From Alphaproteobacteria bacterium (lineage in GTDB: Bacteria; Pseudomonadota; Alphaproteobacteria; Sphingomonadales; JAKSBY01), in the NCBI GenBank assembly GCA_021774625.1, contig JAJFIV010000008.1, positions 111,392 to 175,391 on the forward strand: a stretch of DNA of 64,000 nucleotides, read 5' to 3'. Within the stretch, counting starts at the first letter, position 1, and the number at the start of each line of letters is the position of its first letter. Positions 1-64,000 of the stretch are shown here, in pieces. A program made the translations under genes and the position numbers. The notes under the pieces are model-generated. The model did not search any database. It saw only the letters and a list, made by a program, of their open reading frames with translations, and was not told where the DNA came from.

Positions 1-1
1 T

Positions 2-2191
2 TGCTGTACCGAGATTATCCAGGGCGGATTGCGAGGATTGCGCCACATCCATCAGCCGGCCACCCAAACGGGCGGCGCCATGTTCAATTTTACCGACGGC
101 CTGATCCGTATCATCGACCAGCCTGGTGCGTTCGTCGGTCAATGTGGCTGCCGCTTCCGCAATGGCGTTCCGGGTTTTTTCAAGCGTATCCCGCAGGCCT
201 TCATTGTGAACCGTCAGCGTGCCTTCAGCTTCCCTGATTCTATCGGCCGCAGCGCCGGCCTCATCGCCCAGTCTGCCGGTCCGTTCCGCCAGCTTATCGG
301 CACTTGCGCTCAGGGCCTCTTCCGTTGTCCGGGCGGCGCTGCCCATTTCTTCCGACTGTTCGCGAAACCGGCCCACGGCATCGATAATGACGGTGGCGGA
401 TTGCTCCGATGCCTCCACCAGAGAAGCCCGCTGGCTGGCGATTTCCTGTTCAATCTCGGCCAGCTTGCGTTTGGTTTCTTCCAGCGCCTGACCGAGATTG
501 GCGCTGCGGTCATCCATGACGCCACCGGCATCCCGCATATTTTCCGCGGCTTCCCTGGCCGAGGCGGCGATCATATCCGCCTGATCCGCAAGGCTGCGGG
601 CAAGCCGCTCAAGCTGTTCCGTGTGCGATGTTGCGCTTTCGCCAATGGCGCTTGATTGTAAATCGAGTTCACCGCGCAGGGTTTCAAGCTGCGACAGGGC
701 CTTTGCGCCGATGCCGCCGCTGCTGTCTTCCAGCGAAGAAATATAGTCCTTAAGCGCATCATTCGCCGTGCCGAGTTTTTCGTAAATGCGGGCGGCGGCA
801 GCCTCCGCTGTCTGTTCGGCGTCGCCAAGTTTCTCCGTGAGCCTATCACCGGTTTCCTCAAAACCGAGCGTGGCCCGCGACAGGGCTTCGCTCATGCACT
901 GCTGCATGTCGGCGGCGCGCTGTTCCACTTGCTGCAGGGCATATTCGGCCTGGCTGAGGATATTTGACGCGGCTTTTTCCCCGGCGCTGCCGGTTTCATC
1001 CGCATTGGCCTTGAAGGCTTCAACGGCTCCGTCAAGGGCGGAACGCGCCTGATCAGCCGCATCGCGAACCGCGCGGGTCATGTCCGTGGCCTGCTGTTCG
1101 AAAACCGAGCCCGCCCCGCTGGCTTCCGATATTGCGTCGGCTGCGGCCTGTTTCAGGTGCGTGGCCTGACGGGTGATCGCCTGTTCAATCGCCGCCGCCT
1201 CTTCAGTGGTTGTGGCGGCGAGCGAGGTTAAAAGCGCGGTCTGGCGTTCCAGCGCTTCGGTGATCGCGCCCGCCTTGCCTTCCAGTGACCCGATGCGTTC
1301 TTTCAGGCGTTCGCTTTCTTCGCCCATTTGACCGGCCATGGCGGCAAGGCGGCTTTCCGACTCCGCAATCTGTGCCGAAAGCGCTGTCCTGTGACGGTCC
1401 AACTCGCTGCCGGCCTGTGTAATGGTATCGACGGATTCCTTCGCGGTCACCTTCAGGCCTTCGGTGTTCAGGCGCAGAAGATCATTGGCGCTCGCCGCCC
1501 CGGTCTGGGCATCGGTAGTGGCGCTGCGGATTTCCGAGGTCAGCGCGGCAATAGCGGCTTCAATGGAATCGATGCGGGTGGACAATTCTTCGCTGAAGGA
1601 CGCCATGGCGTCGCGTTCGCGTTTCAGCACATCCTTGACATTGACGGCCTTGGCCTCGGCATCTGTGGTGGCGGAAAACAGATCGTTGATCTGCTCTTTA
1701 AAGCGGTTCTCAAGGATATCGAGACGCGAGGCGGCAAGATCGGTTGCGACCTCGATATGCCCGGCCTGGCGTTTGATATTGTCGGAAATTTCACCAAGTC
1801 TGGCCTGCGCGCCGTCGATGGGCGCAAGGGTGCGGTCAATGCCCTGGGCAATGGCCAGCCGGCGTTCCAGAAGCGGGTCGGTGCGCTGAAAAACCAGCGC
1901 CACCAGCCAGAAAATCGCGACCGGCGTTGCCGCACCAGCCACCAGCGCCGCGATATCGATCAGGGTCAGGCCGGCATCCGGCGCGAACAGACCGCTGGCG
2001 AAGGCGACAAAGCCAGCGGCGGCCAACCACGCCAGGCTCGCCGCGCTCGCATAATAAACCGGCCACAGGCGGCGGACGGATTTGATGCGGCCCGCAGGCT
2101 GGGTCTCTGCGGTTTCATTGCCCCCGCTTTCCGTTGGCGCGGCATCGCTTTCCGCCGTTACCTGGTCGAAGGATAAATTCTCTTTGGTCAT
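2..2191 (-). CDS. Membrane-anchored coiled-coil protein of at least 730 aa. N-terminus present; the C-terminal end runs off the left edge. Absent from the supplied ORF track.
   Basis: Manual minus-strand translation from the ATG at 2191-2189 (MTKENLSFDQVTAESD...) is stop-free down to position 2. Two hydrophobic helices (LWPVYYASAASLAWLAAAGFVAFASGLF; LIDIAALVAGAATPVAIFWLVALVF) are followed by about 600 aa of Ala/Glu/Gln/Leu/Arg-rich coiled-coil-like sequence. The + strand ORFs here (29..655, 1328..2176) look like Gly/Arg-rich antisense shadows. Confidence 0.8.
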   Translation of the reverse strand, partial: MTKENLSFDQVTAESDAAPTESGGNETAETQPAGRIKSVRRLWPVYYASAASLAWLAAAGFVAFASGLFAPDAGLTLIDIAALVAGAATPVAIFWLVALVFQRTDPLLERRLAIAQGIDRTLAPIDGAQARLGEISDNIKRQAGHIEVATDLAASRLDILENRFKEQINDLFSATTDAEAKAVNVKDVLKRERDAMASFSEELSTRIDSIEAAIAALTSEIRSATTDAQTGAASANDLLRLNTEGLKVTAKESVDTITQAGSELDRHRTALSAQIAESESRLAAMAGQMGEESERLKERIGSLEGKAGAITEALERQTALLTSLAATTTEEAAAIEQAITRQATHLKQAAADAISEASGAGSVFEQQATDMTRAVRDAADQARSALDGAVEAFKANADETGSAGEKAASNILSQAEYALQQVEQRAADMQQCMSEALSRATLGFEETGDRLTEKLGDAEQTAEAAAARIYEKLGTANDALKDYISSLEDSSGGIGAKALSQLETLRGELDLQSSAIGESATSHTEQLERLARSLADQADMIAASAREAAENMRDAGGVMDDRSANLGQALEETKRKLAEIEQEIASQRASLVEASEQSATVIIDAVGRFREQSEEMGSAARTTEEALSASADKLAERTGRLGDEAGAAADRIREAEGTLTVHNEGLRDTLEKTRNAIAEAAATLTDERTRLVDDTDQAVGKIEHGAARLGGRLMDVAQSSQSALDNLGTA

Positions 2192-2327
2192 GGGCTTGCC
2201 CGCAATTTTATTTGGCATGTTTGCAAGAACTTACCTTGCCTCACTTAACGAATAAGTTCAAACTTTATGCAAAATAGAATGAAATATGGTTAATATCATC
2301 TAAAAATGGGGCCGGGTCCGGGGGGTA

Positions 2328-2582
2328 ATGATGGAAGAACAGACAAAAACGCGCCCGACGCCGGCGCAGACACGCTATCTGTCACTTGGTCTGGAACAGG
2401 CGGGTGGCAAGCTCCCCTTGTTTGACCGCGACGGACAGCGCGTCAGGCCGGCCACCATTCGCGCATGTCTGGATGCCGGCTGGTGTGAAAAATGGTATGA
2501 AAACCCGATTCGCAGGGATTGGCTGGTCTGCAAATTAACGGAGCGCGGAAAAAGCGCGGTGAAGGGCGGGCTGATTGTATGA
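2328..2582 (+). CDS. Small conserved-looking hypothetical protein (84 aa), first gene of the Hpt operon
   Basis: ORF MMEEQTKTRPTPAQTRYLSLGLEQAGGKLPLFD... Its TGA (2580-2582) overlaps the ATG (2579-2581) of the next gene (ATGA coupling). No family recognised. Confidence 0.55.
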   Translation: MMEEQTKTRPTPAQTRYLSLGLEQAGGKLPLFDRDGQRVRPATIRACLDAGWCEKWYENPIRRDWLVCKLTERGKSAVKGGLIV

Positions 2583-2911
2583 CCGCCGCTTCGCCCATTG
2601 ACCGGACACATCTCGCATCCTTTACCGGCGGCGATCCTGAATTGGATATGGACCTTATCCGGTCTTTTGCAGAAAAAACAGAAGGCTATCTGCTCGCACT
2701 GTCACAGTCCAAGGGCGAGAACTGGAAAGACATGGCCCATAAAATCAAGGGGGCCGCCAGGGCCATCGGCGCTTTTGAAATGGGCGACCTGGCTGAAAAA
2801 GCTGAGCATTTGCCAGCCAGTGATGCTAAAGACCCTATCCTGAATTCATTACGCAAAGCGCTGAATGATATCCGTATCTATGCGGAAAATTCCACGAAGG
2901 AGCAGAATTGA
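2579..2911 (+). CDS. Hpt (histidine phosphotransfer) domain protein
   Basis: HKIKGAARAIGA matches the Hpt HxxKGxxxxxG phospho-histidine motif. I moved the start to the internal ATG at 2579 (MTAASPIDRTHL...) because of its ATGA overlap with the upstream stop. Confidence 0.8.
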   Translation: MTAASPIDRTHLASFTGGDPELDMDLIRSFAEKTEGYLLALSQSKGENWKDMAHKIKGAARAIGAFEMGDLAEKAEHLPASDAKDPILNSLRKALNDIRIYAENSTKEQN

Positions 2912-3447
2912 TGAAACACACGGCCCGCATCCTGAAAACCCTTATTTGCCTGGTAAGTTTGTTTTCTCCGGCGACGGCTTTTGCCGAGCCCGAGACGGTC
3001 TATCTGGTTCGTCATGCGGAAAAAATGACCGGCCCCGGCGATGTGCTGCTATCCGAGGCCGGTGAGACCCGCGCCGCCTGGCTGGCCGGTTATTTCCGGG
3101 ACAAGGGCCTGACACAGGCTTTTTCCACTCCATACAACCGGACAATGAAGACCGCGGAAATTATTGTCCGGGATATGACGATGGCGGTAAAAAGCTATGA
3201 CCCTGGCAATCTGCCGGATTTCGCCGCGTCGCTGAAGAACCTTTCCGGAATCATTCTGGTGGTCGGTCATAGCAACACGACACCCGCTCTGGCCGGGCTG
3301 CTGGGTGGTGAGCCCGGGACGCCGATTGTGGAAGACGGAGAATATGACCGAATCTATAAGATAGATTTCGCGCCGGATGGCCGTGTGACGACGGAACTGT
3401 ATTATAGCGAACCCCGCTTCTCCGGTGAGGGCAACACAGCAAAATAA
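2908..3447 (+). CDS. Histidine phosphatase superfamily protein (SixA / phosphoglycerate-mutase-like) with a Sec signal peptide
   Basis: LVRHAEK (RHG-type catalytic motif) and VVGHSNT (second catalytic His). N-terminus MMKHTARILKTLICLVSLFSPATAFA|EPE looks like a signal peptide. ATGA overlap with the Hpt stop at 2908-2911. Confidence 0.8.
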   Translation: MMKHTARILKTLICLVSLFSPATAFAEPETVYLVRHAEKMTGPGDVLLSEAGETRAAWLAGYFRDKGLTQAFSTPYNRTMKTAEIIVRDMTMAVKSYDPGNLPDFAASLKNLSGIILVVGHSNTTPALAGLLGGEPGTPIVEDGEYDRIYKIDFAPDGRVTTELYYSEPRFSGEGNTAK

Positions 3448-3546
3448 GAAAATTCCACTCCGCCATATTGACGTTTCACTGCCCAATGAGGCAGGTTAGC
3501 GGCGCTGGGGGCGAATATTTTACAGACGGGGGCAGGATTTGAATTT

Positions 3547-4098
3547 ATGGCCGATTATGATTTTGAGCGATTGAATGTTCTTCTGGTTGAAGACAGTCCC
3601 TTTATCCGCTCTCTTCTGACCAACTGCCTGAAAATCCTTGGGGTTGGCGGTGTTTCCACAATGGATCATGGCGGCGATGCCATCGACTTCCTCAAGCTTG
3701 TCCATAGCGATCCCATGAAGGCCGGTGTGATGTCCATTGATATGGTCATTTCCAACTGGGATATGTCGCCGGTGGACGGGATGATATTGCTGCGTTGGAT
3801 ACGCAGGCATAAAGACAGTCCGGACCGCTTTTTGCCGTTCATTATGATTTCGGCCTATTCGGAAAAGGAAAGGGTACAGGAAGCCCGCGAAATGGGGGTT
3901 TCGGAATTTTTGACCAAGCCATTCACCATCGAATCAATCAGCCAGAAACTGATCACGACCATCGAACGGCCCCGGCAGTTTGTGCATACCGGCAGTTATT
4001 TCGGGCCGGACAGGCGCCGCGTCAAAGTGGAGTTTCCCGGTCAGGACCGCAGAATACTCACCGACAAAAGCCCTGAAGTGGAGGTGGTCCATGGCTGA
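3547..4098 (+). CDS. Single-domain CheY-like response regulator with a roughly 50-aa Arg-rich C-terminal extension
   Basis: Receiver motifs LLVEDS, VISNWDMSPVDG (phospho-acceptor Asp), FLTKPF. C-terminal tail ...YFGPDRRRVKVEFPGQDRRILTD. Confidence 0.9.
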   Translation: MADYDFERLNVLLVEDSPFIRSLLTNCLKILGVGGVSTMDHGGDAIDFLKLVHSDPMKAGVMSIDMVISNWDMSPVDGMILLRWIRRHKDSPDRFLPFIMISAYSEKERVQEAREMGVSEFLTKPFTIESISQKLITTIERPRQFVHTGSYFGPDRRRVKVEFPGQDRRILTDKSPEVEVVHG

Positions 4099-4594
4099 TA
4101 AAAAGAATATCAAGGTCCGGCTTTACCGCTTTAAAAACCGCCTTCGGGAAAAGACCGCCGGCTTGTCGGGCGGCGAAGCTAAAATTCCCGCCGATGTCCT
4201 GGCGCAGGCGCAGGCGGCGCTTGCCGATATGGCGGAAGATTACCCGGACTGGGTTTCCGGCCTGATCGATCAGTTGGCGGAACAGCACCGCCGTTGCGTT
4301 GATTCGCCGGATACACGGCGGGTGCATTTCGAGGAAATCAACCATATCGCCCATGATATGAAAGGTCAGGGCGGAACTTTTGGTTATCCGCTGATCACGG
4401 CTTTTGCCGATTCCCTATATGGATTCAGTTATTCCAAGGGTGTTTTGACCGACAATCATGTGGAACTGATCAAGGCGCATATTGATTCGATGCGGGCGGT
4501 CATTACAAACCGGGTCAAGGGAGATGGCGGGGAAATAGGCACAGAATTGACCAAAGGACTGAATCAGGCGATTGAAAAACATAAGATTTCCTGA
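4091..4594 (+). CDS. Second Hpt domain protein
   Basis: HDMKGQGGTFGY matches the Hpt motif. Start taken at ATG 4091 (MADKKNIKVRLYRF...), overlapping the response-regulator stop by 8 nt. The track ORF 3980..4594 has an N-terminal extension inside the regulator gene. Confidence 0.75.
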   Translation: MADKKNIKVRLYRFKNRLREKTAGLSGGEAKIPADVLAQAQAALADMAEDYPDWVSGLIDQLAEQHRRCVDSPDTRRVHFEEINHIAHDMKGQGGTFGYPLITAFADSLYGFSYSKGVLTDNHVELIKAHIDSMRAVITNRVKGDGGEIGTELTKGLNQAIEKHKIS

Positions 4595-4753
4595 GCCTCC
4601 GGGCTTTACGGGTTCTGCTCCCAAAAAAGTGATATGGTTTTTTGCCGAACTGTCCTATTTAATGGCGTTGACAGGCTTGTCTGCGGCCACAAAATTGGCC
4701 CATTTCATTTCTAAATAAATGTAACGCATGCTTGGCGTGAAAAAGGACATCAT

Positions 4754-5413
4754 ATGCCGATCACATTCCGGAAAGCTTTCAGCAGCTTTTTATTCTTGCC
4801 GGGGCTTATATTTCTGGCGGCGGCCATAGCCGTTGCGCCGGCAAAAGCGGAAGCAACAAGTGCCGATCTGGCGGCGGCCCGTGAATTTATCTCAAAACTG
4901 GCCGACGACACATTCGAAGTTTTGAATGACACCCGCCTGACCCAGGATGAGCGGGATGCGGCATTTCGCGCGCTTTTGCATGAAGGCTTTGATCTTGAGT
5001 ATGTGTCAAGACTGGTTCTCGGGCGCTTCTTGCAGCAGGCAAGCCGTGAACAAATGGCGGATTATCAGGCCGTCTTTCCAGAATTTGTGATCAATGTCTA
5101 TGCCCGCCGCCTGACCGAATTCGGCGATGAGGTTTTTCGGGTTACCGGCGCCGTCCCGGCCGGAAAACGCGGCGATATGTATGTCCAGAGCCAGTTGATC
5201 CGTTCAAACGGGGCGCCGCCGGTTGCGGCGGATTGGCGCGTCAGGCGGCAGGATGACGGCTTTAAAATCATCGACCTGAAAGTTGAGGGCATCAGCATGG
5301 TCGTCACTCAGCGGGACGAGTTCATGGCCCGTATTGATCGGGAAGGCATGGACCAGTTAATCCGCGATTTGCAGCGGGGAACAATTGCCACCGCCTCCGC
5401 CGATACCGATTAA
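4754..5413 (+). CDS. MlaC/Ttg2D-family phospholipid-binding periplasmic protein
   Basis: Signal peptide (LFLPGLIFLAAAIAVAPAKA). The length and sequence pattern (FDLEYVSRLVLGRF..., YQAVFPEFVINVYARRL, DWRVRRQDDGFKIIDLKVEGISMV) are typical of the toluene-tolerance Ttg2D/MlaC family. Confidence 0.75.
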   Translation: MPITFRKAFSSFLFLPGLIFLAAAIAVAPAKAEATSADLAAAREFISKLADDTFEVLNDTRLTQDERDAAFRALLHEGFDLEYVSRLVLGRFLQQASREQMADYQAVFPEFVINVYARRLTEFGDEVFRVTGAVPAGKRGDMYVQSQLIRSNGAPPVAADWRVRRQDDGFKIIDLKVEGISMVVTQRDEFMARIDREGMDQLIRDLQRGTIATASADTD

Positions 5414-5461
5414 TCCATTATCGACCCGAACGCTGCCTGTTCCAACTGAGACGAGTATTTC

Positions 5462-6448
5462 TTGGCCCACCGCACCTTGATGATATCGACGGAATCCTGG
5501 CCGATCCGCGGGGGATTTGCAATTGCCCGCGGGAAAAAAACCGTATCTGAAACCGTGACGGTCACCCTGCTGGAAGGCGGCGCCCGGGGACGCGGCGAAT
5601 GCCTGCCCTATTCGCGCTACGGCGAAAGCATAGAAAGCGTGATCGGCCAGATTCAGACAATACGCGAAGAAATAGAAGCCGGCATGGGCCGCGCCGATCT
5701 GCAGAAATTCCTGAAGCCGGGGGCGGCCCGCAATGCGGTGGATTGTGCGCTCTGGGATTTGGAAGCGAAGCAGACCGGCAAACCGGTCTGGCGATTGGCG
5801 GGCCTGCCCTCGCCGCGCCCCTGCCCGACTTCCCTCACCATCGGTCTGGATACGCCAAAGGCAATGGCCCGCGCGGCAAAAGCAGCCGCTGACCTGCCGC
5901 TGTTAAAGATTAAACTGGGCGGGCTTGCCGACGAAGACTGTATTACGGAAGTCCGTAAAGCTGCGCCAAAAGCGCGGCTGGTCATCGATGCCAATGAGGG
6001 CTGGACACTGGAAAAGCTGCATAAAATTATGCCGCATCTTGTCCGCGAAAAGGTTGAACTTGTCGAGCAGCCCCTGCCCGCCGGTCAGGATAGCGCACTG
6101 AAAGATATCAATCGGCCGATCAAGGTCTGCGCTGACGAATCCGCCCATACGACCGCCGATATTGCCGGCTTGAAAGACCATTATGACGCCGTGAATATCA
6201 AACTTGACAAAACCGGCGGTTTGACCGAGGCCATCCGCATGACGCAGGCAGCGGAGCGGGCCGGCCTCGATATCTTTTTAGGCTGTATGGTGGCGACATC
6301 GCTGTCCATGGCCCCGGCGCAACTTCTTTCACCGCTCGCCACCTATGTGGACCTGGACGGCCCGCTGCTGCTGGAAACCGACCGCAAGCAACCGATCCAG
6401 TATCGCCAGGGCTGGATGGACCCGCCGGCCCCTGCACTTTGGGGTTGA
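5462..6448 (+). CDS. Dipeptide (L-Ala-D/L-Glu-type) epimerase, enolase superfamily
   Basis: Enolase-superfamily catalytic pattern LKIKLG, VIDANEGW, VEQPL, CADES, NIKLDKTGG. TTG start at 5462; an alternative ATG lies at 5480. Confidence 0.85.
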   Translation: MAHRTLMISTESWPIRGGFAIARGKKTVSETVTVTLLEGGARGRGECLPYSRYGESIESVIGQIQTIREEIEAGMGRADLQKFLKPGAARNAVDCALWDLEAKQTGKPVWRLAGLPSPRPCPTSLTIGLDTPKAMARAAKAAADLPLLKIKLGGLADEDCITEVRKAAPKARLVIDANEGWTLEKLHKIMPHLVREKVELVEQPLPAGQDSALKDINRPIKVCADESAHTTADIAGLKDHYDAVNIKLDKTGGLTEAIRMTQAAERAGLDIFLGCMVATSLSMAPAQLLSPLATYVDLDGPLLLETDRKQPIQYRQGWMDPPAPALWG

Positions 6449-6452
6449 TCTA

Positions 6453-6479
6453 AGGCCGGAAATCCGGCCCTTTTTTTTA
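6453..6479 (+). terminator. Rho-independent terminator after the epimerase gene
   Basis: GGCCGG-AAAT-CCGGCC hairpin (6454-6469) followed by T8 (6471-6478). Confidence 0.7.
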
Positions 6480-6660
6480 CGCGCACCGGTAATAGCAATC
6501 CCCTATCTGACGCTCTCAATCAAATACTGGTACCGCGTCCCTGCGATTGGGTCCGGCGCAGGGTTGGGCTGCATCATCCTTGGCATTATCACGGCAATAT
6601 TTAACATCCTGCCATATCCTGACAGGGAACCTGTAAACCCTCCTTGGATTTAGGGGCGGC

Positions 6661-8826
6661 ATGCGCCATATAGAGCCTATGCATATGGATGCTTTCCCTC
6701 ATGACTGGGTGCCGCGCCGCCCTGACCGCCCGGAAAAGTCCGAAGGCGGCCGGCGGCTTGTTCTGAAGTCGGAATATTCCCCTGCTGGAGATCAGCCGTC
6801 CGCCATTGCCGGACTGGTGGAGGGGATCCGGGAACAGGGCGAGCAAAGCCAGGTTCTCTTAGGCGTTACCGGCTCCGGCAAGACTTTCACCATGGCCAAG
6901 GTGATCGAGGCGCTGCAGCGGCCTTCGCTGATCCTGGCGCCCAACAAGACCCTTGCCGCCCAGCTTTACGGCGAGTTCAGGGAGTTCTTCCCGGAAAACG
7001 CGGTGGAATATTTCGTGTCCTATTATGATTATTATCAACCGGAAGCCTATGTGCCCCGCACCGATACCTATATCGAAAAAGATGCGTCCATCAATGAGCA
7101 GATCGACCGCATGCGCCATTCCGCCACCCGCTCGCTCTTGGAACGCGACGATGTGATCATTGTCGCCTCGGTATCCTGTATTTACGGCATTGGCTCGGTT
7201 GAAACCTACACGGAAATGACCCAGTCGCTGAAGGTCGGCGATACCATCGACAATCGCGATCTGATCCGCCGCCTCGTCGCGCTGCAATATAAACGCAATG
7301 ACCAGAATTTCGTGCGCGGCGCCTTCCGGGTGCGGGGCGATGTGATCGAGATTTTTCCGTCGCATTATGAAGACCGCGCCTGGCGGCTTTCCATGTTCGG
7401 CGACGAGATCGAAGCCATATCGGAATTCGACCCGCTGACCGGAGAAAAGGTGGCGGAACTTGAGGCCATCAAGGTTTACGCCAACTCCCATTATGTGACG
7501 CCCCGGCCGACCCTGGATCAAGCGGTTAAAAAGATCAAAGTGGAACTGAAGCAGCGCCTCGCGGAGCTTGTGCGCGCCGGAAAGCTGCTGGAAGCCCAAC
7601 GGCTGGGCGAACGCTGCACCTTCGATATCGAAATGATGGAAGCAACCGGGGCCTGCGCCGGAATCGAGAATTATTCCCGCTATCTGACCGGCCGCAATCC
7701 CGGCGAGCCGCCGCCGACCCTGTTCGAATATCTGCCGGAAAACGCCCTGCTGTTCGTTGATGAAAGCCATGTCACCGTGCCGCAGATCGGCGGCATGTTC
7801 AAAGGCGACTTCAAGCGTAAATCGACCCTCGCGGATTTTGGCTTCCGCCTCCCCTCCTGCGTCGATAACCGGCCGCTCAGATTCGAGGAATGGGAGAAAA
7901 TGCGCCCGCAAAGCGTGTTCGTTTCCGCCACCCCCGGTCCATGGGAAATGAATGAGACCGGCGGCGTCTTTGCCGAACAGGTGATCCGCCCCACGGGATT
8001 GATCGATCCGCCGGTCTTTATCCGTCCGGTCGAAAGCCAGGTCGATGATCTGATGGCGGAATGCCGCGAAGTCGCCGCTAAGGGCATGCGGATACTGGTG
8101 ACGACGCTTACCAAACGCATGGCCGAGGATCTGACCGAATATCTCCATGAGGCGGGCATACGGGTGCGTTATATGCATTCGGATATCGACACGCTGGAAC
8201 GGATCGAGATCATCCGTGATCTGCGTCTTGGCGTCTTTGACGTGCTGATCGGTATTAACCTGCTCAGAGAAGGTCTCGATATCCCGGAATGCGGGCTTGT
8301 CGCCATTCTGGATGCGGACAAGGAAGGTTTTCTGCGCTCGGAAACCTCGCTGGTGCAGACCATCGGCCGGGCCGCGCGCAACGTGGATGGCCGGGTGATC
8401 CTTTACGCCGATAAAGTGACCGGATCGATGGAACGCGCCATCGCGGAAACCGGGCGCAGGCGCAAGAAACAGGAAGCCTATAATCTGGCCCATGGCATCA
8501 CGCCGGAAAGCATCAGGAAAAAGATCGGCGATATCATCCAAAGCGTTGCCGAGGCCGATTATCTGACCGTCAAAACCGGCGAAGACGACATTATCCACCG
8601 CATCGGCGACAACCTGAAAACCCATCTGGCGGACATGGAAAAGAAAATGAAGGAGGCCGCCGGTAATCTGGAATTCGAGGAAGCCGCCCGCCTGCGCGAT
8701 GAAATCCGCCGCCTGGAGGGCGCCGAACTAGGCATCGTCCCCACCGGCCCGCCCCCCGGCCGTTCCAGCGGCGGCCGCAGCGGCACGAGAGCCCGGCGGG
8801 GCAAAACCAAACGGAAGTGGATGTGA
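6661..8826 (+). CDS. uvrB: Excinuclease ABC subunit B
   Basis: GDQPSAI, Walker [11 protein letters not shown], helicase motifs and a C-terminal UVR motif ([16 protein letters not shown]). The start may be slightly downstream. Confidence 0.97.
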
Positions 8827-9037
8827 TGATCGCCAGCTCCTTGTGACGACTACCTTCAAACCCTGAAGACAGTTGAGGTGGACAACGCCGCGGTATTTAA
8901 ACCCTGCGGTCTGTTCAGCCACATTGCTTTCGAACGGATTTATTGACGAAGTGATAACCAATCCTTCAGTCCTCTCTGCTAGACATCTGTACGCGGTGTG
9001 GTAAATGTCCTGGGAACGCAATCAATTGAGCACCATT

Positions 9038-9274
9038 ATGTCAGAAAAACAACTCCTGCATTTTGTATTCGGCGGCCGGGTCCAGAACCCGCAAGGCTAT
9101 GAATTCGAAGATTTGAGTGAACTGGACTTTGTCGGCATGTATCCCAATTATGCGGCTGCGAAAAAAGCCTGGCGCGGAGCCAGTCAGGCGAAAGTCGATG
9201 ACGCCTGCTATAAATATGTCATTGTCCATATCCACCGCCTGATGGACCCCGATCACGACGACCATCAGCACTGA
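9038..9274 (+). CDS. DUF4170-like small protein
   Basis: MSEKQLLHFVFGGRVQNPQG...FVGMYPNYAAAKKAWRGASQAKVDDACYKYVIVHIHRLMDP matches my recollection of the alphaproteobacterial DUF4170 pattern. Start moved to the internal ATG at 9038. Confidence 0.7.
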   Translation: MSEKQLLHFVFGGRVQNPQGYEFEDLSELDFVGMYPNYAAAKKAWRGASQAKVDDACYKYVIVHIHRLMDPDHDDHQH

Positions 9275-9283
9275 TGGCGTGAT

Positions 9284-9395
9284 CCGCACTTCGATACGGG
9301 CTGCCGCCCTACTCAGCACGAACGGCAAGGCATTTGATACAGACATCACCCTTCACCCTGAGTGCCCGAACAGAGTGAGGGTGTATCGAAGGGTG
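9284..9395. repeat. Copy of a short dispersed REP-like repeat family (locus A)
   Basis: CCGCACTTCGATAC (9284-9297) is the reverse complement of GTATCGAAGTGCGG at 49123-49136. CCCTGAGTGCCCGAA (9356-9370) is the reverse complement of TTCGGGCACTCAGGG at 49047-49061. GTATCGAAGG (9383-9392) recurs at 13769-13778. Confidence 0.55.
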
Positions 9396-9569
9396 GGCCA
9401 CAGAGTTAAACCGGTGCAGACTTGCCGAAATGCGCCTGGACAGCCTGCCGGAAAGCCGTCCCTTCCGGATTATAAGGGCCAAGGCGGTTTCTCAGTGCGC
9501 GGAAGGCCTGGAAGAGAATAGCACCGACTTGTGACAATAATGCGTCATTGCGCAGATTGATCTCCGGAT

Positions 9570-10274
9570 TTATCCCCAGGGGCCGCGGCGTCCGGTAAAG
9601 ACCGTGCGTTTCCGGGGTTTCATCAGAAAAAGGAGAACAACACCGGCGGCAAAACCGCCGATATGTGCCCAGAAAGCAACGCCTCCGGCATCAGGGGGCG
9701 CGGCAAGGCCCTGGATCAATTGCATGCCAAACCAGATCCCAAGGAACCACACTGCTTCAATGCGTACCGTGGTGACAAAGAAACCGAGAAACACCAGAGT
9801 TAAAACCCGTGCCCGTGGAAACAGGATGATATAGGCGCCGAGCACCCCGGAGATAGCGCCGCTGGCGCCAACCATGGGAATTTGCGAGGCGGGGGCCACC
9901 AGGATTTGCGATGCCGCGGCGGCCAGACCGCACAAAAGGTAAAAAATGAGAAACCGGACATGGCCAAGCACATCTTCGATATTGTTGCCGAAAATCCATA
10001 GAAACAGCATATTGCCGATAATGTGCATCCAGCCGCCATGCATGAACATGGAGGTGACCAAGGTCAGGGCCGGCGGAATAACCGCCAGCTCCGGTGGCAG
10101 TTCCACCGAACCCAGCAGCACACCGGGAATAAGGCCGTAACTGAGGATGATTCTTTGCGCTTCCTGCGGTCCGCCCGCAATCTGCATCAGGAAGGCTAAA
10201 ACACAGATAATAATGAAGGCGACGGTCAGGACCGGCGTCCGGTAGGTCGGATTCTCATCGCGGAGGGGAATCAC
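9570..10274 (-). CDS. Rhomboid family intramembrane serine protease
   Basis: Multi-pass membrane protein with FMHGGWMHIIGNMLFLWIFG and the catalytic GASGAISGVLGAY motif. Confidence 0.9.
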   Translation of the reverse strand: MIPLRDENPTYRTPVLTVAFIIICVLAFLMQIAGGPQEAQRIILSYGLIPGVLLGSVELPPELAVIPPALTLVTSMFMHGGWMHIIGNMLFLWIFGNNIEDVLGHVRFLIFYLLCGLAAAASQILVAPASQIPMVGASGAISGVLGAYIILFPRARVLTLVFLGFFVTTVRIEAVWFLGIWFGMQLIQGLAAPPDAGGVAFWAHIGGFAAGVVLLFLMKPRKRTVFTGRRGPWG

Positions 10275-10278
10275 CGCA

Positions 10279-10659
10279 TCATCCTTTTACCGGAAGGAGC
10301 ACCGCGCCAACCCGGCGGCCTTCCAGCAGCAGCACATTATAGGTCCGGGCAGCCGCGCCGGTATCCATCGGGTCCGCTGCTATGGCTTTTTCGTTGAGCG
10401 CATTCTGCAAAGCGCGCGGCAATAACTGCATGGACGCTCCGGTGCCGATCAAAAGGATATCGATTTCAGGCGTTGCGGAAAGCAGGCGGTCCATACCGGC
10501 GGCGGTCAAATCCGCCAGCGAAGCCGCGGCAACCGGATAAACGCCGGATCCGGTGATTTGAATGCCGCCGTCAAAACGCTTGCCGGCAACCCGGAAACCG
10601 CCATCGCCATAGCCTTCAATCAGCAGAAGGCCTTCGGGGTGGTCGGGGCTTAGCTGCAT
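10279..10659 (-). CDS. Mth938-like (DUF498 / NDUFAF3-like) domain protein
   Basis: IEGYGDGGFRVAGKRFDGGI ... ILLIGTG ... AAARTYNVLLLEGRRVGAVLLPV follows the Mth938 domain pattern. Confidence 0.75.
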   Translation of the reverse strand: MQLSPDHPEGLLLIEGYGDGGFRVAGKRFDGGIQITGSGVYPVAAASLADLTAAGMDRLLSATPEIDILLIGTGASMQLLPRALQNALNEKAIAADPMDTGAAARTYNVLLLEGRRVGAVLLPVKG

Positions 10660-10663
10660 CTAT

Positions 10664-11596
10664 TCAGGGCCTGGCGTCCGCCACATCGGCGCTGAAGGTC
10701 TGGCGGCTGAGTTTCATGAACATCAAAAGCGGCGCCGCCACAAAGATCGAGGAATAGGTGCCGACAAACACGCCCCAGATCATCGCCGCCGTGAAACCCC
10801 GGATCACTTCCGGGCCAAACAGGAAGAGGGAAAGGAGCGCGATCAGGGTGGTGACGGAGGTCATGGTCGTGCGGCTCAACGTGCTGTTGATGGAAACATT
10901 CAATATTTCCTCGAATGGCAGGGAGCGGTATTTGCGGATCATTTCCCGTATCCGGTCGTAGACAACCACCGTATCATTCAATGAATAACCGACAATGGTC
11001 AGGATGGCCGCGATAATGGAAAGATTAAATTCCAGCTGAGTGAGCGCAAAAAAGCCGATGGTCAGTGTCACGTCATGAATCAGAGCCATCACAGCGCCTA
11101 GCCCGAACTGCCATTCGAAGCGAAACCAGATATAGAGCAGAATGGCGGCAATGGCGGAAATAATCGCAATGACCCCGTCCCGGGCCAGTTCACCGGAAAC
11201 TTTTGGACCAACCACTTCCGTCCGGCGCCAGCTCAGGTCTGATATTTCCGCCGAAAGCGCCTGCTGGACCAGGATGACAGCTGCCTGTTGGGCCTCCGCC
11301 TCGCCCGTCTGCCGTTCAATCCTGATCAGTATATCCGTTGGATCCCCGAACTCCTGAACCGCGGTGTCGCCTAAATTCAATCCATTCACGACGTCGCGCA
11401 CATGATTGATGTCAAAAGATTCTTCGCCGCCAACTTCAATCATGATGCCGCCGACGAAATCAATGCCCAAATTCAAGCCACGCATCAGAAACAGCGCCAG
11501 CGATGCCGCCATTAACAGCGCAGAAAAAGTGAATGCGGCGTTGCGCAGCTTCATAAAGCGGAAATTGGTTTCCTCAGGAACAAGTTTTAACAGCAT
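10664..11596 (-). CDS. secF: Protein translocase subunit SecF
   Basis: LGIDFVGG, the SecDF C-terminal transmembrane pattern, and its position directly after secD. Confidence 0.95.
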   Translation of the reverse strand: MLLKLVPEETNFRFMKLRNAAFTFSALLMAASLALFLMRGLNLGIDFVGGIMIEVGGEESFDINHVRDVVNGLNLGDTAVQEFGDPTDILIRIERQTGEAEAQQAAVILVQQALSAEISDLSWRRTEVVGPKVSGELARDGVIAIISAIAAILLYIWFRFEWQFGLGAVMALIHDVTLTIGFFALTQLEFNLSIIAAILTIVGYSLNDTVVVYDRIREMIRKYRSLPFEEILNVSINSTLSRTTMTSVTTLIALLSLFLFGPEVIRGFTAAMIWGVFVGTYSSIFVAAPLLMFMKLSRQTFSADVADARP

Positions 11597-11605
11597 GGTG
11601 TTTCC

Positions 11606-13204
11606 TTATATGACCAGTGTGGCGGGCCGGCGGCGGCGCATCCACAACACCAGAATCATCCGGGTGAGCATAATGGCGGTAAAGACTGACGTCACGATAC
11701 CGATGGCGAGGGTAACGGCAAAGCCTTTGACCGGGCCGCTGCCCAGCTGGAAAAGAATCGCCGCTGCAATAAAGGTCGTGATGTTGGCATCCAGAATGGT
11801 GCTCATGGCCTGGGCATAACCCTGCTCCAAAGCATGCAGCGGCGGACGGCCGGCCCTGTATTCCTCCCGGATGCGCTCAAACACCAGAACGTTGGCGTCC
11901 ACCGCCATGCCGATGGTCAGCACAATCCCGGCAATGCCCGGCAGGGTCAGCGTTGCATTCAACAGCGACAGACCACCAAACAGCAATAGAATATTAAACG
12001 CGAGGGCAACATTGGCCGCCAGTCCGAACCAGCCATAAGACAGAACCATAAAGACAAGGACGGCAGAGAGCCCGATCAGCGCCGCGCGTTTCCCGGCGGC
12101 TATCGAATCAGCGCCCAAATCCGGGCCGACGCTGCGTTCCTCCTCGATGGTCAGTTTCGCCGGCAATGCCCCCGCCCGTAATAAAACCGCAAGATCGGAA
12201 GCGGTCTGAACGGTGAACGATCCTGCAATCTGGCCGCTGCCGCCAAGGATCGGTTCATTGATCACGGGAACGCTGATGGCTTCATCGTCCAGCACAATGG
12301 CGAATTGCCGCCCGACATTGGTGCGGGTTACATCGGCGAATTTACGGGCCCCGGTATTGTCGAAGCGAAAGCTGACGACGGGACGATTGCTGATATCGAA
12401 ACTGGGCTGGGCATCGATAAGATTTTCACCGGACACCATGGCGGGAAATTTCAGGGCGACCTGCCCGCCGCCATTGGCCACCTGCATGATGCGCGTTCCG
12501 GGCGGTACCCGTCCGCGCTGAATATCCGTCGGCGTGACCGTGGTGTCCACCAAGTGAAAACTGAGCTTCGCTTCGGTATTCAGCCTTTTCTTCAGTTCCG
12601 CCGGATCGGCAAGGCCCGGCACCTGCAAAAGAATACGGTCCTCGCCCTGACGCTGAATGGTGGGTTCCAGCGTCCCGGTTTCATCGATGCGGCGGCGGAT
12701 AACCTCAATGGATTGCTGGACCGCATTGCTGCGCCGCTGCAAAACGCCCTCATCGGTCAAGGTGATGGAAATCCGGGTGTCGGAAACGGCATCGACAATC
12801 AGTTCCTGGGTGCCGCCAACAAACACCGTGCTGGCAAGGGGCTGGGAAATGGCCCGCACCAGCCTGAGCGCCTCCGGCATGTCCGCCGGATCGCGCAGAC
12901 GAAAAGTCACGGCCTGACCGGACACGCCAAGATCGACATAGCCGATCCGTTGCGGCCGAAGGGCCTGACGGACATCGCCAACCAGATTTTCCAGCCGTTC
13001 CTCAATGACCGATTCCACATCCACGGTCAGCAGCATATGGGTGCCGCCCTGAAGATCGAGCCCCAGATTCACCTGATCCGAGGGAAGAAAGCCGGACAGG
13101 CCATTCGCCTGTTCTTCCGTCAAAAAGTTGGGAAGGGACGCAAGGATGCCCCACAGGCAGACCAGTGAAATCAGAATTACCTTCCAGCGGGGAAAGTCCA
13201 GCAT
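11606..13204 (-). CDS. secD: Protein translocase subunit SecD
   Basis: LGLDLQGG, periplasmic domain, PGIAGIVLTIGMAVDANVLVFERIREE. Confidence 0.95.
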   Translation of the reverse strand: MLDFPRWKVILISLVCLWGILASLPNFLTEEQANGLSGFLPSDQVNLGLDLQGGTHMLLTVDVESVIEERLENLVGDVRQALRPQRIGYVDLGVSGQAVTFRLRDPADMPEALRLVRAISQPLASTVFVGGTQELIVDAVSDTRISITLTDEGVLQRRSNAVQQSIEVIRRRIDETGTLEPTIQRQGEDRILLQVPGLADPAELKKRLNTEAKLSFHLVDTTVTPTDIQRGRVPPGTRIMQVANGGGQVALKFPAMVSGENLIDAQPSFDISNRPVVSFRFDNTGARKFADVTRTNVGRQFAIVLDDEAISVPVINEPILGGSGQIAGSFTVQTASDLAVLLRAGALPAKLTIEEERSVGPDLGADSIAAGKRAALIGLSAVLVFMVLSYGWFGLAANVALAFNILLLFGGLSLLNATLTLPGIAGIVLTIGMAVDANVLVFERIREEYRAGRPPLHALEQGYAQAMSTILDANITTFIAAAILFQLGSGPVKGFAVTLAIGIVTSVFTAIMLTRMILVLWMRRRRPATLVI

Positions 13205-13271
13205 GCTTTGTCCTAACTATTCACGCATTGTTATTAGATGGGATTATTCGGCGTCCGGTCAATAGCAGCCG

Positions 13272-13613
13272 TTATTTTGCTTTGGCTTCCACCTTGGCCG
13301 GTTCCTTTTTGCCTCTGACTTCCGAGATGGTCGCCTTGATCACCCGGACCCGCATATCGGGACCAAGCTCGACCTCGACTTCCTCCTCGCCGATCAGCTT
13401 CGAGACCTTGCCGACCAGGCCGCCGCCGGTCACCACAATATCCCCGCGCGCCACCGCCGCGACCATGGCCTTGTGCGCCTTGAAACGTTTTTGCTGTGGC
13501 CGGATCAGCAGGAAATAAAAGATCACCACGATCGCTATCAGCGGTAAAAATGAGGTGAGGCTGGCGCCAGCGCCTCCATCGGCAGCCTGTGCATAGGCGG
13601 GTGAAATAAACAT
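13272..13613 (-). CDS. yajC: Preprotein translocase subunit YajC
   Basis: MFISPAYAQ...LPLIAIVVIFYFLLIRPQQKR...GDIVVTGGGLVGKV, 113 aa. The track ORF (13272..14045) carries a spurious 144-aa N-terminal extension that overlaps the next gene. Confidence 0.9.
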   Translation of the reverse strand: MFISPAYAQAADGGAGASLTSFLPLIAIVVIFYFLLIRPQQKRFKAHKAMVAAVARGDIVVTGGGLVGKVSKLIGEEEVEVELGPDMRVRVIKATISEVRGKKEPAKVEAKAK

Positions 13614-13749
13614 AACATCTTCCTGTTTTATTAGGCCGGGCTCATTGGTCCCGGCTGCCTCGATTTTGACGGCGACTATAGCCATCCGGCGCGAAAATGC
13701 AAACATTAGCGTAGCAGGGTCAGAACCCGCGCACCCGTTCATTCTGATT

Positions 13750-13832
13750 AGCTTCGCAAGGCGAAGCTGTATCGAAGGATGGCGACATTCCCGGACTTTG
13801 CTACACGGCTCCGCCGCACAGCCCGAACGGGG
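13750..13832. repeat. REP-like repeat copy (locus C) with an 8-bp-stem hairpin
   Basis: AGCTTCGC-aagg-GCGAAGCT hairpin (13750-13768), GTATCGAAGG (13769-13778), CCCGAACGG (13822-13830). These motifs are shared with loci at 9284-9395 and 49001-49190. Confidence 0.45.
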
Positions 13833-13839
13833 AGTCAGA

Positions 13840-14814
13840 TTATGGAGAAGAGGCGCTGGCGGTTTGTGTTTCGAGATAGCGCAACGGGTCGCGGGCGGTG
13901 ATCCCCTTGCGGATTTCAAAATGGATCTGCGGTTCGGATACATTTCCGGATTGACCGGCAGTGGCGATTTCCTGGCCGCGTTTAACAGTATCGCCGCGGC
14001 TGACCAGCAGGTCGGCATTATGGCCATAGGTGGTGATCCAGCCACCGTCGTGACGAATCAGCAGCAGATTACCGAAACCCTTGATCCTATTTCCGGCATA
14101 AACCACGACGCCGGCTTCCGCCGCTTTCACTTTCGTGCCGGGCCGGACGCGGATATTGATGCCGTCATTGCGGTAGCCGCCCTGCTTGACGCCAAAACGC
14201 GAAATCACAGCGCCATAGGCAGGCCAGGAAAAGTGGGATCCGGTGCGGGCAGGCACGCTTAGAACGGCCGGCTGGGCCGCGGCGGATTCTTGCGGCGGAA
14301 TAACCAGCTTCTGCCCCGCCTGCAGACGATAAGGCGCCTTTATCCGGTTAAGGCGCATCAATTCCGCCATTCCCACATCATACCGCGCGGCAATGCGGTA
14401 TCCGGTTTCTCCGCGTTTCACCGTATGCGTACGGGGCGCGCCAAGGGAAAGTTTCTGCCCCGGCACCAGGATATAGGGGGATTGCAGGGCATTGGCCCTG
14501 ATCAGGTTTTTGGGATCGACGCCATGACGCCGGGCCAGACCATAGACCGTATCGCCTTTACGCACGGTGACAGCCAGTGCCGTAGTGGCCGGTTTTGCTT
14601 TCGGCTGCGCCCTGAGGGGCTTTGCTTTGGCCGCCTTAACCGGCGGCGGTGTTGGCTTTACACGCGGGTAAGGGACCGGGACCGGCGCGTTATGAACCGC
14701 ATTTTTTGGCGAGATGGCGCGGAAATCCCTGGCGCTGGCATAGCCCGACAGCAACAGGGCGCCTGCCGCACAGACAAGCGCCAAGGCGTTGATATATGCC
14801 TTTCCCGTCTTCAT
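13840..14814 (-). CDS. LysM-domain M23 family metallopeptidase (NlpD-like)
   Basis: Signal/lipoprotein-like N-terminus, Pro/Lys-rich linker, two LysM-like segments (VRKGDTVYGLARRHGV; VKRGETGYRIAARYDV) and an M23 core (GINIRVRPGTKVKAAEAGVVVYAG...HDGGWITTYGHN...IHFEIRKG). Confidence 0.9.
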   Translation of the reverse strand: MKTGKAYINALALVCAAGALLLSGYASARDFRAISPKNAVHNAPVPVPYPRVKPTPPPVKAAKAKPLRAQPKAKPATTALAVTVRKGDTVYGLARRHGVDPKNLIRANALQSPYILVPGQKLSLGAPRTHTVKRGETGYRIAARYDVGMAELMRLNRIKAPYRLQAGQKLVIPPQESAAAQPAVLSVPARTGSHFSWPAYGAVISRFGVKQGGYRNDGINIRVRPGTKVKAAEAGVVVYAGNRIKGFGNLLLIRHDGGWITTYGHNADLLVSRGDTVKRGQEIATAGQSGNVSEPQIHFEIRKGITARDPLRYLETQTASASSP

Positions 14815-14882
14815 AATTCAAAATCTAACTTAAGAATCAAGGGGCTGGCAAGAGTTTTTAAATCAAGACTCGAGCGGATCGC

Positions 14883-16163
14883 CTATCTGGTAGTGATGAC
14901 TTCCAGACCCCCCATATAGGGTTTCAGCACATCGGGTATCCGCACGCCGCCATCGGCCTGCTGGTAATTTTCCAGCACCGCAACCAGCGCCCGGCCGACG
15001 GCAATGCCCGAGCCGTTCAGCGTATGGGGGTAGCGGGTCTCCTTCGCATCCTCTTCCCGGTAGCGCATTTTCATGCGCCGCGCCTGAAAGTCGCCGCAAT
15101 TGGAACAGCTTGAAATCTCCCGGTAGCGGCCCTGCCCCGGCAGCCAGACTTCCAGGTCGTAGGTTTTGCGCGCGGAAAAACCCATATCGCCTGTACATAA
15201 AGTCAGGACGCGATAAGGAAGCTCGAGGCGTTTCAGGACTTCTTCGGCGCAGCCGGTCATGCGTTCCAGTTCAGCATCAGACTGATCCGGATGGACAATG
15301 CTGACCATCTCCACCTTGGCAAACTGGTGTTGGCGGATCATCCCGCGGGTATCCTTGCCCGCCGAACCCGCTTCCGAGCGAAAACAGGGAGTAAGCGCGG
15401 TAAAGCGCAGGGGAAGGTCCGCCGCATCCAGTATTTCTTCCCGCCGGAGATTGGTCAGCGGCACTTCTGCGGTCGGAATCAGCCAGTGATCGGTGGTGGT
15501 TCGAAACTGATCCTCAGCAAATTTCGGCAACTGGCCGGTGCCGAACAGCGCCTGCTGGCGCACCAGCAGGGGGACCGTGGCTTCCGTATAGCCATGCTCG
15601 GCGGTCTGCAGATCCAGCATAAACTGTCCGAGGGCCCGTTCAAGTCGCGCCAAAGCCCCGGTCAGGGTGACAAAGCGCGACCCTGACATGCGCGCCGCCC
15701 GGTCAAAATCCATCAGGCCCAGGCCTTCGCCGATATCAAAATGTTCCTGCGGCGCAAAATCGAGGGCCGGTTTCTCGCCCCAGATCCTGATCTCGACATT
15801 ATCCTCTTCACCTTCGCCATCCGGCGCATCGTCCAGCGGCAGGTTGGGGATGCCGGCAAGACGGGCGGTCAATTCCTCGCCCAGCGCGCGCTCTTCCTCC
15901 TCGCCGGTCTGTATATCGGTTTTCAGCGCGGCCATTTCGGTAATGGCGGTCTTTGCGGCCTGCTCATCCCCACTGGCTTTGGCGATGCCGATGGCCCTGG
16001 AGGCCTGATTGCGCCGCGCCTGCATTTCCTGCAAACGGGTCTGCAGTGATCGGCGCTTTTCATCGAGCGCGAGCAAGTCCGGGGTGACCGCCTCCAATCC
16101 GCGCCGGGCCAGCGCGGCATCGAAGGCCGCCGGGTCGTCGCGAATAAGCTTTAAATCGAACAT
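14883..16163 (-). CDS. serS: Serine--tRNA ligase
   Basis: N-terminal coiled-coil arm ([11 protein letters not shown]...) and the class II core ([39 protein letters not shown]). Confidence 0.97.
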
Positions 16164-16164
16164 A

Positions 16165-16962
16165 TCAGGTGCTTTCCTCGGCCGCCGCCTGTTCTTTGGC
16201 GCGCTTTCTCTCCGTCATCCAGATCGCAAGAATGGAAAGCTCGTACAAAAGAAGAATGGGAATGCCAAGCGCAATCTGACTGACCACATCCGGCGGCGTG
16301 AGCAGCGCCGCGGCGGCAAAGGTAATGACAATGGCGTATTTTCGTTTGGTGCGTAGGGTTTTCGACGTGATAAAACCGGCTTTCGCCAGCAACATTAAAA
16401 GCACCGGAAGCTGAAAGCCTATGCCGAAGGCAAAGACCAGCTTCATAAACAGGGAGAGATATTCGGAAACTTTCTGACTGGCATTCACATCAAGGTCACC
16501 AATATTGAGCGATTGCCCCTGCTGATAGAGAAAATCCCACGCCAGGGGGGTCACCAGATAATAAACCAGCGCCGCCCCCATGATGAACAGGATGGGCGTC
16601 GCCACCAGAAACGGCCAGAAGGCGCTGCGTTCATTGCGATACAGACCCGGGGCGATGAATTTCCAAAGCTGGATGGCAATCACCGGAAAAGCCAGAAACA
16701 TGGCCATAAAGAAAGATATTTTCAGTTTGGCCAAAAAGGGTTCGGTCAGGCTGGTAAAAATCATCCCGCCGATTTCAAGCTTGTTATAAGGCTCGGCCAT
16801 GAAGGCGAAAATATAATCGGAAAAATAAAAGCTGCCGATAAAGGCAATGATAATCCCGGCCATGGCATAGATAAGTCGCCGCCTGAGTTCGATCAGGTGC
16901 TCAAGCAACGGCGCTTTGGTGTCATCCACCGCCTCGTCGGGTTTTTGGCCGGGTTCAGCCAT
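16165..16962 (-). CDS. tatC: Twin-arginine translocase subunit TatC
   Basis: [14 protein letters not shown], six-transmembrane pattern, and tatB/tatA directly upstream. Confidence 0.95.
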
Positions 16963-17311
16963 CTTTTTTCGGCCCTGAATGATCCGGTTTGGGGTCTGGT
17001 TTTGGATCTGGCGCGGTTTCCATGCTTGGCGGACCCAGCGGCCGGTCCATAAAGCCGTCCGGGTCGATGGTTTTCTTTATTGCGTCTTTCGGGTTAAGCG
17101 GGAGATTGCCGGTGACCTGTTTTTTCAGGTCCTGCACGTCCGCTTCCCGCGCCAGATCCTCAATACCGGATTGAAATTCGCGCGCCATGGCGCGGGCCTT
17201 GCGGACATAACGGCCGATCGTTCGCAGCACATTCGGCAGGTCCTTCGGGCCCACGACAATAATCAGCAGGACCGCGACAACCAGCAATTCCGTCCAGGCA
17301 ATATCAAACAT
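16955..17311 (-). CDS. tatB: Twin-arginine translocase subunit TatB
   Basis: MFDIAWTELLVVAVLLIIVVGPKDLP; 8-nt overlap with tatC. Confidence 0.85.
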   Translation of the reverse strand: MFDIAWTELLVVAVLLIIVVGPKDLPNVLRTIGRYVRKARAMAREFQSGIEDLAREADVQDLKKQVTGNLPLNPKDAIKKTIDPDGFMDRPLGPPSMETAPDPKPDPKPDHSGPKKDG

Positions 17312-17366
17312 GGGGTGTGCCGATAGGCTTTATCAGGGGGCTGATGGTTATCAGCCGGTTGGAAAT

Positions 17367-17606
17367 TTAACCGTTCACTTTTTCTTTGTCGGAAACCGGC
17401 GCCGCCGTCGCTTCCCGCTTGTCGGCAAGGGGGGCGTTCGGCTTATCCGCCTTGTCTTTGGCATCATCGTCCGAAATGCCTTTTTTGAAGCTTTTGATGC
17501 CCTTCGCCACGTCGCCCATCAGATCAGAGATTTTTCCGCGGCCAAACAATAAGATGACAAGCACCACAACAATGACTATCTGCCAAAAACCAGGAAAACC
17601 ACCCAT
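17367..17606 (-). CDS. tatA: Twin-arginine translocase subunit TatA
   Basis: [43 protein letters not shown]. Confidence 0.9.
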
Positions 17607-17671
17607 TCTTAATCTCCTAAAGGCTGAGGACCATCCATAGATGGCCCGTCAGCGGGTTAATTGCAATGATT

Positions 17672-18307
17672 TTACACATCCTTTTCATATTTTGCCAGAT
17701 CGTCTTCCTCAAGCGGCAGTTCCGCCTCCCCTTCATCCCCGCCGGCCGGCTGAAGGTCCATTCTAGCCAGCGCGGAATTAACACTTTCCAAAAGCCCGGC
17801 GGCTTTCAGCTCTTCAAGCCCCGGCAGATGGTCGAGGTTTTCAAGTCCGAAGTGAACAAGGAAATCCTGGCTGGTTCCATAGGTCACGGGCCTGCCGGGG
17901 CTGCGCCGCCGCCCCATATGCCGGACCCAGCCGGCTTCCAGCAGAATATCCAGTGTGCCCTTGGAAATACCGACGCCGCGGATTTCCTCAATCTCGGCCC
18001 GGGTCACCGGTTGATGATAGGCAATAATGGCAAGGGTTTCCACCCCGGCGCGGGACAGTTTGCGGATATCTTCCCTTTCGGTCCGCAGCAGAAATGACAG
18101 GTCAGCTGCCGTGCGGAACATCCATTTGCCGCCGGCTTCAACCAGATTGATGCCGCGCTTTTCATAAAACGCCGCGAGTTCGGCGATATGGTCGGCCACA
18201 TCGGCCCCGTCCGGCAGCCTGTCGGCAATTTCGGCTGCCGACAGCGGATGTTCCGTAGCGAACAGGACAGCCTCCACCATACGCCTATGGTCTATTTCCG
18301 CGCTCAT
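17672..18307 (-). CDS. scpB: Segregation and condensation protein B
   Basis: VEAVLFATEHPLS...IIAYHQPVTRAEIEEIRGV; 4-nt overlap with scpA. Confidence 0.9.
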   Translation of the reverse strand: MSAEIDHRRMVEAVLFATEHPLSAAEIADRLPDGADVADHIAELAAFYEKRGINLVEAGGKWMFRTAADLSFLLRTEREDIRKLSRAGVETLAIIAYHQPVTRAEIEEIRGVGISKGTLDILLEAGWVRHMGRRRSPGRPVTYGTSQDFLVHFGLENLDHLPGLEELKAAGLLESVNSALARMDLQPAGGDEGEAELPLEEDDLAKYEKDV

Positions 18308-19107
18308 TGATCCCGTTTGCTCCTGACATAAAGAGGGCCGTAAGTCTCCAACTGTCTGATTTCCGCCCGGCCCTGACGCGCAAGTTCCAGACTTGCGACA
18401 AACATGCTGGCGATGCCGGATTTGCGGCTGCCGGCAAAACTGCCGTCCGCGGGAAGAAATTCGGCGAGCTGCGTCCAGTTGACAGCTTTGCCGATCAGGC
18501 CTGAAAGGCGCGTGATGGCATCTTCCAGTGAATAAACCGGCCGCGAGGCAATCGTCAGTTCCGTGGCTGATGTCCGCACCCGGAAATCCGCATAGGCCTT
18601 CAGAAGTTCAAAATAGGTCACATCATAGGCGGCGCGTCTGGTGACTTTCAGCCCTTCCGGCGCGCCGCGCAGAAAAACATCGCGTCCGATGCGGTTGCGG
18701 GACATCAGTCTTGCCCCCGCCTCGCGCATGGCAATCAAACGCTGCAGCCGCAGTTGCAGGCGCGCCGCCATTTCCTCAGCGCTTTCCTCGCCGTCATCCT
18801 CTTCCCTGGGTAACAGCAGTCTTGATTTGAGATAGGCAAGCCACGCCGCCATCACCAGATAGTCAGCGGCGATTTCCAGCTTCAGACGGCCGGCTTCGGC
18901 AATGAAGGCAAGATATTGTTCGACCAGGGCGAGGATAGAGATATTCTGCAAATCCACTTTTTGCGCCCGCGCCAGCGTAAGCAGCACATCCAGCGGGCCC
19001 TCATAGCCGTCAATATCCAGCAACAGTTCGCCGCCGCTCCTTAGACCGCGCGGCCCGGCGTCAAACCCGTCCTCTGGAAAAGCTATATTTTCGTTATCGT
19101 TCGTCAT
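18304..19107 (-). CDS. scpA: Segregation and condensation protein A
   Basis: GYEGPLDVLLTLARAQKVDLQNISILALVEQY pattern of ScpA kleisins. Confidence 0.9.
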   Translation of the reverse strand: MTNDNENIAFPEDGFDAGPRGLRSGGELLLDIDGYEGPLDVLLTLARAQKVDLQNISILALVEQYLAFIAEAGRLKLEIAADYLVMAAWLAYLKSRLLLPREEDDGEESAEEMAARLQLRLQRLIAMREAGARLMSRNRIGRDVFLRGAPEGLKVTRRAAYDVTYFELLKAYADFRVRTSATELTIASRPVYSLEDAITRLSGLIGKAVNWTQLAEFLPADGSFAGSRKSGIASMFVASLELARQGRAEIRQLETYGPLYVRSKRDQ

Positions 19108-19793
19108 CGCACCCCGGCAAGAGACATGATCGCGTCCGTAATATACTGCGTCGGCAAACCAATCAGATAATATCCCACATTCAGATCAACTTTTAACGCC
19201 CGCCCCAGAACCGGCAGAATAATCAGAGCCCCCAGCACAATAAAAATTCCGTACGGTTCTATCCTTTCATAGCGTGCGGCATAGGGCATAGGCAAGAGCC
19301 CCGCCATCACCCGGCCGCCATCCAGCGGCGGGATTGGCAGCATGTTAAAGACGGCCAGCAGGACATTCAGCAGGATGGTGTTTTCCAGATTGGCAATGAA
19401 CCAGCCATGGGCGACATCCGGTACTATATTTTGAAGATGCAGTAAAAGGGCCGCAATCAGGGCCAGTGCGATATTCATGCCCGGTCCGGCGGCGGCGACC
19501 CAGATCATATGTTGCTTGGGTTTTCTCAGTCGTGCAATTCTTACAGGCACCGGCTTGGCATAGCCGAACAGAAACCCTGTCTGCATGATCAACAACGCCA
19601 GCGGCATCAGAATTGTGCCAAACGGATCGATATGCGCCAGCGGGTTCAGGGTCAGGCGGCCCTGTTTTTTTGCCGTATCATCGCCGAAATAATAGGCGGC
19701 GTAACCATGCGCCGCCTCATGAAAAGTGACGGCCAGCAGAATGGGAAGTGCCCAGACGGTCAGACCGCTGATGAAACCTGTTATTGACTCCAT
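19104..19793 (-). CDS. Site-2 protease family (peptidase M50) membrane protein
   Basis: HEAAHGYAA (HExxH), NPLAHIDPFGT, LPIPPLDGG. Confidence 0.85.
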   Translation of the reverse strand: MESITGFISGLTVWALPILLAVTFHEAAHGYAAYYFGDDTAKKQGRLTLNPLAHIDPFGTILMPLALLIMQTGFLFGYAKPVPVRIARLRKPKQHMIWVAAAGPGMNIALALIAALLLHLQNIVPDVAHGWFIANLENTILLNVLLAVFNMLPIPPLDGGRVMAGLLPMPYAARYERIEPYGIFIVLGALIILPVLGRALKVDLNVGYYLIGLPTQYITDAIMSLAGVR

Positions 19794-19803
19794 ACTGTCC
19801 CCG

Positions 19804-20814
19804 CTATTCCGCTTTTGTCATAAATGATTGATAGTCCGCTTTGACCGCATCCCGGTCTATGGTCGGCGCGCCGCCGCTTGTGGCGAGATATAACGCCAGC
19901 TTTTCGGCCAATTCGGGCAAAACCGGGGTCAGGGCTTCCGCGATGGCGGTCATTTCATCCATTTTCCCGTTACAGTGCAGGATCAGGTCGCAGCCGGCAT
20001 CGATTGCCCGTCTTGCCCGCGCCTCATAGTTGCCGCCCAGCGCGCCCATGGATAAGTCATCGCTCATCAGGATGCCGGAAAATCCGATATTGCCCCGGAT
20101 AACATCTTGAATGACGGCGGGCGAGAAAGTGGCGCAATTTTCCTTATCGACGGTGGAATAGACCATATGGGCGGTCATCGCGAAGGGCGCGCTTGCCAGG
20201 GCGCGGAACGGTGCGAAATCCCACTCCGACAGGGTTTGCAGATTGCTGCCGGTCACTGGCAGACGCAGATGACTGTCGACATTCGCCCGGCCATGCCCGG
20301 GGATATGTTTGATCACCGGCAGACAGCCGCCATCCAGTAGCCCTGCCATGGCGCTGCCGCCAAGCACCGCAGCGCTTTCAGGGTCACAACCATAAGCCCT
20401 GTCGCCAATGACCGGATCCGCGCCCACGGCTGGAATATCGAGAACCGGCAGACAATCCACCGTAATTCCCAGCGACCGCAGGTCAGCGGCAATCAACAAG
20501 CTGTTGAGATAAGCAAGCCTTTCCGCCGCCGCTTTATCGCGGGCGTAAATTTCACCAAACACCCCGGCTGCCGGCGGGTTTCGCCAATGCGGCGACCCCA
20601 GCCGGGTGACGCGGCCACCCTCCTGATCAATCAGAATGGCAAGCTGCTCACGGCCCGTGACGTCACGCATCTCGCCAGTCAGGGCCCTGATCTGCCGCGG
20701 ACTTTCGCAGTTCCGGGCAAACAGAATAAAGCCCGCCGGGTTCGTTTGGGCGAAAAAACGGCGCTCTTCCGCCGTCAGCTTCAGCCCCGCGCAGCCGAAA
20801 ATAACAGGCAGCAC
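19804..20814 (-). CDS. nagZ: Beta-N-acetylhexosaminidase (GH3)
   Basis: IDQEGGRVTRL, KHIPGHGRANVDSHL and ILMSDDLSM are typical NagZ motifs. Confidence 0.9.
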   Translation of the reverse strand: MLPVIFGCAGLKLTAEERRFFAQTNPAGFILFARNCESPRQIRALTGEMRDVTGREQLAILIDQEGGRVTRLGSPHWRNPPAAGVFGEIYARDKAAAERLAYLNSLLIAADLRSLGITVDCLPVLDIPAVGADPVIGDRAYGCDPESAAVLGGSAMAGLLDGGCLPVIKHIPGHGRANVDSHLRLPVTGSNLQTLSEWDFAPFRALASAPFAMTAHMVYSTVDKENCATFSPAVIQDVIRGNIGFSGILMSDDLSMGALGGNYEARARRAIDAGCDLILHCNGKMDEMTAIAEALTPVLPELAEKLALYLATSGGAPTIDRDAVKADYQSFMTKAE

Positions 20815-21558
20815 TTAGCGAGCCACAACGATACAGGCTTCGCCGGATGCTTTCAGGCTCTGGCAGGCCCGTTCGGCGCTGTCCCTGCCGTCAAAGGGTC
20901 CGCCCCGGAGACGGTAAAAGACGCCCCGCTCGCCAAGATCCGCCCGTTCAATGTCCGGGTCCAGACCGGCGAAAAGCTGCGGGTAGCGCGCCGCCAGGCG
21001 CTGCCAGCCGTTTGCCGCCGCATCTTCCGAACGGAACGCGCCCAGTTGCAGCAAATGGCTGCCGGCGGCGACAGCCGGTTGCGCCGGCGTCTTCTCCGCT
21101 GTCTGTTGCGGAGCCTGTTGGGAGGTCTGTGCGGTTTCAGCGGGCGGCGGGACAATATCGGTCCGTTCCTCAATGGGCGCCGGGGTGCGCTCCACCGGGT
21201 CTTCCGGACCCTCCTGCATAGTTTCCGGGCGATCTTCGCTTTCCCCGGCGATGGGGTCGAAGACCATCTTGTCCTGATCCGCGATATCCATGCCGCCCTG
21301 ATCCTCGGGCGCAATTTTTACCGGTCCTTCCGGGGCTTTCACCAACGGAATTCCGGCGCCATCGCTGCTGACGGTGCGGTCATACATAAACCACACAAGC
21401 ACCGTAAAAACCAGGACTATGACAATGCCGCCGGCAAGCATCCACAGCCGCGGCATGCCCGGCGCTTTCTCATCACCGGGAACCGGTTCCAGCCAGGGTG
21501 GAAGCCCGGATTTATCATCCGGCTTGTCGGCAGGTGTTTTCTCGTCTTCTGGCATCAA
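20815..21558 (-). CDS. SPOR domain-containing membrane protein
   Basis: N-terminal transmembrane segment, Pro/Glu-rich linker, C-terminal SPOR-like domain ([20 protein letters not shown]...FYRLRGGPF). Confidence 0.85.
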
Positions 21559-23309
21559 TGCATCTCCTTGACCGGTTCGACCCCCAATATACCGAGCCCC
21601 GAGGCAATAACAATGGCCACAGCCCGGATCAAAGCCAGGTGCGCAGAGGTCAGCGCCGCATCATCCTCCACAATAAAGCGAAGGCCCCGATCCTCATTGC
21701 CTTTGTTCCACAGAGTATGAAATTCCGCGGCCAAATCATAGAGGTAAAACGCAATCCGGTGCGGCTCGTAAGCTTCGGCAGCGGCTTCGACACTGCGCGG
21801 CCATTCAGTCAGCCGTTTGATCAACGCCAGTTCGGCATCATGGCGCAACAGCGAGAAATCCGCCTTTTCAAGCGCTGCATCCGAAAAATCCATGCCCGGG
21901 AAAGCTTCCGCGGCCTTGCGGAAGACCGAATGGACCCGCGCATGGGCATACTGTACATAAAAAACCGGATTATCCCTGGACTGTTCCAGCACTTTGGCAT
22001 AATCGAAATCCAGCGGCGCATCATTTTTGCGGGTCAGCATATAGAACCGGACCACATCCCTGCCCACTTCATCGAGCAGTTCCCTGAGCGTGATAAAACT
22101 GCCCGACCGTTTCGACATTTTTATTGGTTCGCCGTCGCGGAACAGGCGGACGATCTGGCATTGCCGGATATCCACATCGGCCCGCCCGCCGGAAAGGGCG
22201 GTGACGGCCGCCTTCATCCGTTTCACATATCCGCCGTGATCCGCGCCGAACACATCGATCATTTTCAGAAAGCCGCGTTTATACTTGTCATAGTGATAGG
22301 CGATATCCGCGGCAAAATAGGTGTAGCTGCCGTCCGACTTTAAAAGCGCGCGGTCCACGTCGTCGCCAAAATCGGTGGCGCGGAACAGGGTCTGCGCCCG
22401 CGGCTCCCAATCATCCGGCTTTTTACCCTTTGGCGGCTCCAGCACGCCTTCATAAACGTGGCCGGCATTCTTAAGAACTTCAATCATTTCCCCGACGCGG
22501 CCCGAGGCCTGCAGTTCCCGTTCCGAAAAAAAGACATCCTGCGCAATGCCAAGACTGGCAAGGTCTTTCTTGATCAGGTTCATCATGGCATCGGCCGCCG
22601 CAATGCGAATTGGCTCCAGCCATTCTTCTTCCGGCGCTCCAACCCATTTGCCGCCGTGCGTTTCAGCCAATTCCCGCCCCAGTGGAACAAGGTAATCGCC
22701 AGGATAAAGACCGTCCGGAATTTCGCCGATACCCTCACCCAGGGCTTCCCGGTAACGCAGATGAACAGACCGGGCCAGCGTGTCGATCTGCGAGCCCGCG
22801 TCATTGATGTAATATTCCCTGGTCACATCAAAGCCGGCCTTGGCCAGCAGACTGGCCAGCGCATCGCCATAAACCGCGCCCCTGACATGGCCGATATGCA
22901 TGGGGCCGGTAGGATTGGCCGACACATATTCCACATTCACTTTTTCGCCATCCCGTTTCCCGTGATCCCCATAATGCCGGCCTGCGGAAAGAATTTCCGG
23001 AATTCGCTGCTGCCAGAATTCATCGGCAATGGTCAGATTGATAAAGCCGGGTCCGGCAATTTCGACGGCCGCAATCTCGCTTTCTTTTCTGAGCGCGGCG
23101 GCAAGCTTCTCCGCGACGGCGCGCGGCGGCTGTGCCAGCGGTTTGGCCAGAAGAAGGGCCGTATTGGCGGCAAGATCGCCATGGGCGGCATCGCGCGGCG
23201 ATTCCACCGTCATCCGATCGAGCTGCACGGCAAGCTCATCAACGCCCAAGTCAAAAGATTCCTGAGTTTTTAGTTGAATAAGATTTTTGAAGTACTTGAA
23301 TACATTCAT
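21555..23309 (-). CDS. argS: Arginine--tRNA ligase
   Basis: [15 protein letters not shown] (HIGH), KMSKRSG (KMSKS). Start taken at MNVFKYFK (ATG 23309), 1 nt downstream of the dgt stop; the track ORF extends to 23357. Confidence 0.95.
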
Positions 23310-23310
23310 A

Positions 23311-24507
23311 TTACTGGTTTTCATTATTGAATAATGTCGCATGGGCCCGGAAGGCATAGCCGTCCGTCATCCCGGCAATGTAATCCGCCGCCACTCTGGC
23401 TGTTTCCATGGTTCCCGGACCTGTGGCGCTGGCCGACCATTCCACGGGCATTTTTTCCGGCGCATCGATATACAGGCTAAACAGCGCCTTGACCACCTGT
23501 TTTGCCTGCGCGGCTTTTTCGATCACGGCCGGATGATTGTACATATTCTCGCCGAGATAGGATTTCAGCTCGCCGATCTGTCCCATGAGGTCCGGATCAA
23601 ACCCCGCCATCGCCTCCCCTGCCTGCCGGACGTCACGGGGGGACCGGGGATTAAGGCGTCCGAGCCGCCTTGCTGTTTCCCGCAGCATGCCGCTTACCAT
23701 GTTATTGATCAGATGGCGCACCAGTTCGCTGATCAGGACCGGTTCGGCAATATCTCCCATAGTTTTCCGGATTGCGTCCAGGGCATGGCCGACAATCGAA
23801 ATATCGGACAAATCCCTGATGGAAAACAGCCCCGCCCTGAGACCATCGTCAATATCGTGATTATTATAGGCGATATCGTCGGCATTGGCAGCGATCTGGG
23901 CTTCCATTCCGGCAAAAGTGTGAAGTTCCAGATCCTGTTGCGGGAGATATTCCGCAATACCGAACGGGATATCGGGCGACGGGTTTCTGGGGTCAATTTC
24001 CGTGGCGGCCAGGGGACCGTTATGCTTGGCCAGTCCTTCCAGGCTTTCCCAGGTCAGATTCAGGCCATCGAACGCCGCATAGCGTTTTTCCAGCAGGGTC
24101 ACCAGCCGGATGGTCTGCGCATTATGATCGAAACCGCCATAATTCTTCATGACGTCATTCAGCGCCTCTTCCCCGGCATGACCAAAGGGGGTGTGGCCGA
24201 AATCATGGGCCAGGGCCAGAGCCTCGCCGAGATCCTCGTCAACACCCAGCACCCGGCAGATACTGCGGGCAATCTGCGCCACTTCGATGGAATGGGTCAG
24301 CCGTGTGCGGTAATGATCGCCTTCGTGATGCACAAAAACCTGGGTTTTGTGTTTCAAACGGCGAAAGGCCGTACAGTGAATAATCCGGTCGCGGTCACGC
24401 TGAAAAGCTGAACGGCTGGGGCTTTCAGGTTCGGGAAAAAGGCGGCCGCGCGTTTCCGACGCTTTGCAGGCATAGGGCTTTAATATTTTTTCATAGCTTT
24501 GCGCCAT
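23311..24507 (-). CDS. dgt: dGTPase-like deoxyguanosinetriphosphate triphosphohydrolase (HD domain)
   Basis: [24 protein letters not shown]...[13 protein letters not shown]...[10 protein letters not shown]. Start at MAQSYEKIL (24507). Confidence 0.9.
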
Positions 24508-24621
24508 GCTGGCTTTCCTGTATAATTGCGGGCAATTTACGGACAAGTCATGGCAATGTCGATGATTGACTTTCGGCCCTGTGCCCTTACATATAATAGA
24601 CTGAAACTTTGAGTACTGAAC

Positions 24622-24960
24622 ATGACAGATATTACACCGGTCACTTTATCGGAAAGCGCGGCGGCCCGGGTTCGGGAATTGATCAAGCGCGAAGGCGACC
24701 AGTCCGTCAAGCTGCGCGTCACGGTTTCCGGCGGCGGCTGCTCCGGATTTCAGTACGGGTTTGCCTTCGATAAAGACCAGAGCGATGACGATGTTGTCAT
24801 TGAACGGGACGGGATCGAGGTGCTGGTGGATTCCATGTCGCTGCTCTATCTGGCCGGATCTGAAATTGATTTTCAGGAGGACCTTGCCGGTTCCGCCTTT
24901 CGCGTTCACAATCCCAATGCGCAATCCTCGTGTGGTTGCGGCTCCTCTTTTTCCCTTTAG
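24622..24960 (+). CDS. erpA: Iron-sulfur cluster insertion protein (HesB/IscA family)
   Basis: [17 protein letters not shown] ... SSCGCGSSF. Confidence 0.9.
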
Positions 24961-25001
24961 AGCCGGTCTTAAGAAAGCGTCCCGCCGGATATGAATTTCT
25001 T

Positions 25002-25772
25002 ATGAAAATTGCGACTTTTAACATCAATGGTGTGAAAGCGCGCCTGCCCCGGCTTTTGGAATGGTTCCACGAATTTTCGCCGGATGTCGCCTGCCTGCAG
25101 GAAATCAAATCTATCGACGACAACTTTCCCCGCCGCGCATTCGAAGATATCGGCTATCAGGTGGAAACCCATGGCCAAAAGGCTTTTAACGGGGTGGCCC
25201 TGCTGTCGAAACAGCCGGTCAAAGCTGTCCGCCGGGGTCTTCCCGGCGATGCGGCAGACGAACAGGCCCGTTATATTGAGGGCACCGTCAATGGGGTTCG
25301 CATCGCCAGCATCTATCTTCCGAACGGCAACCCGGCGCCCGGTGAAAAATTTGACTATAAACTGCGCTGGATGGACCGCTTGATCGATCATGCCGCCGCT
25401 TTGCTGTTGGAGGAATGGCCGCTGGTTCTGTGCGGAGACTATAATATCTGCCCCAGGGATGAAGATGTGTATGACCCCAAGGGCTGGCAGGATGATGCCT
25501 TATGCCGGCCCGAATCCCGCGCCCGGTTCAGGACCCTGATGAATCTCGGCTTCACTGACGCCCTGCGCCATATCATGCCATCCGGCCAGGCCTATACATA
25601 CTGGGATTTTCAACGTGGCGCGTGGCCCAAGGATCATGGCCTCAGGATCGACCATTTTCTGCTGTCCGCGCAGGCGGCGGACCGGTTGCAGGATTGTCAG
25701 GTCGACCGCAGGCCCCGCGGCAAAGACAAGGCGTCGGACCACACGCCGGTCTGGTGCAAGCTTGAGGTCTGA
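25002..25772 (+). CDS. xthA: Exodeoxyribonuclease III
   Basis: MKIATFNINGVKAR...DVACLQEIK...GDYNICP...SDHTPV. Start at the internal ATG 25002. Confidence 0.93.
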   Translation: MKIATFNINGVKARLPRLLEWFHEFSPDVACLQEIKSIDDNFPRRAFEDIGYQVETHGQKAFNGVALLSKQPVKAVRRGLPGDAADEQARYIEGTVNGVRIASIYLPNGNPAPGEKFDYKLRWMDRLIDHAAALLLEEWPLVLCGDYNICPRDEDVYDPKGWQDDALCRPESRARFRTLMNLGFTDALRHIMPSGQAYTYWDFQRGAWPKDHGLRIDHFLLSAQAADRLQDCQVDRRPRGKDKASDHTPVWCKLEV

Positions 25773-25778
25773 CCTGGA

Positions 25779-25934
25779 TTATCCCGCAACGGCCGGGCCG
25801 GCGAATTTGGTGACGACAAAGAGAATGATGATGGAAACCAGCGCTGCCGCAATGCTGTAATCGACACGGGTGGCGCCCCCGGGCTCAGCGGCCAGCCGGC
25901 GCAGCTTTGAACAAAGTTCATGCAAATGGATCAT
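25779..25934 (-). CDS. Orphan Flp/Fap-type pilin-like peptide (51 aa)
   Basis: MIHLHELCSKLRRLAAEPGG|ATRVDYSIAAALVSIIILFVV resembles the Flp G|ATAIEYGLIAALIAV processing and hydrophobic motif, with Asp in place of Glu. RBS AAGGTGAG lies 4 nt before ATG 25934. No tad/cpa genes in the window. Confidence 0.5.
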   Translation of the reverse strand: MIHLHELCSKLRRLAAEPGGATRVDYSIAAALVSIIILFVVTKFAGPAVAG

Positions 25935-26031
25935 TTTTCTCACCTTATTCCGTTGGCTCATTCATAAGGAAGCAACAACGGTGCCAGATATGAAAAATTT
26001 CACCTAACCATCTGTTTTTAAAAACTTATCA

Positions 26032-26051
26032 GTTAAATTACGTAATTTAAC
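26032..26051. promoter_or_regulatory. Perfect 20-bp palindrome, candidate operator upstream of the Flp-like gene
   Basis: GTTAAATTACGTAATTTAAC is its own reverse complement. It lies 98 bp upstream of the pilin-like start. Confidence 0.35.
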
Positions 26052-26124
26052 CATAAACATGGTGGGGACAATCCTGTCTCAAAACGGGATTGTCTGTAAG
26101 CCAGGCCTTACACCGGCTGGCTTT

Positions 26125-26547
26125 TTAGTTTTTGCGGTCTTTAAGGGGAATCACCAGTTTAAGGCCGGACCAGATTTCATCGACGGCGCAGACCTTCACA
26201 TCAACCAGGCCGATGGAGATGGCATAACTCCGGATCACGTCTTCCGTCACATCCGTCGGTACTTTTGACGCCTTTTTTGGCCACGACACCCAGATCATGC
26301 CATTCTGCCGGATGCAGGATTTCAACAGAGGAAGTGTAGCAAACAATTCAACGGCGGATTTTGTAAAATAATGGATGATATCCCGGTCTTTTTCGATCAC
26401 ATCCGTCTGTTCGCGCAAAATCAGCCCCCCGATGGCATCAATCCGCAAAATATCGGCTAAACCGTCCGGTGCAGCGATAACAAGCACTTCAGAACCTGGC
26501 TTGATGCCCAGTTTTTTGGGTAAAGGTGTTCCTGAATATCCTGCCAT
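26125..26547 (-). CDS. DUF3052-like protein
   Basis: MAGYSGTPLPKKLGIKPGSEVLVIAAP... matches my recollection of the DUF3052 N-terminal signature. Confidence 0.65.
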   Translation of the reverse strand: MAGYSGTPLPKKLGIKPGSEVLVIAAPDGLADILRIDAIGGLILREQTDVIEKDRDIIHYFTKSAVELFATLPLLKSCIRQNGMIWVSWPKKASKVPTDVTEDVIRSYAISIGLVDVKVCAVDEIWSGLKLVIPLKDRKN

Positions 26548-26557
26548 CGCTGCTTAC

Positions 26558-27274
26558 CTATGGCTTGAGTGAGAAAGGCGTGAAATTGGTGTCCGAGTCG
26601 AAATAATCCTCGTGTTCCGCTTTTTTGAGCATTGCCACGACTTTATAGGTCACCGGCGTCAGGGCCGCTTCCCAGGCGACTTTCATGGCGAAATTGGTGA
26701 ACAGGACGGTGATGACCAGTTCCAGTGGCCACACGCCGAGAAAGGCGACGGGATAGAAAATCAGGCTGTCCACCCCCTGCCCGACCACTGTAGAGCCGAT
26801 GGTCCGGGTCCAGAGATGCCTGCCTTTGGTCCAGATCTTCATCCGCGCCAGCACATAGGCATTGACCAGTTCCCCTGACCAGAAGGCGAGAATGGAGGCG
26901 AGAACAATGCGTGGCGTCTGGCCGAAAACCGCCTCATAGGCCGGCTGATCGTTCCAACCTTCTGCGGGTGGCAGGCCGACAACCACGAAGGACATCAGGC
27001 TCATAAACAAAAGCCCGGCAAAGCCCGCCCAGACGACGCGGCGCGCCCGTGCATAGCCATAGACTTCCGTCAGGATGTCGCCAATCACATAGGATAGCGG
27101 GAAAAACAGAATCCCGGCGCCGAAAGTCACCCCTGCCACCGTCGAGAGCTTCGCTGCGCCGATCAGATTGGACAGCAGCAGGATGGCCACAAAAGCCGCC
27201 ATGACGAAATCATAATAGCGGTAGCGTTTTGGCCCCACCTGCTGATCTTCACCCCCGGGATTTTGTTTGCTCAT
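26558..27274 (-). CDS. yhhQ: Queuosine-precursor transporter (YhhQ/DUF165 family)
   Basis: YRYYDFVMAAFVAILLLSNLIGAK.., FFPLSYVIGDILTEVYGY, multi-transmembrane. Confidence 0.85.
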   Translation of the reverse strand: MSKQNPGGEDQQVGPKRYRYYDFVMAAFVAILLLSNLIGAAKLSTVAGVTFGAGILFFPLSYVIGDILTEVYGYARARRVVWAGFAGLLFMSLMSFVVVGLPPAEGWNDQPAYEAVFGQTPRIVLASILAFWSGELVNAYVLARMKIWTKGRHLWTRTIGSTVVGQGVDSLIFYPVAFLGVWPLELVITVLFTNFAMKVAWEAALTPVTYKVVAMLKKAEHEDYFDSDTNFTPFSLKP

Positions 27275-27400
27275 AAGAACCCCTCCGGCCTTTTTTGGCC
27301 AAAGTGAGACGAAAAGGCAAGAACGGCGTGAAATGTTTGGCGAAATGGACTGCCATCCGCTATAAATCTACGTAAATAATTAAATAACCCGGAGGAACTT

Positions 27401-28315
27401 ATGTTGAAACGGTTTTCAGGCGCGCTCCTGCTCAGCGGCATTGTTTTTTCCGCCCAGGCGCAACAGACAGCTGACTGGGATTCAGTGGAAATCACCAGCC
27501 AGCACATTGCCGGCAATGTTCATATGATCCAGGGCCGCGGCGGCAATATCGGGGTGTCGGCCGGTGAAGACGGTGTCTATCTGGTTGATGATCAGTTCGC
27601 GCCCCTGACGGAGCGCATCCTGGCAAAAGTCCGGGAAATTTCCGATGGTCCGGTGCGTTTCGTCCTCAATACCCACTGGCATGGCGATCATACCGGCGGC
27701 AATGAAAATCTCGGCAATGCAGGCGTGGTGATCGTCGCCCATGACAATGTCTATGAACGCATGAGCACGGACCAGATGAATAAGATTTTCGGCAGGACAA
27801 CGCCAGCGTCGCCGAAAGCGGCCCTGCCCACAATAACATTTAACCAGACCACCACCTTTCACCTGAATGGCGAGGAAATCCACGCCTTTCGGGTTTCACC
27901 CTCCCACACCGACGGCGATACGGTGGTCTTTTTCAAATCCTCAAACGTGATCCATATGGGCGATACATTCTTCAATGGCCGCTTTCCCTTTATCGATACG
28001 GAATCCGGCGGGCGGCTTGACGGTGTGATATCCACCGCCGATCTGGTTCTGAGCATGACGAATGACGCAACAAAAATCATCCCCGGCCATGGCCCGCTGG
28101 CAGGGCGGGAAGAGCTGACCGCCTATCGCGATACCCTGATCCGGGCCCGCAACGAGCTGAATGTATTGATCGCCGAGGGTAAAAGCCTGGAAGATATTCT
28201 TGCCGCCCGGCCCTTTGAGGACCTTTACCAGAGCTGGGGCGGCAGTGAGGATCCGCCCGTCAGCTTTATCACGATCGCCTATTATGATCTTTCCGGCAAA
28301 ACATTCCGGCAATAG
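27401..28315 (+). CDS. Secreted MBL-fold metallo-hydrolase (paralogue 1)
   Basis: Signal peptide; NTHWHGDHTGGN (HxHxDH), SHTDGDTVV, IIPGHGP. Confidence 0.85.
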   Translation: MLKRFSGALLLSGIVFSAQAQQTADWDSVEITSQHIAGNVHMIQGRGGNIGVSAGEDGVYLVDDQFAPLTERILAKVREISDGPVRFVLNTHWHGDHTGGNENLGNAGVVIVAHDNVYERMSTDQMNKIFGRTTPASPKAALPTITFNQTTTFHLNGEEIHAFRVSPSHTDGDTVVFFKSSNVIHMGDTFFNGRFPFIDTESGGRLDGVISTADLVLSMTNDATKIIPGHGPLAGREELTAYRDTLIRARNELNVLIAEGKSLEDILAARPFEDLYQSWGGSEDPPVSFITIAYYDLSGKTFRQ

Positions 28316-28324
28316 GAGATTCTG

Positions 28325-29206
28325 ATGAAAAAAATCCTTCTTGCATTCGCCGTTGCGTTCACGGCACCCGCCGCTTCGGCCCAGCAGGATTTCGACTGGA
28401 CTTCCGTTGAGATCAAAAGCACCCATGTGGCCGGCAGCGTTCATATGATCGAAGGCCGGGGCGGCAATATCGGCATTTCCGCCGGTCCCGACGGCGTCTT
28501 CATGATCGATGACCAGTTTGCCCCGCTGACCGACCGGCTGATTGCCAAAATCCGCGAAATATCCGATGGCGAAATCCGCTTTCTGGTTAACACCCATGTG
28601 CATGGCGATCATACCGGCGGCAATGAAAATCTCGGCCGCGCAGGGGTGATGATTTTTGCCCAAGACAATGTGCGGAAAAGAATGGCCGAAGGCATCCGCG
28701 GCGGCCCGCCAGCTCCCGAGGATGCCCTGCCCTTGGTCACCTATTCGGATACGGCCACTTTTCATCTCAATGGTGAGGATGTGACCGCGTTCCGGGTTCC
28801 GCCGGCGCACACGGACGGCGATACCTTCATTCATTTCAAAGGCGCGAATGTGCTGCATTTGGGCGATGTCTTTCGCACCACGTCTTATCCAGTGATTGAC
28901 ACCGGCAATGGCGGCACATTTGCCGGTGTGATCGCGGCCACTGAAATTGCCATTGAAATTGCCGGACCGGAAACGAAAATCATTCCCGGCCATGGCTTCC
29001 TCACCGATAAAAGCATGCTGATCACCGTCCGCGATATGCTGGTGGATATCCGCGACAGGGTACAGGTGCTCATTGATGACGGCAAGAGCCTCGAGGAAGT
29101 AATCGCCGCCCGGCCCACGGCGGTATACGACGAACGTTGGGACCAGGGCGGCATGGGTATCGAACGCTTTCTCGGTGTGATTTATGCCGAGCTGAAGGGG
29201 GAATGA
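28325..29206 (+). CDS. Secreted MBL-fold metallo-hydrolase (paralogue 2)
   Basis: Signal peptide; NTHVHGDHTGGN, AHTDGDTFI, IIPGHGF. About half the residues are identical to paralogue 1 by eye. Confidence 0.85.
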   Translation: MKKILLAFAVAFTAPAASAQQDFDWTSVEIKSTHVAGSVHMIEGRGGNIGISAGPDGVFMIDDQFAPLTDRLIAKIREISDGEIRFLVNTHVHGDHTGGNENLGRAGVMIFAQDNVRKRMAEGIRGGPPAPEDALPLVTYSDTATFHLNGEDVTAFRVPPAHTDGDTFIHFKGANVLHLGDVFRTTSYPVIDTGNGGTFAGVIAATEIAIEIAGPETKIIPGHGFLTDKSMLITVRDMLVDIRDRVQVLIDDGKSLEEVIAARPTAVYDERWDQGGMGIERFLGVIYAELKGE

Positions 29207-29209
29207 CTC

Positions 29210-29563
29210 CTACTCCAGTTTCCCTTTAACGGTGATCACCGCCTTCATCGCCGGGTGAAAGTAACAGAAATAATCAAACTGCCCGGCAGTTGAAAAGGTG
29301 ATGGCGCCGCTTTCATTTTTACGCAGCCGCCCGGTATCCCATGCTTTGTCCGAACCCGTCGCTGTGTGCGGGGCAATATCCTGATTGATCCATTCGACGG
29401 TATCGCCGGGCTGTATTGTCAGTTCCGCCGGGATGAATTTGAATTTTGCGATGACAACCTGATGCGTTTGACCGGCCTCCCCGGCAAATGTTCCGGAAAA
29501 TGCTGCCGAGAGGAAGAAGGTAGCGCCCAGAAGGGCGCTACCAAATTCCGCTGAAATCCGCAT
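29210..29563 (-). CDS. Type-1-copper cupredoxin (amicyanin-like ligand loop)
   Basis: Signal peptide. Putative Cu ligands are His in DIAPHTATG and Cys/His/Met in FCYFHPAM (C-x2-H-x2-M). Start taken at ATG 29563, giving a TAATG overlap with the upstream stop. Confidence 0.8.
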   Translation of the reverse strand: MRISAEFGSALLGATFFLSAAFSGTFAGEAGQTHQVVIAKFKFIPAELTIQPGDTVEWINQDIAPHTATGSDKAWDTGRLRKNESGAITFSTAGQFDYFCYFHPAMKAVITVKGKLE

Positions 29564-30096
29564 TACATGCCGCATTTCAGTGCCTTGACCATATGTCCGG
29601 CATGGCCTTCATGGACCTTGAACGTGACAAGTGCGTCGGCAAGAAGCACTTTCAGTTCGGGTACCGTGACATTGGGAATAAAACTGCCCTCAACGGTCTG
29701 GTTGACCACCTGATGATAGCCGAGCTCGTTGGCGGCATAGGCGCAATCGAACGTCTTGCCGGACAGCCGGCGCAGTTCTTCACGTTTCTGGGCTGCCCCG
29801 CCAACAAGGGCCTGGCTCAGGCTGTTATCCTGTGGCGTTACCTTCAGCCGGGTGATCAGGGCGACGGATTCATCATTAACCGCTGTGTGGTCGCGAATCA
29901 TGGTCTCGGCAAACTCGATAACGTCAGGATTATCGCTCAGGGCCAGTGCCAGATGGGCGTAGCGGATATCCAGATTGCCCGCCGTGTAGGCCGTGTGGGC
30001 AATTTCCAGATCATTCATCATTTCCTGCGCCAATGCAGAGGTCGTCAATGTGGCGGCCATAACCGCCGCTACGGTTGTGTTCATTACTTTTGTCAT
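29563..30096 (-). CDS. DUF4142-like secreted protein with a His/Cys/Met-rich C-terminal tail
   Basis: Signal peptide (AAVMAATLTTSALA). IEFAETMIRDHTAVNDE and FDCAYAANELGYHQ resemble DUF4142. Tail HEGHAGHMVKALKCGM. Confidence 0.65.
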   Translation of the reverse strand: MTKVMNTTVAAVMAATLTTSALAQEMMNDLEIAHTAYTAGNLDIRYAHLALALSDNPDVIEFAETMIRDHTAVNDESVALITRLKVTPQDNSLSQALVGGAAQKREELRRLSGKTFDCAYAANELGYHQVVNQTVEGSFIPNVTVPELKVLLADALVTFKVHEGHAGHMVKALKCGM

Positions 30097-30126
30097 GTTT
30101 GTTTCCTGTTCATGGTCCGGTTGAAG

Positions 30127-30678
30127 TTATTCGGCTGCCGCCAGTGCCGTTGTCTTGACGAGTGGAAAGTCGACCTCGGTTCCGGCGATGTGGTTAAAAT
30201 AATTCGTAAAAATATTGACACCGATATGCGCCAGTATTTCGGTGATTTCGCCGTCGGAAAGGCCGATATTTCTGAGAGTTTCCAGCGCGTCCGCTTTTGG
30301 ATGCCCGCGGGAATCGACGACATCGCGCACAAATTGCAGAACTGCGTTGGTTTTGGGATCATTCGCTGATCCAGTCAAATTCAGCGCCGCTTCTTCCGCG
30401 CTGACGCCCGCGCCCTTGGCCATCAAAGTATGAGCCGACGCGCAATAGTCACACTGGTGTGTGCCGGCAACCGCCAGCGCAATCTGTTCGCGAAGGTCCG
30501 GGGTCAGTTTTCCACCGGCAAGGGCCCCGCTAAAACCGAGATAGCCTTTCAGGGCCACCGGGGACTGCGCCATTGTCGCCAGAATGTTGGGGATCATACC
30601 CAACTGCTTCTTCACGCCGCTCAGAATATCCCGGGCCTCGCCCGGTGCGTCAACGTTGATTGGTTTAATATTTGCCAT
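30127..30678 (-). CDS. Carboxymuconolactone decarboxylase / AhpD-like family protein
   Basis: LREQIALAVAGTHQCDYCASAH (CxxC AhpD core). Confidence 0.85.
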   Translation of the reverse strand: MANIKPINVDAPGEARDILSGVKKQLGMIPNILATMAQSPVALKGYLGFSGALAGGKLTPDLREQIALAVAGTHQCDYCASAHTLMAKGAGVSAEEAALNLTGSANDPKTNAVLQFVRDVVDSRGHPKADALETLRNIGLSDGEITEILAHIGVNIFTNYFNHIAGTEVDFPLVKTTALAAAE

Positions 30679-30702
30679 TATCTGTCTCCTTTATAAAAGT
30701 AG

Positions 30703-30748
30703 TATACCGTTCTGTTTACTTAGGAGCCAGACAGATATACCGATCTGT
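30703..30748. promoter_or_regulatory. Candidate TetR operator in the divergent intergenic region
   Basis: Direct repeat TATACCGTTCTGT (30703-30715) / TATACCGATCTGT (30736-30748). The second copy sits inside the palindrome ACAGAT-N6-ATCTGT (30731-30748). Confidence 0.4.
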
Positions 30749-30852
30749 GTAGATTGTCAATACCATTATCGAACTTTTTTTTGGACATTTGCGATTTATT
30801 CCCTATATTAAAGGAAATGGTATGGGAAAAAATATAAACAGACAGGTGTATA

Positions 30853-31419
30853 ATGATGCAATCAAAACGACAGCAGCTGGTGGATGCGGCCGTTGATCTG
30901 TTTTCCGCCCACGGATATCACGGGGTTGGAATTGACCGCATTGCCGAAGAGGCGCGCGTCACAAAAAAGACCATGTATCATCACTTCCGGTCCAAGGAGG
31001 AACTGATCCTGGCGGCGCTGCGGCACTATGACGGGATATTCCGCAATAATTTCATGAAGGCTGTTGGGGATGCGGCGGAAGACCCGGAAGGGCGCCTCCT
31101 CGCCATTTTCGATGTGGCTCACGCCTGGTTTTCCGACAAGAAATTTTATGGCTGCATGTTTATCAATGCCATCGGCGAATATTCGGAACCGGATACGGCC
31201 ATCCGCTCGGTCTGCGCCGATTTCAAAAAACTGATCCGCACATATATTGAGAAACTGGCGAAAGAGGCAGGCCTGAAGGAGCCGGCCAAGATTGCGGCCA
31301 CGCTTGCGCTTCTTCTGGAAGGCTCGACCGTCACCGCGCAGGTTTCCGGCGATCCAGGGTGTGCGAAAACCGCCAGGGATGCCGCGAAAGTGCTTATCGA
31401 TAACGCGCCGCGGGTATGA
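30853..31419 (+). CDS. TetR/AcrR family transcriptional regulator
   Basis: N-terminal HTH LFSAHGYHGVGIDRIAEEARVTKKTMYHHFRSKEEL. Confidence 0.9.
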   Translation: MMQSKRQQLVDAAVDLFSAHGYHGVGIDRIAEEARVTKKTMYHHFRSKEELILAALRHYDGIFRNNFMKAVGDAAEDPEGRLLAIFDVAHAWFSDKKFYGCMFINAIGEYSEPDTAIRSVCADFKKLIRTYIEKLAKEAGLKEPAKIAATLALLLEGSTVTAQVSGDPGCAKTARDAAKVLIDNAPRV

Positions 31420-31997
31420 ACGAGAATTTTACGGAATTGCTTGCCCGGGTCCGGGCCTGCCGGTTGTGTGAAGACCAACTGCCCGAAGGACCGCGCCCGG
31501 TTTTTCAGCTGGCGAAAAGCGCCCACATCCTTGTGGCGGGTCAGGCGCCCGGCATTCGGGTGCACAAAACCGGCATTCCGTTTAATGATCCGAGCGGCGA
31601 CCGGCTGCGGGACTGGATGGGAGTTGACCGGACAGTTTTTTATGATGCGGACCGGCTGGCCATCGTGCCCATGGGTTTCTGTTACCCCGGCACCGGCAAG
31701 TCCGGCGACCTGCCGCCGATCCCGCTCTGTGCCGAGACATGGCGGCAAAAACTGCTGGATCAGGCCCCCAATATCAAATTGACCCTTGCCATCGGCCAAT
31801 ATGCCATCGCCTGGCATCTCGGCAAAACCAAAAAGAACCTCACAGAAATCGTCCGGTCCTGGAAAGAATATGGCGAGTCTGTTATCCCCCTCCCCCATCC
31901 CAGCCCCAGAAACAATATCTGGCTGAAGAAAAATCCTTGGTTTGAGGCGGAACTGATTCCGGTTTTACAAGCACGTGTGCAAAAGGCGCTGGGCTGA
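31416..31997 (+). CDS. Uracil-DNA glycosylase superfamily protein
   Basis: CRLCE..., VAGQAPG and PLPHPSPRN motifs. ATGA overlap with the TetR stop. Confidence 0.85.
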   Translation: MNENFTELLARVRACRLCEDQLPEGPRPVFQLAKSAHILVAGQAPGIRVHKTGIPFNDPSGDRLRDWMGVDRTVFYDADRLAIVPMGFCYPGTGKSGDLPPIPLCAETWRQKLLDQAPNIKLTLAIGQYAIAWHLGKTKKNLTEIVRSWKEYGESVIPLPHPSPRNNIWLKKNPWFEAELIPVLQARVQKALG

Positions 31998-32003
31998 TTT
32001 TTG

Positions 32004-32363
32004 TTATGGGTAAGCCGTGATTTCAATGCGCATGCCGTCGGGGTCTTTCAGGAACAGGCAATAGTCGCCGCCGAGGATTTGGACGTCCGGCGCATCGAAG
32101 CCGAGGCCGACCATTTGTTCGCGGATACCATCGACGGCGGCGCGGTCGGGCGCGGTAAAACCCAGATGGTTTAGCCCGACGCCGAAGCGGTTATAGGCGT
32201 CCTCCGGCTCCGTTGCCGGGCGAAGGTCAAGGTACAGTCCATCATCATTGCCAAATACATGCTCCCCGCTACGGGAAAACCCGATCAGTTCCAACAGCGC
32301 CGCATACCACGCATCGCTTTTTTCCATATGGCTGACATAAAGGACAATATGATCCAGTTTCAT
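32004..32363 (-). CDS. VOC (glyoxalase/bleomycin-resistance) family protein
   Basis: MKLDHIVLYVSHMEKSDAWY...LNHLGFTA...LFLKDPDGMRIEI. Confidence 0.8.
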   Translation of the reverse strand: MKLDHIVLYVSHMEKSDAWYAALLELIGFSRSGEHVFGNDDGLYLDLRPATEPEDAYNRFGVGLNHLGFTAPDRAAVDGIREQMVGLGFDAPDVQILGGDYCLFLKDPDGMRIEITAYP

Positions 32364-32755
32364 CGGTTGACAGCCGGTTTGATATCGGTTTTGCTGAAAT
32401 CATTCCCTTTGAACAATAACGGCTCTCCGCTGCTTTTGGAAAGCGCGTATGAAAAGCAATCGCCGAAATTTAGCCCGGCAGGGTGTTGGCCCTTTCCATA
32501 TTGTCGATACGCTTCGAGTGCGATGTCCGTTTGATCCGCATCGAAGGGTTCGATTTTTATCTTGGCTTTGTATAGAAGAAGCTCGAGTTCACGGCGGCCA
32601 TCCTCCCCGAGCGTGTTTTCGATGACGATCCCGGTTTCCACAACATTGGGAGCGGCCATCAGGCGCACCGAATCATCAGCAATCGCGTCCGAATAGCCTT
32701 GCGCTTCAGGCTCGCCAAATAAAATCGCTATCAACGCAGAACTGTCGATGACCAT
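32360..32755 (-). CDS. vapC: Type II toxin VapC (PIN domain)
   Basis: MVIDSSALIAILFGEPEA..., FGDCFSYALS, LLFKGNDF. Overlaps vapB by 1 nt. Confidence 0.85.
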   Translation of the reverse strand: MVIDSSALIAILFGEPEAQGYSDAIADDSVRLMAAPNVVETGIVIENTLGEDGRRELELLLYKAKIKIEPFDADQTDIALEAYRQYGKGQHPAGLNFGDCFSYALSKSSGEPLLFKGNDFSKTDIKPAVNR

Positions 32756-33009
32756 CAGGATGGTAATCCATGTTTGTCATAACCAATGATTTCATCAGGC
32801 GTCCTATCTGTCAGCCTAGGCAATTTCGCGGCCCGTCTGCTGATTGCCATGATTTCCCGGCCAAGAGCCGTTTGCCGTTTTCTGCTTTGCTCCTTTTCCA
32901 GCCGTTCTTTTAGTGATCGTTGTATCGCCACCGTCAGACTTTCCCCAGTGGTCTTCGCCAACTCCCGCGCCAGGCGGTCCGTTTCGCGATCCTTGATATT
33001 CAACGCCAT
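32755..33009 (-). CDS. vapB: Type II antitoxin VapB
   Basis: MALNIKDRETDRLARELAKTTGESLTVAIQRSLKERLE, immediately upstream of a PIN toxin. Confidence 0.8.
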   Translation of the reverse strand: MALNIKDRETDRLARELAKTTGESLTVAIQRSLKERLEKEQSRKRQTALGREIMAISRRAAKLPRLTDRTPDEIIGYDKHGLPS

Positions 33010-33023
33010 GTTTCTTCCTATAA

Positions 33024-33035
33024 AGAAAATTTTCT
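33024..33035. promoter_or_regulatory. 12-bp perfect palindrome, candidate vapBC auto-operator
   Basis: AGAAAATTTTCT lies 15 bp upstream of the vapB ATG within AT-rich promoter-like sequence. Confidence 0.35.
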
Positions 33036-33158
33036 ATATTATATACAAAATGCTGCAAAAAAACAAGCGTTCCTCATTTAAGTGAAAACGGGAAACCAAT
33101 TTACTACCGGACAAGAGCTAGGAAAGCAGCTTTCGTCTATAGGGATAACGGTCATCTG

Positions 33159-35807
33159 CTACCCCAACCGCTTCAGCGCCGCTTTCAGCTTTGCAGCGGT
33201 TTCGCGCTCTGACTCCAGCCGGACGCGTGCTTCCTCCACCACATGGGCGGGGGCTTTGGCGGTGAATTGGGCGTTGCCGAGGCGTCCGGACAGGGCTTTG
33301 ATTTCGCCTTCCGCCTTTTGGATCGCTTTGGTCAGGCGGTCGCGTTCGGCAGCGAGGTCGATGACGCCTTCGAGGGGCAGGATGATGGTGGCCTCGTCGA
33401 TCACAATCTGCAGAGCGCCTTTGGCCGGGGCGGCGCCGGTCTTTTCCAGACTTTCCAGCCGGGCGAGCCGCCGTAACAGCCCGCCCTGGCGTTCGATCTG
33501 CTTCCAGGTTGCATCGGACGCTCCCTGTACCAGAGACGGCACCTTTGCCCCTGCAGGGATATTGGCGTCAGCGCGGGCGGAACGGACGGACGTCACAAAG
33601 CGGATTGTCCAATCCATCTCCTCTGCGGCATCCGCATTAATCAGGTCATCGCTGAACCCTGGCCATGCGCCGAGAATGAGATCGCTGTCACGCTTCTCGT
33701 CCATGGCGTGCCACAGTTCCTCGGTGATGAACGGCATGAAGGGGTGGAGCATGATCAGGATCTGATCGAAAGCCCAGGCGGCGGTGCGTTGGGTTTCCCG
33801 TTTGCCTTCGGCGTCGGTGCCGCCCAGCACCGGCTTGATGAATTCCACATACCAGTCACAGAAACTGTGCCAGGCGAAGTGATAGATGACCTCGGCCGCT
33901 TCACTGAAACGATAAGCGGCAAGGGCGGCATCGAGCGCCTTTACCGTCTTCCTCACTTCGCCGATGATCCACTGATTGACGGTAAGGGTGGCGCTTTTCG
34001 GATCGAAATCTCCTGCCCCGCCGGTGCAGTCGTTCATTTCGCAGAACCGGGCGGCGTTCCACAGTTTGGTGGAGAAATTGCGATAGCCTTCAATGCGGTT
34101 TTCCGAGAGTTTGATATCGCGGCCCTGGGTTTCCATGGCGGCCAGGGTAAAGCGCAGCGCATCCGCGCCGTATTTTTCGATCAGATTCAGGGGGTCCACC
34201 GTATTGCCGCGGGCTTTGGACATTTTCTGCCCCTGCTCGTCGCGCACCAGGCCATGGCAATAGACGGTATGGAAGGGCGGTTCCTTCATGAAATGGATGC
34301 CCTGCATCATCATCCGCGCCACCCAGAAAAAGATAATGTCGAAACCGGTCACCAGCACCGAATTGGGATAGTAACGGTCAAGGCCGAGTTCTTTGGAGGC
34401 TGCCTCATCCGGCCAGCCAATGGTGCCGAACGGCCACAGCGCCGAGGAAAACCAGGTATCCAGCACGTCGGGATCGCGGGTGAGTTTGACGCCCGCCCCA
34501 GCCTCTGCCTGTGCCTCTTCCTCGGTTTCCGCGACATAGACCTTTCCGGCCTCGTCATACCAGGCCGGGATTTGATGGCCCCACCAGAGCTGGCGGGAGA
34601 CGCACCAGGGCTGGATATTTTCCATCCAGTTGAAATAGGTTTTTTCCCAGGTAGCAGGTACGAATTTGGTGGCGCCGGTTTTCACCGCATCAATGGCCGG
34701 TTTGGCCAGCGTCGCCGCATCCACATACCATTGATCGGTCAGCCAGGGTTCGATCACCACATCCGAGCGGTCGCCATAGGGCATCATGACCGTCTTCGCC
34801 TCGATCTTTTCCACAAGGCCGAGGGCCTCTAGGTCGGCGGCAACCACCTTGCGCGCCGCAAAGCGTTCCATGCCGCGGTATTTTTCCGGCACATTGTCAT
34901 TGAGATGGGCGTGCTGGTCGAAAATATTGACCATGGCCAGTTCGTGGCGCTTGCCGACCTCAAAATCGTTGAAATCGTGGGCCGGGGTGATTTTTACGGC
35001 GCCCGAGCCCTGCTCCGGGTCAGCATGTTCATCCGTGATAATAGGGATCAGGCGGTCGGCCAGCGGCAGCCGCACATATTTGCCCACCAGGTCCTTATAG
35101 CGATCATCATCCGGATGAACGGCAATCGCGGTATCGCCGAGCATGGTTTCCGGCCGGGTGGTGGCGACCACGATATAGCGCCCATCCTCGCCTTCAATGG
35201 GGTAGCGGAAATGCCAGAAATGACCCTGCACTTCCTTCTGCTCAACCTCAAGATCGGAAATGGCGGTCAGCAGCTTGGGGTCCCAATTGACCAGCCGCTG
35301 GTCCTTATACAAAAGCCCTTGCCGGTACAGATCGACAAACACTTTTAACACGGCTTTGGAAAAGCCTTCATCCATGGTGAAGCGTTCCCGCGACCAGTCG
35401 CAGGACGCGCCGAGCCTGCGCAACTGCCATGTAATCGTGCCGCCGGATTCTTCCTTCCATTCCCAGACATGCTTCAGGAACGCCTCGCGGCCCATCTCCC
35501 GGCGATCCAATCCCTGCGAGGCCAGATTGCGTTCCACCACCATCTGCGTTGCGATCCCGGCATGGTCACAGCCCGGCTGCCACAGCACATCCTTGCCCAG
35601 AAGCCGCTGATGGCGGATCAGAATATCCTGAATGGTGTTATCGAGCGCATGGCCGATATGCAGCGATCCCGTCACATTGGGCGGCGGGATGACAATGGTG
35701 AAGGTTTCGGCATCGGGCCTTTGGCCGCATTTGAACGCACCGGAATTTTCCCAGTATTCATACCATTTCTTCTCGATTTCGGCGGGATTGTAAGTCTTTT
35801 CCAGCAT
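33159..35807 (-). CDS. valS: Valine--tRNA ligase
   Basis: [15 protein letters not shown] (HIGH), KMSKARGN (KMSKS), C-terminal coiled coil. Start at [16 protein letters not shown] (35807). Confidence 0.97.
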
Positions 35808-35927
35808 AGCCGCGCGCACCCTTAAAAAAAGCCCCACAGTGGGGCGCTCCGCTTCCTTGTAGCCAAGTGCCAAAGGCCCGTCAACGCGCGGGGGAGCACT
35901 ATCGCCGGTCCGTCAGATAAAATTTCC

Positions 35928-35956
35928 TTGACGTGGGAAATATTCCCACATATATT
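35928..35956 (+). promoter_or_regulatory. Sigma70-like promoter P1, with the 17-bp palindrome filling the spacer
   Basis: TTGACG (35928-33) - 17 nt - TATATT (35951-56). The palindrome GTGGGAAATATTCCCAC occupies 35933-35949. It lies 70 nt upstream of ATG 36027. Confidence 0.55.
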
Positions 35957-36026
35957 GTTTGTGGGATTTTTTTTCACTGATTCGGATTGATTCCCGACTT
36001 TAACCCGGCAAAAAGGAGTAAAGAAA

Positions 36027-36710
36027 ATGAAAAAGAATTTGGGCTATTTAGCAGGAACATTTGGTCTGGCACTGTTGTTACCGGTCCCCGGCATATCGGC
36101 CCAGAGCCCGGACATGCCGTCCAAGGCCGCAGATGCTGTTGCAAGCAAGGTGATCACACTGTCGTCCGCTGCGGCCCGGCCAGAGGATCATGGCTCCGGA
36201 TTTGGCGACATTCCCAACCCCGCAGACGTGACGGTCACCCGCGAAAACCTGAAGCGGGTTATTAATGCCCTGCATAAAGCCGGTCTGAATCGCCAGCAAA
36301 TCAAACGCTGGATCAATGCCAGTCTTGATGCAGCCGGCAGTCCCCCGGACATCCCCAACCCCGGCGACATCGCCGTGACACGCGAAAATTTTAAACGCGT
36401 GGTCAATGCGCTTTTGAAAGCCGGTCTGAATCGTCAGCAGGTCAAGCGTTGGATCCATGCGAGCCTGAATGCCGGTGATCTGCGCCCCGATGGACCATTG
36501 ATTGCGCGGCCGGAGGTGGCGGACAAAAAACCGGCGGCCCCCATTGACCGGATCAAGCCGACCGATACCATGCCGACTGTCCGGCCCGCTGCGGTTGACA
36601 AAGTGGCCGTCGTCCGGCCGGTGCAGATCAGGCCGCAGAAAATAAGGGTCCAGAAGCCGGCCCGGATTGCGAAAGTGGCCAAGCCGGTGCGGATCATCAG
36701 AGCCAAATGA
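36027..36710 (+). CDS. Secreted protein of unknown function with two 47-aa tandem repeats and a highly basic tail (module gene A)
   Basis: RBS AAAGGAG. Signal peptide MKKNLGYLAGTFGLALLLPVPGISA. Repeats DIPNP(A/G)D(V/I)xVTREN(L/F)KRV(I/V)NAL(H/L)KAGLNRQQ(I/V)KRWIxASL. C-terminus ...VRPVQIRPQKIRVQKPARIAKVAKPVRIIRAK. Confidence 0.75.
   Translation: MKKNLGYLAGTFGLALLLPVPGISAQSPDMPSKAADAVASKVITLSSAAARPEDHGSGFGDIPNPADVTVTRENLKRVINALHKAGLNRQQIKRWINASLDAAGSPPDIPNPGDIAVTRENFKRVVNALLKAGLNRQQVKRWIHASLNAGDLRPDGPLIARPEVADKKPAAPIDRIKPTDTMPTVRPAAVDKVAVVRPVQIRPQKIRVQKPARIAKVAKPVRIIRAK
36207..36488 (+). repeat. Tandem duplication, 2 x 141 bp, inside gene A
   Basis: Unit starts GACATTCCCAACCCCGCAGAC (36207) and GACATCCCCAACCCCGGCGAC (36348), so the period is 141 nt (47 codons). 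The units have diverged at many third positions. Confidence 0.7.
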
Positions 36711-36764
36711 CGCACCAAGTGGGTAACGGCGATTGGTGTGAGCTCCCTTAAGCACCCGCCCCCT

Positions 36765-36800
36765 GATCCGGCCGGATACCCCTTTCCGGCCGGATCAATT
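36765..36800 (+). terminator. Strong hairpin (11-bp stem) after gene A; terminator or attenuator
   Basis: GATCCGGCCGG (36765-75) / CCGGCCGGATC (36786-96), 10-nt loop, followed by AATTTTAATTT. Confidence 0.5.
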
Positions 36801-36807
36801 TTAATTT

Positions 36808-36824
36808 GTGGGAAACTTTCCCCC
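36808..36824. promoter_or_regulatory. Degenerate third copy of the module palindrome upstream of gene B
   Basis: GTGGGAAACTTTCCCCC matches GTGGGAAATATTCCCAC at 14/17 positions. TATAAT at 36840-45; ATG at 36883. Confidence 0.35.
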
Positions 36825-36882
36825 GGATAGAATTTTGTGTATAATCGTGGGTATGTTTACTTGAAATGCGAGAAAGCCGGGT

Positions 36883-37737
36883 ATGGACAAAGCACCTGAC
36901 ATAGGCGGCCCGGCGGAATTACTGGTCAGAGCCATTAGCCGTCTGCTGCGGCCGCTGGTGCGCGCGCTTATTGCGCATGGCATTACCTTTCCGATGATAT
37001 CGGAAATTTTAAAACGGCTTTATGTCAGGAGCGCCGCCGAGGACTTCCCCATCGCCCGCTCAGCCGGTCAGCCCGTTTCCGACAGCCGCATCAGCCTTCT
37101 CACCCGCGTTCACCGCAAGGATGTCAAACGGCTGCGGCAGCATTCGGACAGGCCACCTGCGGCATCGGGCGCCGACAGCTCGCTTGTCGCGCAGTTGATC
37201 GCAAAATGGCTGGCCTCGCCCGACTATACAGATAAGGACGGCAATCCCACGCTTTTGGCCCGGACCGAAAGCGGCGGTGAAACCCCTTCATTTAACGGCT
37301 TGGTCACTTCCATCAGTAAAGATGTCCGGCCACGGGTCATACTTGATGAACTTGTGAACAGGGAAATCGTCACCATCGGCCCCGATGACAGAATCAGGCT
37401 GAATAAAAAGGCCTTTGTGCCACGGAAGGACTTTGAAAATATGACCTTCTTTTATGGACATAACCTGCATGATCATATGGCGGCGGCGACAAGCAATCTG
37501 TTACAGGAAAACACCCCATTCCTTGAACGGTCCGTTTATTATCACAATCTGACCCCGGCGTCGGTGGATATCCTGCGCAAGGAATCCGGGGAAACCGGCA
37601 TGGATGCGCTTCTGGCACTGAATAAAAGGGCGCATGCTCTGGCTGAACAGGATAAGGGGAAAAAGAGCGCCAATCAGCGCATGACCTTCGGCGTTTATTT
37701 CTATAAGGCGGATATGGAAGGAGCGGATGATGTTTGA
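36883..37737 (+). CDS. Cytoplasmic protein of unknown function with an HTH-like N-terminus (module gene B; recalled as DUF6502-like)
   Basis: LLRPLVRALIAHGITFPMISEILKRLYVRSAAE...SDSRISLLTRVHRKDVKRL resembles a helix-turn-helix. No signal peptide or transmembrane segment. The family name comes from memory only. Confidence 0.7.
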   Translation: MDKAPDIGGPAELLVRAISRLLRPLVRALIAHGITFPMISEILKRLYVRSAAEDFPIARSAGQPVSDSRISLLTRVHRKDVKRLRQHSDRPPAASGADSSLVAQLIAKWLASPDYTDKDGNPTLLARTESGGETPSFNGLVTSISKDVRPRVILDELVNREIVTIGPDDRIRLNKKAFVPRKDFENMTFFYGHNLHDHMAAATSNLLQENTPFLERSVYYHNLTPASVDILRKESGETGMDALLALNKRAHALAEQDKGKKSANQRMTFGVYFYKADMEGADDV

Positions 37738-39055
37738 GCGCCTTCTTGGCGAGCGGTATTTCGCATTTTTGCTTGGCGGCCTGATTCTGATTGCCATCAC
37801 TGTTTTTCTGATGCGCGGGCCGGGCGGCATAGGCGGCACCGGGATTGATGACCGGGACGGTATCGGCGGCACCGGCATTGTCGGCATGATTGAAAAATTC
37901 GGCAGTATCTATGTGAACGGTGTCAAGATCGATTATGCGCAAAACCTTCCCGTCGACCTGAATGGCCGCCTAGGCGGGACAGGAGACCTGCGCCTTGGCC
38001 AGATCGTGGAAGTGCTGGCCTCAGAACGGGACGATGGAACCTATTCCGCCAACAGCATTTCGGTGCGCTATGAAATCGTCGGCCCGGTCACGGCGGCCGA
38101 TCCCTCTGCCGGCACCATAGACGTCATGGGACGGTCCGTACTATTGTCGGCCGCGACCCTTAAAGGGCCCGGCACTGCTACCCAGCCGGCTATCGGTCTG
38201 ACGGTTGCTATCAGCGGCTTTGGCGGCGCCAATGGCAGGCTTTATGCGACACGCATAGATTACCTGCCGCCGGATCATGCGGCCAGCATCCGGGGTGAGA
38301 TGTCCGCTGGCGGACCGGATGGCGTCACGATTGACGGTCTCGCCGTGGAATTGGCGCCTGGCCTGACCGGTATGGCGGGCGGAAAAGCGCTTGCAATTGG
38401 TCATTATCAGGATGGACGGCTGATTGCCGATAACCTCCGTCCCCTGCCCGCCCTGCCCTTTGATGGACACGCTGACCGGCTGATTATCCAGGAATTTACC
38501 CCGCCCCCGGCTTTTCAATCGGCGCCTGTTACGCCTGTTCTCCCACCATCGCCGGAGCCGGAAAGGCCCGGCCGGGATGCTGAAAATCAGAACCGGCCGA
38601 TAAGGGAGGATATTAACGAACCCGCGCCACAGCCGGAACCGGACGGTATTTTGCGGCCTGTCCGGGATGACAGACCGGCTGGCGGGGAAATCCGCCCGGC
38701 CAGCCTGACGGAAAGCGAGCCGGTTCGCGTGGATACGGGCATCCGGCCGCAAAGCGCCGACACCAATGTGCGGACAGAAACCGCAGACCGCGTGGTCGAG
38801 ACCGGGCCAACGGAGACGATCCTGCGAACGGACGTTCAGAATGACGCAGTGACTGGCGAGCGCATCGAAACACCGGATGCGCCGGAGGGTCTTGATCGTC
38901 CCGGGACCGCCAGCCGTCCGGAACAGACTGAACGGCCAGAAACCGTGATCAGGCCTGAGAAAGCCGATAGACCGGAGAAAATTGACCGGCCGGAAAAAGT
39001 TATCCGCCCCGAGCGTCCCAAACGCCCGGAGCGGCCAAAAAGACTCAAACTTTAG
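37727..39055 (+). CDS. N-terminally membrane-anchored beta-rich protein with a roughly 170-aa Pro/Glu/Arg-rich repeat tail (module gene C; recalled as DUF5666-like)
   Basis: Transmembrane segment FAFLLGGLILIAITVFLM. Duplicated GIGGTG motif followed by FGSIYVNGVKIDY. Tail ends RPETVIRPEKADRPEKIDRPEKVIRPERPKRPERPKRLKL. 11-nt overlap with gene B. Confidence 0.7.
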   Translation: MMFERLLGERYFAFLLGGLILIAITVFLMRGPGGIGGTGIDDRDGIGGTGIVGMIEKFGSIYVNGVKIDYAQNLPVDLNGRLGGTGDLRLGQIVEVLASERDDGTYSANSISVRYEIVGPVTAADPSAGTIDVMGRSVLLSAATLKGPGTATQPAIGLTVAISGFGGANGRLYATRIDYLPPDHAASIRGEMSAGGPDGVTIDGLAVELAPGLTGMAGGKALAIGHYQDGRLIADNLRPLPALPFDGHADRLIIQEFTPPPAFQSAPVTPVLPPSPEPERPGRDAENQNRPIREDINEPAPQPEPDGILRPVRDDRPAGGEIRPASLTESEPVRVDTGIRPQSADTNVRTETADRVVETGPTETILRTDVQNDAVTGERIETPDAPEGLDRPGTASRPEQTERPETVIRPEKADRPEKIDRPEKVIRPERPKRPERPKRLKL

Positions 39056-39065
39056 CCGGTTAAAA

Positions 39066-39863
39066 TCAGAATGCGGTGACGGTGAATTGCAGGCCGATGG
39101 CGAAGTCCGGGCTGTCATCGGTCAGGCCGATCACATTATAGAGGCTGATTCCCACCCGGCCCTTGGTCGCAATGTTCAGATAAGTAAAAATCTCATGACC
39201 GTCCGAATCCGCAAATGGCGATGATGCTTCCCGAAAGTCGTAAGACGTGCCCAGACTGACTCGCGGCGTAAAATAATAAGCGGCGCCCAGGGACGCAAAA
39301 AACGTATTATTCAGTTCAAACGTCTTCGGATTGCCCACCACCCGGTAACCCACCGAGCCGAATGGCATCACCCCGCCATAGAGTTTGGCAAGGTCCGCCT
39401 GGATAGTGAAATCGGTCTTGCCGGTGCCAAGCCCCTTATCCTCATCCGCCGTGGGAATTTTCACCTTGGTGGTCAAATCCAGAAATAAATCCGGGTCGCT
39501 TTCAAATTCCGGCGACAGGATCAGTGAAATATAGGTATCGCCGATGCCGCTTTCGCTGGTTTTGGTTAGCCTGCGCCGGTCGGGCGCATTAATGGGGCCG
39601 GTATCACCACCGGGAATAACCCCGCCGGGCCCTTCCAGATCAATAAAACCACTGCTGACCCGCAGCGCCCATGGCCCTTTCGCATATTTCAGGCTGATCG
39701 GGACATAAAGAATATCGGTGTCGATTGGCGATCCGTAATCGCCGCTGGAATAATCGACGCCGCTGGTCAGCGTCAGGCTGCCATCCTCAGCCTCAACCGC
39801 CCCCGGCAATATTGCCAGAGCGCAGGCTGTCAGAAGAAACTTTCGCTTATAGTGATAACCCAT
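39066..39863 (-). CDS. Outer-membrane beta-barrel protein (MetA-pathway / phenol-degradation-like transporter family; module gene D)
   Basis: RBS AAGGAG. Signal peptide ...AILPGAVEA. Alternating beta-strand pattern with C-terminal ...GLQFTVTAF (terminal Phe). Confidence 0.75.
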   Translation of the reverse strand: MGYHYKRKFLLTACALAILPGAVEAEDGSLTLTSGVDYSSGDYGSPIDTDILYVPISLKYAKGPWALRVSSGFIDLEGPGGVIPGGDTGPINAPDRRRLTKTSESGIGDTYISLILSPEFESDPDLFLDLTTKVKIPTADEDKGLGTGKTDFTIQADLAKLYGGVMPFGSVGYRVVGNPKTFELNNTFFASLGAAYYFTPRVSLGTSYDFREASSPFADSDGHEIFTYLNIATKGRVGISLYNVIGLTDDSPDFAIGLQFTVTAF

Positions 39864-39895
39864 AACATACTCCTTACCCGCAATTTCAGTTGGCT

Positions 39896-39924
39896 ATAAT
39901 ACGTGGGAAATATTCCCACGTCAA
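39896..39924 (-). promoter_or_regulatory. Sigma70-like promoter P3, with the same 17-bp palindrome filling the spacer
   Basis: On the minus strand: TTGACG (39924-19) - 17 nt - TATTAT (39901-39896). Palindrome GTGGGAAATATTCCCAC at 39903-39919, extended to ACGTGGGAA-ATA-TTCCCACGT. On the plus strand, TATAAT (39895-39900) abuts the palindrome. Confidence 0.55.
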
Positions 39925-40016
39925 GTTCAAAAAGCCGCATATGCACAGGAACTGTGGGTTCCTATGATGGAGGAAAAGAATTAAGGTCTAAAAAATCAGG
40001 TTCGAGAGGAGCGTTT

Positions 40017-41597
40017 ATGTTGAACCGGTTCAGACAGATTACTTTTGTTTTTCTGGCATTGCTGCTTGTGTCTGCGACCACGTCGCGGGCAGACGGCGGT
40101 CTCACGGGAGAAGCGCTTGATCGTCTTGCAGCCAGGGCGATGACGGCATTCAACGTGCCAGGCATGGCAGTCGGGATCGTCCGGGATGGCCACTTTATTT
40201 TCGCCAAGGGCTATGGTGTCCGGGATATCCGCAGCGGTGCGGCCGTGGATGCGCACACGCTGTTTGGCATTGCCTCCAATACCAAAGGCATCACAGCAAC
40301 GGCGCTCGGTCTTCTTGTAGATGAGGGGAAGCTGAGCTGGGATGACAAGGTCACGAAGCACATCCCTGAATTTGCGCTTTACGATCCCTATGTGACACGG
40401 GAATTCACTATCCGCGACCTGTTGAGCCACCGGAGCGGTCTGCCGCTCGGGGCCGGCGATCTGATGTGGTGGCCGACCGGGCAATTTACCCCGGCCGAAG
40501 TCCTTGCCGGCATGAAGCATCTGAAGCCAGCCACCAGCTTTCGTTCCACTTACGCCTATAACAATATGCTTTATGTGGTCGCTGGTGAACTGATCCCCCG
40601 CATCACGGGGCAAAGCTGGGGTGATTTTGTCCAGGCCCGGCTTCTCGACCGGCTGGGTATGGAACCCTGTGCAGTGCTGCGAGACCGGGTTGAAGATATT
40701 GAAAATATCGCCAATCCCCATGCGGTGGTGGACGGCGTCATCACGGCAATGCATGTTGAGGGCGATGACTTCAAGACGGCTGAAGCCGCGGCCGGAGTCG
40801 TCTGTAACATCACCGGCCTTGCCAAATGGGTGGCTATGCATCTCAATGAAGGCAAATTGCCCGACGGCAAAGTGCTGATTTCCGAAGACCAGCAGAATGA
40901 ACTCTGGTCGGCGCAAACGGTACAGCCCGTTTCCCGGCAACGCTACGAGGACAGCCGGACCCACTTCCGCGCCTACGGACTGGGATATGGCCTTGATGAT
41001 TATCACGGTTACAAGCGGATCAGCCATGGCGGCGGCCTGCCCGGCATGGTCACCCTGATCACCATGCTGCCGGAACTGGAGCTCGGGGTTATCGTGCTGA
41101 CCAACCAGCAGGAAGGCGGGGCCATGCGGGCAGTCACGGAAACCATCCTGACCTCCTATATGCCGATGGAACAAAAGGACTGGGTCGCGATCCTCAAGGA
41201 TCGCGGCAGTGAATTTGCCGCGCGCATGGACAAGCTGGAAAAAGAGATCTGGGATACAGCCGCCCTATCGGGCCCACCTCCATTGCCGCTTGAAGCTTAT
41301 GCCGGAACCTATCGCGATCCCTGGCGCGGCGATGTCACTATCAGGAAAGACGGCGATCGGCTGGTGCTCGCCTTCAGCCGCTCGGACTTGCTGATCGGCC
41401 CGTTGCATCACTATAAAAACGGCGTCTTTATCGCCCGCTGGGATGACAGGGCCATGTTCGCCGATGCCTATGTCCGCTTCACGACCGGCTTTGACGGCGC
41501 AACCAGCGGCATGACCATGGAAGCAATTCTTCCGAGCGCCGACTTTTCCTTCGATTTCCACCATCTGAATTTTCAGAAGGTTGCCAAAAAGGAGTAA
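40017..41597 (+). CDS. Secreted serine hydrolase (class C beta-lactamase / PBP family) with an extra C-terminal domain
   Basis: RBS GAGAGGA. Signal peptide; SxxK (IASNTKG); YxN (YAYNNML). The C-terminal roughly 120 aa resemble DUF3471. The track ORF start (39903) lies inside the operator and is rejected. Confidence 0.85.
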   Translation: MLNRFRQITFVFLALLLVSATTSRADGGLTGEALDRLAARAMTAFNVPGMAVGIVRDGHFIFAKGYGVRDIRSGAAVDAHTLFGIASNTKGITATALGLLVDEGKLSWDDKVTKHIPEFALYDPYVTREFTIRDLLSHRSGLPLGAGDLMWWPTGQFTPAEVLAGMKHLKPATSFRSTYAYNNMLYVVAGELIPRITGQSWGDFVQARLLDRLGMEPCAVLRDRVEDIENIANPHAVVDGVITAMHVEGDDFKTAEAAAGVVCNITGLAKWVAMHLNEGKLPDGKVLISEDQQNELWSAQTVQPVSRQRYEDSRTHFRAYGLGYGLDDYHGYKRISHGGGLPGMVTLITMLPELELGVIVLTNQQEGGAMRAVTETILTSYMPMEQKDWVAILKDRGSEFAARMDKLEKEIWDTAALSGPPPLPLEAYAGTYRDPWRGDVTIRKDGDRLVLAFSRSDLLIGPLHHYKNGVFIARWDDRAMFADAYVRFTTGFDGATSGMTMEAILPSADFSFDFHHLNFQKVAKKE

Positions 41598-41683
41598 TAA
41601 CCACCGCCCTTCGACAGGCTCAAGGCAGCTGTTTGCCCAGCCATCCAGGCCGGGTCAACCTAATCAGAAAAGACTCTAGCTGG

Positions 41684-42067
41684 CTATTTCGTCACTTCTA
41701 TCGTCAGCAATTCCGAGGTGAAGTCCTGACCGGCTTCGCCCATTTCTTCCAGGATGGCCAGGAATTCCGCATCGTCATGCAGGGCGGTTTCCGCTTCGGC
41801 AAAGGCGATGAAGTTCGGCAACTCCCAATAGAGGTAAATCTCGCCCGACTGGGAGCCGGCAAAGGTTGCCTGAAAGACGCGAAGCTTCGCATCAAGCCCC
41901 AATCGTGCGGCAACGCCTTCGATCCGCTTCATACGGTCGAGAAAGCCGTCCAGATCACCATTCACATCGGCGACGACGACATCCCTGACGGCGCGGCGCT
42001 GGTCCGTGGCATGCGCCGCCGTCCCGATTGTCAGTGTCATCAGAACCGTCACTAAAAGAGTCTTCAT
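41684..42067 (-). CDS. Small secreted hypothetical protein (127 aa)
   Basis: Signal peptide MKTLLVTVLMTLTIGTAAHA. Co-oriented and close (50 nt) to the patatin gene. No family recognised. Confidence 0.55.
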   Translation of the reverse strand: MKTLLVTVLMTLTIGTAAHATDQRRAVRDVVVADVNGDLDGFLDRMKRIEGVAARLGLDAKLRVFQATFAGSQSGEIYLYWELPNFIAFAEAETALHDDAEFLAILEEMGEAGQDFTSELLTIEVTK

Positions 42068-42117
42068 AATATTTCTCCCTTGAATTTACGATCGCATCCT
42101 AAAGCACCGGAGGCCCG

Positions 42118-43491
42118 TCAATCGCGTACGGCTGCGATAAAATCATTAAACTCGGCTGATGTGACCAGCATATGGTGCGCGCCATTCTTTATTCGGTCAA
42201 TAACATCCTCGGGCAGAGAAAGAGTTGTCGGTATGCTGTTGAAAAATTCCCGTTCTTCCGGGTCGGTAAGTTTATCAAATGTCAGTGTAACAAAATGCAC
42301 CTTAACCTTTTCGAAGACCGGAAGACGCCGCTCGTTGATACCGTCGGCCCAACGCTGAAAGCTCTCCTGCGCCAGCGAAACCGTCGCTGTGTTAAGGATA
42401 TTGAGCGCGGCGTCAAATGATGCCGAAATCGTGGAGAAAATACCGGGATCCCTGCCTTTCTCGGACCACTTGGAAGGGGCATAAACCTGTGTATTCGCCA
42501 CAATCACCAGAACGTCCTTCACCTGATTGAGGTCGTCCTCCGAAAAGGCGCCGCTCATTTCAGCCACATTGCCGTAATGGGCGACCGGGTTCATAATGGA
42601 CCCCCGCACGCCGAGATTGTCGGTAACGCCGCCATCGACAAGTCTGATAACCGGTAACGTGCCGGGTTCCATATATTGCTTTAGTCCACGGGCGACCAGG
42701 TAATTCCGGTTGGTTATATTCCCGCCCTTTATCGCCTCGGCGACCCAGTCCGCATTTCTTTCCTCACAGCCGGTATCAAAATTTTTCAGTGAGACCGGCG
42801 CCGATATGACCGGGACGGAGGAAGAGGCCTGAACGGCATAAGCGACGGGGTAAAAGTTAATATCAGAGCATAAAAAATCGAACTGCTGCTGCAGAAAAGA
42901 AAAAGTCGTACCCGTGTTCAAATCTGTCGCATTGATAATGACATAAGGGAGGTCGCCCTGCGACATGTCGGCAAAGGTTTTCCCGTCAAAAATATTCGCA
43001 TTCAGCCATTTTCCCGCCAGATCGCCGCGATTATAATCACTGGCCATGATTCTGAACAGATTGAGCGGATTGAACAGGAGGTCAACCAGGTCCCCCTGAA
43101 TATTCTGTTTGAGAACACGCTGTTCGTAATCTTCGAATATGCGTTCGCCGAACAGCCCGTAATAGGCGGCGGTAAAGCTGCCGCCGGACACCGAGGAAAT
43201 CACATCGACTTCATCCAGCAAACGGCGCTGCCGGCCGCGGACCGGAACCTGAATATCGCGCAGGGCTTCCATGATGCCGTAAGAAAAGGCCGCGGAACGC
43301 ATGCCGCCGCCGGAAAAGGCCAGCACAACAAAAACATCTCCGGCGTTGGATTTTGGCAGCCGGTTTTCAAAGGTATAGCTTTCTGCAGCCGGTTCTGTGC
43401 CTACGGGCAAATTCCATTGCCGCGATGCGCAGCCGGTTATGGCAAAAACACTCAAAAAAATCACAAGCAGGCGATGTGAACGCATTCCCAA
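42118..43491 (-). CDS. Patatin-like phospholipase, lipoprotein
   Basis: Lipobox VFAITGC. Oxyanion motif FSGGGMRS, nucleophile elbow GxSxG (VSGGS), catalytic DGG (VDGGVTDNLG). Confidence 0.9.
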   Translation of the reverse strand: MGMRSHRLLVIFLSVFAITGCASRQWNLPVGTEPAAESYTFENRLPKSNAGDVFVVLAFSGGGMRSAAFSYGIMEALRDIQVPVRGRQRRLLDEVDVISSVSGGSFTAAYYGLFGERIFEDYEQRVLKQNIQGDLVDLLFNPLNLFRIMASDYNRGDLAGKWLNANIFDGKTFADMSQGDLPYVIINATDLNTGTTFSFLQQQFDFLCSDINFYPVAYAVQASSSVPVISAPVSLKNFDTGCEERNADWVAEAIKGGNITNRNYLVARGLKQYMEPGTLPVIRLVDGGVTDNLGVRGSIMNPVAHYGNVAEMSGAFSEDDLNQVKDVLVIVANTQVYAPSKWSEKGRDPGIFSTISASFDAALNILNTATVSLAQESFQRWADGINERRLPVFEKVKVHFVTLTFDKLTDPEEREFFNSIPTTLSLPEDVIDRIKNGAHHMLVTSAEFNDFIAAVRD

Positions 43492-43560
43492 CCCTCAAAA
43501 CCATTCAACCAAACCAAAACAGCAACGCATGGCGCAAAAAAAGGTTTCTCTCTGGAAAAC

Positions 43561-44745
43561 TTACATACCCTTTTCCACGTTGTGATCTGTCACCTTCCTT
43601 ATGAAATCCTGTGCGATCCGCGCCGACAGCACAATCAGCGGCGCCTCGGTATCGGAATTGACCATCAGGGCAAAGGCCACTTTCTTTTCAGGAAAATAAT
43701 ACATTTCCGTCCGATAGCCGGGGTAAAAGCCGGAATGGCCGATGGAAAAACCGGCTTCTTCAATGTCCCGCGTGATGACGCCGAGGCCGTATTTCAGCGT
43801 GAGGTTAGGTGATTCGACCCAATCGACCGTGTCCATCATCTGATCATAGACGGCGGGTGGCACCACCTTATCCTCATAAAGCGCCTTGGCGAGCCGGGCG
43901 AGCGCGAGCGGCGTTGCCGCAAACCCGCCGCCGGCCCATTCCATGGCCGGATTGTATCTGAGATCGCCCGCCGCATCCCGGTTGCTGCGGACCGGCAGGC
44001 GGAAATGATTGTCCGCAGGGTTCCAGTGGCCGGTAACCAGGCCAGGAATATTCATGGAATTCGACGGTGTAATTCCCTTTAGATTATAATGGGATAGAAG
44101 GCGATCTTGAATTAAATTATAATAATTCTGACCGGTAATTTGTTCAACGATCAGGCCCAGCAGCGTGAAATGGGTGTCGGAATATTGAAACCCCTGACCG
44201 GCGGCGAAGGGCGCGGGCTTATCCAGTATATATGAGATGGATTGCTCGGCATCGAACAGAAAAGCCGGGTCCTCCTTCATCCGCGCCGTATAATCAGTGA
44301 GGAAAGCATCCTCCAGATAATGGTGCGCCAGTCCCGCCGTATGGTTCAGCAGATGGCGCACCGTCATATCGTTGCCGTTCGGCAGGCGGGGATACCAGCT
44401 GCGGTCGCCCAGATAGAAGGAAACTTTCGCATCCAGGTCCAAAAGGCCTTCCACCGCCAGTTGCAGGGCAACGGCGGCAAACAGGACCTTGCCGGTGGAA
44501 CCCGCCAGCATTTTTCCGGTGGCGGTCAGCGGTTCGCCCGTGGATTCATCGGCCAGTCCGGCGACGCCGGTGACTTCCATCCCATCCGGCAAAATCGCGG
44601 CGAGCGATACGCCAACCAGATTATGTTCGGCCCTGACTTCCCCGGCGATTTGTGTCAGCAGTTCCGCCGGAGTCTGGGCCATTAAGCCATTGATGCCGGC
44701 AAATAAGGCAATCCCGATTGAAATGAAAGATTTTAACGATTTCAT
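43561..44745 (-). CDS. Secreted serine hydrolase (beta-lactamase family)
   Basis: Signal peptide; SxxK (GSTGKV). Length and pattern fit class C-like esterases. Confidence 0.85.
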   Translation of the reverse strand: MKSLKSFISIGIALFAGINGLMAQTPAELLTQIAGEVRAEHNLVGVSLAAILPDGMEVTGVAGLADESTGEPLTATGKMLAGSTGKVLFAAVALQLAVEGLLDLDAKVSFYLGDRSWYPRLPNGNDMTVRHLLNHTAGLAHHYLEDAFLTDYTARMKEDPAFLFDAEQSISYILDKPAPFAAGQGFQYSDTHFTLLGLIVEQITGQNYYNLIQDRLLSHYNLKGITPSNSMNIPGLVTGHWNPADNHFRLPVRSNRDAAGDLRYNPAMEWAGGGFAATPLALARLAKALYEDKVVPPAVYDQMMDTVDWVESPNLTLKYGLGVITRDIEEAGFSIGHSGFYPGYRTEMYYFPEKKVAFALMVNSDTEAPLIVLSARIAQDFIRKVTDHNVEKGM

Positions 44746-44776
44746 TTTTGCCCTTTTCGGAAGGCTTCAGGCAGTT

Positions 44777-45262
44777 TTATTCAACCGGACCCTGGGGACT
44801 AGGCGCACAGCCTTCAGTCTGGGCGGTATAAATTACGTTGGCAATTTTCCATTGACCGTTGTCCCTTATCATCTGGAAGGAATCGATGCCGCAATGGGAA
44901 AACTGCCCATCGACGTGAAGATCATAGGGCGCCCAGACGGTGGCGATGGCGCCATGGATTTTCGCCTCGGGCTCCCACATGCGCTCCAGTAAGGCGGGGC
45001 CTCCCGGCGTAAGATTTTCGACGAAGGCCTGCAGGGAAATGCGCGTCAGGGTCGCGCTTCCGTCAGCAGTATCCCGGGCGGCGAAGATCATCCCGTCCGG
45101 CAAGGCAAGATCCTCCCAGTTTTCGGTGTTCCGTGTGGCCATCATATTGAAGAATGCGTCAATCACGGCAATGATATCGCCTTCTTTGCTTTCATGATGC
45201 GCCGCAAAAGCGCTCGACAGGGGGAGGGCAACCAAGGCAACGGCGACGAGCTTTTTCAACAT
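44777..45262 (-). CDS. Secreted NTF2-like (SnoaL/DUF4440-type) protein
   Basis: Start at MLKKLVAVALVALPLSSAFA (45262), 10 nt after the upstream stop. The cone-like alpha+beta pattern (IDAFFNMM...WKIANVIYT) is my impression only. Confidence 0.5.
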   Translation of the reverse strand: MLKKLVAVALVALPLSSAFAAHHESKEGDIIAVIDAFFNMMATRNTENWEDLALPDGMIFAARDTADGSATLTRISLQAFVENLTPGGPALLERMWEPEAKIHGAIATVWAPYDLHVDGQFSHCGIDSFQMIRDNGQWKIANVIYTAQTEGCAPSPQGPVE

Positions 45263-45272
45263 TTTCTGATCC

Positions 45273-48200
45273 TTATTTTTGCATGATGTAAATGGGTTTG
45301 GCGGGTTCAGGGTCTGGATAGATACGCGCGGCATCATTACCGCTGTAAAGCGCACCGTTTTTCATAACATATTCAATGGTGCGGGCATTTCTGACATCAT
45401 CCAGCGGATTTTCGGTCATGATCACGAGATCGGCAAGTTTGCCTGGCTCAATGGAACCGAGATCATTGCCCAATCCATGATAGACCGCCCCGTTGATGGT
45501 CGCAATTTCCAGGACTTCCGCCGGGGTGAAGCCGCCCTGGGCAAACAGCTCCATTTCCCAGTGGGCATCAAGGCCGGGCATCTGGCCGTGTGCGCCCATT
45601 TGCAGCGAGACACCGGCCTGATAGAGTTTTCTGAGCGAGGCCGCCATTTCCGGCGCATAATGTTCATCGGCCCAGATATGTTGTGGACGGCGGAAAGTCA
45701 GAAGTTCCTCCTTGCGCATAAAATTGCGCAGTTTTTCATTTTCCCACACCCGTTCCGAACGGTGGAAATACCCCTCCCCCGCCGGTCCGTTATAGACCAC
45801 AATCAGGGTGGGTGTGATGCCGATATCGCTTGCGGCGAACATGGCCGCCACATCGCCGTAAAGCGGCGTCATGCCCATTGAATGTTCAATCCCGGTCTCG
45901 CCATCGACAATCTGGGTCAGGTTCATCTGCAACAGCGCGGCGGATTCCGCGACCACATTGAGGCCCAATTCACGTCCCGCTGTCGCAATCCCGTGGCGGG
46001 CCCGGCGGTTGAACACGGCATAATCCTTGACCGCTGTCGCGCCAAAGGCTTTGTTATAGGCAAGATGCTCATAGGCATCCTCGTAATTTTTAATGGAGCG
46101 GTAAAGGCCTAGCCGGAATTTGGGGCTGCCGTAAATGGGCGTGCCGGTGGAAAACAGGCGCGGGCCGGTGATATCGCCCTTGCGCAACATATCAACCAGC
46201 CAGAAATCCTTTTCCTGGGTGCCATAGACCTCATACATGGTGGTCACGCCGTGGGCGAGCGGCGACAAAAGACCGGAAACCCTCTGTTCGATCACATGCA
46301 GGTAGGACGGCACGCCGCCATAATGGGCATGGGCATCGACGATGCCGGGCATAATGGTGCGGCCCTCAAGATCATAGACTTGCGCCCCGCCGGGGATATC
46401 CAGACCCGGACCAACGGCTTCAATGCGATTGCCGTTAATCAGGATGGAAGCGTTTTCCAGCACCTCCCGCCCGGCATTCATGGTGAGAATCCGCGCGTTG
46501 GTCAGCGCAATAATACCGTCCGGGACAGCAACCGTGTATTCAATGGCAAGGTCGGTTGTTTCCGCTTCTTCGGCATCGTTCAGGATGGCCGTCAGATTTT
46601 TTTCATAGAAGGTCGCGCCGCGCATCCAGCTTAGGCTTTGACTGTCTGCGCTCCAGGTCAGATACGCGCCATCTTCCTTGTGGATACGTTTAGTGAAACC
46701 CTGACCATCCTCGGCACTGATGCTGACCGGTTTACCGGCAAATTCAAACGGCGTAATATAGGATCTGTGATATTCCCGGAACGCCAGCCATTGCAGGCCG
46801 GGCGACACGATGGCGCGGGTTGCATTGGGCAGGCGGTAAAAATCGCGCTTGACGCGGCCGTCCAGGGAAACACTGCGGACAATCAGGCCGTCTTCGTCAT
46901 ATTCCGAATAATAGAGGGTCGCGCCGTCCGGTGAAAAAGTCAGGCCCGGCGTGCGGCGGATTTCCGGGGTGTTGCCGTTGGACCAGTTGGCATTGATATC
47001 GGCCAGCTTACGGTGACTGCCGTCCGCGCCCCGGATCATCAGTTCGAAATCCACCTGATTCTCCAGCCGCATGCCATTGCCGAAATCGCCCCGGCCGCGA
47101 ATATAGGCAAGTATTTTACCGTCAGACGACAGCGCCAGGCCGCCATATTGGGTGGCAAAATCCGTGAGTTTTTCCGTGCGGCTGCGGTTCAGTTTCTTGC
47201 GGTAAATGGCGCCGAAATCCTCATCGTTCCAACTGGCATAGTAAAGCCAGTTGCCCTCCGCATCATAAACCGGGCTTGATTCATGATCCGGAGAGTCAGT
47301 CAGATTGCGGTTGCCGCCATTGGATAGAAGATAGAGATCACCCAGCGTTTCCGAAATCACGCCAGCCTCTGTCCGGATGCCCCAGCGATTAACCTGTGTG
47401 CGCTGTGCGCCTTGCGGAATGTCAGCTTTAAAACGGATGGTCTCATTCAGTTCCCGGCTGACGGTGGCGCGGAAAGGAATTTCCGCTGCCTCCCCCGTTG
47501 CCACATCCACCCGGTGGATTTTTCCGCCCTTGCTCAGCACAATCGAACCGCCGCCGGGCATCCAGGACATGGCCGGAGCGGTTCCAAGATGCTTGACCGG
47601 ATTTTCCATTTGATCGCGGTCAAGTCCGCGTAGCAATATGCGATCCCTGCTGGCCGCCATATCCCGGACAAACAGAACTGTTTCCAGATCATCCCGCCCC
47701 ATAAAGGCAAGCCGGCTGCCGTCGGGCGACAGGGCCGGATTGAAAGCACCGCCGGGGCGGTCGATCATCACGGCCGCTTCGCCGGTTTCCCGGTCATACT
47801 GATAAATACGCGGGCCGCTTCCCGGCAGTTGCCCGTCATTGCGTTCATAATAAATCGCGTTCCGCTCCGGGTCCTCGACATAATTCTGCAGAAACTGGAA
47901 AAGTCCGGCCTTGGCCAGTTGCTGGCTTTTTCCATAGCGATTGAAAAGATGGGCTTCAGTGCCGTTTTCCCCGGTGATGCGGGCGGCCATGATATGGCGG
48001 CCATCGGCAGTCCACTCACCGCGCACCACCGGGGACGGGGATTGGGTAAAATTTGTCAGTTCACCGGTGTCCCGGTTCAGCACCCAGATATCCTCGCTGC
48101 CGCCGCGGTCCGATGTGAAGGCGATTTCACGGCCGTCCGGGCTGTAGCGCGGGATCAGATTCCATGACCGGCCAGATGTCAGGGCGGTTGCTTCACCGCC

Positions 48201-48434
48201 GTCCGCCGGCATTTCATAGATATGACCAAGCAGATCGAAAGCGATGAATTCCCCGTCCGGCGAGACATCCAGGCTGATCCAGGTGCCCTCCTCCGCCACA
48301 TGGTCAAACTGGACAACCGGCGTGCCCTCGGGATTCGCCGTATCAACGGACCAGTCGTCCTTTTTCTCTTCCTGGGCGGTAATGCCGACCGGCAGAAATG
48401 TCAGCGTTAATAAAATAGCTGGAAATATCCGCAT
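45273..48434 (-). CDS. Secreted TolB-like beta-propeller fused to an amidohydrolase domain (1053 aa)
   Basis: Signal peptide. PD40-like repeats (SPDGxxIAF, SPDGSRLAF, SxDGKxLAY). C-terminal metal-dependent hydrolase signature GIVDAHAHYG... Confidence 0.85.
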   Translation of the reverse strand: MRIFPAILLTLTFLPVGITAQEEKKDDWSVDTANPEGTPVVQFDHVAEEGTWISLDVSPDGEFIAFDLLGHIYEMPADGGEATALTSGRSWNLIPRYSPDGREIAFTSDRGGSEDIWVLNRDTGELTNFTQSPSPVVRGEWTADGRHIMAARITGENGTEAHLFNRYGKSQQLAKAGLFQFLQNYVEDPERNAIYYERNDGQLPGSGPRIYQYDRETGEAAVMIDRPGGAFNPALSPDGSRLAFMGRDDLETVLFVRDMAASRDRILLRGLDRDQMENPVKHLGTAPAMSWMPGGGSIVLSKGGKIHRVDVATGEAAEIPFRATVSRELNETIRFKADIPQGAQRTQVNRWGIRTEAGVISETLGDLYLLSNGGNRNLTDSPDHESSPVYDAEGNWLYYASWNDEDFGAIYRKKLNRSRTEKLTDFATQYGGLALSSDGKILAYIRGRGDFGNGMRLENQVDFELMIRGADGSHRKLADINANWSNGNTPEIRRTPGLTFSPDGATLYYSEYDEDGLIVRSVSLDGRVKRDFYRLPNATRAIVSPGLQWLAFREYHRSYITPFEFAGKPVSISAEDGQGFTKRIHKEDGAYLTWSADSQSLSWMRGATFYEKNLTAILNDAEEAETTDLAIEYTVAVPDGIIALTNARILTMNAGREVLENASILINGNRIEAVGPGLDIPGGAQVYDLEGRTIMPGIVDAHAHYGGVPSYLHVIEQRVSGLLSPLAHGVTTMYEVYGTQEKDFWLVDMLRKGDITGPRLFSTGTPIYGSPKFRLGLYRSIKNYEDAYEHLAYNKAFGATAVKDYAVFNRRARHGIATAGRELGLNVVAESAALLQMNLTQIVDGETGIEHSMGMTPLYGDVAAMFAASDIGITPTLIVVYNGPAGEGYFHRSERVWENEKLRNFMRKEELLTFRRPQHIWADEHYAPEMAASLRKLYQAGVSLQMGAHGQMPGLDAHWEMELFAQGGFTPAEVLEIATINGAVYHGLGNDLGSIEPGKLADLVIMTENPLDDVRNARTIEYVMKNGALYSGNDAARIYPDPEPAKPIYIMQK

Positions 48435-48595
48435 GTCCCCTGCTCCCCTATTTTATTCGTTTGTTTGGTTTACTATAAACAGGAATTGCGCGATGGCAAA
48501 TGACAGGTTTCAATTCCCTACTGACATAATCCTGTCAGCATGGCATGTGTATACGGGTTTTATTACTCGCAAACTTCAACCAATGAGGCACAATT

Positions 48596-48976
48596 ATGAT
48601 TGGATATGTAACGCTGGGAACTAATAAATTTAAAGAGGCGGCAGGCTTTTATGATGATCTTTTATCCGTGATCGGCGCCACGCGGTTTATGGAAATGCCC
48701 GACCATTTCATTGCCTGGAGCTGTGCCCCGAATACGCCGGGCGTATCTATTATCAAGCCCGCCGACGGCAAACCGGCAACGGTGGGCAACGGCGTCATGG
48801 TGGCGCTGGCCGTTGAATCGAAAGAACTGGTTAACAAACTTCACGCCAGGGCGCTTGAACTTGGCGGGGCGGATGAAGGGGCGCCGGGCCCGCGCGGCGG
48901 CGACGATTCAAATTTCTATGCGGGATATTTCCGTGATCTGGACGGCAACAAGCTCAATGCCTTCTGCATGAGTTAG
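48596..48976 (+). CDS. VOC (glyoxalase) family protein
   Basis: MIGYVTLGTNKFKEAAGFYDDLL...YFRDLDGNKLNAF. Confidence 0.8.
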   Translation: MIGYVTLGTNKFKEAAGFYDDLLSVIGATRFMEMPDHFIAWSCAPNTPGVSIIKPADGKPATVGNGVMVALAVESKELVNKLHARALELGGADEGAPGPRGGDDSNFYAGYFRDLDGNKLNAFCMS

Positions 48977-49000
48977 GGCCTTTGGCCCTTTTCGCCGAAA

Positions 49001-49190
49001 ACCACCCCGTTCATCCTGAGGAGCACAGTGAAACTCTTCCCCACCGTTCGGGCACTCAGGGCGAACGGCGGGGCTGGTTGCAAAGGAATGAAAGCCGTTC
49101 GGGCTGAGTGTTGCGCAGCAACGTATCGAAGTGCGGGGCTATTTCCGCCCTTCGATATGCTTTCCAGGCACTCAGGGCGAACGGGGGTGG
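49001..49190. repeat. Composite REP-like repeat element (locus B) with nested hairpins
   Basis: An 18-nt direct repeat GGCACTCAGGGCGAACGG occurs at 49051-68 and 49167-84. Hairpins CCGTTCG/CGAACGG (49044-50/49062-68) and ATCGAAG/CTTCGAT (49125-31/49150-56). Cores are shared with the loci at 9284-9395 and 13750-13832. Confidence 0.6.
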
Positions 49191-49226
49191 TTAAGTCAGA
49201 TTCTCTTTGATCGTCCGTATTTTCCG

Positions 49227-49799
49227 CTATTTCTTGCGGGAGATACGCGCGACTTCGCGCTCCACCATGTCTTCGACAATGCGTGGCAGATTCTGATCGA
49301 GATACGCTTTCAGCATTGGCTTCAGCATTTCGCGGACCAATGCTTCCAGGGTATTGCCGTCGCCTTCATAACCGGCAACCATGACCGCCGACAATTCGGC
49401 AAAGGACGCTCCGGCCAGCTGCTCCGTTGCATCGGAAACCAGCGTATCGGGCGGCGCGGCCGGCGGCGAGGGTTCGGCCGCCTCTGCTGGCTCCGGTTCC
49501 GGCTCTTCTTCTGCGACGTCACTCAGCTCCAGAATGTCGTCTTCTGCCTCCTCTTCCATCTCGGGCTCCGGTTCAGGTTCAATCTCCGGCTCGGGATCGG
49601 GCTCCGGTTCCGGCTCAGTATCAGGTTCTTCAGCGGCTTCCGGTTCCGGCTCGGGATCAGGTTCCGCAGCCGCTTCCGGTTCAGCCACCGCTTCTGCCCC
49701 TTCGTTACCGGCTTCCTCGCCATCTTCCGATATAATACGGCGAATGGAGGCAAGAATCTCTTCCATTGTCGGTTCTGACTGGTCCTTGGGGTCGCTCAT
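49227..49799 (-). CDS. popZ: PopZ-like pole-organizing protein (DUF2497)
   Basis: The N-terminus EPTMEEILASIRRIISEDG and C-terminus LEALVREMLKPMLKAYLDQNLPRIVEDMVEREVARISR match the conserved termini of Caulobacter PopZ as I recall them. The middle is a Pro/Glu-rich acidic linker. Confidence 0.8.
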   Translation of the reverse strand: MSDPKDQSEPTMEEILASIRRIISEDGEEAGNEGAEAVAEPEAAAEPDPEPEPEAAEEPDTEPEPEPDPEPEIEPEPEPEMEEEAEDDILELSDVAEEEPEPEPAEAAEPSPPAAPPDTLVSDATEQLAGASFAELSAVMVAGYEGDGNTLEALVREMLKPMLKAYLDQNLPRIVEDMVEREVARISRKK

Positions 49800-49922
49800 G
49801 AAGCCTAACTCTAAAACTGGTTATCCCGAAACATTATTCGATAATGCGCCGCCGCATTATAAACTATCAAACATTAACCATTTATTTTCAAGCTTCACAG
49901 CGAACGCGAGCCGAAGAATCGT

Positions 49923-51338
49923 TTACTCCGTCCCCCAGCCGACAAGCTGCCATTTTATATCATTATAATATTCTGTCGGGTCGTAAATTTCCACCGGCAG
50001 ATCCAATGCTATGGCGTTCAAGCGGCCGAGGGCAGACAACAGTGTGAAACCGGCGATATATACATCGCGCTCGGCCGTCACCAGATTGACCCGTGAATTC
50101 AAAAGCGCCTGTTCGGCATCCAGAACATCCAGTGTTGTTCGCGAACCGACCGCGGCTTCCTGACGAACACCATCCAGGGCAATTTCATTTGCATTCACCT
50201 GGGACCGGTTGGATTCCGTGCTGGCAACTGCAGCCCGATAAAGTTCCCAGCCGTTGCGGACCAGTTCCTGCACCTGTCTTTCCGCTTCCCTGATCTGCAA
50301 AATCCGCTGGCTTTTTATCTGCTTAGCCCGCCGGATGTCTGAATATTCCGCGCCCGACTGATAAAGCGGGACAACCAGTTGGAGGCCATAGCTGCGTGAC
50401 CTTCTGCTATTTCTCGCGCCCACGAAGCCATTGATTATAGGATCGAAGGTAAGCGACGGCGATTTGCCCTGATCGAATTGAGCAAATCCATCAATTGTTG
50501 GCAACAGCGCCCCTTTTGCCCCTTTTACAGCAAACTTGGCCGCTTCCTCGTTATAGACAGCAGCCGTGATAATGGGATTTTCCGCCTTCGCGACGGCTTG
50601 CGCCTCATCATGTGTGGCCGGGAATGTGGGCAGGGGCGGAGCTGAATCCAGCGTACCGGGATAGTCACCTGTAGCCCGCTGGTACGCCGCACGGCTGACT
50701 TCCAGATTTGCCTCGGCCTGAATGCGGGAGGAAACGGCGCCCGCCAGCGCGGCTTCCGATTGCGCCACATCGGTCCGGGTGATTTCGCCGACCCTGAACC
50801 GGTCATTGCTGGCTTCCAGCTGGCGTTCTAGGACCTGCACATTGTTATTGTTCAGGTCCAGAACGGCCGTATCGCGAATGACATTCATATACGCCGTAAC
50901 CGTATCGGTCAGCACCTGCTGTTCGGTTGACAGCAACTGGGCCCGCCCGGATTTTACGACACTGTCATTCTCCCTTTTGCTGTTATAGTCCCGGAAACCA
51001 TTAAAAACGGACTGGTCGAGCCGCGCCTGAAAGCTCTGGTTTCGCCCGACGATTGTGGTGTCGTTCACAACGCGGCCGTCGTCGGTTCTGGTTGTCAAAG
51101 AATTCGTATCGGAACGCGATACATTGGCCGAGCCTTGCAACCTCGGCAAAAAACCGCTGAGCGAGCGGGCAACGGATTCATCGGTCGCCCTCAGGGCCGC
51201 GCGCTGCGCCTGTAAAGTCGGGTTGCCGACATAGGCCTTTGCGAGCGCCTCCCGCAAATCCTCTGCGCTGGCCGGAGCCGAGAAACAGGATATGGCCGCA
51301 GTTATCGCCATGACTGACGTTGTTATTTTATACTTCAT
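49923..51338 (-). CDS. tolC: TolC family outer-membrane efflux protein
   Basis: Signal peptide; duplicated OEP repeat pattern (LREALAKAYVGNPTLQAQRAAL...; NPIITAAVYNEEAAKFAV...). Confidence 0.9.
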   Translation of the reverse strand: MKYKITTSVMAITAAISCFSAPASAEDLREALAKAYVGNPTLQAQRAALRATDESVARSLSGFLPRLQGSANVSRSDTNSLTTRTDDGRVVNDTTIVGRNQSFQARLDQSVFNGFRDYNSKRENDSVVKSGRAQLLSTEQQVLTDTVTAYMNVIRDTAVLDLNNNNVQVLERQLEASNDRFRVGEITRTDVAQSEAALAGAVSSRIQAEANLEVSRAAYQRATGDYPGTLDSAPPLPTFPATHDEAQAVAKAENPIITAAVYNEEAAKFAVKGAKGALLPTIDGFAQFDQGKSPSLTFDPIINGFVGARNSRRSRSYGLQLVVPLYQSGAEYSDIRRAKQIKSQRILQIREAERQVQELVRNGWELYRAAVASTESNRSQVNANEIALDGVRQEAAVGSRTTLDVLDAEQALLNSRVNLVTAERDVYIAGFTLLSALGRLNAIALDLPVEIYDPTEYYNDIKWQLVGWGTE

Positions 51339-51439
51339 AAGTTTTCCTCGCTATCGTAAGCCCGGCTTTGCAGGCGATTGTTATAGTTAATGGTTCTTAA
51401 CATTGTCTTTCATCTGCTCCCGTCAAATATCACAGATAT

Positions 51440-52093
51440 TTAAAATTGAAATACCGGTGGTTTTGCAAAACCGGGCAAAAGCGGCACCCCGGCATCGAAC
51501 AGATCACGTCCGCCAAGCACATTGCCGGATTTAATGGCGACATGCCCGCGGCCCAACCCGTTCCGGTTAAAAACGCAAACTAGACGGCCGCCGTCCGCCA
51601 GCTGATCCGTCAATGCTTCCGGGATGTGATCGACCGCACCGTTGAGGAAAATGACGCTGAAGGGGCCCTGTTTCGAAACACCCTCCGTGAGTTTGCCGGT
51701 TACTACCGCCGCATTGACAGCTTCGGACTCTGAAAGCTTATCGGTTGCCAGCTCTGCAAGCTCTTCATTTTCTTCAAGCGCGACCACCGCATCGGCAAGC
51801 TTCGCCATCACAGCCGTGGAATAGCCGGTGCCGCATCCGACATCGAGAACGAGATCGTCAGGGCCGATATTGGCCGCTTCCAGAAGCCGGGCAAAAACCA
51901 TCGGCTCCATCAGATAACGGCCGTCCGCTATCTCGATATCTTCATCGACATAGGCAATCCCCCGTTTCGACTTCGGCACGAACATTTCACGGGGAACGGA
52001 CCCTATCGCATCAATGATCCGCTCATTCGTGACTTTGTTGGGCTTTATCTGCCCGGCAATCATTGTTTTTCGTAATGTGTTAGTATCGATCAT
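51440..52093 (-). CDS. pcm: Protein-L-isoaspartate O-methyltransferase
   Basis: VPREMFVP, SAM-binding VLDVGCGTGYSTAVMA. Confidence 0.9.
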   Translation of the reverse strand: MIDTNTLRKTMIAGQIKPNKVTNERIIDAIGSVPREMFVPKSKRGIAYVDEDIEIADGRYLMEPMVFARLLEAANIGPDDLVLDVGCGTGYSTAVMAKLADAVVALEENEELAELATDKLSESEAVNAAVVTGKLTEGVSKQGPFSVIFLNGAVDHIPEALTDQLADGGRLVCVFNRNGLGRGHVAIKSGNVLGGRDLFDAGVPLLPGFAKPPVFQF

Positions 52094-52324
52094 ATTTTCA
52101 TCGGACTTAGGAGTTTCGCTTTCGGAGATATAATCATTAACCGACTGGATGACAACGATTTACACGCTAAAGGGCCATTAATATAGTCATTCCCATGCTT
52201 ATTTTACGCAGGAATGACTATTTCCCGACGGCGGAGATGAAAAATTTATTCGCGACATTCAGCGATTGCACGATGCAGACCGCTTTGATATACCCATCCG
52301 CCAGCCACAGACCGGCAAGACAGA

Positions 52325-52398
52325 GGCGCGGTGGCGGAGTGGCTACGCAGAGGACTGCAAATCCTTGCACACCGGTTCGATTCCGGTCCGCGCCTCCA
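52325..52398 (+). tRNA. tRNA-Cys (GCA)
   Basis: Cloverleaf by hand: acceptor GGCGCGG/CCGCGCC, 3-bp D stem GCG/CGC, anticodon stem GAGGA/TCCTT with loop CTGCAAA, T arm ACCGG-TTCGATT-CCGGT, discriminator T, encoded CCA. Confidence 0.9.
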
Positions 52399-54073
52399 AC
52401 TTTTCGCGGCCGATCCCGCGATAGATTTCCATAATGTCGGCAAATACGGATTCGGCGGTGGGCCAGCGGCCTACGCCTTCGCCATTGACGATGGTTTTTT
52501 TTCCGGATTCTGTGGTGACAACCAGCCTGTTGCGGGCATTTTTTACGCCGGCAAGGTCGCTGCCAGCATCAATCCGCATCAGGCTGACGGAGCCATGAAG
52601 AATGCCATCCTCCTGCCAGCAGGCGGCGACGTGGCGCAGCGTTCCGCTTAATCCTCCGGTATTTTCGATGCCGCCAATCCGCAGATTTTCCGGCGGAATA
52701 TCCCGGCCAAAGGCATGGCGGGCAAGGATTGAGAGTTTTGCGGCGGCGTCGAGCCCGTTAATATCGCGGCCTGGATCAGCCTCGGCATAGCCCTTTTCCT
52801 GAGCGGATGCGAGCGCCGTGCCGAAATCAGCACCCTGATCCAACTGATGCAAAATAAAGTTGCCGGTGCCGTTCAGAATGCCGTCAAGACGCTGGATTCC
52901 TTCATTTTCACAGGCCGTATCGACCGCTTCTATCGCACAAGCCCCGCCACCAACTGATGCTGAATAACAAAGGGTTACACCGTTTCCCTCAGATAAATAT
53001 TTAAGAATATTCCAATGACCAGCGATCATATCCTTGTTCGCGGTCACTACATGAATTCCCTGTTCCAGGGCGCGGCCGGCAATATCCAGCGCGGGATTTA
53101 TGCCGCCGATGGTTTCCACCAGCATATCGATACCAGCTGACAGGGCCTGTTCCGGATCGGTTGAAAAAAGCGCCGGCGCGATGCCAAGACCGGTGTAATT
53201 TCCGGGTTGCCGGACAATAATTTTGACGATCTCAAAACGTTCCGGTTCTTTGGCAAGATGCTGATAAACGCCATAGCCAACGGTTCCAAGGCCCAGCAGG
53301 GCAACCCGAACAGCTCGTTTGGGGCTGCCGGCGGCCATTACGGACGGCTGATCGCCGATGATGGTTTCATCAGCCGACCCCGCACAAGAAACGATAACAG
53401 GAAATTCATGGCGCCGGGCGTAGTCTATGGCCTTCGGCTGCACCAGCTGACCAGCAACCCGGGTGGCGTCGGCCCAGCTGGCGCGGGCGTATTTCCGGGG
53501 GCGCGGCCCGGATATCGCCGGATCCCATTCATAAAGCCCGTCCACATCCTTGAGCAGGCGGCATTCCTTCGCGCCAAATCTGCTGGCCAGAAAAATAGCG
53601 CTCAGGTCTGACCCGCCCCGGCCTAGAAGCGACATTTTACCGTCCTCGCCAATGCCGAAAAAACCCGGAAAGACCACGACATCACATGCGGCCAGATGCT
53701 GTTTCAGGGCGGCTTCATCAATACCGGCCGGCTCGCCGTCCCGATGCGGCCCCCTGATGGTGAAATTCACGTCACACGGGTCGAGCAGGCTGACCGGCAG
53801 TCCCGCCTGTTCAATATATATGGCGAGAAGCGCCGCTGCTTTCCGCTCGGCGCTGGCCAGAAAGGACGCCACCAAATGCCCGCCGGCATCCGGGGAAATT
53901 GCCCCGGCCTGTTCCAGCAGCGTGTCGGTTTCGTCTGCCATGGCGGAAACCACCGCAATAACCCGGCAGCCCTGCCGGGCATAACGATAAATTTCATGCA
54001 CGGCGGACCGCATGTCTTCCGGCTCTTTCAGAACCGAACTGCCAAATTTCAGGACGATCAGGTCAGGGTGCAT
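52343..54073 (-). CDS. Bifunctional aspartokinase (minimal, no ACT domains) / homoserine dehydrogenase fusion, MetL/ThrA-like
   Basis: Aspartokinase motifs VLKFGSSVL, LLGRGGSDLSA, LKDVDGLYEWDP. Homoserine dehydrogenase motifs LLGLGTVGYGV (NAD fold), VVTANKD, GYAEADPGRDINGLDAAAKLSILA. The last 18 codons and the stop (TAG, 52345-43) are antisense to tRNA-Cys. Confidence 0.85.
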   Translation of the reverse strand: MHPDLIVLKFGSSVLKEPEDMRSAVHEIYRYARQGCRVIAVVSAMADETDTLLEQAGAISPDAGGHLVASFLASAERKAAALLAIYIEQAGLPVSLLDPCDVNFTIRGPHRDGEPAGIDEAALKQHLAACDVVVFPGFFGIGEDGKMSLLGRGGSDLSAIFLASRFGAKECRLLKDVDGLYEWDPAISGPRPRKYARASWADATRVAGQLVQPKAIDYARRHEFPVIVSCAGSADETIIGDQPSVMAAGSPKRAVRVALLGLGTVGYGVYQHLAKEPERFEIVKIIVRQPGNYTGLGIAPALFSTDPEQALSAGIDMLVETIGGINPALDIAGRALEQGIHVVTANKDMIAGHWNILKYLSEGNGVTLCYSASVGGGACAIEAVDTACENEGIQRLDGILNGTGNFILHQLDQGADFGTALASAQEKGYAEADPGRDINGLDAAAKLSILARHAFGRDIPPENLRIGGIENTGGLSGTLRHVAACWQEDGILHGSVSLMRIDAGSDLAGVKNARNRLVVTTESGKKTIVNGEGVGRWPTAESVFADIMEIYRGIGREKLEARTGIEPVCKDLQSSA

Positions 54074-54293
54074 ACCAGCCTCTTGAATTTAGCTGACTTG
54101 ACCCGTTTTGCGCAAAAAAATACCTGTTCCACAAGATGCGAAGCAGGCTTTGCTCCGCTTTAGCAGTATTTATTTCGCGCCCGCAAGCTGAAGGTCAAAT
54201 CGGCGCACTTTCAATTTAACTATCCACTAACCCCGTCTTCTGTCAATAAAAAATGCTTGACGGATGTTTCCTGTCAGCGTTACATGCCGCCAT

Positions 54294-54410
54294 TACTCAT
54301 CGAGACCGGCTGAGGGATAGGCCCAGTGACGCCGGGGCAACCATTAAAGCTAACCCCTTTGATAAGGTGCCAACTCCTACGGGGACAGATGTCCACCGGC
54401 AGATGAGAGA
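54294..54410 (+). promoter_or_regulatory. SAM-I (S-box) riboswitch aptamer in the metX-metB leader
   Basis: P1 CTCATC (54296-301) / GATGAG (54403-408). GAGA-CCGGCT-GAGGGA-TAGGCCCAGTGACGCCGGGGCAACC matches the S-box core. P3 ATTAAAG/CTTTGAT. AAGGTGCCAACTCC matches the conserved junction. P4 GGGGAC-AGAT-GTCC. A possible promoter TTGACG-N17-TTACAT lies at 54257-54285. Confidence 0.8.
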
Positions 54411-54519
54411 AGCCGATAGAAGCCGGATTATATCCGGTGGTGGATCGGCCCCTCCTTCGCGGTTTTCCGTATGAGCTCCTGATGAGCTTAGCCCGATAAA
54501 GGCAACGGAGAACCAGCAA

Positions 54520-55548
54520 ATGCTCGCCAAAAAAAACAGCCCCGTATGCGCCTTCGATTTTATCGAACAGCCGCGCTATATTTTACCGGAAATCGTCGAT
54601 ATCGACTCGGTGATCGCGCTGCCGCCGGATTTTCGTCTTGCCGCGGGAGACCGCGCGCCCGCTGAATTGCGCTGCCGGCTGGTTGGCCCTGAAGGTGCGC
54701 CGGTCATTGTGGTCCTTGGCGGGATTTCCGCGGACCGTCATACGATTGACGCTTTGGATGGCGCGCCTGGCTGGTGGCGGAAGTTTGCCGGCGCCGGACG
54801 CGCCATTGACATCCGAAAATACCGCATCCTTTCTTTTGATTACATCACGCCGGACGCACCGGTCGCAGAGCGCATTCCGGCCGTTTCGACCCTTGACCAG
54901 GCGCGGGTCCTCGCCTTCCTGCTTGATCATCTGGGCCTTGCCAGGGTCCGTTGTTTTATCGGCTCCTCCTATGGCGGAATGATCGGTCTGGCCTTTGCTG
55001 CGGCCTATCCCGGACGGCTTGATCATCTGATCGCCATTTCCGCGGGGGATTATCCGCACCCCATGGCAACGGCCTGGCGGACGGTTCAGCGGCAGATTGT
55101 CCGGCTCGGCCTGAAATCCGGCCAGGCCAGGGCGGGATTGGCCCTCGCCCGTCAGCTCGCCATGACCACGTATCGCTCGCATGAGGAATTCGCCGCCCGC
55201 TTTTCAAGCATCCCCGCCTGCGACGGCGCATTCCCTGTTGAAGGCTATCTGAAAGCGCAGGGGAATAAATTCACTGACCGGATGTCGCCGGAGCGCTTTC
55301 TGGCGCTTTCGTTATCCATCGACCTGCATCACGTTGACGCCACCGCCATTACGGCGCCGGTGACATTGATCGCAAGCACGTCCGATCAAATCGTCCCGCC
55401 GGGCCAAATGCAACGACTGGCAAAAAAAATTCCAGGGCCCTGCAGTTTGGCGGCAATCCCATCCGTTTTCGGCCATGACGCCTTTCTGAAGGAAACCGGC
55501 GGCATCAGCCCGATTATCATCAAGACCCTTGAGGAGTTACCGGTATGA
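54520..55548 (+). CDS. metX: Homoserine O-acyltransferase (MetX family, short form)
   Basis: Alpha/beta hydrolase with VLGGISADRH, GWW, nucleophile GSSYGGM, acid STSDQIVP, His GHDAFL. Sits downstream of a SAM riboswitch and upstream of metB. Confidence 0.8.
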   Translation: MLAKKNSPVCAFDFIEQPRYILPEIVDIDSVIALPPDFRLAAGDRAPAELRCRLVGPEGAPVIVVLGGISADRHTIDALDGAPGWWRKFAGAGRAIDIRKYRILSFDYITPDAPVAERIPAVSTLDQARVLAFLLDHLGLARVRCFIGSSYGGMIGLAFAAAYPGRLDHLIAISAGDYPHPMATAWRTVQRQIVRLGLKSGQARAGLALARQLAMTTYRSHEEFAARFSSIPACDGAFPVEGYLKAQGNKFTDRMSPERFLALSLSIDLHHVDATAITAPVTLIASTSDQIVPPGQMQRLAKKIPGPCSLAAIPSVFGHDAFLKETGGISPIIIKTLEELPV

Positions 55549-56738
55549 CCAACGACACCAGGAATATTGAAACCCGGACTGTCCGCGCCGCTGTCGGCGG
55601 CGATACGGCGCACGGCGCAGTTATGCCGCCGCTTTATCTCTCCACCAATTTCACCTTTGCCGGCTTCGATCAGAAGCGTGACTATGACTATACCCGGTCC
55701 GGCAATCCGACCCGGGATGCCTTTGGCGACGCGCTGGCGAAGCTGGAAGGAGGCGCGGGCTGTGTCGTGACCTCTTCCGGCATGGCCGCCATTCATCTGA
55801 TCTGTCAGTTGCTGCGCCCCGGTGATCTTCTGATCGCCCCCCATGACTGTTATGGCGGCACCTGCCGTCTGTTGAATGCCGCCCGGCGCAAAAGGCATTT
55901 CGATGTCGCCTATATCGATCAGAATGACCCGGCGGCGCTTGATGCGGCGCTGGCGGGAAAACCGAAACTGATTCTCGTGGAAACGCCGTCCAATCCGCTG
56001 TTGCGTATTGTCGATGTCAGGGCCATTTGTGAAAAGGCGAAAACCGCGGGTTCGCTGGTGGCGGCCGACAACACCTTCCTGTCCCCCGCGCTGCAAAAGC
56101 CGCTGAAACTGGGGGCCGACATTGTTCTTCATTCCACCACAAAATATATTAACGGCCATTCCGATATTGTCGGCGGCGCGGTCATTGCCAAGGACCCGGC
56201 GCTGCAGGATGAACTGGGCTGGTGGGGAAATTGTCTGGGCCTGACCGGCGCGCCGTTTGACAGCTTCCTGGCCTTGCGCGGGCTGCGCACTCTTTTTGTC
56301 CGCATCCGTCAGCAGGAAGCCACCACTCAAAAGGTCGCCGCCGCGCTGGTGCGGCATCCGCGGGTGGAAAAGGTCTATTATCCCGGCCTGCCGGACCATC
56401 CCGGCCATGCCGTTGCCGTCTCGCAGCAATCCGGGTTCGGGGCCATGCTGAGTTTTGAACTGGATGACGGCGGCGGCAATATCCCGGCTTTCCTCAAGGC
56501 GCTTGCATGTTTCTCGCTTGCTGAATCCCTGGGCGGGGTGGAAAGCCTGATCGCCCATCCGGCCACCATGACCCACGCAGCCATGGAACCCGGTGAGCGG
56601 ATCAGGGCCGGGATTGGCGATAATCTGCTGCGGCTCTCAATCGGGCTTGAGGATGCGGAGGATCTGATTGACGATCTGACCCACGCCCTGGATTTAGTGA
56701 CGGACCGGCGGGGCAGGAAAAACCTGGCAGTGGTTTAA
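55545..56738 (+). CDS. metB: Cystathionine gamma-synthase / O-succinylhomoserine (thiol)-lyase, PLP-dependent
   Basis: Close by-eye colinearity with E. coli MetB (YTRSGNPTRD, APHDCYGGT, ETPSNPLLR, HSTTKYINGHSD with the PLP Lys, LAESLGGVESLIAHPATMTHA). 4-nt overlap with metX. A MetZ assignment cannot be excluded. Confidence 0.88.
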   Translation: MTNDTRNIETRTVRAAVGGDTAHGAVMPPLYLSTNFTFAGFDQKRDYDYTRSGNPTRDAFGDALAKLEGGAGCVVTSSGMAAIHLICQLLRPGDLLIAPHDCYGGTCRLLNAARRKRHFDVAYIDQNDPAALDAALAGKPKLILVETPSNPLLRIVDVRAICEKAKTAGSLVAADNTFLSPALQKPLKLGADIVLHSTTKYINGHSDIVGGAVIAKDPALQDELGWWGNCLGLTGAPFDSFLALRGLRTLFVRIRQQEATTQKVAAALVRHPRVEKVYYPGLPDHPGHAVAVSQQSGFGAMLSFELDDGGGNIPAFLKALACFSLAESLGGVESLIAHPATMTHAAMEPGERIRAGIGDNLLRLSIGLEDAEDLIDDLTHALDLVTDRRGRKNLAVV

Positions 56739-56811
56739 TCTTTTCAACAGCCCTGCTATGGCGTAGGCTGCGGCTGCTATTGCAACCGGTATCCAACAAT
56801 CGGGGGGGCTT

Positions 56812-58431
56812 ATGCCAAATATTCTACGCAGGCTGTCTTTGCTGGCAGCAATCAGCGCCGCGCTTCTGGCCGCGCCATCGGGTTTCGCGCAGGATTCCCC
56901 TGCAGCTGCGGTCGATCCGGCGCCGAACCGCGCTGAAGGCGACGGTCCTTTTGACCGGCTGGTGATCCGCGGCGGATATCTGATTGACGGCACCGGCGCG
57001 CCGCTTCAGGGCCCGGTCGATATTGTCGTTGAAAATAATAGAATCACCGAAGTGCGCGTTGTCGGCTCGCCGAAAGTGCCCATTGATCCGGAAGGCAGAC
57101 CCGAGCCCGGTCAGCGGGAAATTGATGCGCAAGGCATGTATATCCTGCCCGGTTTTATCAACGCCCATGCCCATGTCAGCAATCCCGGTCAGGCCCGGTT
57201 CGGCAAAGCGGCCCCCGCCGAATATGCCTATAAACTCTGGATGGGCCATGGCGTCACCACCGCCCGTGTGGTCGGCACCGGGGTCAGCCGCGAATGGGCA
57301 CTGCGTGAAAAAACCCGCAGCATCTCCAGCGCCATTACGGCCCCGCGTCTGTCCTATCACATGAGTTTCCCTGGCGGCATGACGCCGGATGAGGCCCGCA
57401 TCTGGGTGCGGGATCTCGCCCGCGACGGCGCCGACGGCATCAAGTTTTTCGGCGGCCCGCCGGATGTCATGGAAGCGGCCATTGACGAAGCCAACAAACG
57501 CGGCCTGAAGACCGCCATGCATCACGCCCAGCTGGCGGTCACCCGCTGGAATGTGCTGGATTCGGCCCGCGCCGGTCTGACCTCCATGGAACACTGGTAC
57601 GGCCTGCCTGAGGCGTTGTTTGAAGACAGGCGCATCCAGCATTATCCGGCCGATTACGTTTATCACGACGAACAGCACCGCTTTGGCGAGGCCGGACGGC
57701 TGTGGCGGCAAGCGGCAAAACCCTATTCCGAAAAATGGAATGCGGTGATGGAGGAATTGCTCAGCCTGGATTTCACGCTCGATCCGACCTTCACCATTTA
57801 TGAAGCGGCCCGCGATGTGATGGCCGCCCGGACCCAGGAATGGCTGGCCGATTACACCTGGCCGACCCTGGAACGTTTCTTCCGCCCCAGCCGGGTCGCG
57901 CACGGCTCGTTCTGGTTTGATTGGACCACCCAGGATGAGATTGACTGGAAGGAAAATTACCGGCTGTGGATGACCTTCATCAATGAATATAAAAACCGCG
58001 GCGGCCGGGTCACCGTCGGCGATGATGCCGGCTTTATCTATAAGCTTTATGGCTTTGGTTATATCCGCGAATTCGAGCTGTTGCAGGAAGCCGGCTTTCA
58101 CCCGCTGGAGGTGATCACCGCCGCGACCCTGCATGGCGCGGAACTGCTTGGCCGGGACGCCGACATCGGCACCGTCGAGAAAGGCAAGCTTGCCGATCTC
58201 ATTATAGTGCCGGAAAACCCCTTGCAGAATTTCAAAACCCTGTATGGCACCGGCGCCGTGCGCCTCAATGATGAAACCGATCAGGTGGAACGCGTCGGCG
58301 GCGTGCGCTGGACCATCAAGGACGGCATTGTTTATGACGCCCGCGGGCTGCTGCAGGACATCCGGCAGATGGTCGCGGATGAGCATGTGCGGGAAGCGGA
58401 AATGACGCAATCATCGACGGAGAGCGAATAA
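56812..58431 (+). CDS. Secreted amidohydrolase family protein
   Basis: Signal peptide; PGFINAHAHV metal-binding motif and a C-terminal amidohydrolase pattern (GKLADLIIV). Confidence 0.85.
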   Translation: MPNILRRLSLLAAISAALLAAPSGFAQDSPAAAVDPAPNRAEGDGPFDRLVIRGGYLIDGTGAPLQGPVDIVVENNRITEVRVVGSPKVPIDPEGRPEPGQREIDAQGMYILPGFINAHAHVSNPGQARFGKAAPAEYAYKLWMGHGVTTARVVGTGVSREWALREKTRSISSAITAPRLSYHMSFPGGMTPDEARIWVRDLARDGADGIKFFGGPPDVMEAAIDEANKRGLKTAMHHAQLAVTRWNVLDSARAGLTSMEHWYGLPEALFEDRRIQHYPADYVYHDEQHRFGEAGRLWRQAAKPYSEKWNAVMEELLSLDFTLDPTFTIYEAARDVMAARTQEWLADYTWPTLERFFRPSRVAHGSFWFDWTTQDEIDWKENYRLWMTFINEYKNRGGRVTVGDDAGFIYKLYGFGYIREFELLQEAGFHPLEVITAATLHGAELLGRDADIGTVEKGKLADLIIVPENPLQNFKTLYGTGAVRLNDETDQVERVGGVRWTIKDGIVYDARGLLQDIRQMVADEHVREAEMTQSSTESE

Positions 58432-58537
58432 AAATAATTTCCTGCTTGGCAGGGCGGAAATTCCTTTGCTATAAGGGCCGCCGCTGTAAAGCGCACGAGT
58501 TTCACGGGCGGCGCGCAAGATTGCGCATATCCCCTGA

Positions 58538-58613
58538 TCCCCGGTAGCTCAGTTGGTAGAGCAGGCGGCTGTTAACCGCCTTGTCGCTGGTTCGAGTCCG
58601 GCCCGGGGAGCCA
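58538..58613 (+). tRNA. tRNA-Asn (GTT)
   Basis: Acceptor TCCCCGG/CCGGGGA, D arm GCTC-AGTTGGTA-GAGC, anticodon stem GGCGG/CCGCC with loop CTGTTAA, T arm GCTGG-TTCGAGT-CCGGC, discriminator G, encoded CCA. Confidence 0.92.
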
Positions 58614-58618
58614 AAAAA

Positions 58619-58650
58619 GCCCGGAAGGTATAATGCCTTCCGGGTTTTGT
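58619..58650 (+). terminator. Rho-independent terminator after tRNA-Asn
   Basis: CCCGGAAGG (58620-28) / CCTTCCGGG (58636-44), 7-nt loop, then TTTTGTCTTTTT. Confidence 0.75.
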
Positions 58651-58875
58651 CTTTTTACATGCAAATGCATCGACATCTTTCATGAAAACCCCGGACATCA
58701 GAAACTGTTGCTGGCCGATTCGGGCAATCTGCGGCTTTTGCAGCGGCGGAACTTCCGGTTTCCATCTCGGGAATTTTTCGAACAGGCCGCTCTTTCAACA
58801 ACAATCGCAAGGGAGACCGTATCAATAACCGCGATGCCTGAGCGTATTTCCATGCAGAATAGGGAAATCTGGCAA

Positions 58876-58915
58876 AGTGAAACCCGCGGGAGGATAGTTT
58901 CCTGCGGGTTTCACT
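58876..58915 (-). terminator. Hairpin terminator downstream of the S9 peptidase gene
   Basis: AGTGAAACCCGC (58876-87) / GCGGGTTTCACT (58904-15), a 12-bp stem lying 23 nt past the stop at 58938. It is followed on the minus strand by TTTG. Confidence 0.55.
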
Positions 58916-58937
58916 GTTTACTTGTCAGTTGCCGATA

Positions 58938-61028
58938 TTATTCAGCTCCTGCCCCGGAAGCGACTTCTGTTTCAGCGCCACCCTTATCCTCATGCGCCGG
59001 GTCATACATTTTGAACCACTTCATCAGATAGAGCTGACGGCGGAGATAGTTGGAGGGGATGGAGCCGGTGCCGTGATACTCGCCCTTCACTTCGAGATAT
59101 TTGGTCGGCACGCCGAGATATTTCAGGATCGCATACATCTGCTTGCCCTGCTGATCCGGGGTCCGGCGGTCGAGATCGCCGGCCATGAACAAGGTCGGCG
59201 TGGTCACATTTTCCGAATGCATGATCGCCGAATGCTCGTACCATTGGGTCGGATCTTCCCAGAACGGCTTTTCAAAGAAATTGATCATCCAGCCCGACAC
59301 ATCCGTCGTGCCCACCATGCCGATCCAGTCGGTGACCGGGCAACGGGAAACTGCCGCCTTAAAGCGGTCTGTATGAGTAATTACCCATGCGGTCAGAATG
59401 CCGCCGCCGGAACAGCCAGTGACAAACATCCGGTTTTCATCCACATAACCCTGATCGATCATATAATCCACGCCGCCCATCAGATCCGCGAAATCACGGG
59501 GACCGGGATAGATATTCTCGATGGCGGCGGCGAAATCCTCGCCGTAACCGGTCGAGCCGCGGGGATTGGTGAACAGCACCACATAGCCTTCGGCGGCAAA
59601 ATGGTGGAACATGAAATTATAGGCCGAGCGATACATGCCATGTGGACCGCCATGGATCATTAGAACCAGAGGATATTTTTTCGACGAATCGAAGTCCGGC
59701 GGCAGCACGGCCCAGCCCTGAGCCCGGGTGCCTTCGGTCGAATCATACCAGAATTCTATGGTTTCCGATTGATCCACGCCCGCCAGCACATCGCCGTTCA
59801 CATTGGTCAGCCGGGTGAAATTACCGCCATCCGCGAGGTCGAAACGAACGACATCCGGCATTATATCGGCAGTGGTCTGGGTCCCCACCGCAATGCGGCC
59901 GCGGTCGGAAACATTGGAAAGGAAAATATTCTGATCCCCTGTCGTTACGTCGCGCACATTGCCGTTCATGCCGGTATAGTGAATGTTGCGGTCGCCTTCC
60001 TTGTCGAGCGCAAAGTAAATACCGCGCGAATTGGCGGCCCAGGTCAGCGACGCCGGGTCCGACGCAAGATCGCCCGCAACGCGGCGCTGACCGGTTCCGT
60101 CCGCATTCACCACGTAAAGATTCGAATGCCGATAACTCATGACCGATTCGTGGTAGGCCGTGAACGCAATCATCTCGCCATTGGGTGAGAAGACCGGGCT
60201 GCGCGCGCCGATGCTGTTATCGGTCAGTTGAGTGACTTCACCCGAACCCACATCGACTGCATAAATATAGCTTTCGGTAAAACGGCGGCCGTCATCTTCC
60301 TCGGCCAGACCGTCAAAGGTAATCTTGCTGCCGTCAGGCGACCAGGAAAGGTCGGCAGGTCCGCGAATGGCGCCCAACCCGCGGCCGTTGGCATGCCAGT
60401 TGCCATGGGTGATCTGGCGCGGCGTGCCCCCGTCAGCCGTGACCACAAAAATATGATCATAGCCGTTATTCATCGGGCCGATGCGATCCTGGTGCCAGAG
60501 AAAGGTTTCAATCACCAGCGGGTCCTCTTTCCATTTGGCGCCGGCAGGCTTGCCGGGAAGCTTCACTGTAAAGTCTGACTTGTGTGGCACCCGTGACATA
60601 AAGGCGATTTCCTGCCCATTCGGCGACCAGAAAATACCGCGCGGTTCTTCCGTTCCATAAGTGACCTGGCTGATCGCCCCTTCATTATCCATCCAGCGGA
60701 TAAAAATCTGCGGCTTGCCGGCATCATCCGGGGCGATAAAGGCAAGGCGTGAACCATCCGGCGACCACCGGGCGTTGCCGCCCTTGTCCAGCAGTTGCCG
60801 GTTTCTCGTCCCGTCTGCATTCATGATCCAGAGGGCCGCTGAGCGCCCATCCTTCATTTTATCGATATGCGAGCGGGTATAGATAATTTTCGACCCATCC
60901 GGCGAAATCTGCGGATCGCCCACAGATTCAATATCCAGATAGGTTTCAAGTTTCAGATTATCCGCAAAAGCCGTGCCTATCGGCAGAATTAGCAAAGCGG
61001 CCAGCGCTGTCAGAATGCGTCGCGACAT
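58938..61028 (-). CDS. Secreted S9 family serine peptidase (beta-propeller plus prolyl-oligopeptidase catalytic domain)
   Basis: RBS AGGAGGGA. Signal peptide MSRRILTALAALLILPIGTAFA. PD40-like repeats; catalytic GCSGGG (GxSxG); GGPHG. Confidence 0.9.
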   Translation of the reverse strand: MSRRILTALAALLILPIGTAFADNLKLETYLDIESVGDPQISPDGSKIIYTRSHIDKMKDGRSAALWIMNADGTRNRQLLDKGGNARWSPDGSRLAFIAPDDAGKPQIFIRWMDNEGAISQVTYGTEEPRGIFWSPNGQEIAFMSRVPHKSDFTVKLPGKPAGAKWKEDPLVIETFLWHQDRIGPMNNGYDHIFVVTADGGTPRQITHGNWHANGRGLGAIRGPADLSWSPDGSKITFDGLAEEDDGRRFTESYIYAVDVGSGEVTQLTDNSIGARSPVFSPNGEMIAFTAYHESVMSYRHSNLYVVNADGTGQRRVAGDLASDPASLTWAANSRGIYFALDKEGDRNIHYTGMNGNVRDVTTGDQNIFLSNVSDRGRIAVGTQTTADIMPDVVRFDLADGGNFTRLTNVNGDVLAGVDQSETIEFWYDSTEGTRAQGWAVLPPDFDSSKKYPLVLMIHGGPHGMYRSAYNFMFHHFAAEGYVVLFTNPRGSTGYGEDFAAAIENIYPGPRDFADLMGGVDYMIDQGYVDENRMFVTGCSGGGILTAWVITHTDRFKAAVSRCPVTDWIGMVGTTDVSGWMINFFEKPFWEDPTQWYEHSAIMHSENVTTPTLFMAGDLDRRTPDQQGKQMYAILKYLGVPTKYLEVKGEYHGTGSIPSNYLRRQLYLMKWFKMYDPAHEDKGGAETEVASGAGAE

Positions 61029-61093
61029 GGTTTCCCTCCTGTTGAGACTCGTGATCAAAGGAGAATAGCGGAGATTAAGCCTGAACGGAAGCA

Positions 61094-63298
61094 TTAAGGG
61101 GACGTCCTGAATGAGTAAAGTGTAGCAGACCTGACAGCATCTAAGGTTTCGAGGGGGGGCTTTTTGAGATATTTTGACTGTTCCAGCGCCTTTTTAGCTG
61201 CTTCACCAAAAACCAGTGGCGGGTAGGATTCTATCAATTGAACATCCATTGGGTCTCCATCATCGTCCACAACGAACTCATACACCGCCCATCCCTGAAT
61301 CCCCGCTCGGAGCGCATCTTTCGGATAAAGTGGTATTCTCATTTTGTCTGCATATGCCTTCCATTTCAGATCGTTGCCGGCGGTTGGCCCGGCGGATGCA
61401 TAAGCAAAATACTCAGATGCTTTAGCTTTTTCATCGTTTTCAAGAGCGATGTCTCCCAATCCCATATACGCGAAACGTCTTATGGGGCTTGTCTCATCCA
61501 AATACGCCACAGGCAAATCTGTAATACGCTGCAGAATTGGCTTTGCCGCCCCAAGCCCGTCTGCCCTGATTTTGCTTTCCGCCAAAATCGCAAGAGCCCG
61601 GGCCATAGTGCTGGATTCCACCGAATTGCTTTGATCGACCATGGTCAAAATATCGTTAAGATGGTCTTCGGCTGTATCTCTATTCCATTGATATCGCCCC
61701 GAAAAATATATACCGACATTCAACTTGGCTTGCATAATCTCCATGCGTGGCCGTTGATACTCTTCCAAAATTTCTATCAAGCGTTCAAACTGATTAAATG
61801 CTTTTCGATCATGGCCGACCAAGGCAGCACAATATGCATAATCCCAGTGGGCGCCAACTACCATATCTTCCGGGACTGCCGCGGATTTTTCCGCTACCTT
61901 GATTGCGCGCCTCAAGTACCTCTGGGCCGTATTGGAATCCGTAGCCAGGATAGCGAGGCGGCCTATATTCCTATAATATGCAACGAGTTCCGGTGCATCA
62001 ACACCAAGAGCGTTTCGTGCAACATCCGTTGCCTTGAGGTATTGGTCAATAAGCGCCGTTATATCGCCAGGCTTGTCAAAATCTGCTTCGAGTGCGAGTG
62101 CTTCAATTGAAGCCAGTTCCTTCTGCAACGCAGGATCAGCTCTGGATTCAAGAGGCAACAGTTCTTCTACATCGCCAAAATCAGTTACCCTCCATGTATT
62201 TTCACGGAGTTCACGAAGTTGTGGTGACATACATCCCAACTGCAACCGAACACCAGCCCGTTTTGCAAATTCCATCTTTGTGAATTCGGTCGGAAACCGC
62301 CAGTCTTTCATGACCTCGTATATGGATCTTTCATCAACACCAGTTGGTGATGAATAAATGATAGCGGGGTCAGCTGCAGAGCCATCTTCTGTGATACTGA
62401 ATTCAACGACTGTGGATGTGTAGATTGGGAGCCCCGCCTGATCCACTGAACATGTTGGTAATTTTACCTTAAAGTCGGTGAATTTCTTAGGTTGGATAAT
62501 GCCAACACCGGCCTTGGTATAATTGGTGACCATGTCATCTTCTCGACCCATTAAACCATACAAAAGGCCGGTATCCTGCAGGTAACTGCGCATGAGCCAT
62601 GTTATGGCTGCTTTTTTGAAACTAATGTTTTTTCTGGCGTCGATGTAAAGTTGCTCGGCATCATCAAGATTGCCATGCACCAACTCAAGCCGTGCCCTTA
62701 GAATTTTTGTGAGGGCACGGCGGGTATCATCACGGGCAAAATGTTTGTCGGCCAGCCGTTTGGCTTCATCCAGGCTGCGACGAGCCCCTTCATAATCGGG
62801 TAGCATAGCAATGCTTGCATAGTTGAAATGAGCCTGGAACAGTTTTTCCGGCGCCGCAGCCGGATTCTTTTCATATATTCTTAGTGCAAGCGCGGACATA
62901 TCCTTCGCACTCTGAAAATCAAACAGCGCCTTTTGAACCGAAGCTACATTGGTGGCCATTGCGGCCAGATCGGGGCTATCTTTAGGAAGTCTTTTTTCCA
63001 GAATGCGCCATGCAGCCTGAAAGAGAGGCTCCGCCTCGTCATATTCTGCGAGGCCGAAATAAATATTCCCCAAGGAATTGGCCAGATAACCATAATCCTC
63101 GCCATGTTCCCCATAAAGGCTGACATACGATTCAAGCGCCTGTTCCGCTAATGGCTGCGCTTCAGCAAATTTACCTTCACTCAATAGCGCATTGGATTTA
63201 TAAAAACCGTCAAGCCATTCATCGTCAGGGGATGGAACATCTTCAGCAAAAACAGGTTTGATCAATAACAAGGAAATAATAAAGATTAAGAAACGCAT
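61094..63298 (-). CDS. Secreted TPR-like repeat protein with two TonB-C-terminal-like domains
   Basis: Start at MRFLIFIISLLLIKPVFA (63298). Helical-repeat regions. Internal TVVEFSITEDGSAADPAIIYSSP...VMKDWRF and C-terminal YPKDALRAGIQGWAVYEFVVDDDGDPMDVQLIESYPPLVFGEAAKKAL resemble TonB_C. GC is about 42-50% in three hand-counted 60-nt samples, against about 57% in a uvrB sample. Confidence 0.75.
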   Translation of the reverse strand: MRFLIFIISLLLIKPVFAEDVPSPDDEWLDGFYKSNALLSEGKFAEAQPLAEQALESYVSLYGEHGEDYGYLANSLGNIYFGLAEYDEAEPLFQAAWRILEKRLPKDSPDLAAMATNVASVQKALFDFQSAKDMSALALRIYEKNPAAAPEKLFQAHFNYASIAMLPDYEGARRSLDEAKRLADKHFARDDTRRALTKILRARLELVHGNLDDAEQLYIDARKNISFKKAAITWLMRSYLQDTGLLYGLMGREDDMVTNYTKAGVGIIQPKKFTDFKVKLPTCSVDQAGLPIYTSTVVEFSITEDGSAADPAIIYSSPTGVDERSIYEVMKDWRFPTEFTKMEFAKRAGVRLQLGCMSPQLRELRENTWRVTDFGDVEELLPLESRADPALQKELASIEALALEADFDKPGDITALIDQYLKATDVARNALGVDAPELVAYYRNIGRLAILATDSNTAQRYLRRAIKVAEKSAAVPEDMVVGAHWDYAYCAALVGHDRKAFNQFERLIEILEEYQRPRMEIMQAKLNVGIYFSGRYQWNRDTAEDHLNDILTMVDQSNSVESSTMARALAILAESKIRADGLGAAKPILQRITDLPVAYLDETSPIRRFAYMGLGDIALENDEKAKASEYFAYASAGPTAGNDLKWKAYADKMRIPLYPKDALRAGIQGWAVYEFVVDDDGDPMDVQLIESYPPLVFGEAAKKALEQSKYLKKPPLETLDAVRSATLYSFRTSP

Positions 63299-63378
63299 AA
63301 CCACCCTCCCACGCTTGCTTGGCCGATATTTACCAAACTCAGGGTGGCATGACAATAGAATGCCTTATTAAATCGCCA

Positions 63379-63750
63379 TTACCCTTTCTGCAAATCCTGA
63401 AACAGCATCAGTCCGTTGCCGTCCGGATCGAAAAAGGTCAGCAGTTTGACCATGCCCTCGATCACCATGATGTCGCCGTCAAAAGCCACATCATGTTCGG
63501 CCAGGGACGCTTTTGCCTCTTCGATGTCGACAACGCCCCATGTGGGAACGGGTCCGCCGGCCGGCACTTCCTCCACCTGTCCGAGGCCAATATTGACTTT
63601 TTCCACCGGCGAGGACAGCTCGCACCAGCCCCTGTCTTCCAGTTTATATAACAGCTCACAGCCGAGAACCTTTTGATACCAGTCAATGGACCGGTCGAGA
63701 TCGGTCACCTTCATGGCGATCGTCAAACCCGGATCATAATTCAGCCCCAT
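63379..63750 (-). CDS. VOC (glyoxalase) family protein
   Basis: IAMKVTDLDRSIDWYQKVLGCEL...LTFFDPDGNGLMLFQ. Confidence 0.8.
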   Translation of the reverse strand: MGLNYDPGLTIAMKVTDLDRSIDWYQKVLGCELLYKLEDRGWCELSSPVEKVNIGLGQVEEVPAGGPVPTWGVVDIEEAKASLAEHDVAFDGDIMVIEGMVKLLTFFDPDGNGLMLFQDLQKG

Positions 63751-64000
63751 ATTTACCTCCGCTTTTTTACCGCCTGTTTCAGCGCTCTTCCGAAAATAGG
63801 CCTTTAGTTAGTCTGATATTTATACTATGTATATTTTTGATTTTGCAAGCAAGATTTCGCTCTGCCCGCAGCCCGGTTATTACAAATATACAGCGGTCAT
63901 CGGTAAGCCGGCAGAGCCATAATTGTGTAGGACTTTGCGTGAGTTTCGACTTTTTAATCCAATTGACCCACAGGCGCTGGGCGCTGGAAATTTTAGCCGT

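Follow-up and report, generated by a model that had tools for sequence, protein, structure and literature searches.

SixA, the Escherichia coli phosphatase that acts on the phospho-Hpt of ArcB, is a cytoplasmic protein with its RHG motif at residues 7–9, and in the periplasm another enzyme, PmrG/Ais, removes phosphate from heptose(II) of the lipopolysaccharide core. Among Hpt domains, that of CheA has the consensus HSIKGGAGTFG. Among receivers, E. coli CheY can still be phosphorylated when its acceptor aspartate is replaced (D57N), on the preceding Ser56.

Other receivers have taken a different path. The Cle proteins bind c-di-GMP through a tandem motif, defined as [YF]xGP[DE][RK]R (PMC5677366; Hee et al. 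[quoted passage not shown] Caulobacter also has HmrX (CC_1220), a stand-alone CheA-P1-like Hpt protein of more than 152 aa with its histidine at position 81, which acts in the motile/sessile switch via c-di-GMP (PMC11481889).

In this paper, we consider a small alphaproteobacterial locus that invites comparison with these systems. It lies near the start of the window, by which we mean the whole 64,000-nucleotide stretch of DNA that was analyzed, and it consists of five genes, G1–G5, with a divergent neighbor, G0. A preliminary description took it for a phosphorelay operon with a phosphatase built in, and two questions follow: what is a phosphatase gene doing between an Hpt gene and a receiver gene, and what is such a receiver doing among Hpt proteins? 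We argue that two things are probably superimposed here, a conserved Cle-type/Hpt signaling cassette and the insertion of a phosphatase gene into G2, and that the conserved core (G1, G2, G4, and G5) is more interesting than the phosphatase puzzle.

Results

The Locus and Its Genes

When the sequence is read again, all five co-oriented genes exist as first described, with their ORFs and coordinates intact (Table 1). The same is true of the ATGA in which G1 and G2 overlap (2579–2582) and of the 8-nt overlap of G4 and G5 (4091–4098). A second ATGA, placed at 2908, was a misreading: the sequence is TTGATGA, in which the G2 stop (TGA, 2909–2911) and the G3 start (ATG, 2911–2913) share 1 nt, or 4 nt if the TTG at 2908 serves as the start of G3. 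Between G3 and G4, there is a gap of 99 nt. The public gene call of G1 begins at the second Met, at 2331, and gives 83 aa.

Table 1. Positions of the genes and sequence features discussed in the text
Feature	Position	Strand	Size and basis
G0, large membrane-anchored coiled-coil protein, divergent	1..2191	-	Translation; gene runs past the window start
G1, small protein without a Pfam family	2328..2582	+	84 aa; homologues, AF2 model
G2, stand-alone Hpt protein	2579..2911	+	110 aa; PF01627 E=1.9e-7, passes the gathering score
Direct repeat copy 1, GAAAATTCCAC	2885..2895		Left insertion boundary, within the 3' end of G2
Inserted segment	2896..3458	+	563 bp; SD GAAGGAG (2896–2902), phosphatase ORF, repeat copy 2
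G3, predicted exported histidine-phosphatase-superfamily branch 1 enzyme	2911..3447	+	178 aa; Pfam His_Phos_1, PF00300 E=1.2e-9
Predicted Sec-type signal peptide of G3	2911..2985	+	Residues 1–25, MKHTARILKTLICLVSLFSPATAFA; read from sequence
Direct repeat copy 2, GAAAATTCCAC	3448..3458		Begins directly after the G3 stop codon
TTGAC box, possible -35 of an internal G4–G5 promoter	3468..3472	+	75–79 nt upstream of G4
G4, CheY-like receiver with C-terminal extension	3547..4098	+	183 aa; Response_reg, PF00072 E=1e-18
Arginine-rich region of G4, RPRQFVHTGSYFGPDRRRVKVEFPGQDRRILTDKS	3967..4071	+	Residues 141–175; match to the Cle-type c-di-GMP-binding motif
G5, CheA-P1-like Hpt protein	4091..4594	+	167 aa; invariant His88, profile and structural matches

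The locus had also been called kinase-less, and for the window, this stands: the 20 largest remaining ORFs in the 64 kb, when scanned with Pfam, show no HisKA or HATPase_c domain. A histidine kinase that feeds the Hpt proteins may lie elsewhere in the genome. Among the scanned window ORFs, none was recognized as a flagellar or chemotaxis gene.

A Cassette Conserved in Other Genomes

We compared the locus with 82 orthologous loci: 80 genome loci holding G5 orthologues (56–73% identity) and the two nearest relatives from metagenomes (74% and 71%). All 82 come from genomes other than the window's own, and no same-species allele with an empty site is among them. Every one of the 82 loci has either the order G1–G2–G4–G5 (small protein, Hpt, receiver, Hpt) or G4–G5 alone, with G4 and G5 always adjacent; among the 80 genome loci, G2 lies upstream of G4 in 45, and G1 is found in 40. 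The phosphatase gene is absent from all 82, as judged by tblastn of G3 in 80 and by the Pfam-labeled gene calls, which give the phosphatase-free order, in the two closest relatives. Conservation of gene order, which the preliminary description had proposed as a check, thus holds for G1, G2, G4, and G5 and fails for the phosphatase. The only window genes that tblastn finds in the 7-kb flanks of these loci are G0, G1, and G2, joined in a few loci by MlaC and the next gene downstream. Holders of the cassette include Kordiimonadales, relatives of Iodidimonas and Rhodothalassium, some Sphingomonadales, and other alphaproteobacteria; Emcibacter relatives have a shorter form, with G0 divergent from G4–G5.

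G0 is a constant neighbor of the module in other genomes, and most of the 80 loci show an opposite-strand upstream stretch that matches it (tblastn). At least 730 aa of the protein fall within the window, where its translation has a pair of hydrophobic segments close to the N terminus and, after them, an extended helical region rich in Ala and Glu; its orthologues measure 854 and 1432 aa, and its one Pfam match, to Apolipoprotein (PF01442), is below threshold. G1 matches nothing in Pfam or NCBIfam, and each of its 406 homologues is unnamed or “hypothetical.” Cys47 and Cys68 are invariant in it, and its AF2 model (pLDDT 83.5), which Foldseek matches weakly to 2jtv and to the wHTH cores of MarR-type proteins, predicts a minimal winged helix.

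Two Stand-Alone Hpt Proteins

That two stand-alone Hpt proteins flank the receiver gene was a sound reading. In G2, which passes the Pfam threshold, phospho-His54 (codon 2738–2740) is invariant in 46 of 46 orthologues. G5 falls under the Pfam cut-off (E=5.6e-4, 20.5 bits against 24.6) and is recognized by other means: the motif HDMKGQGGTFG, with phospho-His88 (codon 4352–4354) invariant in 81 of 81 orthologues and Lys or Arg at position 91 in 79 of 81; profile matches to CheA P1 and YPD1; and an AF2 model that is a helical bundle (pLDDT 78), the best Foldseek matches of which in the PDB are HptB and CheA P1 (target-normalized TM up to 0.72, and 0.64–0.72 for CheA P1, with E-values of 0.18 or worse). 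Mean column identity over 22 diverse G5 orthologues is 76%. G5 is an obligate, translationally coupled partner of G4, and G2 is probably a partner also. Because both proteins keep an invariant phospho-histidine, their phosphate probably comes from a hybrid kinase encoded elsewhere.

A Receiver Without Its Acceptor

The receiver domain of G4 spans residues 11–135, has CheY as its best NCBIfam match (E=1.6e-15), and is 33% identical to E. coli CheY. BLASTP aligns VISNWDMSPVDG of G4 with VISDWNMPNMDG of CheY without gaps, and this sets Asn70 (codon 3754–3756) opposite the phospho-acceptor, Asp57, a substitution overlooked in the preliminary description. Orthologues have Asn here in 62 of 81 cases and Asp in 19. 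On the tree, the Asp forms occupy two separate places, interspersed with Asn forms, so position 70 is not under strict constraint.

Behind the receiver comes the arginine-rich tail. Its first motif copy, YFGPDRR, is an exact match to the Cle definition; in the second, FPGQDRR, Q replaces P, where orthologues read GGPERR. The tandem motif has Arg143 on its upstream side and Asp173 on its downstream side, the latter in RRxxxD rather than [R/K]RxxD. Against the CSP1 peptide of CleD, the tail is identical at 10 of 18 positions without gaps (BLASTP, E=3e-7). Over the 81 orthologues, RQFVH..FGPDRRR is at least 90% conserved and RR.L..S..VE nearly so. Arg109 and Arg114 in SEKERVQEAREMG, where helix alpha4 is expected, are also at least 90% conserved and may correspond to CleD Arg113. 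G4 is most likely a Cle-type c-di-GMP-binding effector, although its second motif half departs from CleD and the Glu15, Asp16, and Lys124 that it keeps in the receiver active site hint at a phosphoryl- or Mg-related function. The acceptor position and the tail together make it unlikely that G4 relays phosphate between the two Hpt proteins, as had been supposed when it was described as a response regulator.

Could a relay work all the same, with G4 phosphorylated at an alternative site (Ser69 or Asp72), shuttling phosphate between G2 and G5, and with the kinase elsewhere? The invariant histidines of both Hpt proteins and the three retained active-site residues speak for it. Moreover, Ser69 stands where CheY D57N uses Ser56, and Ser, Thr, or Cys precedes position 70 in all of the orthologues listed; but Ser or Cys stands equally at 69 in the Asp-type proteins, so this residue is not a compensating change, and position 72 is not conserved (D 39, E 23, Q 14, M 3). 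The acceptor itself persists in 19 orthologues, but all 19 of those loci lack G2, which leaves just one Hpt protein where the acceptor exists. The interspersion of the two forms on the tree and the ability of the homologous Cle proteins to function with no acceptor residue count against a relay as well. We think a simple His-Asp-His relay through G4 unlikely, and we hold its alternative-site variant to be improbable.

A Phosphatase Predicted to Be Exported

G3 is a short single-domain enzyme of about 153 aa when mature, in which the family-invariant residues Arg34, His35, Arg54, Arg77, and His120 are intact and consistent with the catalytic core of the superfamily. The signal peptide that had been claimed for it is borne out by its N terminus, MKHTARILKTLICLVSLFSPATAFA|EPE, which has three basic residues, a hydrophobic core, and an A-x-A with predicted cleavage after AFA. 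In 107 of the 120 closest homologues, a hydrophobic signal or a lipobox segment likewise precedes the RHAEK motif. These features support a predicted exported (periplasmic) histidine-phosphatase-family enzyme. Two ways out of the apparent contradiction with a cytoplasmic Hpt had been offered; the one that keeps the enzyme exported, and gives the tight coupling another reason, gains from this, and the one in which the signal is not cleaved or exported is not favored.

The latter way out has a more specific form, in which G3 acts on G2 and/or G5 as a SixA-like phospho-Hpt phosphatase, its hydrophobic segment is no export signal (or is an anchor that leaves the enzyme facing the cytoplasm), and the overlap with G2 reflects selected co-translation. 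The form and catalytic residues of G3 would suit this, as would database labels, several homologues being called “SixA phosphatase family protein.” A pair of “putative SixA” structures (4hbz and 2rfl) gives the longest PDB profile alignments of the G3 family. By E-value, PspA (4ij5) reaches 1e-11, 4hbz 3e-5, and E. coli SixA itself (1ujb) only 0.16; phmmer against the PDB returns no match, and among NCBIfam matches at E<=1 there is no SixA model, only a very weak match to PmrG (E=0.18). G3 shares a transcript with an Hpt gene here, but such a pairing does not recur at the family loci examined. HMMs built from G1, G2, G4, and G5 orthologues found no G1-, G2-, or G5-like genes at 81 G3-family loci (428 kb), a screen that divergent Hpt domains could escape, and the Pfam-labeled neighbors of three family members (one of the 81 and two further) show differing contexts and no Hpt. 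Added to the absence of the gene from every orthologous operon, the signals and lipoboxes of the family, and an overlap that lies inside a repeat-flanked insertion, this makes the SixA-like reading very unlikely. The phosphatase and the Hpt protein, once proposed as a functional unit, do not travel together.

A Probable Insertion Scar in G2

How, then, did G3 come to touch G2? The two copies of GAAAATTCCAC found by the repeat search are identical at 11 of 11 positions, with a spacing of 563, and in simulations, such a repeat stood at both boundaries with a chance of ~1.3e-4 (26 of 200,000). Deleting the segment in silico restores an intact G2 of 109 aa that ends in ...YAENSTPPY* and is followed by a 75-nt spacer to G4; the last four codons of the present G2 and its stop are inserted sequence, and the original C-terminal end is PPY, with its stop at 3469–3471 (TGA). 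The G2–G4 spacer in relatives has a median of 93 nt, and in 43 of 45 cases, it measures 40–192 nt, without room for a 537-nt gene; the outlier, locus L075, at 4458 nt, holds a weak and distant G2-like match. In a neighbor-joining tree of G4+G5, the window branches with L002 and L003, two phosphatase-free loci, within the Asn-type clade, and because of this nesting, we take presence of the phosphatase to be the derived state. We find no second copy of the segment in the 64-kb window. All told, the phosphatase gene is best read as a one-off, lineage-specific insertion into a conserved four-gene operon. Because of this insertion, and because the family is exported and found in unrelated neighborhoods, the tight coupling of G2 and the phosphatase is a scar rather than evidence of a phospho-Hpt phosphatase.

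Would the reverse history do as well, with the phosphatase gene ancestral and lost in other lineages, for instance when the 11-nt repeats recombined? Direct repeats commonly give rise to deletions, and one here would yield exactly the phosphatase-free arrangement, and the composition of the insert is host-like (GC 0.561, GC3 0.63), but the position of the window within a phosphatase-free clade would require several independent and precise losses. Relatives retain no trace of the repeat and no phosphatase remnants in their G2 3' ends or spacers, and the closest G3 homologue anywhere is only 54% identical and sits, like others, in unrelated contexts. We give this history slightly less credence even than the SixA-like reading. 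Least probable of all is an assembly artefact, with unrelated sequences falsely joined in a contig of metagenomic origin: the window proteins are recorded from one 360-kb contig only and short repeats can mislead assemblers, but 11 nt is far under assembler k-mer sizes, and a segment that is exactly an SD, an ORF, and a stop, that supplies G2 with an in-frame stop, and that has host GC and GC3 hardly looks like an artefact.

A TTGAC box lies between positions -100 and -50 of G4 in 27 of 78 loci, with a peak near -75. This weakly suggests that G4–G5 have an internal promoter with its -35 element here; in the window, the box went uncalled in the consensus promoter scan. The box overlaps the reconstructed original stop of G2.

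Discussion

We picture the history of the locus as follows. A 563-bp segment with a ribosome-binding site and the phosphatase gene would have entered the last codons of G2, in the lineage of the window only, at a microhomology of 11 nt, seen today as a direct repeat. The new stop codon of G2 and the 1-nt stop/start overlap would be products of that event. The phosphatase would now be co-transcribed with G1–G2, without any conserved link in function to the Hpt proteins, and would act on some periplasmic phospho-substrate.

For the conserved core, we propose the following role. G4 would bind c-di-GMP through its C-terminal arginine-rich tandem motif, and because Asn replaces the acceptor Asp, we propose that nucleotide rather than phosphorylation activates it. 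Its coupling to the Hpt genes suggests that G4 could dock on G2 and G5 as a non-phosphorylatable receiver, and such docking would couple the c-di-GMP level and the flux of a His-Asp relay, in one direction or the other. A c-di-GMP effector paired with Hpt proteins is the reading that we favor over a simple relay through G4. In a bolder version, which we consider rather unlikely, the core would be a junction of c-di-GMP and phosphorelay signaling, with an acceptor-less Cle-type receiver as a c-di-GMP-controlled decoy or clamp for one or two dedicated Hpt proteins, G5 and G2.

What would follow if this bolder version were true? A second messenger would gate the flow of phosphate from an unlinked hybrid kinase to the real output regulator, and G0 could be a localization platform. 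The repeated switching between Asp and Asn, perfectly associated with the absence or presence of G1–G2, would represent two operating modes of the module. Such a junction between c-di-GMP and His-Asp signaling would be of a previously undescribed sort.

Comparison with Known Systems

A canonical His-Asp-His phosphorelay passes phosphate through an acceptor Asp in its receiver, at the end of strand beta3; at this locus, that residue is Asn70, and no kinase is found in the 20 largest other window ORFs.

With SixA, G3 shares membership in branch 1, a short single-domain form, and RH(G/A) together with a second catalytic His, that is, the fold and the catalytic residues. It differs in the signal peptides and lipoboxes of its family, in its predicted location, in sequence (no significant match, whether by family profile to 1ujb or in NCBIfam), and in the want of a conserved association with Hpt genes. 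PmrG/Ais is, as G3 is predicted to be, an exported small His_Phos_1 protein, an analogy in location only, since the NCBIfam match noted above is not significant.

The resemblance of G4 to the Cle proteins (Caulobacter CleA and CleD; PMC5677366, PMC7382256) goes deeper: in both, there is a single receiver with a C-terminal arginine-rich tandem motif, an upstream Arg, and a downstream Asp, and the acceptor is dispensable or degenerate (Glu70 in CleD, Asn70 in G4). Conserved Arg residues of G4 also fall where helix alpha4 is expected. The 10 of 18 identities to CleD lie in the first half of the tail of G4. Unlike the Cle proteins, G4 has a conserved Hpt protein as its translationally coupled partner, and a second Hpt and a small winged-helix-like protein are often encoded ahead of it; its second motif is degenerate (FPGQDRR, or GGPERR in Kordiimonas relatives) and leads into RRxxxD.

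G5 resembles CheA P1, HptB, and YPD1 in its HxxKG...G signature, and in its helical-bundle model, and its best structural and profile matches are to CheA P1 and HptB. It differs from them in an extra conserved basic N-terminal helix (VRFYRFKNRLKEKTAGL), in an EDYPDWV segment, in a score below the Pfam Hpt threshold, and in its coupling to a receiver that has no acceptor Asp. Its description makes HmrX (CC_1220) a candidate counterpart of G5.

Gene Content and Junctions

As the preliminary description had it, five co-oriented open reading frames lie within 2328-4594; we call them G1 (a small protein), G2 (an Hpt protein), G3 (the histidine-phosphatase gene), G4 (a CheY-like receiver) and G5 (an Hpt protein like the P1 domain of CheA). 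Upstream of them, in the opposite direction, runs G0, a large membrane-anchored protein, whose translation begins with two hydrophobic segments followed by a long coiled coil and whose only Pfam match is a faint one to Apolipoprotein repeats. Relatives of G0 are 854-1432 aa long, with the same faint repeats (L163, 1315-5613; L166, 784-3348; L-numbers denote loci from other genomes). On the 3' side of G5 stand MlaC, an unnamed gene and uvrB. Housekeeping and hydrolase genes make up the 20 largest other ORFs of the window, and no kinase domain was found among them. A DUF5666 protein and two PF00144 serine beta-lactamase-family genes, one with a DUF3471 tail (37727-39055, 39903-41597 and 43561-44745), bear no relation to the operon.

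Genes of the operon and its divergent neighbor, in window positions
Gene	Positions	Strand	Length	Pfam match or extent
G0	1-2191	-	at least 730 aa	start at 2191; extends beyond window edge
G1	2328-2582		84 aa	no family
G2	2579-2911		110 aa	Hpt domain, E=1.9e-7
G3	2911-3447		178 aa	branch-1 histidine phosphatase, E=1.2e-9
G4	3547-4098		183 aa	receiver, E=1e-18
G5	4091-4594		167 aa	Hpt, sub-threshold, E=5.6e-4

Both the ATGA at 2579 and the 8-nt overlap at 4091-4098 were read correctly in the first description. The junction earlier read as ATGA at 2908 is in fact TTGATGA, where G2 stops at 2909-2911 and the ATG of G3 begins at 2911, an overlap of 1 nt; apart from this, and from Asn70 of G4, which was missed, the original observation stands. 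A consensus scan for promoters and terminators gave nothing inside the operon above the expectation from shuffled sequence, its only sites falling after G5, and an Rfam scan of 2000-4900 gave no match, c-di-GMP riboswitches included. The sites after G5 are at 4668-4700, in the gap before MlaC, where a promoter-like TTGACA-16-CAAAAT overlaps a small terminator-like hairpin, probably marking where the operon ends and the next unit begins.

Gene Order in Other Genomes

Why should a histidine phosphatase be joined to an Hpt gene? Homologues of G5 number 625 (best non-self identity, 74%), and a scan with the G5 alignment, limited to one genome per species, gave 254 loci, the best 80 of which were taken with 7-kb flanks and searched by tblastn with all window proteins. 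Gene order across genomes, which the preliminary description had named as a check, holds for the receiver and its Hpt: G4 lies directly upstream of G5 in 80/80 of these loci. Upstream of G4 there is a G2 in 45 of the 80 and a G1 in 40, and a G0-like gene stands divergently upstream in most; G3 has a match in none of them. Between the G2 stop and the G4 start the relatives have a median gap of 93 nt, and in 43 of the 45 loci the gap is 40-192 nt, so that no gene fits there; the sole outlier is L075 (a gap of 4458 nt), whose G2-like match is weak and distant. In the two metagenomic relatives nearest to G5 (74% and 71%), the Pfam-labelled calls run from a coiled-coil gene to a small protein, an Hpt, a Response_reg and G5, and the phosphatase is absent there too. 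A neighbor-joining tree of concatenated G4 and G5 places the window within the main clade, grouped with L002 and L003, and the phosphatase is therefore derived, not ancestral.

Salaquimonas has G0 beside G1 and an Hpt, without G4-G5; Emcibacter has G0 beside G4-G5; and Sneathiella has G1 alone, with no Hpt or receiver as neighbor. G0 itself adjoins G1-G2, G4-G5 or both divergently, even where one pair is missing. Two loci with an Asn-type G4 beside G5, L003 and L009, one of them among the closest relatives of the window, have no match to G0, G1 or G2 in the 6.4 kb upstream (1-6456), and in both the upstream half of the cassette is lost or replaced.

An Insertion with Clean Edges

The G3 gene is a lineage-specific single-gene insertion in the operon, and its edges can be read to the base. 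An exact 11-nt direct repeat, GAAAATTCCAC, occurs at 2885-2895, in the last codons of G2, and again at 3448-3458, where it begins on the base right after the G3 stop codon, so that the end of the ORF abuts the second copy exactly; by simulation, the chance of such a repeat in both boundary windows is ~1.3e-4. Removing 2896-3458 (563 bp) in silico gives a G2 of 109 aa ending ...YAENSTPPY* and a G2-G4 spacer of 75 nt, within the range of the relatives. The inserted unit is minimal, consisting of a Shine-Dalgarno sequence (GAAGGAG) at the first base of the segment, 8 nt, an ATG (2896-2913 for this region), the ORF and a TAA. The insertion made a new stop codon for G2, and hence the “tight coupling” of Hpt and phosphatase. 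How the unit arrived we infer to have been integration at the microhomology.

A transposon or MITE origin is not supported, since the window holds no second copy of the insert and terminal inverted repeats are limited to 9-nt ones at chance level; neither an attC-like site nor a transposase was found in the inserted segment. A foreign base composition was rejected, the GC and GC3 of G3 being equal to those of its neighbors. At 3468-3472, 75-79 nt upstream of G4, there is a TTGAC box, not called by the consensus promoter scan. Of 78 related loci, 27 have such a box near -75, which suggests that G4-G5 have an internal promoter, untouched by the insertion.

The Phosphatase Family

G3 has no homologue closer than 54% identity, and its ~2400 homologues are spread over Alphaproteobacteria, Bacteroidota, Planctomycetota, Gemmatimonadota and Acidobacteriota. 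In 107 of the 120 best homologues the RHAEK catalytic motif follows a hydrophobic N-terminal signal segment, frequently one with a lipobox Cys, and the N terminus of G3 itself is a textbook n-h-c signal region, ending AFA-EPE. Arg34, His35, Arg54, Arg77 and His120 are invariant in the family and fit the catalytic core of the superfamily. Against the PDB, the family profile finds the phosphoserine phosphatase PspA best (1e-11) and then two “putative SixA” structures (3e-5 and 5e-4); E. coli SixA itself meets the profile at E=0.16. Searched by phmmer as a single sequence, G3 matched nothing in the PDB, and there is no SixA model among its NCBIfam matches.

In 81 loci of this family (80 metagenomic and 1 genomic, 428 kb), we found no G1-, G2- or G5-like gene—the HMMs of the Hpt screen came from orthologues of G2 and G5, so that it covers those types—and one marginal receiver match only. 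No Hpt occurs in the Pfam-labelled neighborhoods of homologues in Kordiimonas aestuarii, an Emcibacter and a widespread marine lineage, which all differ from one another; in K. aestuarii, the G4-G5 operon is on another contig than the phosphatase homologue. Location, sequence and conserved association thus all speak against the SixA analogy, which fails, and with it the earlier suggestion of a SixA-like partner for the Hpt. The fallback offered beside it, that the enzyme has a periplasmic substrate and the coupling another reason, is supported; the reason is the insertion. Judged by its family, G3 would be exported and unconnected with the Hpt proteins, and this part of the operon is ordinary.

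The Receiver and the Hpt Proteins

G4 (VISNWDMSPVDG) aligns without a gap to E. coli CheY (VISDWNMPNMDG) by BLASTP, which puts Asn70 of G4 in the position of Asp57. This phospho-acceptor position (codon 3754-3756) is Asn in 62 of 81 orthologues and Asp in the other 19 (loci L002-L081); Glu15, Asp16 and Lys124 are conserved. Asp72 was rejected as a substitute acceptor because the +2 position is not conserved (D, E, Q or M). Asp-type receivers occupy two separate regions of the tree, and all 19 of their loci (Emcibacter relatives and two Pedomonas loci) are without G1 and G2; most Asn-type loci have the pair. The best-conserved part of G4 is its C-terminal 45 residues, RQFVH..YFGPDRRR......RR.L.DKS..VE, where the tail RPRQFVHTGSYFGPDRRR matches a peptide of Caulobacter CleD, KPREWVEAVAYVGPDRRR, at 10/18 residues (BLASTP, E=3e-7).

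The presumptive phosphorylated histidines of the Hpt proteins do not vary: His88 of G5 is kept in 81/81 orthologues and His54 of G2 in 46/46. The G5 profile matches CheA P1 and YPD1, and its AF2 model is a helical bundle (pLDDT 78) closest in the PDB to HptB and CheA P1 domains, with TM at most 0.72 normalised to the target and weak E-values. AF2 models G1 as a minimal winged helix (pLDDT 83.5), for which the structural matches are all weak. G1 is one of ~400 small unnamed proteins whose family is marked by the invariant residues Cys47, Cys68, Trp52, Trp56 and Trp65 and a GGKLPLFD motif.

Discussion

What might such a cassette do? Most probably, we infer, G4 is a c-di-GMP-binding protein that does not become phosphorylated, G5 and G2 receive phosphate from an unlinked hybrid kinase, and G4 docks on both as a non-accepting receiver, thereby coupling the level of c-di-GMP to phosphorelay flux; G3 would simply ride on the G1-G2 transcript and act in the periplasm. 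The main rival to this core is a true relay through an alternative acceptor such as Ser69, which we consider improbable.

The overlap of Hpt stop and phosphatase start looked like functional coupling; it is a scar left when a single gene was inserted. The event is an unusually clean example, in which a promoterless unit of Shine-Dalgarno sequence, ORF and stop entered an operon at an 11-nt microhomology. Translational coupling in one genome is not functional evidence unless synteny is checked elsewhere. The conserved receiver and Hpt may matter more than the phosphatase. [quoted passage not shown] Here, across several alphaproteobacterial orders, a Cle-like receiver is fixed beside a strongly conserved CheA-P1-like Hpt, and its acceptor residue switches between Asp and Asn. 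Should the two proteins interact, a c-di-GMP/phosphorelay link becomes directly testable.

The architecture of G0, two TM segments and a long coiled coil, recalls what we take to be that of the polar landmark protein TipN. A possible counterpart of G5 in Caulobacter is HmrX (CC_1220), which stands alone as a CheA-P1-like Hpt and influences the motile/sessile switch via c-di-GMP (PMC11481889); the two systems may be related. For G4, the comparison is with the arginine-rich region of the Cle proteins, a tandem [YF]xGP[DE][RK]R flanked by a conserved Arg upstream and a conserved Asp downstream, which binds an intercalated c-di-GMP dimer (PMC5677366, PMC7382256). The G4 tail matches this motif but differs in its second repeat, which is degenerate (FPGQDRR). 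The Caulobacter variants CleA D67A and CleD E70A still function and mutants of the arginine-rich region do not (PMC5677366), so that a degenerate acceptor is in character for the Cle family.

Follow-up and report, generated by a model that had tools for sequence, protein, structure and literature searches.

Genomic islands and integration hot spots associated with tRNA genes arise where an integrase inserts DNA into the 3' portion of a tRNA gene. In prokaryotic genes, loss or shift of a stop codon gives C-terminal extensions. ThrA and MetL of Escherichia coli (about 810–820 aa) join aspartokinase and homoserine dehydrogenase in one chain, carry ACT regulatory domains and are linked to methionine and threonine synthesis. 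Typical annotated convergent overlaps involve two CDSs and a few bases. Long antiparallel overlaps are, at least in one preprint, characterised as rare and often doubtful (bioRxiv 10.1101/724807). In the literature searched, no bacterial CDS is described whose end lies antisense within a tRNA gene, and the arrangement described here has no direct precedent there.

In the window (the whole stretch of 64,000 nucleotides that was analysed), the gene of an aspartokinase–homoserine dehydrogenase fusion (AK-HSDH) and the tRNA-Cys gene share their 3' ends, as convergent overlapping pairs do. Unlike in typical annotated cases, the partner is a tRNA gene and the overlap measures 56 nt (52343..52398, both strands), or 76% of tRNA-Cys. 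The shared segment covers, in antisense, the acceptor 3' strand, the T arm, the variable loop, the anticodon arm and part of the D arm. It comprises the TAG stop (52345–52343), 17 full codons (E560–A576) and, from the codon for L559, 2 nt. The translated ORF ends in ...EIYRGIGREKLEARTGIEPVCKDLQSSA. ORF 52343..54073 is the sole long minus-strand ORF at the site. The 56-nt convergent overlap claimed in the first-pass annotation is borne out by ARAGORN, Rfam and the ORF list, and its count of 18 antisense codons is right to within one partial codon. The first in-frame stop in antisense tRNA-Cys is a TAG or TAA supplied by the reverse complement of the D-loop. The length of 56 nt is therefore not a product of chance, and for the same reason stray ORFs of other genomes terminate at the identical −56 position inside tRNA-Cys.

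tRNA-Cys (GCA anticodon; 52325..52398, +) is intact as read from its sequence and appears to keep a conserved promoter-like element. It is recognised by ARAGORN and scores 60.9 bits with RF00005 (gathering score 29) as a cloverleaf with compensated stems. The 3' end reads ...CCGCGCC-T-CCA, with a U73 discriminator and encoded CCA; U73 is an identity element for CysRS. Two compensatory changes set the stems apart from those of Iodidimonas muriae (locus L003): the acceptor pair is G4:C69 in place of C:G, and a T-stem pair is A:T in place of G:C. Compared with tRNA-Cys of the closest contig, L002, the sequence has a single base difference. The element TTGCAC–17 nt–TATACC (52266..52294, +), read from the sequence, is the presumed promoter, and the arrangement TTGC...GCTTTGcTATA is also present upstream of tRNA-Cys in L002, L003, L005 and L011. 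The first 8 nt past the CCA are ACTTTTCG, akin to the pyrimidine-rich trailers of relatives; trailers in other lineages are GATTTTCGG, TATTTTCGA and ACTTTTTC.

The AK-HSDH CDS (52343..54073, −) encodes 576 aa. Pfam domains are AA_kinase PF00696 (residues 5–228), NAD_binding_3 PF03447 (261–370) and Homoserine_dh PF00742 (381–548), so that the kinase domain precedes the NAD-binding and catalytic domains of homoserine dehydrogenase in a single chain. The order of catalytic domains and the link to methionine and threonine synthesis are those of ThrA and MetL of E. coli. Unlike these, the protein is short, gives no Pfam match to an ACT domain and is apparently under SAM-II riboswitch control. The NCBIfam homoserine dehydrogenase subfamily model NF004976 is exceeded (241 bits, cut-off 205; match ends at residue 555). 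The ThrA/MetL equivalog models NF006959 (166 bits, cut-off 726) and NF007003 (111 bits, cut-off 582) are missed by a wide margin. By domain content and these scores, AK-HSDH is a member of a separate short fusion family and not a ThrA/MetL equivalog. Homologues number more than 5000, and the best non-self match has 44–46% identity. Short fusions of this kind that lack ACT domains are about 560–620 aa in length and usually lie beside metX and/or a Cys_Met_Meta_PP gene. No tRNA gene lies near the AK-HSDH homologues on the large contigs L006, L007 and L008; a neighbouring tRNA gene is therefore no family trait.

Conservation of the family, in an alignment of 21 members, continues through ...GRWPTAESVFADIMEIYR552 and then ends. 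The R552 codon (52418–52420) is 19 nt from the end of tRNA-Cys and 24 residues before the C-terminus, in agreement with the earlier claim of a non-conserved tail of about 20 aa. The tail G553–A576 (24 codons; 52346..52417, −), delimited by alignment and pLDDT, has no alignable counterpart in homologues, whose own tails past the conserved motif are about 5–45 residues long and unalignable. The AlphaFold model, built with the same alignment, has a mean pLDDT of 89.9 and a pTM of 0.87; values for the last three ten-residue blocks are 74, 57 and 60. Every invariant residue of the family alignment is kept. Judged by these residues and by a model that is confident except in the last blocks, the enzyme appears functional and its tail an appendage. 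Since tails of about 5–45 residues are tolerated in the family and the model is of low confidence over the new one, the latter is most likely a neutral or nearly neutral addition.

As in stop-loss extensions, the native AK-HSDH stop is gone, the ORF extends through once non-coding or foreign DNA to the next in-frame stop, and the added peptide is unconserved and poorly modelled. The loss of the original stop claimed in the first-pass annotation stands: native tail and stop were evidently lost at a junction by the tRNA trailer. Unlike in stop-loss extensions, the tail enters a functional RNA gene on the opposite strand. Since the extension runs into a tRNA gene, 51 of its coding bases would be fixed by tRNA selection and not by protein selection.

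The gap between tRNA-Cys and tRNA-Asn in the window is 6139 nt. The AK-HSDH leader carries a probable SAM-II riboswitch (SAM_alpha, RF00521; 54139..54216, −). The match is of full length and scores 27.3 bits (E = 4e-4, search over 601 nt of the window), below the gathering score of 36, whereas the element at the equivalent place in contig L089 scores 41.8 bits and passes; the window element is graded as probable only on this account. A promoter scan places a promoter-like site ahead of it (54246..54219, −). A SAM-I riboswitch (54294..54409, +; RF00162, 82.3 bits) lies upstream of metX, and SAM-I is also present in L089, L090 and L166. Two SAM riboswitch classes thus stand back to back in one divergent intergenic region (54074..54519), SAM-I facing metX-metB and SAM-II facing AK-HSDH; the same is seen at 6649..6944 of L089. 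Genes that follow are metX, for homoserine O-succinyltransferase (54520..55548, +; NF006449, 337 bits, cut-off 296), metB, for cystathionine gamma-synthase (55545..56738, +; TIGR02080, 588 bits, cut-off 504.55), and, last in the segment, an amidohydrolase-family gene (56812..58431, +; Pfam Amidohydro_1 and Amidohydro_3) for which no NCBIfam model reaches its cut-off. The closest MetX (P0245, 69% identity) is encoded on a 1998-bp contig that stops short of the junction.

The segment has a sharp right edge. The stop codon of the amidohydrolase gene is at 58431, and the boundary is marked by the conserved tRNA-Asn element resembling a promoter (TTGGCA–18 nt–TATAAG; 58446..58475, +), which begins at 58446. 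A cTTGGCA...TATA element precedes tRNA-Asn in L002, L003, L005, L010, L011 and L015. tRNA-Asn (GTT; 58538..58613, +) is recognised by ARAGORN and Rfam (65.4 bits) and is followed by a terminator-like hairpin (58616..58648, inverted repeat I19). The independent Logan contig L001 ends at 58561, inside tRNA-Asn, and this break suggests that the genome has tRNA-Asn at another place too. In several relatives (L041, L045, L050) two tRNA-Asn copies lie near the locus.

On the other side of tRNA-Cys, the PCMT gene (51440..52093, −) is given as 207 aa in the NCBI-derived entry and as 217 aa in the Logan call; its start is uncertain. The DUF2497 protein (49227..49799, −) has a long acidic Glu/Pro-rich repeat region (EPEPEP...), which accounts for long spurious ORFs opposite the gene and in its other frames. 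A few kb to the right of tRNA-Asn, at about 60500..64000, GC drops from about 0.56 to 0.47–0.49 over ORF 61094..63355 (−; TPR and TonB_C domains) and beyond; this part is a possible foreign segment.

TolC homologues put the organism near Iodidimonas and Rhodothalassiaceae (57–63% identity), with L002 (63%), L003 and L005 (58–59%) as nearest relatives. Loci with TolC-PCMT-tRNA-Cys were collected by a TolC alignment scan and contig look-ups, which gave 72 alphaproteobacterial loci. TolC-PCMT-tRNA-Cys-tRNA-Asn is a conserved block across Alphaproteobacteria. A co-oriented tRNA-Asn is present downstream in 45 of the 72; the gap between the tRNA genes is 4–250 nt in 25 of these, 409–535 nt in three, and 0.8–8 kb with varied unrelated genes in 17. 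In I. muriae and L005 the order is valS, DUF2497, TolC, PCMT, tRNA-Cys, tRNA-Asn, with gaps of 171 and 164 nt, respectively. In L002 two glycosyltransferase genes lie between the tRNA genes. The spacer genes of the surveyed loci code, among others, for glycosyltransferases, for ManC, for a fatty-acid hydroxylase and for an integrase. Real convergent genes end 2–37 nt from the 3' end of tRNA-Cys in L018, L014, L042, L002 and L016; that of L018 is a Phage_integrase gene (tyrosine recombinase) and ends at 2 nt. From the variable sizes and contents of the gap, the tRNA-Cys/tRNA-Asn spacer is a recurrent insertion site across Alphaproteobacteria, and the window is an occupied case.

Other ORFs ending at −56 in tRNA-Cys were found in L062 (473 aa), L088 (257 aa), L078 (202 aa) and L002 (233 aa) and rejected as spurious. 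They resemble Arg/Gly/Pro-rich or antisense ORFs; those of L062, L088 and L078 have no Pfam domain. With these set aside, the window holds the only domain-supported overlap among the 72 loci, the other 71 having none. JGI metagenome contigs were scanned for the same junction (tRNA 3' end followed by antisense 'xEIYR' codons within 8–38 nt): 74 contigs matched, none had AK-HSDH next to the tRNA, and the single tblastn match among them covers only the tRNA-derived tail. No relative was found by a contig scan with the single AK-HSDH protein. The overlap of AK-HSDH with tRNA-Cys is real and lineage-specific.

The methionine module has one comparator with AK-HSDH between the same two tRNA genes, the AT-rich contig L089 (ENA ERZ27247721). 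Its order is tRNA-Cys, a 367-aa gene that has no Pfam domain, an AraC fragment, an MlrC/M81-family gene, AK-HSDH, SAM-II, SAM-I, metX, metB, an M28 peptidase gene and tRNA-Asn. The AK-HSDH of L089 (P0031) is 41% identical to the window protein and keeps its own stop, which precedes the MlrC-family gene by 81 nt and is about 4 kb away from tRNA-Cys. L090 and L091 (from a MAG labelled Sphingomonadales) have the same order minus AK-HSDH. In all three contigs about 4–5 kb, including the MlrC-family gene and the 367/368-aa gene, separate the module from tRNA-Cys. An NJ tree of 120 family members, constructed without support values, groups the window AK-HSDH with P0031 and with P0075 of L166. The module AK-HSDH, SAM-I, metX, metB stands in a different genomic setting in L166; it recurs in unrelated settings. 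The occurrence of the same module between the same tRNA genes in a distant relative argues that the 6.1-kb inter-tRNA segment is old and not a recent island.

The overlap is probably a genuine, lineage-specific side effect of rearrangement in this old variable locus. tRNA-Cys and tRNA-Asn are ancestral neighbours in Alphaproteobacteria, downstream of and divergent from PCMT-TolC, and foreign or relocated genes have repeatedly entered the short spacer that separates them. In this lineage and in at least one distant relative, the spacer carries a SAM-controlled methionine module, with SAM-II and AK-HSDH on one strand and SAM-I, metX and metB on the opposite one. Most probably by deletion, a subsequent event in this genome would have cleared the whole interval from the tRNA-Cys trailer to the AK-HSDH gene, together with the native variable C-terminal tail and stop codon of AK-HSDH. 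The limits of the event would be the essential tRNA and, at the other end, the last conserved helix of the enzyme (...ADIMEIYR552), and it would have survived because it spared both. Translation would then run on through about 7 junction/trailer codons and 17 tRNA-antisense codons to the D-loop TAG. Because the 8 nt that follow the CCA resemble the tRNA-Cys trailers of relatives, the junction of native gene and tRNA flank is placed, with probability, between about 52407 and 52417. A recombination junction at the tRNA trailer is present under either history, deletion or original insertion. The later deletion or rearrangement is favoured since the L089 module lies about 4 kb off, its AK-HSDH stop kept.

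Several points count against a later deletion. L089, the sole comparator with AK-HSDH at the locus, is distant (41%, AT-rich), and its MlrC-family and hypothetical genes could be a later insertion in the L089 lineage, in which case the window junction would be primary. The nearest TolC relatives (L002, L003, L005) lack the met module between the tRNA genes, which requires either several losses or a horizontal move into the same site. The grouping of the window protein with P0031 and P0075 rests on a tree without support values. The comparators are all from outside the genus, too distant to date the junction. Neutrality of the tail and absence of a regulatory effect are assumptions.

A tRNA-targeting mobile element carrying the met module may instead have integrated directly at the 3' end of tRNA-Cys, the overlap being the original attL and the integrase and attR having decayed; this is rather unlikely, although it has several points in its favour. 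As in tRNA-gene islands, variable DNA starts at the 3' end of tRNA-Cys with an occupancy of 0 to 8 kb among relatives, and in L018 a tyrosine-recombinase gene abuts the same tRNA. Relatives are polymorphic for the presence of inserted DNA at this site (gap of 4 nt to 8 kb, unrelated contents), and the closest TolC relatives are without the module. The identity of AK-HSDH to its homologues does not exceed 46%, and for metX the best named matches come from Acidobacteriota, Gemmatimonadota and Steroidobacteraceae. SAM-I riboswitches are atypical of Alphaproteobacteria. Unlike in tRNA-gene islands, the window has no integrase and no att direct repeat. No recombinase gene is present in 52399–58537, where all ORFs are AK-HSDH, metX, metB or amidohydrolase and no space for an integrase is left, and no homologue of the L018 integrase occurs in the window. 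A second copy of the tRNA-Cys 3' end (23 and 29 nt, up to 3 mismatches) is absent from the 64 kb, and a repeat search over 52300–58700 gave nothing above chance-level families. In composition the inter-tRNA segment is close to its neighbours: GC is 0.58–0.60 (window mean 0.56), and AK-HSDH has a GC3 of 0.61, with 0.58–0.65 in flanking core genes. A small shift is confined to metX, metB and the amidohydrolase gene (GC3 0.67–0.71).

Further differences from tRNA-gene islands concern cargo and boundaries. The segment carries core biosynthetic genes under riboswitch control, a module that a distant relative has as well, and the far end is a second tRNA gene with a conserved promoter, not a partial tRNA copy. 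Island cargo is normally distal to the integrase, without fusion to the tRNA. In L089, L090 and L091 the module is found at the same place between the tRNA genes, about 4–5 kb from tRNA-Cys, and in L089, the orthologous locus with AK-HSDH, that gene stops normally. Of the island proposal in the first-pass annotation, insertion-prone variable DNA 3' of tRNA-Cys is retained, and the classic island attachment site is not: the window has neither an integrase nor room for one, no second copy of the tRNA 3' half occurs in it with 3 or fewer mismatches, and AK-HSDH is not deviant in GC3.

Transcription of tRNA-Cys faces the 3' end of the AK-HSDH gene, as predicted from the layout. No intrinsic terminator was detected on the minus strand between the AK-HSDH stop and PCMT, so the AK-HSDH transcript may read antisense through tRNA-Cys and its promoter into PCMT-TolC. 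A plus-strand terminator candidate at 52525 was rejected as being at chance level (4 found, 3.1 expected). The anti-tRNA segment of the AK-HSDH mRNA is predicted to fold as a mirrored cloverleaf (−61.5 kcal/mol, z = −1.87). It is very improbable that the overlap was selected as an antisense coupling of methionine/threonine synthesis to tRNA-Cys supply, or as an mRNA-protective 3' structure. Equally improbable is a functional overlap in which head-on transcription from the tRNA-Cys promoter, or pairing of the mRNA with the tRNA-Cys precursor, would couple the SAM-II-controlled enzyme to tRNA-Cys production, and in which the mirrored cloverleaf might replace a terminator in forming or stabilising the 3' end of the mRNA. 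Selected coupling would fit the lack of a terminator, the stable fold, the promoter-like elements of the two units facing each other and the use of cysteine by MetB as a cystathionine gamma-synthase. However, the fold has a modest z-score, and any reverse-complemented tRNA would be expected to fold stably; mature tRNA, being abundant, tightly folded and modified, is a poor antisense partner; and L089 runs the same module without overlap. The arrangement is absent from all other genomes and metagenome contigs searched and thus bears no sign of conservation. There is no indication of selection for the overlap.

An artefact of sequencing, assembly or gene calling, or a gene decaying to a pseudogene, is hardly credible: draft assemblies do underlie many genome records and AK-HSDH differs at two near-invariant family positions (K532E, A534V), but position 532 varies in the nearest sequences too (S in P0031, pairwise alignment only, and S in P0093), the 576-codon ORF is intact with all invariant residues and a pTM of 0.87, the Logan assembly of SRR15505516 matches base for base over 49103..58561 (about 9.5 kb), and both other minus-strand frames are open from the conserved gene end to the far side of tRNA-Cys, so that no earlier stop could have been masked by a single-base indel error.

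The locus looks like a combination of two known kinds, a variable region next to a tRNA gene and a stop-loss extension, without a new mechanism. Annotation pipelines that forbid overlaps of CDS and tRNA would truncate AK-HSDH or call it a pseudogene. Were the overlap regulatory, it would count among the rare cases in bacteria in which an mRNA and a tRNA gene act on each other as cis-antisense partners. As a product of rearrangement, it is a clean, datable example of gene-end remodelling at tRNA-flanked hot spots, in which the last 17 residues of AK-HSDH are dictated entirely by the tRNA gene on the other strand.

Follow-up and report, generated by a model that had tools for sequence, protein, structure and literature searches.

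A SAM-I (S-box) aptamer stands in the leader of the metX-metB operon, and it is best read as a genuine riboswitch in which the SAM-bound P1 helix lowers expression of the operon, most likely at the level of translation (probability roughly 0.7). The window, i.e. the whole stretch of DNA analysed, is 64,000 nt long, and its features are collected in Table 1. The first-pass annotation had assigned it to an alphaproteobacterial genome, and the best named relatives of its UvrB (about 76% identity) are indeed Iodidimonas, Gimibacter, Kordiimonas, Parvibaculum, and Zavarzinia. In the proposed mechanism, abundant SAM would bind the four-way-junction aptamer and lock P1, and the operon making O-succinylhomoserine and cystathionine would be turned down. 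The output would most likely be control of translation initiation rather than intrinsic termination, with the Shine-Dalgarno strand buried in a 9-bp helix, P7.

Table 1. Genes, putative promoters and predicted RNA elements in and around the intergenic region (window positions; minus-strand elements are given 5' to 3' where the order of strands matters).
Feature	Position	Strand	Details
Fused aspartokinase-homoserine dehydrogenase gene	52343-54073	-	576 aa; ATG 54073; Shine-Dalgarno AAGAGG 54084-54079
Candidate SAM-II expression platform	54114-54158	-	antiterminator GCGGAGCA 54158-54151 / UGCUUCGC 54145-54138
SAM-II terminator hairpin	54147-54123	-	then UAUUUUUUU 54122-54114 (U7)
Candidate SAM-II aptamer	54153-54207	-	RF00521, full model
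SAM-II P1	54207-54202/54181-54176	-	UGCGCC/GGCGCG, fully paired
SAM-II third strand	54201-54193	-	GAUUUGACC
SAM-II P2, descending strand	54192-54183	-	UUCAGCUUGC
SAM-II L3	54175-54165	-	A-rich
SAM-II P2, ascending strand	54164-54153	-	GCUAAAGCGGAG
Putative promoter, divergent gene	54219-54246	-	-35 TTGACA 54246-54241; 16-nt spacer; -10 GATAGT 54224-54219
Putative promoter, metX-metB leader	54257-54285	+	-35 TTGACG 54257-54262; 17-nt spacer; -10 TTACAT 54280-54285
SAM-I aptamer	54294-54409	+	RF00162, full length
SAM-I P1	54296-54301/54402-54407	+	CUCAUC/GAUGAG
SAM-I P2	54306-54310/54331-54335 and 54314-54316/54322-54324	+	
SAM-I P3	54336-54349/54357-54371	+	loop CUAACCC
SAM-I P4	54380-54386/54391-54398	+	
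P5 hairpin	54412-54449	+	outer stem GCCGAU/AUCGGC; inner stem GCCGGAU/AUCCGGU; in every predicted fold
C-rich linker	54449-54460	+	CCCCUCCUUCGC; first C (54449) doubles as last base of P5
Anti-Shine-Dalgarno strand (5' strand of P7)	54461-54469	+	GGUUUUCCG; 9 bp with 54506-54514
P6 hairpin inside P7	54472-54478/54484-54490	+	predicted folds
GCC/GGC hairpin inside P7	54491-54493/54501-54503	+	predicted folds; inner hairpins together 54472-54503
Shine-Dalgarno strand	54506-54514	+	CGGAGAACC; GGAG 54507-54510
metX start codon	54520-54522	+	ORF start at 54520
metX, homoserine O-succinyltransferase type	54520-55548	+	NCBIfam NF006449, 337.1 bits (cut-off 296)
metB, cystathionine gamma-synthase (O-succinylhomoserine (thiol)-lyase)	55545-56738	+	TIGR02080, 588.2 bits (cut-off 504.55)

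The S-box identity had first been proposed by eye, and a cmscan search of the whole window bears it out: RF00162 matches the plus strand over model positions 1-108 of 108 at 82.3 bits, far beyond chance (gathering score, 44.4; E = 7e-18). The motifs on which the proposal rested are all in place, including both strands of P1, the P3 and P4 stems, GAGGGA (54312-54317), GGCCC (54320-54324), GGGGCAACC (54334-54342), and AAGGTGCCAACTCC (54365-54378). The consensus letters GAGGGA, UGA-GCC, GCAACC, GGUGCCAA, and UCC, which bear on a putative kink-turn in P2, a putative pseudoknot of the P2 loop with J3-4, and the core nucleotides that would contact SAM, are present with cmscan posterior probabilities of about 1, the pseudoknot lying outside the covariance-model score, and the four-way junction of P1 to P4 forms in a P1-enforced fold. 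Over 74 distinct homologues, 97.1% of cells are paired and ten pairs have changed on both sides; none of 500 shuffles reached the covariation score. The inner three pairs of P1 are invariant in all 74. In P4, an A-U pair of the window has changed to G-C in locus L082, a 1,998-nt contig that is the sole close relative for covariation of the platform.

The aptamer ends 110 nt upstream of the metX start on the same strand, and the profile matches of both genes above their cut-offs agree with the earlier placement of the riboswitch ahead of metX-metB. Acetyltransferase models score well under their cut-offs for the metX product. The metB start overlaps the metX stop (ATGA), and the two genes adjoin in 113 of 121 loci. 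The interval that had been singled out, 54257-54519, begins with the first base of the -35 box and ends with the base before the metX ATG, and thus comprises the promoter plus the complete leader. Both promoter boxes are identical in L082 and the spacer between them has diverged in the alignment. The promoter is assigned here from sequence and is absent from the list of a scan with an E. coli-type consensus; transcription would start at about 54292. Back to back with it, the -35 boxes being 10 nt apart, lies a putative promoter for the divergent gene, which matches 10 of 12 consensus positions and has both boxes kept in L082. In the protein encoded by that gene, aspartate kinase models cover residues 5-245 and PRK06349 covers 253-555 (241.4 bits; cut-off, 205), with the Pfam domains AA_kinase, NAD_binding_3, and Homoserine_dh; no relative above 46% identity was found for it.

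A terminator scan of 53900-54800 returned no terminator-like site, as expected from the earlier remark that the SAM-I leader lacks a canonical terminator. The translational control by Shine-Dalgarno sequestration that had been suggested is the most likely output. The proposed GGAG lies 9 nt upstream of the ATG, and the long hairpin placed at about 54412-54452 is real as P5, with compensatory changes in L082 in both the outer stem (A-U to G-C) and the inner stem (G-C to A-U). Folding predictions give GGAG a P(unpaired) of 0.001 in both proxies, SAM-bound and SAM-free. The Shine-Dalgarno sequence is thus predicted to be paired with or without P1, and folding yields no ON state. The P7 duplex is predicted at -18.5 kcal/mol, and a thermodynamic anti-sequestor for its anti-Shine-Dalgarno strand was rejected, as the best upstream partners reach only -10 to -11 kcal/mol. 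For the metX AUG, the free proxy gives a P(unpaired) of 0.57 and the bound proxy 0.87; the window leader is not predicted to mask its start codon with an anti-AUG strand in response to SAM. A mini-ORF in the platform (ATG AGC TCC TGA, 54471-54482) has no Shine-Dalgarno sequence and was taken as coincidence.

The only SAM-dependent rearrangement predicted by folding is a swap of partners between P1 and the C-rich linker. With P1 open, the P1 3' strand (54399-54409) would pair with CUCCUUCGC (54452-54460) and extend P5; with P1 closed, the linker would be freed and the sequestering helix could gain two pairs. Consistent with this, CCCCUCC has a mean P(unpaired) of 0.85 when the aptamer is enforced versus 0.31 when the 5' strand of P1 is blocked. 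GAUGAG, the sequence of the P1 3' strand, occurs a second time within P6 at 54481-54486, and a similar loop motif is found in the inner hairpins of numerous homologous leaders. In L082 the linker differs only by the loss of one base next to P5, at the 5' end of the linker in the alignment. The first-pass annotation had proposed that its CCCCUCC tract (54449-54455) could sequester GGAG, which in this reading would happen in the SAM-bound state. CUCC can pair with GGAG, the tract is kept in L082, and only closure of P1 is predicted to free it, which is the correct logic for an OFF switch. However, this assignment is highly doubtful: both flanks mismatch, so that at most four contiguous pairs are possible, and GGAG is already inside the 9-bp helix of -18.5 kcal/mol. 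Its partner there, GGUUUUCCG, is the homologue in both position and sequence of an anti-Shine-Dalgarno strand, GGUYCUCCG, that covaries across the family.

Of 64 homologous leaders, 57 have the Shine-Dalgarno core paired to an upstream strand in their minimum free energy (MFE) fold. The helix corresponding to P7 covaries over 56 leaders (0.391, compared with 0.179 +/- 0.018 for shuffles, 0/500 reaching it) in an alignment built around the MFE partner of each individual sequence, a choice that favours pairing; slid registers give 0.09-0.19. The pairs flanking the CUCC/GGAG core vary among U-A, G-C, C-G, and A-U. Pair counting was used in place of a comparison of duplexes with dinucleotide shuffles, which is weak in G+C-rich leaders (median z, -1.07; window z, -2.29, with 4 of 100 shuffles equally good). 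Start codons of the other loci were picked by a heuristic. Freeing the P1 3' strand opens the Shine-Dalgarno sequence by more than 0.3 in only three of the 64 leaders. The sequestering helix is thus predicted to be constitutive across the metX-linked SAM-I family, and outside it the platforms have little sequence similarity.

The closest known system is SAM-I(Xcc) of the Xanthomonas campestris met operon (XC1251 metA, XC1252 metB, XC1253 hom), whose leader has no terminator and keeps its Shine-Dalgarno sequence paired with or without SAM (Tang et al. 2020, PMC7270179). There, SAM represses a translational fusion by about 98% and a transcriptional fusion by about 24%, and the authors propose uncharged initiator tRNA as a second input: tRNAfMet binds the anti-Shine-Dalgarno strand, with CC as the critical residues, and frees the Shine-Dalgarno sequence (PMC7270179). 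Similarly, the window aptamer precedes a homoserine O-succinyltransferase gene followed by metB, the platform has several hairpins (P5-P7) and no Rho-independent terminator, and the Shine-Dalgarno sequence is predicted to lie in a hairpin whether or not SAM is bound. Among the matches listed, relatives in Rhodanobacter, Luteibacter, and Dyella have the same leader type as the window. In contrast to the Xanthomonas operon, hom lies outside the operon in the window, as a divergent fusion to an aspartokinase domain with a candidate SAM-II element of its own, and SAM is not predicted to mask the metX start codon. The two platforms have only the anti-Shine-Dalgarno/Shine-Dalgarno helix and the GAUGAG-like loop motif in common, a comparison made without direct alignment to the Xanthomonas sequence.

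A ribosome-binding site that is predicted to be masked with or without SAM across 64 homologous leaders is the same puzzle that lies behind the initiator-tRNA model in Xanthomonas. A dual-input switch would combine a constitutive Shine-Dalgarno helix, a further layer of repression by SAM, and opening of the ribosome-binding site only by uncharged initiator tRNA on the anti-Shine-Dalgarno strand. It would account for the pairing predicted with and without SAM for the window and for most family members. It would also agree with the in-line probing and RNase H data on SAM-I(Xcc), whose operon is orthologous (PMC7270179). However, this scheme is rather unlikely to apply here. The window strand has the CC (54467-54468), but so does any anti-Shine-Dalgarno strand; the tRNA claim comes from one study in one genus; platform sequence similarity outside the helix is low; and the SAM-dependent masking of the AUG predicted for the Rhodanobacter leaders L008 and L040 (P(unpaired) 0.94 and 0.87 free, 0.01 and 0.04 bound, respectively) is not predicted for the window. 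A dual-input switch would extend the SAM-I reading rather than replace it. If the helix is constitutive, the question of tRNAfMet sensing raised in Xanthomonas would extend to many phyla, where distant lineages could serve to test it.

In proteobacterial riboswitch leaders, Rho sites are commonly exposed once translation is blocked. The main output could lie in transcription or RNA stability, with SAM triggering Rho-dependent termination or RNase cleavage within the leader or the first part of metX and Shine-Dalgarno masking being secondary. The leader has no intrinsic terminator and contains a C-rich unstructured tract (54449-54460), and the Xanthomonas authors, who saw the 24% effect on the transcriptional fusion, were unable to exclude Rho-dependent termination (PMC7270179). 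Nevertheless, such an output is improbable as the main one, since the translational effect is dominant in Xanthomonas (98% versus 24%) and the feature that is conserved and covaries in the family is the Shine-Dalgarno helix. Translational control by SAM-I thus remains the preferred reading. In comparison to Firmicute S-box elements (e.g. B. subtilis yitJ and T. tengcongensis metF; RF00162), the aptamer architecture and core are the same, as the OFF logic on methionine genes would be, but the P1 sequence CUCAUC/GAUGAG differs, and a predicted masking of the ribosome-binding site replaces the terminator/antiterminator platform that is found in most of them.

The first-pass annotation regarded SAM-I as unusual in alphaproteobacteria and suggested that it had been acquired laterally together with its operon. 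The first of these views does not hold. Records of SAM-I in alpha-proteobacteria go back to 2007 (PMC2258182). Among the matches listed, 75 of 80 species-representative genomes with this MetX clade have SAM-I in front of the gene (15 of 17 when Rfam's cut-off is applied). These include six of the seven alphaproteobacterial carriers, which belong to Caulobacterales and Parvularculales. For this operon and at class level, SAM-I is therefore largely common in the lineage. Carriers of the cassette include Brevundimonas, Asticcacaulis, Hyphococcus, and a Parvularculaceae MAG. The SAM-I/metX-metB cassette is old and widespread rather than an oddity of this genome, and SAM-I is the rule for this MetX clade in Caulobacterales and Parvularculales. 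The impression that alpha-proteobacteria avoid SAM-I for metX is corrected by this example.

Lateral acquisition of riboswitch and operon may have occurred at some earlier time; a recent transfer of both from outside Alphaproteobacteria is very unlikely. Among the matches listed, the MetX clade is scattered at 43-52% identity across Gammaproteobacteria, Thermoanaerobaculia, Gemmatimonadota, Planctomycetota, and Melainabacteria MAGs, and alphaproteobacterial sequences (43-47%) are no nearer to the window MetX than the rest are; a scan of metagenomes gave no MetX above 49% identity. Barrick and Breaker suggested transfer as an explanation for sporadic riboswitch occurrences, and the block is flanked by tRNA genes. 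However, the G+C content of the block (0.569) is the same as that of neighbouring sequence, and a genomic island between the flanking tRNA-Cys and tRNA-Asn genes was rejected, as there is no integrase and no direct repeats match the tRNA ends. Moreover, L082 keeps the leader at 89% identity although its MetX is only 69% identical, and the divergent layout with an aspartokinase-homoserine dehydrogenase gene recurs in 12 metagenome loci as well as in Brevundimonas and Asticcacaulis. All seven alphaproteobacterial MetB sequences share a 42-member clade with that of the window, which is weak evidence only, as the neighbour-joining trees of MetX and MetB have no bootstrap and disagree on the neighbours of the window.

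The SAM-I element is a further example of a known riboswitch in a known gene context; the interesting part is its pairing with a candidate SAM-II element on the opposite strand of the same 446-nt intergenic region (54074-54519), through which one cell would read one metabolite via two unrelated RNA folds. The minus-strand match to RF00521 falls short of the gathering score (27.3 against 36 bits; E = 1.3e-4 when 201 nt were searched with all families), and each of its blocks lines up with those of the RF00521 elements that precede homologous genes in L126 (38.5 bits) and L122 (35.3 bits). That riboswitches of two classes for the same ligand follow divergent, back-to-back promoters and share one pathway between them is a tentative reading, at somewhat less than even odds. 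SAM-II with a terminator would then control the aspartokinase-homoserine dehydrogenase, and SAM-I with a translational platform would control metX-metB; successive steps on the way from aspartate to cystathionine would come under two folds with different outputs. The pair occurs in none of the 24 related loci searched for SAM-II (17 at the Rfam gathering threshold and 9 at E <= 1). Similarly, loci of the Brevundimonas and Asticcacaulis type, which have the divergent layout too, gave no SAM-II at E <= 1, the SAM-II-bearing contigs L128-L130, looked at for nearby SAM-I, have no metX gene on them, and a literature search for co-occurrence of SAM-I and SAM-II gave nothing relevant. If real and undescribed, the pair would be a natural side-by-side test of why several aptamer classes serve one metabolite, be it for differences in affinity, kinetics or output mechanism.

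Work of Gilbert and colleagues from 2008 is reportedly a source on the SAM-II class (metA motif). As in the alpha-proteobacterial SAM-II elements (RF00521) of Corbino et al. (2005, PMC1273637), the minus-strand element (54207-54114) has a promoter a few nucleotides before P1, the -10 box ending 11 nt from it, and a terminator between aptamer and ORF; the order of promoter, terminator, and aspartokinase-homoserine dehydrogenase gene is the arrangement described there, and hom is a recorded SAM-II target. The element differs from typical SAM-II in its score, in a P2a of only 2-4 pairs, in its fused target gene, and in an intergenic region that also houses SAM-I. Its architecture, a single stem with an H-type pseudoknot and three conserved blocks, is as described for the class (PMC6061858). 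The blocks GAUUUGA, GCUUGC, and GCUAAAG are identical in the window, L126, and L122, the outer pair of P1 is U-G, C-G, and A-U in the three sequences, and pseudoknot pairs are possible in both P2b (GCUU/AAGC) and P2a (CUUC/GGAG). The antiterminator (-11.0 kcal/mol) and the terminator hairpin (-9.2 alone, -12.2 with flanking bases) have CCUGCUUCGC in common. A simple terminator scan missed the bulged hairpins of L126 and L122; both were therefore folded directly, and each has a hairpin and U run at the same place as the window terminator.

A scan of the whole window with Rfam 15 returned a single riboswitch at gathering threshold, SAM-I (RF00162), the remaining matches being two tRNA genes. The match scores 82.3 bits (cut-off 44.4; E = 7e-18), aligns over model positions 1–108 of 108 and bears out the SAM-I identity proposed in the first-pass annotation, and all of the motifs named there were found within 54257–54519. 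The first base of that interval is the start of the -35 box and its last base directly precedes the ATG of the downstream ORF; it therefore comprises the promoter and the entire leader. The assignment of metX and metB as the genes downstream is likewise supported, as both exceed their profile cut-offs (see table), and acetyltransferase models fall far under their own cut-offs on the metX ORF. The divergent upstream gene encodes a fused aspartokinase (residues 5–245) and homoserine dehydrogenase (residues 253–555), and together the three genes span the route from aspartate to cystathionine. The 3' end of the fusion ORF (stop at 52343, minus strand) overlaps the tRNA-Cys gene by ~56 nt and, because homologues align only up to residue ~552 of 576, its tail (52343–52420) is an apparent read-through into the tRNA-Cys antisense strand.

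Features of the met region (window positions)
Feature	Position	Strand	Basis
tRNA-Cys gene	52325–52398	+	convergent with the fusion ORF
Fused aspartokinase-homoserine dehydrogenase gene, 576 residues	52343–54073	-	profile matches; divergent, upstream
SAM-II aptamer, antiterminator/terminator platform and promoter	54114–54246	-	back to back with the SAM-I leader
SAM-II terminator hairpin	54147–54123, then UAUUUUUUU	-	-12.2 kcal/mol with flanking bases
SAM-II (RF00521)	54216–54139	-	27.3 bits (gathering score 36), full model, E = 1.3e-4
Predicted metX leader promoter	-35 TTGACG 54257–54262, 17-nt spacer, -10 TTACAT 54280–54285	+	sequence
SAM-I aptamer (RF00162)	54294–54409	+	Rfam 15 scan of whole window, 82.3 bits
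P1 strands	54296–54301 / 54402–54407	+	sequence
P5 hairpin	54412–54449	+	predicted fold; compensatory changes in L082
C-rich linker CCCCUCCUUCGC	54449–54460	+	predicted fold
SD-sequestering helix, 9 bp	GGUUUUCCG 54461–54469 / CGGAGAACC 54506–54514	+	predicted fold
metX, homoserine O-succinyltransferase form	54520–55548	+	NCBIfam NF006449, 337.1 bits (cut-off 296)
metB, cystathionine gamma-synthase, overlapping metX	55545–56738	+	TIGR02080, 588.2 bits (cut-off 504.55)

The window also codes for ValRS, UvrB, ArgRS, SerRS and SecD. At ~76% identity, UvrB has its best named relatives in Iodidimonas, Gimibacter, Kordiimonas, Parvibaculum, Zavarzinia and a Sphingomonadales MAG, all of them Alphaproteobacteria; the genome is therefore of alphaproteobacterial type, as annotated, and its lineage is without a close named relative. 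For the distribution of the cassette, MetX relatives were aligned, one genome per GTDB species was scanned, and the best 80 loci were used. These are mainly gammaproteobacterial (Steroidobacteraceae, Rhodanobacter, Luteibacter, Dyella and many MAGs), with seven Alphaproteobacteria (three Brevundimonas, Asticcacaulis, Hyphococcus, a Parvularculaceae MAG and Vitreimonas) and MAGs labelled Thermoanaerobaculia, Gemmatimonadota, Planctomycetota and Melainabacteria. RF00162 lies immediately 5' of metX in 15 of 17 loci tested at Rfam's own threshold, and a family covariance model built from such upstream matches places a SAM-I aptamer in 75 of the best 80 loci, six of the seven alphaproteobacterial loci included, and in the metagenome contig L082. 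No SAM-I aptamer was found upstream of metX in five loci of the same MetX clade (L006, from Vitreimonas, and L044, L047, L050 and L066). The order metX then metB occurs in 113/121 loci, and the divergent fusion gene/metX layout is also seen in Brevundimonas, Asticcacaulis and 12 metagenome loci. Thus, although the expectation that Alphaproteobacteria typically use other SAM classes is a fair generalisation, SAM-I is largely common in this setting and the cassette is a known exception; the window copy is an ordinary element in its known proteobacterial metX-metB context. The literature is in line with this, SAM-I having been on record in alpha-proteobacteria since 2007 (PMC2258182). Leyn et al., who surveyed methionine regulons across Proteobacteria, left SAM-I out of their search (PMC4239095).

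The first-pass annotation also suggested lateral acquisition of the riboswitch with its operon. There is no sign of recent transfer of this block: its G+C is 0.569 against 0.55–0.59 in neighbouring sequence, the flanking tRNA-Cys and tRNA-Asn genes carry no matching repeats, no integrase was found, and the divergent layout is shared with other Alphaproteobacteria. The leaders of L082 and the window are 89% identical although their MetX proteins are only 69% identical, and window MetX is roughly equidistant (43–52%) from all other sequences. Unbootstrapped neighbour-joining trees conflict, with MetB in a clade with all alphaproteobacterial sequences and MetX with marine metagenome loci. The distribution of the cassette is scattered, and ancient transfers between phyla are therefore likely.

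As previously noted, the metX leader lacks a canonical terminator (no terminator-like sites within 53900–54800) and contains a long hairpin, P5, in which L082 carries compensatory A-U to G-C and G-C to A-U changes. Sequestration of the GGAG Shine-Dalgarno (SD) sequence by CCCCUCC in the linker, as the first-pass annotation suggested, is not supported, since that strand forms only four pairs with GGAG. The predicted partner is instead GGUUUUCCG, whose duplex with CGGAGAACC reaches -18.5 kcal/mol and covers GGAG 54507–54510; no upstream partner of this anti-SD strand exceeds -11. In predicted folds the 9-bp helix surrounds two small hairpins. Leaders of other genomes have an equivalent helix directly 5' of the start codon with differing sequences (for instance, GGUUCUCCG/CGGAGAACC, GGUCCCUCC/GGAGGACC, GCUCCGCA/UGCGGAGC, GGUACUCC/GGAGUAC and GGUCUCUGC/GCAGAGGCC), and among 64 leaders whose start is plausible, the MFE fold pairs the SD core with an upstream strand in 57. 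Both strands were aligned gap-free in a register fixed by the MFE partner of each sequence, which favours pairing (77.4% of cells paired, 63.1% in shuffles), so the informative part of the count is the variety of Watson-Crick pairs at flanking positions. The covariation score was 0.391, compared with 0.179 +/- 0.018 in shuffles (0/500) and 0.09–0.19 in slid registers. For the aptamer itself, 97.1% of cells are paired among 74 distinct sequences, none of 500 shuffles matched the covariation score, and the inner three P1 pairs (AUC/GAU) are invariant in 74/74.

The orthologous Xanthomonas campestris leader (metA-metB-hom), studied by in-line probing and RNase H mapping, has no terminator, and SAM represses a translational fusion by ~98% compared with ~24% for a transcriptional fusion (PMC7270179). 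In that leader the SD stays paired whether or not SAM is present, and masking of the AUG requires SAM (PMC7270179). Folding proxies similarly predict a paired SD in the window, with an unpaired probability of 0.001 both with the aptamer enforced and with P1 open; family medians are 0.02–0.05 in both proxies, and the SD opens by >0.3 in only 3/64 leaders. In these proxies AUG masking is not reproduced by the window, whereas Rhodanobacter and Dyella leaders (L008, L039, L040) are predicted, like Xanthomonas, to mask the start codon only if the P1 3' strand cannot pair. What does change in the predicted folds of the window is the linker: CCCCUCC is unpaired at 0.85 with the aptamer enforced compared with 0.31 with P1 open, when it is bound to the P1 3' strand in an extension of P5. 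From these proxies and the Xanthomonas comparison, the window leader, with its observed aptamer, context and SD helix, is likely (probability about 0.7) to be a translational OFF switch, with presumed SAM binding, regulatory logic and coupling of P1 to the helix. The SAM-bound aptamer would turn off metX translation via the conserved SD helix. The platform resembles that of Xanthomonas in its likely translational output. Tang et al. propose uncharged tRNAfMet as a ligand of the anti-SD strand (PMC7270179); in the window, a second input or Rho-dependent termination may add to the translational switch.

The P1 3' strand GAUGAG recurs in the platform (GAUGAG 54481–54486, UAUGAG 54470–54475), either copy is predicted to be able to pair with the P1 5' strand, and a GAUGAG-like motif lies within the inner-hairpin loop of many homologous leaders. 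In the same Rhodanobacter and Dyella leaders, GGCAACUC(A/C/G)UUGCAGG lies just 5' of the anti-SD strand and resembles the aptamer's own GUGCCAACUCCUGCGG segment. The P3 loop is normally variable in SAM-I. Here (54350–54356, CUAACCC), and among others in L003, L004, L007, L012–L014, L017–L019, L030, L053, L063–L065 and L072, it has a conserved Y-AACC motif; C[UC]AAC matches 23 of 77 metX-linked aptamers, with UUAAC and UCAAC-type variants in a few more. The motif is borne on covarying stems in alpha- and gammaproteobacterial sequences and one Thermoanaerobaculia MAG.

The interest of the region lies in two SAM riboswitch classes side by side rather than in SAM-I as unusual. When the intergenic region was searched against Rfam with permissive settings, SAM-II was matched in the 5' UTR of the fusion gene, with a weaker match to the long-loop model at the same place. 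The element starts 11 nt 3' of a promoter-like site (TTGACA, 16 nt, GATAGT), an arrangement given for SAM-II by Corbino et al. (PMC1273637). P1 (UGCGCC/GGCGCG) forms all of its pairs, the element has the conserved blocks GAUUUGA, GCUUGC and GCUAAAG (3/3), and descending UUCAGCUU can pair with ascending AAGCGGAG (P2b and P2a, 4 bp each; strands assigned after the SAM-II/SAM-V architecture, PMC6061858). An alternative hairpin, GCGGAGCA/UGCUUCGC (-11.0 kcal/mol), is mutually exclusive with the terminator hairpin, and the predicted platform has the standard design for SAM-induced termination. Because 27.3 bits is below the Rfam cut-off, independent support was sought. Relatives of the fusion protein are at most 46% identical. 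The gene has an upstream region of its own in two homologue contigs, and both carry RF00521 immediately 5' of it (L126, 38.5 bits; L122, 35.3 bits). The three SAM-II sequences align block for block, their outer P1 pair is U-G, C-G or A-U, and each has a hairpin and U run before the gene. Additionally, SAM-II control of hom is on record for Hyphomonadaceae (PMC4239095). On this sequence evidence the minus-strand element is very probably real. SAM-II is absent at E <= 1 from the Brevundimonas and Asticcacaulis loci with the same divergent layout, and Barrick and Breaker (2007) stated that no species carried both classes (PMC2258182). In the window, SAM-I and SAM-II, each with a mechanism of its own, may thus lie in a single intergenic region and divide control of one pathway.

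Around the met block lie several large hydrolase-like ORFs (45273–48434, 56812–58431, 58938–61094 and 61094–63355). One nearby hydrolase-like protein of 1053 aa has weak matches to TolB beta-propeller and amidohydrolase models. A 539-aa amidohydrolase-family protein begins 73 nt 3' of metB and is followed by two long minus-strand ORFs, and G+C falls to 0.50 over the window's final 4 kb.
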